Source of the DNA: Basidiobolus ranarum
Lineage: Eukaryota
Direction: 5' to 3'
DNA length: 24,150 bases
Assembly: GCA_040143965.1 (NCBI GenBank)
Contig: JASJQH010000001.1
Location: 62,001 to 86,150, forward strand
Below are positions 1-24,150 of this stretch, in pieces (the stretch's first letter is position 1; every line of letters begins with the position of its first letter). The notes under the pieces are model-generated. The model did not search any database. It was not told the DNA's origin and worked only from the letters and a program-made list of their open reading frames with translations. The translations under genes were made by a program, and so were the position numbers.

Positions 1-56
1 TTAAAGTGACCTAGTACGCTATTTACCATGGTTAATGGACAATTTATGTGCTCTAG

Positions 57-477
57 ATTTTTTCATCAATCGAAGGGTTTATTCATGAGGCTAGAGCCAT
101 TAATACTCAGTACCTTAACCATCCAAAATTCTGTTACAACTCAGGAGTTACGGGAGGTTTGTCGTTCAGTAGAGAAAGTGGATAAAGAGATTGATAAAGC
201 GATACTTTTACTTGAAAAAGAGAAATTAATCACTCGAGTTAGTGAACCAACCGTTAAGAATACTTCAAATTATGTTGGTCCGGGTGGTTTAAGTGCTGAA
301 CAGGCAAGCTTTATTTCAGCTATGGAATAATTAATTTGGGGTTTGGAATGTTCATTGATTATTTACACTTTATCGTAGATATTTAATAAGGTTCAAGAAG
401 CTAAACGAAGAGACGAAGAACATGGTCTTTATAAGCCATCAAACCTTCGCGAAGATATCAAGTGGAGAATGATATAA
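57..477 (+). CDS. 3' part of an unidentified protein-coding gene (5' end outside the window or unresolved)
   Basis: Probable acceptor ctctag at 51-56. Exon 57..303 reads FFHQSKGLFMRLEPLILSTL...VGPGGLSAEQ. Intron 304..378 (CAG|gcaagc...atcgtag). Exon 379..477 continues in frame, IFNKVQEAKRRDEEHGLYKPSNLREDIKWRMI*. Helical, possibly winged-helix-like; no family recognised. Confidence 0.6.
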
Positions 478-900
478 GCCATTTACACCTAGAGGTTATT
501 TTGATGTTCTATCAGTTTACAGAAATAAATCTATTCTCTGGCGTAACAATCCATTGGAGGATATGGGTTCATATTGAGATTTTATTCAAATTAGCTTTCT
601 ATCAAAATCTATTCTTTAAGGTAAACAAATTTCTTCCACGCGTTGTTCGATTAAAAAGTAAAATAATTATCAAACAAAAGCAATCTATGATTTTATTAGC
701 CAGAGGGATGAGGTTAATAATGAGAGATGATGGAGGGAGGGAGAGAAGGAACACAATGGCTTTACTTCTGTGTACTGGAAGACGATGGTAACAAATTCTT
801 GACTTGAATTTGATGTAACGGATACTGTGTGTGCTTTGAAGAAGACTTATGATTACATAATAAGTGGAGGAATCGAAGGGGCTTGGAGATGCAGTATTCT

Positions 901-2440
901 TTAAAATCCACTGTCAAACAAATAATTGGCAGCTAATTCCTCATTTTTATCGCAAGCAAAGTAGGCCTCAGTGGCGGTTTCACGATCAAATCCTAGAGCG
1001 ACCAGCTATGGTAGAGATGTTAATATATTTCTTATGAATATTGTATTAAATACTTCTGTAAAACTCTACCCTGTCTATGGCTTCCTTCTCTTGGTCGGAG
1101 ATTTGAATATATTGCATTTCTGGTTCTTCAGGATCGTAGTCTTCATCATCATCCATGTCATCATTATCAGCACTTAACAATTGGAAGAAGGTGTCCTGAT
1201 TCTCATTGATCAGCTGGAGAAGTTCAGGGTTAGCTTGACCAAGTTGTTGTAAAAGAGGTTGAAGTAACTCTGGGTTTTGTTGAACAAGTTGACGTAATTG
1301 CTGGAACTGTGGCTGGCTTGTAAGATACGAGAGATCAGCATCCTCCTCGTCCTGTTCTTCCATAGCGGCGGCATGTTCAGCTGCTGCAGTGAAAAGATTT
1401 TGAGGTTGACCTGGAGGATAGCATAAGGACAGTGTTACAATCGTGTATTGATTGAAAGGAGTTAAAAGAAACTATAATTACGAAGGCTAGAGGCCGTGAC
1501 TTCACGCTCTGGATGCTCAGGAATACCCTATTATATATCCCATGAGTATTTGTGACAATGATTAATATATATTTGTATTTCTAGAAACAAACATTCATCA
1601 AGTATTCCACTGCCCTATCAGGGTTATTGAAACTAGCACGCATTGCTTTTGTTATCTTTTCACGTTCGAATCCCATTTCCAACATATGTGAAATAGCTGC
1701 TTCATGCTCAGGCCCAGTTGCTTGAGTTCATAAGTTAGTTCGGGTAGTATCATAAAAACATGCATACAAAAGAAGTACCTAATTCTGCATCTACATTAGT
1801 AGCATTTTGGGTATTAGTGGGTGGTCTAGGGGCAGGTGTGTCATCTGGTTTGTCCTCAGAATTAGTTTGACGCTGATTAATTCGGGTGGGTGCCTGAGGG
1901 GTTTGAACTAGGACAGCAGGTGGGGCAGGTGTGGCTGGAGTGGCGGTGGTGGTAGCAGCTGAAGCAGCAGGTTGGGCTTTTGGCTGATTAAAAGTTACAA
2001 ATTAGTCTATATGAAGCGATGTTTTCAAAGAATAGATGAATTGCTAGTACCTTTGACACCATGACAACCATAAAGTCTCTTTCGGTAGCGTTATATTCTG
2101 AAACTAACTTATCATCGACCAAGATTTTGCCTGAAATATTTCGTAACGTAAAAGAATATATCAACTATAAATAATCTCGCTAAATACGCGGAAAGAAGAG
2201 TAGTTTTATATAGGAACCAAAAATTACCAGAGAAAATCAACTTTTGTTGAGCTACCGGATAGCCTTGGCTTTGCTCAATCTTCTCCTTCAAGTTCGAAAC
2301 CTAATATTTCCCCAGGTAAAGTTAATTTCTCAGGTACTTTGGTTGTGTCAATTACTTTCTCTCTCAAAATTTACCTTGTCTTCAGGTTCTACCTCGATTT
2401 GAAATTGCTTCTGTTGTAAGGTCTTGATAGTAAGCTTCAT
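901..2440 (-). CDS. RAD23: UV excision repair / proteasome shuttle protein Rad23 (UBL-UBA-XPC-binding-UBA), 347 aa, 8 exons
   Basis: Exons 2440-2375, 2300-2228, 2130-2051, 1983-1779, 1720-1593, 1527-1482, 1410-1070, 1005-901 (1044 nt). [22 protein letters not shown]...[14 protein letters not shown]1 MLEMGFERE...[23 protein letters not shown]-binding [39 protein letters not shown]2 EAIDRLVALGF...[17 protein letters not shown]. Confidence 0.97.
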
Positions 2441-2814
2441 AATGCACCGTTTTTTTGGTTGAATAAGTTGAACTAGTAAGTAGTTGTTGAGCGTTTAAAG
2501 CGAGACCATATTGGAGAAATCTCGACCTTGGCGATCACGTGAGGCGACACTGTCCCCCTCGAAAATTTGGTTATGACGACGTGCGCTAATGGATTTTTTT
2601 TTGTGCGGCACGAGTTCAGCAAAAAATCAATATTTTTTTTGTGAATGGGCGGTGCCTGCATCATATTATGAGTGATGTTTACTAATGGTTCGGTGAAAGT
2701 GGATCATATATTATTAATCAAGTATTCAACCTCACTTCAAGGTTGATTGGAGGGTTTATTGGAATGCACAGAAACAATGCTCAGAAAAATGCTAATGTTG
2801 GATCAGGAAAAGGT

Positions 2815-4945
2815 TTATAATGGTGAGGTTTCACGGATGAGCCAGTCATAAGCCAACTTGTTGTTTTCGAGAAGAGGTGCAATCTTTGTACGAGTGAGTG
2901 TGTGGTAATCATTGACCCACTTGAGTTCTTCGGAATTGAGCAATGAGCTCTGAATCAACTTACGCATCATAGGTACTAGGGTGATGTGCTCAAACCCGAG
3001 GTAGCTGCGGTTACCAAAGTTGTAGGATGTCTTCTCTTCGCGGATCAACAAGATATTCTCGATACGGATACCGAATTTGCCATCTTCATAGTAGCCAGGT
3101 TCATCCGTGACAGTCATACCTTTAGAGAGGCCAACTTCATTTGCGCTAGCACGGATCGCAATTCCGTGTGGTCCTTCGTGGACGTTTAAGAATGAACCTA
3201 CTCCGTGTCCAGTGCCATGACGGAAATCAAGTCCAGCCTTCCAGAGGCTACTTCTGGAAAAGGCATCGATTTGATACCCGGTGGTTCCTTGGGGGAAAAC
3301 GAGGGTATCGAGGGCGATATGTCCCTTGAGTACTCTAGTATAACATTCACGTTCATACTCGGTAGGATTAGTGAAATGAATGGTACGAGTGACATCAGTT
3401 GTACCATCAAGATACTGAGCTCCAGAGTCGCAAAGATAAATTTGGTTCTTGTCAATAATGGAGCATGTCTCCTTTTCTGGTTTGTAATGAATGATTGCAC
3501 CGTTGGGACCGGTGGAGGAGATGGTATCGAAGCTGAGGTCAAAGAAATCGGCTTGTTCTCTTCTGAATTGTTCAAGCTTGTCAGCTCCATCGACCTCACT
3601 GATATTGGTATTACCCTTATTAATCAACTCATCTTCCAACCAGGCAAAGTAGCTGATCAAAGCAGCGGCGTCTCTAAGATGACACTGTCTCATACCCTCA
3701 AGCTCGACTTCGTTCTTAATACTCTTGGCATCACCAATTGGTGAGCGAAGTTCATGCACATTCTCGGCTCCGATGGTTTCGTACAAAGCGAAACTGGCCC
3801 TGTTGGCCATGAGAAGTTTCTAACACACCACACAAAGTTTAGTTTATCGTTTGATAGCTTAAAAACTAGTTAATATATGAAATCTACCTTTTTCTCGGTA
3901 GCGGCTTGAACTGAAGTTTGCTTGAGTTGTTCCCAGATAGCATTATAAGGGTGAACCTGAACATTAGCACCAATGTGTGCCTTAACCTATGTATAGGAAT
4001 ATAACTTAGTACAATGGTGGATCATATTCTGTGTGTAAGACTACTAACCTCATCTGTAAGCTTCTCCTCATTGATATATAAGATAGCCTCTTTCTCAGTG
4101 ATCAAGGCATAAGAAAAGAAGACTGGATTACATTGAATATCGTTACCACGCAAGTTGAAAAGCCAAGCGATTTCGTCCAAAGCAGAGACAACAAAGCCAT
4201 AAGCATTATGCTTTTGAAATTGCTCTCTGAGTTGTTCAAGTTTATCTTCAACTGATTGACCAGCGTACTTGATAGGATGAACAAAGATTTTGTTGGAGGG
4301 GAAGTTTGGTTGGTCTTCCCATATACGGTCGACTAAATTTTCATGAATAGTGACCAAAGAAGAGTTGACACTTTGTAACTCGTCGCTAAGTTTTCTAGCT
4401 TCAGGAGCAGCGATGAGTTTAGGGTCAATACCTACTCGGGAGCCAGCAGGAAGATTTTTAACCACATACTCTTGCCAGGTAGGTACTTCTGGAAGTCCTT
4501 GCTTCATAAGAGTCCAATTGGAATCAAGTTGCTGTGATGCTTGAAGGAAGTAACGACCGTCAGTAAAAAGAGCGGCAGCTTCGGTGGAGACGACAGCACA
4601 GCCAGCAGATCCAGTGAAACCGGAGATGTAAGGTCTACGATTGTCACAATCAGCAGTATACTCACTCTGGTGAGCATCTTCACTTGGGATAATATAAGCT
4701 TGGACGTTATATTCTTTCTTAGCCATAAGCTCTCTGAGCTTAGCTAAGCGTTCGGTAGTATTGATAGCTGGCATATTGGTGGAGTAAAAATGTTCAAACC
4801 GAGTGTTTAAACGAAGCTTATTTGAAAGGTACTGAGGGTTTTTGTATTTATAAGCAAACTGAGTTGTGGGTATAGAAGCAGCAGTACTTCTGACGTTACC
4901 GACAACAGAAAAGCTAGGTATACAATTCTTGAACAGAAATCGCAT
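2815..4945 (-). CDS. Xaa-Pro aminopeptidase P (M24B, XPNPEP1/Fra1-like), 666 aa from the first ATG, 3 exons
   Basis: Exons 4945-4049, 3986-3888, 3819-2815 (2001 nt). Motifs [83 protein letters not shown] and GIRIEN are present, so the metal ligands are intact. The ORF-track start at 4987 is a TTG. The first ATG is at 4945 and a second in-frame ATG is at 4774. Confidence 0.95.
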
Positions 4946-5471
4946 GATTTTAACAAATATTGTTTTCTCGAAGGACGAGAATGCCAATCAACTTTTTTAG
5001 GTTGCGTAATTTTGTCACGTTTTATCGTGATTGGTAAAGTTGGATTATATATATGTGTACAATAAATATAGTATAAAATAAGGTGGTTACTTGAATAAGG
5101 ATGACCTAGCCAATGAAGTCGAGAGAATTAGGTTTTGTTCTCGGATAGATGTACAATGATGTGCCACTGTGCATGGAGCGCAAACCGAGAGAGGCAGCTG
5201 GTAGATCAGGTCATGTCACTTCGGTGTTACTGTGAAGATTTGTGTCGATCTGTGAGTTCATACGCAAAGCAACAATGTTGGGATGGCAAGCTGGTGTTTA
5301 TTTAAATTAGTGATCAATATTGCAAACAAATGAAAGCTAAAACGGCCAACAAGCTTCATTGATAACATTAAATATCCAAGAACCAAGCTCTTCAAACGAA
5401 ACGTATATTCTAATGACAAGTGTGAAACAAGATAAAAATGGCGAATGAGAAGTGTAAGTGGAATGTACATA

Positions 5472-8459
5472 TCAATCAAATGAGGAAAAGCTACGACCTC
5501 TCCCACGCCCTCTGGATCTTCCACGACCTCGGAAATTAGGTATCCTAGAAGGGTCGCTGTCGTCATAATGACCGTCATAGCCACCTCGTCTAGATGGGTT
5601 GACCAATGTACGAGGTCGATTGAAAGTTTGCTCGCGGTGCTCGGCTCTGTTGATTTTAAGTATACCAGCATTCCATTCACAGCCATCGTGTCTTAGTCCA
5701 CGCTCCATACTTTCTGGATCTTTGAAATCAACAAAACAAAAAGCTCTTTGTTGTCCAGTGTGACGATCATGTACCAACTTCACTTGATTGATTGCGCTCC
5801 GCAAACTTCCAAAAATCCCTTTCACATCCTCATCTGTATATGGAGTTTTATTGAATCCTCCGACCCATATAGTATATGGCCCTGTGGATGGGGTAGGGGC
5901 TGTCTTTACGGGATCCGCATCTGCCCAAACACTTGCACTAGCTCCCACTCCAGACTTGGTTGACGGGGTGGTTTCATCCTCACTAAAATCCATAGCTGGG
6001 GAGCCTCTCGAAGCAGCAGTTGATAAGGCTGGGTCATTTTGAGCGTTTAGATCGACCCAGCTTCCATTTTCTTCAAACACATCTTCACTCCAATCTATCA
6101 TATGACCCTTTGAGATATTCTCTGGTAAATCCTCATCCCAATTCATGGGCCCGTCAAACACCGGTTCATCCCAGTTCATTTGACCTACGTCCTCAGATAC
6201 AACATCATCCCAGCTAGAAGCACATTTGTGATCTTCATTATCTTGCTTGACTGCATTACCATTGGACTCGAGTTGGATTTTTGGTGGTGTTTGATTTGTG
6301 AGAGTTTCCATGGTGCCGTTCCTGGTTGGTGTGGAGACCTCATGCTCTGTTGACACCCGAGTAAGTTTGGTTAGTTAATACAAAATTAACTCGAAGATAC
6401 CCTGAAATCGTATTACCATCTTTCTCAACCCCGTTGGTGGTTGTTGTGCTACTAACGGTTGACTTCGTTTTAGTTTGAAGCTTCAAAGCATTTTTTAAAC
6501 GATGGCCAAAATCGATTCCTGCGAAAGATATTAAATTAAGTACTCGCTGAGGTCGTCGTAATATATCTAGAGCTTACCAGTAGATTTGGTTTCAGCGGCG
6601 ATAGAGCCATTTGAAATATCCAAAATTAAAGAACCTTTGGTCGGCTCAGGCAACCCAAATGTCCAAAAGTTCTCTAAAAGACTCTCCGTTTCGGGTAGAG
6701 TATTCAAAGCGGCCAATCCACTTTTCAACCATTGTACTTGCTGGGGGCTGATTTTGAAAGTTAAGATTTGTTGCTCTAGTAGAATAATTCAAGCTAAGTG
6801 AGGATTACCTGTGGCTATTTTCAATATCTACTCTGATCTTCTCCCAGATCTCCACGAGACTGGATCGAGCTTTTACCAGTTTCTCTTGGTAGGTTTGAGG
6901 ATCCGCCAAGATTGATGTTTCAGTGTAGCTTAAGCAGTACTTTGCATTTTCCTCAGGGGAAATAGCATAATCTACCTGGTAACAATTTCGAATTTAATTT
7001 AAGAAATTGGTTGGGACAAAGTTCACGTTAGCTTACATTAAGTGTGTGTGCAAGTTGAGCAATGACTTCATGTTTGGTTGGGGCAACTGTAGCCATTAGA
7101 ATTCGCACTTCCGATGGGTCGTAAACCTTAAGAATTGTCAAAATAAATGATTTGAATTACAACGAATTGATCAGACTTGCGTATACCTTTTGAGCCGTGT
7201 CGATCAACTTTCCCATACGCACAAGATTAATATACGAGCCAGTCAGTTGATCTATGTAGAAGGAATATTAGCATTGATTTCGAAAGTTTCTCGCATTATC
7301 CTAGACAATATATTACTTTCGGGGACAAATAAACGTTGAAGTGAATAGTCACCAGATATTCCCAACAGGCGTATTTTGTTTCCTCCTAACTCAATTACTC
7401 CGCTACTACCACTATGTAAAATGTGTAGTTGAGGAATAGCTATCTTTTCTTCAAGTAATTTTTCTACGATAACAGTGTCTTCATTAGCACCGTATATTGT
7501 ATAAACAGGCACATCAAATTTCAAGGTGCCGGCAAGGACAGAAGAAAATTGGGAGAGTTCGGTACAGGTCGGCTGTTTACGAAGGCTATCCAAAGGTAAA
7601 CTGTTCAATCTGACTTTTTCCTCTTTAGAGAGCAGTGGACTAGATAGAATTATATTTCTCAACGAGCTAGATAAAGTATGAATTATTTACTGAAGGTATG
7701 TCTTTAAGGAGGCGCTCAATATAATAAAGTATGTGTTTTCCTACCTCTCTGGAATACGATTGCAGCTCCCGGTATCTAACAATATAAATAAAAGTTGAGG
7801 AAAAGTCGAAGAGAAGCTTCTTCACATAAAATTACCATAAAATCCAAATTCTCCACAATGAAGAACTGCAACTGCTTCATAGCGCTTTGCTAGTTGATTG
7901 AGGTAAGAGAAATTACCTAAAAATATCAAAAGGTTTATGAATATTCAATTCCTCTGTGAAATATATCATCTCGAGAAAAAAATCCTGTAGATGACTCAAA
8001 TGGGTATGTGGAGAGAAAATGTACAGTAGATCTCAGAATCACATACCTCTAATATTAGCGATACAGAGTAGTCTTCCCGCTTGGGTATCGAATACTCTAA
8101 CGTTTTTATTATCCATTTCTGATGAGTAGCTACTCTTCAGAGTAACTTCTGGTGCTTGGAGAGATTCTTTCTTTGAAGTAAAATCTAGGTTCTTCGCGTT
8201 AGTAATGTTGATAAAGATGAAATAAGTCGGGATTGTCTCATTTACTTTCTTTAGATTTATCGACTTGACTTTTGATGATGCTTGATACAACTTCTTCCGA
8301 GGATATCACTTGTGTATTTCCTGTTGCTGACCAATTTTGCCAGCTGGTGGCGTCGTACTGTGGTATGGATGAACTTTCAGAAGGGTCTCTTGATTTTGGG
8401 CTTCGAGTGTTTTTCGTTGTTGGTTTACGAAAATTCTTGACCTTTTGCTGCTCTGACAT
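5472..8459 (-). CDS. DUF2433-type calcineurin-like metallophosphoesterase-fold protein (degenerate) with Trp-acidic linker, C-terminal RRM and RG-rich tail, 760 aa, 11 exons
   Basis: Exons 8459-8246, 8184-8047, 7916-7836, 7775-7745, 7666-7317, 7251-7187, 7126-7037, 6975-6809, 6747-6578, 6518-6417, 6346-5472 (2283 nt, open frame). GRLLCIANIRGNFSYLNQLA...LHCGEFGFYD, PVYTIYGANED, LRLLG-like IRLLGISG, GKLIDTAQKVYDPSEVRIL and GIDFGHR resemble the fungal DUF2433 phosphoesterase family as I recall it. RRM has RNP2 TIWVGGF and RNP1 RAFCFVDF. Tail is RGRGRSRGRGRGR. Confidence 0.85.
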
Positions 8460-9087
8460 TTAAAGAGAAGAAATAGAACTGAGAAGTACGAAAACTGGAA
8501 CAATAAGCGAGTCTAATACGAATTCAACTCATTTAACACTAGATTTGATCCGAAATCAATAGTAGGTAATTTTTCACGTCACGAGTCCGAGAAATGGGTC
8601 ACGATTTATTCAACGTATAATTTGTGCTTCATCTCACGTCTGTTTCCATTTAGAATTAATAGACGAATCTGGTGCACTCAGAGTATTGGTTTGAATGGGA
8701 CCAAAGAAAGTTTGGTGTTCGTGATGATAAAAGTCAAATGAGTTTCAGGATGGCACTGTCGAACAAACGGTCTTGAGTGTTTGTGGATTTATCTATGCTG
8801 TGGAGTGACTGAGTAAATGCGCTTCAATAGTAATTGGTTCACATTGGTTTATTTGTGGTACTTTCCTTCGAAGTTCATTAGATAATTCTGTAGACTTGCT
8901 GCTATCAGGAGTTAAATAAATAAACAAATTACGGTGATTTGATATACTGATATAGTCGATCTACAATTGGTCGCTTCCTACTAGTTCATGCAGTCATTCG
9001 ATAGTTTATATAATACTATCTCTGATCCTGCGGCAATTTTACTCTTCACTAACAAATTATCCACTTGAGGTGTTTCCACGTAAAGTA

Positions 9088-12000
9088 ATGAGAAAGAAAA
9101 TAAAGTCGGCTTCGAAGAAAGTTTTTGGAGATAAGAATATTTACATAAGTCCTTGGCTAGAAACCAAAGAATATGAGGAGGTATATGCGGATATATATAT
9201 GTATATACATTTATAGAAACACAAAACATCATAAACTAAGATTTTGACTCTGCATTACTTTTTTTTGCGTAATTTAGATTAAAGAAATACTAGTAGAGCA
9301 CGAAGCTTTCATAGTGAAAGATAAGAAAGATCCCGAGAATTTGTACATCATAACAAGAGACATAAGTGATGGCTTCGATATAGAACAGTGTACAATTGTA
9401 ACGGTACGCTTACGAGAATATGGAATGCTTAAAATGTTTCTCTGATCTTAATAGGCCTTTATTTAGCCAAACTGGGTATATCAAACCATTCATACCGGAT
9501 ATTTGCAAAGGTTTTTATTAGTATTACTACAATATTTACCCTGACGACCATTAAACTCCTTTACAGTGAAGTCGCCTATTCTCCAGATCCTTTTCATGTC
9601 TTTTCAGGAACTGTCATATCATCAATACACGTAAGGACAAATACCATTCAACCATTGATAATGTTACAAGCTCTAGCTAACGATTCTTTGTTAGCTATCG
9701 GAGTTTGATCAAGATTCTTTATTTGCTGGAGTAGAAGCGCTAGGTGGCCAATGGACAGAAGATTATACAGCAGATGTCACTCATCTTGTGGCAGCTTATC
9801 CAGATGGGGTATGCATGGATTTTTGAGACAAAGATCTGTTTTTAAAACCAAGTGGTGAAATGTAAATTGCTTACTTTTTACATTAGGAGATGTACGAAAA
9901 AGCGATATCAAGTAACACATGTCAAGTAGTGATTCCGCATTGGATTGATGATAGCTTGAAGCTTCGACGAATACTCCCCGAAGTAATATAATTCTCTCCA
10001 GAAATGAACCATGCTTTCAATACATCTCATGCCTCTCTTCCTGTTAGAAAGTATACTCATACCCAGAGCCATCCATATATAGACTCTTCATAGATCAAGG
10101 GGAAACAAGCGTATTCTTACCGGCATCACAGACTGATCGAATTCCTGTATTCTATCCTGAAGATCAAACCGTCCCTGTGCCAAACTCGAAATTTCTACAA
10201 GGATATACATTTTTGCTTTCGGATGACTTGACCCACATTCCTGAAATCATCCAAGTCTTACATGAAAGGCTAGAACAGGCAGGTGCCAAAGTAGCAAAGA
10301 CTTATTCCAAGAATGTTAACTGCATTGTGTGTAAATATCGACTGGGCGATATATACATACGAGTAAGTAATCTTATTATCAAACTGGGTTTAAACCATGT
10401 AAATAATCCTATTTTTCCAGGCCTCTCTTGATCAACAGATTATTGGAAATTTAACTTGGCTCTATTATATTTTAAACGTGGGTAAGATCTCTAATCCACT
10501 GAGATTCTTGCTACATTATCCATTACCGAAGGGGGGAATCCCTCAATTTCAAACATATGTAAGTCAGCGAATACCCTTATCGCACTTAAAGTTGGGAATG
10601 CTCTCACGATATTGATTTGTTAATCGTTGCGCTTCTTAGACTATTACGCTCACAAATTATATTGGCAATGCTCGTGAGTATCTAAAAAGGCTGATCGTTG
10701 GGATGGGGGCTACTTATACTGGCCATATGGGATCAACTCACTCACACCTGATCTGTGGAAGGTAAATACCAACGCTAAGATGGAAACAGTTGTTATCTCA
10801 CATGAAAATAGACACTAATAGTATATTAATCAATCAGTTTAAGCGGAGAAAAATGTCGTAAAGCACAAGAGTGGAATGTAAACATGGTCAATCATTTGTG
10901 GTTAGAGGACTGCTTTCGTTCTTGGACATTGCATAGTATTACCAAACATCAATACGTACACTTCCCGAATGGAATCAATTTGACTGACGTGATAGGACAA
11001 TGTACCCAACTTTCAAACAAAATTACTGATTGGTACAGAAAAGTTGAACTTGGTCCTGACACAGGATCTCATTCAAAATCCCACGAGATTCCTAGAGAGA
11101 ATCCAGAGAAGTTGGAAACTGATATTACCCAAGCTCATTCAAGTAATAGCAACTTAGATTTTGAAACGAATCATTTCGTGAAAACTTCATTTGCTGACAA
11201 ATCAAATAGAGCGACAATAGTAAAAAAGACGAAACAAATTCAGCTCGGCCAAAAAAGCAATCACGTAAACTCAAAAAGTCTTCTGGATAAAGAAAAAATG
11301 GTAAAGAAACAAGACAATATCGCGGAACCGTTGATCATAGATAAACTCGCCAACGACGTGAAGTTAATTGATGACCAAGGCCAATCTGATGATAAGTAGG
11401 CTCTTATCTCTCTGTTTCTGCTTTCAAAAAGCCTACCATATAACACTAGGAATCTTTTTCAATAGAGCTTCAGCGCGTGCACCCAAAAAACGCAAAAAGA
11501 TAGCAGATCCAAAGCAAAGTAGTGCTGAATCGACGATATCTAAGACATCATCCAGGTCGATTCGAATCTTAAGCACTGGAGTTAAACTAACAGAAAAAGA
11601 AATCAAGGTATATAGCTACTTATAACCACTACAATCAGAATTAGCTCCTAATCTAAACAATACTCTAGGGAATCAAAGCATTGGGTGCTAAAATAGCCAC
11701 ATCTCCGAAGGATTGCACCCATCTCATAGCAAACCAAGCCACACGAACCGAAAAATTTCTATCAGCAATCTCAGTAGCGGAATATATCTTAACCCGAGAT
11801 TGGGTTAACCAAAGTTTAAAAGCTCACACCTTTTTGGGTGAGTATTTCTCCTAGTACCACATCTTTGTGTAGTATCAGAATAGGCCAAGTTCGATATCCT
11901 AACCAGTTTTTATATAGACGAGGAAGGGTTTCAATTAGAGGACGAAGCATCAGAAAAGAACTATCAATTCTCATTGAAAGAGTCTTTAATACGTGCTAAA

Positions 12001-12378
12001 AGCAAGAAACTCCTGGATAAAATGACCGTGTATATTACGCCAAGCACACAGCCGAAGTCTAGTACTATGAAAAGCCTAATAGAATGTGCTGGAGGGAAGG
12101 TAAATGGTCAATCAAAGCCACATTTGGAATTCATCAGTGCTAAAACTTGTCTGTAGTTGGTCACCACATACCCACGTAAACGGCAACGCTCCAATACCAG
12201 TGCTAGTCCTAGTACATCATCCAATTCATCTGATTTGGTGGTAGTCTCCTGCGATGAGGATTGTTTATTGTGGGAAAGCATACCTGAAAACATACCACTG
12301 TTCACATCTGAATTTATCCTAACGGGACTGCTTAAACAGGAACTAAATTGGGGGCCCGAATTTAGCTTGAGAGAATGA
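9088..12378 (+). CDS. Multi-BRCT DNA-damage scaffold, Brc1/Rtt107(Esc4)/PTIP-like, 794 aa, 14 exons
   Basis: Exons 9088-9180, 9278-9403, 9467-9510, 9567-9630, 9695-9808, 9887-9982, 10048-10362, 10421-10558, 10640-10761, 10838-11395, 11466-11607, 11669-11837, 11918-12099, 12157-12378 (2385 nt). Signatures VTPNWV, YSPDPFHVFSG, LGGQW...VTHLV, IPHWIDDSLKL, IGNLTWLYY...LLHYPLPKGGIP, TNYIGNAREYL and VNHLWLEDCF. The C-terminal tandem BRCT has ILSTG and RTEKFL, the phosphopeptide/gamma-H2A pocket residues. Confidence 0.9.
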
Positions 12379-13959
12379 TTCAATAAGAATGTTTCAAAGC
12401 TGAGAAGAAACTGTATTAACTTAAATAGACGTCAGATATAGTATAAATCATCATATCAATGCTAAACATCTAATAAACATTGAAATCCGCATTACTTCAT
12501 TCTAGTGCATAAAACATAATAACGTCAGGCAGAGTATGTTCTGTGACAAATCAGAGAACAAGGGAGCTATTAGTGGCTAGGTGAGCGTTCAGGGTTTCTT
12601 TATTCTCACCAATTTCACTTGAGCGTAACGACTCAATGACTTGCGTGACGATTGGTCTAAAGCAAAGGGAATCTCTTTCAGATGCAGAGGATTGATGAAT
12701 GATTCATTCCTAGAGTGATCTATACTGATGGGATTGTCTTTCGTGCCACCGACTGCCTTTCATAAAGTGGCTAACCATTCCGACTAGTCATCGCTGAAAT
12801 GAGACCCTCTTACAAAGCAGTCACCTAAACAGAGATAATGAATTGATGGGAATTGCAGGGTGAGTCTTAGCATAATAGACATACACAATGGACATCCACC
12901 TTTAAACTTCGCCATTGGTATAACCAAAATACATATCTAAACTTAGCAATTGGTCTCAGTTCTACTTGAAGTTAAATGTCTCAATTCTAATAATTCTCAT
13001 CATGATGTGCTGTGTCTTGCTTAATCCACCCATCCCTGAGGTACCACATCAGTTTCCCACATTCCAGGATACAACCAGGTTTGTAATCGGGTGATAGTCG
13101 ACAAACCGAGTGGAGGTAGAGGTACAGGCAACTGTAACCACGAATCTCCGAACATAGCGTACTCGGATCAGGAAATGCAAAGTACAAAATCAGAACTCCG
13201 AACCATGAAATGATCGTTGATCTTGGCTGTGCAGTCCAATCGGAACTCACTATTCGTAGGGTTAGATGTAAATATAGCTGGTTTTTACATGCAGAGCCAT
13301 TCCAAGAAACCTCCGTAAAATCACCGTTTTTGAACCGAAATGATGGCTTTGTGAAGCGATAAACAGGCGTATAGGCGTCAGTTCAATGGTAGTCTTAATA
13401 TCGTCTATACAACAGCTTGCCCCTTCCCACAAATGAGACCAGTCCAATATCAATCCACATATCCGGCTCTACCCGAAACCCCTTTCATCGAGTCATGTTG
13501 GCAACTATCAAACCTAGTATATTTATTTTGTCAGGTCACTCTACCTTGGCTTGCATAAGCTCTACATCATTCCACCACACTCATGCTCTCACATATGATC
13601 CTACGCTTCTGTCTCAGAGTCATGTGATGGTAGATTTTTCCGATCAATACAAAGGGAGCGCGAGAAGGTTAATTATAGATGGGCAGTTGGGTGAATGACG
13701 CAGACCCCTTTCATTGCTAGAGCATGTTTATAACCTCCTGATTCGATCCTCCGAATTCCGATCAAATTACTTAATAATCTAGGGCTAAGATGCATTTGGC
13801 TTGCTGCAGAAGATGAGTGTTACTTTGAGAAAACGTCAGTTTACTGCTTGAATCGCCGGGTGCTTTGAAATCCTTGATAATCTAAATATGGAAGACTTGT
13901 TCCTCATGTCAACCCTAAGCTTACTCTCAATCACGCCCTCATGGATAGTTGCATCGGTT

Positions 13960-13997
13960 GCATTTGTCGCATTTGTCGCATTTGTCATAGCATTTGC
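13960..13997. repeat. Short tandem repeat (GCATTTGTC)x3 plus a partial copy
   Basis: Exact copies at 13960-13968, 13969-13977 and 13978-13986; GCATTTGC at 13990-13997. Lies upstream of PEPCK. Confidence 0.85.
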
Positions 13998-14424
13998 ACT
14001 TAATTAGCGCTCCATGGACGAGATAGGCTGACTGCTGCATCTGTCCGATTCATTCCTTCATCAAAACCATGTGGGGATCACGAAATGGCAGGAGACCAAT
14101 TCACGAACTTTACAACTATGAGACCGTCCTTTTGTTTGGTTCTAAATGATCCGTGGTATTCCGGAATAAGATGGGTCTCACCGCCAAATCTAAATAAATA
14201 GGTTACAGTGACCCTACCATGACTATTTCAGCTCACTCCATTCCCTTCCCTACCCTACTTAACGACTTTCTACCTTTGGAACCTTCATTCTATCACATAA
14301 CACAGAAACCTTTCTCCTTGAACATTCTTACTGTACAAAAAAGATCAACTTGTGAATTTCTTCACTGCTTATTCCCTTTACCATCAATAGTTTATAATTG
14401 AACCAATCAAACTGTAAATTCTAA

Positions 14425-16998
14425 ATGTTTCGTTTAAGGTAAGCGAGCTATTTACTCATTGAATGATGTATTTGGGAATGTTTGTAACGTGGAATCTTTA
14501 GGAATGCCGCCTCATTGTATCCAAAATCCAGCCTTCTACGTAGTGTATCGGTGAGTAACATGTCAATGTCCAAGCTATGCTATCTAGATATCAATGATCT
14601 GAACTTTGGTTTCACCATCTAGTCTACCATAAATCAGTCACGCAGACTACCACATGTGAAATTGTTACGCAGCTATTATACTGGTGGCAATCAAAAACTA
14701 AAAGAATGGGTGGCCAAACATGAGAAGACCTTAAAACCATCTAAAGTCCATTGGGTCGATGGATCTGAACAAGAGTACAAACAACTAGTCGATTCGTTAG
14801 TTAAACGTGGAGTCATGATACCATTGAATCCCGAAAAACGACCAAATTCATACTTGACTCGTACGGACCCAGCAGATGTTGCTAGAGCAGAAAGTTCCAC
14901 CTTCATATGCTCCAAAAACCCGGAAGATGCGGGGTATGTTTCAATGTCATGTTGTCTATGCGAGTCTGAGATATCTAAATTCTGAATATCCTCTCAAACT
15001 AACTCTCATATTCTGTTCACTTCAGTCCTACTAATAATTGGGTGAACCCAGAAGAAATGAGGGCTCAACTTGCTAAAAATTTCGATGGTTGTATGGAAGG
15101 TAAACCTAGTTGATCTCGAATAATATTCTTATTCTGCATTGATATCAACCCAGTCTTCTGCCTTTTTTCGTATTCTCGCATAGGACGCACGATGTATGTT
15201 ATTCCATTTAGCATGGGTCCCATCGGCTCTCCATTAGCGAGAATAGGTGTACAACTTACAGATTCTCCTTTTGTGGTTGCTAATATGCGTATCATGACAC
15301 GCATGGGGAGTAAAGTCCTAGAACAACTTGGTGATAAAGGTGAATTTGTCCCATGTGTGCATTCCGTTGGATGCCCATTACCCAACGGTAAAGAAGATTC
15401 TCTATGGCCTTGTAATATTCCAGAACGAAAAGTTGTACATTTCCCAGAATCAAGAGAAATTTGGAGCTTTGGCTCAGGGTAATGATAAATTTGTAATATC
15501 CCTTTTGACTTTCACTAGAGAAGAGTACTCACTCCATATTTAGATATGGTGGTAATTCACTTTTAGGCAAGAAATGTCTTGCTTTACGTATCGCTTCAGT
15601 AATGTCAAGAGATGAAGGAACTCTAGCAGAACATATGCTGATTCTGGGATTAACAAGTCCCGAAGGAAAGAAGCACTACGTTGCCGCTGCTTTCCCAAGG
15701 TAATGGTCTATATTGAAAGAAAACACGACAAGTTCCAAATATTAAAAATGATATATATACCATTTGCCAATGTAGTGCATGTGGTAAAACCAATCTAGCG
15801 ATGATGGAACCAGCATTGCCTGGATGGAAAATTGAAACGGTCGGCGATGATATTGCTTGGATGAGAATTAACGAGAAAGACTCGCGTTTATACGCAATTA
15901 ATCCCGAGGCAGGCTTCTTTGGAGTCGCTCCGGGCACCTCCAGTTCAACAAACCCTAACGCGATGGAATCAATTCGTAGTGATACTATATTCACGAATGT
16001 TGCATTAACGGAAGATGGTGATGTCTGGTGGGAGGGTATGAGTAAACAGCCCCCCTCAGGTAAAATTATCGATTGGCATGGTAACGAATGGGAAAAAAGT
16101 GAATCAGAGCCTGTGCGTAAAGAGCCTTTAGCTCATTCAAATTCCCGTTTTACTACATCTATATCTCAATGTCCAGTTAAAGACCCACGTTGGGAAGATC
16201 CCAATGGAGTACCCATCTCTGCCATTATCTTTGGGGGTAGACGTGAACATTCAATCCCTCTAGTATTCCAAGCTTTAAATTGGAATCATGGCGTCCTCTG
16301 TGGAGCTTCAGTAGCAAGTGAAAAGACTGCAGCAGCTGAAGGAACTGACATCGGAATAGTAAGACATGACCCATTTGCAATGCTACCCTTCTGTGGGTAT
16401 AATATGGGAGACTACTTCAAGTAAGTTCTAGAGTTCAGTCGAAATAATAGCCAACGCAAGTATTATTTACTGAACGGTACGATTTACCTGCATTTTTCTA
16501 GACACTGGATCTCTATCGGTCAAACTTCCCCAGATCCATCGAAACTTCCAGCAATTTTCCACGTTAACTGGTTCCGTAAAGGATCAGATGGGAAATTTCT
16601 CTGGCCAGGATTTGGAGACAATTCACGGTAGATGGGTTTGATTGATTTTGCATGCTATACATTCATAATAACAATTGAAATTTAGAGTTTTAAAATGGAT
16701 TGTGGAACGTATTGATAACCCTGAATCTGATGCCCAGATGTCACCGATCGGATATCTACCCAAGCCAAACTCTCTAGATCTTTCTGGAATTGAAGAGGTA
16801 GCCACACCAGAGGTGATGTCAGAGCTTCTCAATGTCAGTAGAGAATCCTTTATGAATCAAGTTCGTGAAAATCGGGAATACTTCTCGGTATTTGGTGAAC
16901 ATTTCCCCAAGGAATTGAAAGACGAATTGGATCAAATGGAAGCTCGACTCAAGGCGAATCAACAAGTGGAAAGTGCTGGCAAAGAAGCGGTAGTTTAA
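14425..16998 (+). CDS. pckG: GTP-dependent phosphoenolpyruvate carboxykinase (EC 4.1.1.32) with a predicted mitochondrial presequence, 660 aa, 9 exons
   Basis: Exons 14425-14438, 14502-14550, 14623-14933, 15026-15099, 15184-15478, 15544-15699, 15776-16420, 16502-16627, 16686-16998 (1983 nt). GTP-family motifs [110 protein letters not shown] and [15 protein letters not shown]. Confidence 0.97.
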
Positions 16999-17770
16999 AC
17001 AATAAGCTTAAAAATTGAGTACCTACTCATGATAGCCTTTCCTTCACTCTTGGATAATGTGATGCAGCACACCTTTGTCGTCACACCTTTCGTCATTAGG
17101 TGTTTGTTGCATTTATTATCATTTACTTTAAAATATGAGACACTGTTATGATGAAACAAATGTATCCCCAAATATCTTATTTACACAAATTCCAGTACAA
17201 TAAATTCTAGATATAAATTGAACTTTTTAGATTCTATAGTGAGTGGTTCATCTTTGATATTTATTCCATAGCCACAGTATAACAGTGGTTTATCATTCAT
17301 ATTCTGCTTTATCCTTTTGCAAAAGGTATTTTCAGTCATAGCTGCTAGTATACAGGCAAGTATGAGTATGTCCTAACCGCTTATAATTCCTATATATATA
17401 TCAGCCAACGCTAACATACATCTTGACAATGTTGAAGTTAGGCAGAGGTGGATCTAAATTTCCAAGTTAAAATATCTTTCTTGGACAGATTATAGCATGA
17501 TAATTATGAAAGATAATTGAATCAATTTGAATAACCAGAGTTGATATCTGATTTGAACTCAGAGTTTCACTAATACTTAAGGCTATACAAATATATATAT
17601 AATATACTATTATGGAGAATAGTTCAATCACTTCTAGCTTCAACAGCTTGTGTATTATGTCAATCACCAAGGCTTTCTATAGCAATTTACGTCTACCACT
17701 AATCAGCTAAGTGTTTACTCTGATGAGATACACTTTATAAATGTTAGTCATGATCTATGACAATGAATAC

Positions 17771-17820
17771 AGTAAATAGCTAAGAATGAATTGAAAGTAA
17801 ATAGCTAAGAATAGATTGAA
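17771..17820. repeat. 25-bp tandem duplication
   Basis: agtaaatagctaagaatgaattgaa (17771-17795) followed by agtaaatagctaagaatagattgaa (17796-17820); 2 mismatches. Confidence 0.85.
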
Positions 17821-18486
17821 ATGACCTGGGTACAAACAAAATCTCATTCTGGTTACAGCACAATCGAACCATATCCAGTGTGAGTCATTCGTATCATTTC
17901 GTGTCATCAGATTCTCACCATGAATTCATATATTCGTAGTCATAAAAGGGGAAAGATGGGCAGAATAAACCAATTAGCGTGCGATAATGATTCCCAACCC
18001 TTTGAAGAAACAGGAAGATTAGTAATCGAGTGAAATCTAAGTGAGATGCAAGTGGAATCCAACTGAAGGTAATTATTCATCATCGTGGGTGTGCGGGTGT
18101 CAATTTAACTCTTTAATATGGATCGAGATGGTATCACTAAATTCCAATTACTTGATTGTCCTACGATGTGGTTAGTGCTACATTGGTATTGGGATTACAG
18201 TATGGGAATAAGGTTGAAATTAAGTTTGATGAGTAAGTGCACAGCCTACTGTATATGGTAGTAAGGCTAAATTAGGCAGACTATCGAGACATTTTATTCG
18301 CTAACTCATCAGCAATGTGAGATCTTTTCCTTTTAAGTGATTCGATATCGTATTTAGTATATGATTCCCCAGTGGTGTTAGGCTCAATTGATCTAGCTGA
18401 GTAGAGTGATTTACTAATATTTGGTAGTGTTGGGTTATGTTACAGGTAATCACAATACAATGCGAGGATGAGAGAGTAGGACTATT

Positions 18487-18504
18487 GAGAGAGAGAGAGA
18501 GAGA
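18487..18504. repeat. (GA)9 microsatellite in the probable 3' UTR of the MFS gene
   Basis: Read directly: nine GA units about 50 nt past the MFS stop codon. Confidence 0.9.
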
Positions 18505-18552
18505 AAGTAAGACTATTATAGGTGAGTTATATATATGTATTTCTGTGATCCA

Positions 18553-20491
18553 CTAATGTCCACTAGCTGCAATAACGTTGTCCGATTGTTTCTTTCTTAT
18601 GGCTGGGATTTTACGTAAGAACAGTAATACGATCACGGCAAGAATTCCAAAAGGAATCACCGACAGAAAACTTTTATTCAACGCATTGACGTACGCGCCA
18701 ATGACTCCTTTGCGAATCTCTGGGTCTAGTTGTTGAATGGCGGTGACCGAAAGGGCTGCAGTTTCCGACTTTATACAAATGGTTTAGTCGAGCAGATTGG
18801 AGTGAAAATGAAATTAAAAAGGAGCTCACCGAAGTAGAAGGTAACACTTTCTTGATATTCTCACCAAGGAAATTGGTTAGAACTGCACCTTGAATGGCTA
18901 CACCAAATACACCACCAATAGTTCTTAAGAATGTCACCAGAGATGTAGTAGAGGCAATATCTGTAAATGATTAGATGTTATGAGATATGGAAAGCTTCTA
19001 CAAACACTGTCAGTCATAAAATATTACCTTTAACCTCAACTGAAGCTTGCGCCGCTAACAACAATGTTTGAATCTCGCAACCAAAGCCAACTCCAATGAG
19101 TACTAAGTAAATAATTAATAGCGCGCGACTGGTATTTTCATTCAAAGTGGATGATAACCCCAAACCAACTGTTAATATTACAGCTCCTGGAACTGCAAAC
19201 ACTCGATACCACCCACGAGAAGCAGAAACCGCGCCAGAAAGTATGGAGGTAGAGGTGACACCTAACATGAATGGAAGGAGTTGAAGTCCAGCCCCAGTGG
19301 CTGTATATCCTTTGACCACTTGAAAGTAAATGGGCAAGTAATACTGTGCACCAAATACACTGGCACCCACCATAAAGAATCCAATACTAGAGACAAGTAC
19401 ATTTCGAATTTTGAACAGATGTGGTGCGATTAATGGTTCTTTCGACGTTTTTAACTCAACAAGTACGAAAGCAATCAGTAGTATAAAGCCAACGCAGTAA
19501 ACCGATATTACCACTGGGGATGACCAAGGATAGTCATTACCACCCCAGTTAGTGGCGAGCAAAATACATATAACCGAGCCCAGGAGAGTGAAAATTCCCC
19601 AATAATCGATTTTGTACAACTTCTCACGAAATGAGCCTTCAGGAACTGGCATCTTCAACATGAATATGACAACAAACAAAGTAATAGCTCCAATAGGCAT
19701 ATTGATATAGAATGCCCAGCGCCAGCTAACATGATCGGAGAATATACCACCCAGTAGCGGACCCAATACTCCAGATAGGGCAAACACTGCACCAATAACG
19801 CCAAGATATTTGCCGCGCTTATGGAGAGGGAAAATATCTTGTTATAAGAGAAGAGAGGTTAAAAACGAAGCTCAAAAAATAGCGTGTGTAGAGAGTCACT
19901 TACCAGAAATGATAATCACTACCAAGCAAATTATACCACCACCGCCGATTCCAGACACCGCACGGAATATAATCAGCATTGTCATATTCTGGGACACTCC
20001 ACACATAATCGAACCACCCAAGAATGTAACCAATGCAAAAAGAATAGTCGCTTTACGGCCAAAGATATCAGAAAACTTGCCATATAACGGTTGAAACGAT
20101 GTGAATGTTAATAGATAAGACGTTGCTACCCATGACACTTGGTTCAAAGCATTGAATTCTGATGAAATGGCAGGAAGTGCTGTAGCTACAATAGTCTGAT
20201 CTAGTGAAGCGAGAAAGATCGCAAGCATCAGACTAATAGATTACACTCTTACAGTTAGTCAGAATTTACTGAAGTCTTAGTAAAGAATCGGTATACATAC
20301 CCTACGAATATAATGATGCGTTGACGGGGAGTGTATTTAAGCTCCAACCCTTCAGGATCCATATCGAATTTGATTGTCTTCTCCATGTTATCAATTGCAA
20401 CCTCAGTATCCGCTTTCTCGGTAAACTCCGTGGCTGGAGATGGAGTCACAGTTGTGCTCTCGGAGTCGTCTTTTACCTTCAAACTTGTCAT
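18553..20491 (-). CDS. MFS drug:H+ antiporter, DHA2 (14-TMS, EmrB/QacA/Azr1-like), 558 aa, 5 exons
   Basis: Exons 20491-20301, 20232-19904, 19837-19028, 18960-18830, 18768-18553 (1677 nt). Motif D1 FLASLDQTIVATALP, WVATSYLL, motif A YGKFSDIFGRK, motif B IFRAVSGIGGGG, motif C GPLLGG...WRWAFYINMPIG, motif E IDYWG, and FLRTIGGVFG. Confidence 0.95.
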
Positions 20492-22373
20492 TTGTGGTGA
20501 GAAATACGGCTTCTGTACGTACAATCTGCTTCTATTTAAATAGTTGCACCCCTCCCGTGTCATCAAAAAAACCTGCAACATTGGGGTCACACCAGCTGTG
20601 ACTCAACAAAGCCCATGAATCTGTGTACTTCAAGCACATTATCAAATAGTCTAATCCTGTGTAGAACTAGCTTTATTTAACTACGGCTATCCTGAATCGG
20701 GGGTGAGAGTACCGAGAGCTGGAGCTGGATTAGCTACTCCACAGGCTGTCGGATTATGGCCATCGGATTCTTCAATCTTTTTAGGTGACTTCCTTAAGGA
20801 TAAATTCATATCCGAAAATCCCACGCTATGAGACATTCATAAATTCAATTAAGCATGCCACTCATCAACCACCTAATTCACACTGCCAATGGTTAACCTA
20901 ACCCTAATACTTCAGAAGACAAGCATCCTTATCCTATCAGTATATAGGTTACATTCCAATACTCTACCATTCTACTTGACTCTTCTAGAGCGTATTTCAA
21001 GTGTATTTTTTAATGACGCTAGAGTCGTACAACAATTGTTTGTGGTTATAGTTGACGGGTCATTTGTTTCCATCCTAATTAATGGCTTTTATTTCATCTG
21101 CTGTATATTCGGCAAAAATCCTATCCGCCAGTAAAAATCAACTTTACTAGTGTAACGACGTTGATCTTCGTAGCGTGGTTGCACCTGAGAGAGTGATGAC
21201 CATTCAACGGTTCTATATACACAACATTGTTCTCTTTAACTTACTTACTAGCCAATAATATCACTTCGTTTGATTCAGAAAAAAAGAGCAGATTCAGCGA
21301 AAGTTCAAATGGATATTTTGTGACACATGATCTGAGAAAAGCGGATTAAGTAAATTTGTAAAGCCTAAAGTAAAGCCACATCGTACATTAGTAACCAATG
21401 TTTGGTCATACGAACGGATTTATCGTATAGCAAAATGAAAGGCCATTAAATAAAAAAGTAAATATCACACCAAATTGTCTAACCCTAACCCTAAGCCATA
21501 TATCCTTTTTGTCGGGTCATAGTAAGCTATTACTACCCTTACCAGACTCTCCATTAATTCGCACGTAGCTGAAAAAGGTTTTGCGTATTCTTACATACAA
21601 TGGTTAGTGTGTATCCATACTGATGAAGAACTGACAATGGGAAAATAGATTTCGTTGAGTTAGCACAGTGGAACTTGCAGTATCAATTGAGTTATATTTC
21701 TGGCGATATACTGAATAGCACAATATATAGTTGGTTAGTCTATGGTACCTGTACATACAGTATTCTATGTGAATACAATGTACACTAATATCTACCTGTT
21801 TTCAGCTTCTATTCTCCTACAGAATCCCATTTCCTCCCTAGTTTGTCAACTTGAGGTAGAACATTTGCAAAAGTTGGCCATATTAACAAAATGGCTCAGA
21901 GACTAAGCTATTCAGTGTATTGGCACAATTATCATGCTGATTTTGAATAAGCAGCATATTCAGGAACATATTCCATCATCGATCTAGTGCAACAATCCAT
22001 TCATGTTTTGATTTGCAAGCATGTTCAGTAACAGTTTTCCTATTACTGCAGTTAATCTTGACAACTGCTGATCTTATAATACTACAATGTCTGTTGAGAT
22101 CACTTGTATACCAACTCATCACAACTAGCAATAGCAACTAATTGTTATGTAGAATGTCAACGTATGCTTATAACTGGCCATATAGACCTTCAGAAAGTAT
22201 ACTCGAGATTAACTGTATGGCAGAGTAAGTGAAATATCATTCGAATGCCAGGAATAATAGTTTTTCTGATATGTAGCAAATATAGAAGTTGCGAGAACAC
22301 TAAAATTTATTTTCAAATACTGCTCTTTCAACTACTGTGAAGTACAAGGGTTGTACTGCTCTGATTGAATTAA

Positions 22374-22760
22374 CTACTCTTGCCCAAATAAGGGGTTGAA
22401 CGAGTGTTCACCACCGCGTTTTTTGGCATAGACTGATGCTGTTTGCTCTCCTTCAATTTCGGCACTGGGTCCATCCTGATACTTGACTCTAGCAAATTTC
22501 TTGTTGCTTGCTTTGGCGGTATTGAGGTTATCGTGCTTACGAGTAACGGTGATGAATTTCTGCTTTAGTATTGGGACGCTAGCTACTGGTGCTACTCTTG
22601 TTTGAATACCACAAAGATATCCTTGTTGAATACACGGACTACCTACATATCGACCATATACTTGTGGGCTATACCGGTAAGGATAGTAGCTGACTGGAAT
22701 ACCAAAGGCGACTTGGAAGAGAACACCAAAGGAAACTAGTGCGGTGACGAATAGTTGCAT
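22374..22760 (-). CDS. Small secreted protein of unknown function, 128 aa, intronless
   Basis: ATG at 22760 opens a signal-peptide-like segment, MQLFVTALVSFGVLFQVAFG|IP. A TATA-like TATATATA lies about 55 nt upstream (22814-22821). The open frame is richer in GC than its AT-rich flanks. Confidence 0.75.
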   Translation of the reverse strand: MQLFVTALVSFGVLFQVAFGIPVSYYPYRYSPQVYGRYVGSPCIQQGYLCGIQTRVAPVASVPILKQKFITVTRKHDNLNTAKASNKKFARVKYQDGPSAEIEGEQTASVYAKKRGGEHSFNPLFGQE

Positions 22761-23696
22761 AGTAGATGTTGAAGTAGTCAAGGCTGGATACTTTGAAATA
22801 TGACTTAAAGAGCTATATATATGCTGGACACTCGTTGGAAAGTGACTCAATATGAGTTTATCTCATTCAATAAACTTTTGAATATCCAAGTAGACTACAA
22901 AAGTAATGTTACGAAGCATCATATATACTGAAAGTATGGTATAACGAGGTTTGAAATGGTTAATATACAATACTATACCTTACCATGCAGTTTTTTCAAA
23001 AACCGAACATGTGTTAGACTTTGCTACTAACTGTTAATTGTTTGTGGATATTTTTGATAAAAGACAAAGATGGGATATATACTTAACCTTCAACATATTC
23101 AGGTGACGAAAAATACTGTATTCTGATTGCATGCCTTATATATAAATATCTCACAATGCTACGACTGTTCAAACTGTACTCGGTAAGTCATCAACGAGTA
23201 GTTGTGCAACGCAAAGTCAAAGAAGTTGTTATAACATTCTTTTTAACGTGTTATACTCAGTGAGACTATTTACGGGGTAAGGTTGATGAAGCTTTATTAT
23301 CTTAAGTAATGCTTTCAAATAAACTCGATGATCTCCACGGTAGTTACTAAATACAAGCAGTTGCTTAGCAGAAAAATGTACTATGTTGTGTATTTGCTGC
23401 ATCCTGTTACCAAGTTGCTAGCACACCAGAACAGAGAAAACCAATTTTTTGATACCTATTTGTATAAGAGAAGAAAGTTCCAATCCTTGGTTACATTTTT
23501 TAATTAAGTTTTTCAACTATACCACAACATTATTGTATTAGTTTTTAATTGTAATCATATCTAATAGCTAACACGTGTGTTCTAATTTACTTGATATGTC
23601 AGGGAGAGGGATGAAAAGCACTAAAACATGCCAAATATATTTTTAAGTCAAGTGTTAATGTTATATCAAGGAAAGAAGTGCTAAGAAGTCTTGAAC

Positions 23697-24026
23697 TTGC
23701 TGAAGTTTTTGGGTGTTTGTTAGAGTTGCTTTGGAGAACTAAAATCGATTGATGGTTTTCAACTATTAATTAAGGGTTAGTGGCGATAAAAACACACTGC
23801 ATCCTTTATTTAAATCGGTTATAGACTTTAATAAAGAAGGGATTAGGAGCGAAGTAATCTCTTACTTAACACATCTAATTTTTGGTTTTGTCTTGATAAA
23901 CAGTCCATTTGGCGACATTTCACAAAGTTACTGAACAACTGAATAGGTTCATATTGTTAAAGTATTTGGGAGCCTGTTGGAAGTGGTTTGGAGAATTAGA
24001 GGAATTGGTGGTTTTCACTTATTGAT
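23697..24026. repeat. Diverged ~74-bp direct repeat pair
   Basis: 23697-23770 versus 23954-24026 align at 54/74 positions by hand with one gap; shared blocks TTTGGG, TTTGGAGAA and TGGTTTTCA. Confidence 0.7.
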
Positions 24027-24150
24027 TTATTGAGCATTCAGTTGACATTTATAGTTTTGTCAAGATGTAAACAAACTAACGTGTAGAATATGTTAAGGAA
24101 GGTCCCAGGAACATGTGTGCAAAGTTTGGGGCTTCTAGCACAAGTTTGAA

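Follow-up and report, generated by a model that had tools for sequence, protein, structure and literature searches.

The phosphoenolpyruvate carboxykinase (PEPCK) of yeasts and other Dikarya, the ATP-dependent Pck1, catalyzes the same overall reaction and has the same gluconeogenic role as the GTP-dependent enzyme, and a mitochondrial form of PEPCK is known in animals. A nuclear gene of Basidiobolus ranarum raises the question of whether a fungus outside the Dikarya makes a GTP-type PEPCK with an N-terminal leader, and whether this leader takes the enzyme into the mitochondrial matrix. The gene lies in a window of 24,150 nucleotides (assembly GCA_040143965.1, contig JASJQH010000001.1, positions 62,001 to 86,150 of the forward strand), which is the whole stretch of DNA analyzed here and to which all coordinates below refer. 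Judged from its sequence, the gene encodes a GTP-type PEPCK that carries a presequence-like leader and is probably located in the matrix, and it is likely that this non-Dikarya fungus has retained an ancient, probably mitochondrial PEPCK of eukaryotes that is missing in Dikarya. The matrix location is the best reading of the composition of the leader taken together with the comparison with related proteins. Mitochondrial import, the site of cleavage, the nucleotide used, the direction of flux, the export of phosphoenolpyruvate (PEP) or a 'PEP cycle', and the supply of GTP are points that we infer, and they are worded as such below.

The PEPCK gene occupies positions 14425-16998 on the plus strand and consists of nine exons separated by eight introns, all of the GT..AG type and 58-92 nt in length. 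The exon chain was obtained by a script search of GT/GC..AG joins reproducing the known protein P0121, and the region 14000-17400 was read together with its stop-to-stop frames. The exons, and the introns at the 5' end of the gene, are as follows:

14425..14438, plus strand: exon 1 (14 nt), start codon, residues 1-4 and two bases of codon 5; donor AAG/GTAAGC
14439..14501, plus strand: intron 1 (63 nt, GT..AG), GTAAC branch-like motif 14 nt from the 3' end; length inside the 58-92 nt range
14502..14550, plus strand: exon 2 (49 nt), leader residues 5-21; acceptor TTTAG, donor GTGAGT
14551..14622, plus strand: intron 2 (72 nt, GT..AG), retention of which leads to an in-frame stop
14623..14933, plus strand: exon 3 (311 nt), last part of the leader, then the first part of the PEPCK N-terminal domain; PF17297, E 3e-23
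14623..14676, plus strand: 5' part of exon 3, leader residues 22-39 with R-S-Y at the end; upstream of the Pfam, NCBIfam and PDB alignment starts
15026..15099, plus strand: exon 4 (74 nt), member of the nine-exon chain
15184..15478, plus strand: exon 5 (295 nt), PEPCK N-terminal domain; PF17297, E 3.3e-43
15544..15699, plus strand: exon 6 (156 nt), contains the conserved GSGYGGN.LLGKKC stretch
15776..16420, plus strand: exon 7 (645 nt), core of the C-terminal P-loop domain; PF00821, E 1.6e-102
16502..16627, plus strand: exon 8 (126 nt), contains the conserved NWFRK...WPGFG.NSR stretch; no Pfam match when taken alone
16686..16998, plus strand: exon 9 (313 nt), TAA stop at 16996-16998; PF00821, E 7.6e-15

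The chain yields a coding sequence of 1983 nt and a protein of 660 residues, which is identical to P0121, that is, to KAK9768937.1 of Basidiobolus ranarum. This protein was deposited as 'hypothetical protein K7432_000063', and its UniRef name is PEPCK (GTP). An earlier note on this DNA had proposed two tiny 5' exons of 14 and 49 nt, and its proposal proved correct, as the chain containing both reproduces P0121 exactly, and the N-terminus written out there is the start of KAK9768937.1. The same note described these micro-exons as missed by the list of open reading frames. They are indeed absent from that plain list, but not from the public annotation, since the deposited KAK9768937.1 model already includes both of them. 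It is possible that this model was in turn predicted automatically.

The sequence around the 5' exons narrows down where translation can start. An in-frame TAA is found directly upstream of the ATG at 14425, and exons 1, 2 and 3 splice together in frame. The frame of exon 2 has an upstream stop at 14485-14487 and no ATG of its own, and exon 3 opens immediately after a stop, its first in-frame ATG being the codon of residue 86. The first Met after Met1 is thus residue 86, in agreement with the earlier claim that no in-frame Met stands near the mature start; because this residue lies within the conserved N-terminal domain, a start within exon 3 would cost part of the conserved core. The 5' coding part of exon 3, which holds the last leader residues, shows conservation at the protein level in B. 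meristosporus (P0006), and since it contains no ATG, an upstream exon is required.

The assignment of the protein to the GTP family, made in the earlier note from the sequence alone, is borne out by Pfam, by an NCBIfam equivalog and by the alignment to solved structures. Four of the five exon translations matched either PF17297 (PEPCK_N) or PF00821 (PEPCK_GTP) with scores of 83-343 bits against a gathering cut-off of 23.8, and the 42-aa translation of exon 8 was the one without a match. The NCBIfam equivalog for PEPCK(GTP), NF003253, has a cut-off of 504 bits, and the whole protein scored 918.5 bits, residues 43-649 being aligned to positions 19-611 of the 612-position profile. In addition, 23 distinct sequences of solved GTP-PEPCK matched at E<=1e-50. 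In the alignment to chain 4wiu_A, the stretches GSGYGGN.LLGKKC, FPSACGKTN, GDDIAWM, NSR[FY] and NWFR, which we take to be the catalytic and nucleotide-site stretches, are identical or conservatively kept. The ATP-dependent Pck1 of yeasts and Dikarya belongs to a different family (PEPCK_ATP), to which the B. ranarum protein had no match in the Pfam and NCBIfam profile searches. By family, the predicted product is therefore confirmed as a GTP-type PEPCK (EC 4.1.1.32).

The alignments to Pfam, NCBIfam and PDB entries all begin at residues 43-49, and hence approximately the first 40 residues lie outside the fold. Residues 1-48 contain no Asp or Glu, compared to 12.9% in the rest of the protein (p about 1.3e-3 given the protein's own composition). 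The first acidic residue is residue 49, and the statement of the earlier note that about 45 amino acids are free of acidic residues was thus accurate. Arg and Lys make up 20.8% of residues 1-48 (10 residues) versus 10.6% in the rest, and Ser and Thr 20.8% versus 12.4%. The presequence-like character that the note had seen in the N-terminal extension is supported by these figures, as the extension combines the lack of acidic residues with an approximately twofold content of Arg/Lys and a 1.7-fold content of Ser/Thr and stands outside the catalytic core. Amphipathicity, on the other hand, is unremarkable and gives no information in addition to the composition. When the residues were shuffled 2000 times, 806 of the shuffled sequences reached the best hydrophobic moment over 11 residues (muH(11) 0.65). 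No hydrophobic core was found in the leader (maximum KD9 0.97), and neither PTS1 nor PTS2 was found in the B. ranarum PEPCK. The peroxisomal and secretory readings were dropped on the grounds that PTS1, PTS2 and a signal-peptide-like hydrophobic core are all lacking. In the canonical pattern of processing sites (MPP/Icp55), R-x-[YFL] precedes [SAT]. This pattern, applied strictly as R-x-[YFL]-[SAT], had no match in residues 1-49, where the nearest approaches are R-S-Y-Y (residues 37-40) and R-S-V-S (residues 18-21). The R-S-Y motif of processing type named in the earlier note is present at residues 37-39, but the next residue is Tyr and the strict pattern fails.

The N-termini were compared in an alignment of 26 of the 237 collected proteins, made up of 18 eukaryote-like rows and eight named bacterial rows. 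The B. ranarum protein has 49 residues before a conserved Trp. All eight bacterial rows have only 9-24 residues in this position, whereas 16 of the 18 eukaryote-like rows have 29-123 residues, which are basic and rich in Ser/Thr; the remaining two rows are models of B. meristosporus, one with 26 and one with 8 residues. Among the bearers of an extension in this alignment are Mortierellaceae, Capsaspora, Nk52 and amoebozoans. The strict cleavage motif occurs in the extension of seven of the 18 eukaryote-like rows and in none of the eight bacterial ones, and its frequency is approximately five times higher in extensions than in the mature parts (0.0082 versus 0.0016 per residue). Neither B. ranarum nor either of the B. 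meristosporus rows has it, and it is also missing in the four Mortierellaceae rows tested. Two further proteins, P0205 and P0113, which adjoin the fungi in the tree and stand outside the 26-row table, have N-termini of 36-37 residues with few basic residues, and the leader-like character is for this reason common rather than universal. Since the leader is acid-free, basic, rich in Ser/Thr and outside the core, and since eukaryotic homologs share an extension that bacteria do not have, mitochondrial targeting of the B. ranarum GTP-PEPCK appears likely.

Two other explanations concern the N-terminus itself. One is that exons 1 and 2 are an annotation artefact and that the first exon is in truth located at another place, or that translation starts at a non-AUG codon, in which case the protein would begin differently. 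A first coding exon of 14 nt is easily mispredicted, and a scan for ATG...GTR segments phase-compatible with exon 2 returned six candidates, namely the annotated exon 1 and five others. Moreover, the residues encoded by exons 1 and 2 (residues 1-21) are absent from both B. meristosporus models, whose genes are ORX90126 and ORX93423. Of the two models, P0006 starts at a Met in place of Ile24 of B. ranarum and P0122 starts later; the start of P0006 could reflect either a truncated model or a genuine shorter start. However, the annotated exon 1 is the sole candidate with a consensus donor (GTAAGC), and its intron measures 63 nt, whereas four of the five others need introns of 346-349 nt with weaker donors and the remaining one leaves an intron of 34 nt. 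When the upstream exon demanded by the conserved, ATG-free beginning of exon 3 is also taken into account, together with an N-terminus in the style of those relatives that start with MF or ML followed by Arg or Lys, an artefact becomes improbable. The other explanation accepts the extension as real and places the enzyme in the cytosol, or in both compartments, the leader then serving either as a disordered tail with a regulatory role or as a signal too weak for an efficient matrix presequence. The results of the shuffling, the missing strict cleavage site in B. ranarum and the non-basic extensions of P0205 and P0113 are all in keeping with such a view. Yet the composition of the leader is typical of presequences, with 48 residues free of Asp and Glu and a doubled share of Arg/Lys, and the strict cleavage motif recurs in the extensions of seven of the 18 eukaryote-like relatives and in no bacterial row out of eight. 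A dictyostelid counterpart was found in isolated mitochondria according to excerpts of the study on Dictyostelium (PMC8145953). A cytosolic or dual location is consequently regarded as rather unlikely, and the matrix-located enzyme remains the preferred reading of the B. ranarum gene.

Another alternative concerns the origin of the gene. It supposes that the gene was acquired recently from bacteria and gained its leader afterwards. Basidiobolus is rich in transferred genes. In favor of this proposal are chlamydial, Ignavibacteria and spirochaete proteins, the identity of which reaches approximately 70% over the best-conserved exon. GTP-type PEPCK of anaerobic gut fungi has also been listed among transferred genes, as given in a figure legend (bioRxiv 10.1101/487215). 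Descent was analyzed with 44 selected rows, comprising all named eukaryotes, 10 further rows and 17 named bacteria, with no animals included and with the root not inferred. Three trees were calculated, i.e., a quick LG+G4 tree, a quick mixture-model tree and a careful mixture-model tree with bootstraps, and all three gave the same splits. In the careful tree, bacteria and eukaryotes are separated by a branch with a support of 100/96, the bacterial side of which holds all 17 named bacteria and three further rows. Basidiobolus and Mortierellaceae form a group (100/98), and this group lies inside a clade of Capsaspora, Nk52, fungi and further eukaryote-like rows (100/98), outside of which the amoebozoans are placed. 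A recent bacterial transfer was rejected since the three trees put the gene within the eukaryotic clade, and with eight spliceosomal introns in the gene counting against it as well, we consider this origin very improbable. The 44-row trees fit vertical descent within eukaryotes, and the reading of the gene as a GTP-dependent PEPCK with a leader and a probable matrix location is followed in what comes next.

According to this reading, the N-terminal extension of about 20-40 residues would act as a matrix-targeting presequence, which the TOM/TIM23 import machinery would recognize and the processing peptidase would cleave off at a site between approximately residues 20 and 40. Once mature, the enzyme would interconvert oxaloacetate and GTP with PEP, GDP and CO2 in the mitochondrial matrix.

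The known systems resemble this putative arrangement to different degrees. For animal PCK2 (PEPCK-M), localization and processing are known from experiment. The B. ranarum protein is of the same two-domain GTP-PEPCK fold family, and the solved animal chains, both cytosolic and mitochondrial, align to residues 44-646 with E values from 1e-196 to 1e-210. Like PCK2, it has an extension of presequence-like composition outside the core, although the leader sequences of the two cannot be aligned with each other. The closest named relatives beyond Basidiobolus are the GTP-PEPCKs of Mortierellaceae, with 66-71% identity and in the sister position (100/98). Their N-terminal extensions are also basic and Ser/Thr-rich and comprise 44-123 residues, but they are longer than the B. 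ranarum leader and unrelated to it in sequence. In the excerpted parts of the Mortierella papers dealing with PCK, the enzyme is treated without naming a compartment (PMC3234268; PMC7328260). The amoebozoan enzymes of Rostrostelium (P0063) and Acanthamoeba (P0177) belong, like the B. ranarum protein, to the eukaryotes in the tree, and their leaders carry the strict R-x-[YFL]-[SAT] motif that the B. ranarum leader does not have; the identity of dictyostelid and amoebozoan GTP-PEPCKs to the B. ranarum protein is about 60-62%. The PEPCK of D. discoideum, which was found in a mitochondrial proteome, can be likened to them as a putative ortholog of P0063 (PMC8145953, in excerpt). Bacterial GTP-PEPCKs, represented by NF003253 and chains such as 4wiu, match over the full length and share the catalytic motifs, but have no leader in any of the eight rows and are placed apart from the eukaryotes in the tree.

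How new such an enzyme would be was overstated in the earlier note, in which a mitochondrial route to PEP was presented as foreign to the standard picture of fungal metabolism. The gene has been deposited, GTP-PEPCK of fungi outside the Dikarya is in print, and mitochondrial PEPCK, familiar from animals, has been seen in the mitochondria of Dictyostelium. GTP-type PCK in fungi is mentioned in the available part of one article (PMC2684135), and for the Mortierella alpina genome, excerpts of another give two PCK genes of the GTP type and four of the ATP type (PMC3234268). An animal-like PEPCK cDNA of Neocallimastix frontalis (Reymond et al., 1992) is cited in a passage of a review (PMC5622200). 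The Dictyostelium enzyme detected in isolated mitochondria was labeled PCK2 in the excerpted text (PMC8145953), and PEPCK was found in the mitochondria of Euglena too, its type not being stated in the corresponding excerpt (PMC7403612). In Mortierella, an increase in PEPCK has been reported for the phase in which lipids accumulate (PMC7328260, in excerpt). A report of a fungal mitochondrial GTP-PEPCK was not found in the full-text literature searched, which is weak evidence of absence, with most subscription journals outside its coverage. The same full-text literature yielded nothing that joined Basidiobolus with phosphoenolpyruvate carboxykinase, and likewise nothing for the combination of PEPCK, Neocallimastix and GTP.

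An evolutionary scenario can be put forward tentatively, with somewhat less than even confidence. A presequence-bearing GTP-PEPCK may have been ancestral to Amorphea, a group that takes in amoebozoans, holozoans and early fungi. In that case fungi of zygomycete grade, among them Basidiobolus and Mortierellaceae, would still use oxaloacetate and the GTP of the matrix to make PEP there, the Dikarya would have lost this route and kept only the cytosolic ATP-dependent Pck1, and the cytosolic PCK1 of animals would be derived. Should this scenario hold, early-diverging fungi would possess a mitochondrial PEP shuttle resembling that of animals, which is missing from the standard maps of fungal metabolism. 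Provided that the enzyme is located in the matrix, a PEP-forming step in mitochondria should be included in the carbon maps and genome-scale models of fungi outside the Dikarya, the oleaginous Mortierella among them, and such models would need a PEP exporter and a source of matrix GTP. Mitochondrial PEPCK would then also predate the split of animals and fungi. The practical consequence is modest, as a known enzyme would be assigned to a compartment.

The surroundings of the gene were considered as well. No sign of a functional cluster with PEPCK was seen among the neighboring frames of the window; these frames match an XPC-binding (Rad23-like) domain, an M24 X-Pro peptidase, an RRM protein, a BRCT fragment and an MFS transporter.

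The fungal GTP-type PEPCKs may have two origins. In anaerobic gut fungi the PEPCK (GTP) is given as horizontally acquired in one preprint (bioRxiv 10.1101/487215), and if this is the case, a second origin may be considered because the Basidiobolus/Mortierellaceae enzyme clusters with the eukaryotes in our tree, which was built without any Neocallimastigomycota sequence. Two long-branched homologous proteins, P0205 and P0113, adjoin the fungal clade (97/94). Their N-termini are rich in Ser/Thr and have few basic residues, and they possibly represent a cytosolic PEPCK form of an unsampled eukaryote.

Among the proteins compared, two PEPCK paralogues were found for B. meristosporus versus one for B. 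ranarum. Relative to the B. ranarum protein, both deposited B. meristosporus models (P0006 and P0122) are missing at least the 21 N-terminal residues: P0006 begins with a Met at the position of B. ranarum Ile24, and P0122 begins immediately ahead of the conserved Trp. The gene models are probably 5'-truncated; alternatively, these N-termini are genuine shorter starts.

Models P0001, P0002 and P0003, which come from Nowakowskiella sp., a JGI record and Porphyridium purpureum and are 1806-1924 aa long, score approximately 800 bits or higher against a single 215-aa exon used as query. Such scores suggest that each model contains several PEPCK copies, which could be genuine repeats or neighbouring tandem genes that the annotation has joined. 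P0136 and P0137, which originate from metagenome bins of Actinomycetota and have lengths of 1065-1066 aa, are apparent GAPDH-PEPCK fusions: in both, the N- and C-terminal GAPDH domains (PF00044, PF02800) are joined to both PEPCK (GTP) domains.

Domain matches were also obtained for other frames in the window:

1046-1471 (-), XPC-binding (Rad23-like) domain
2815-4987 (-), Creatinase_N, Creatinase_N_2, Peptidase_M24 and Peptidase_M24_C across two adjoining frames
5472-6374 (-), RRM
10830-11399 (+), BRCT fragment
19014-19841 (-), MFS/TRI12-like transporter

By its predicted domains, 2815-4987 is a split X-Pro aminopeptidase gene. The other four are neighbours of ordinary eukaryotic type.
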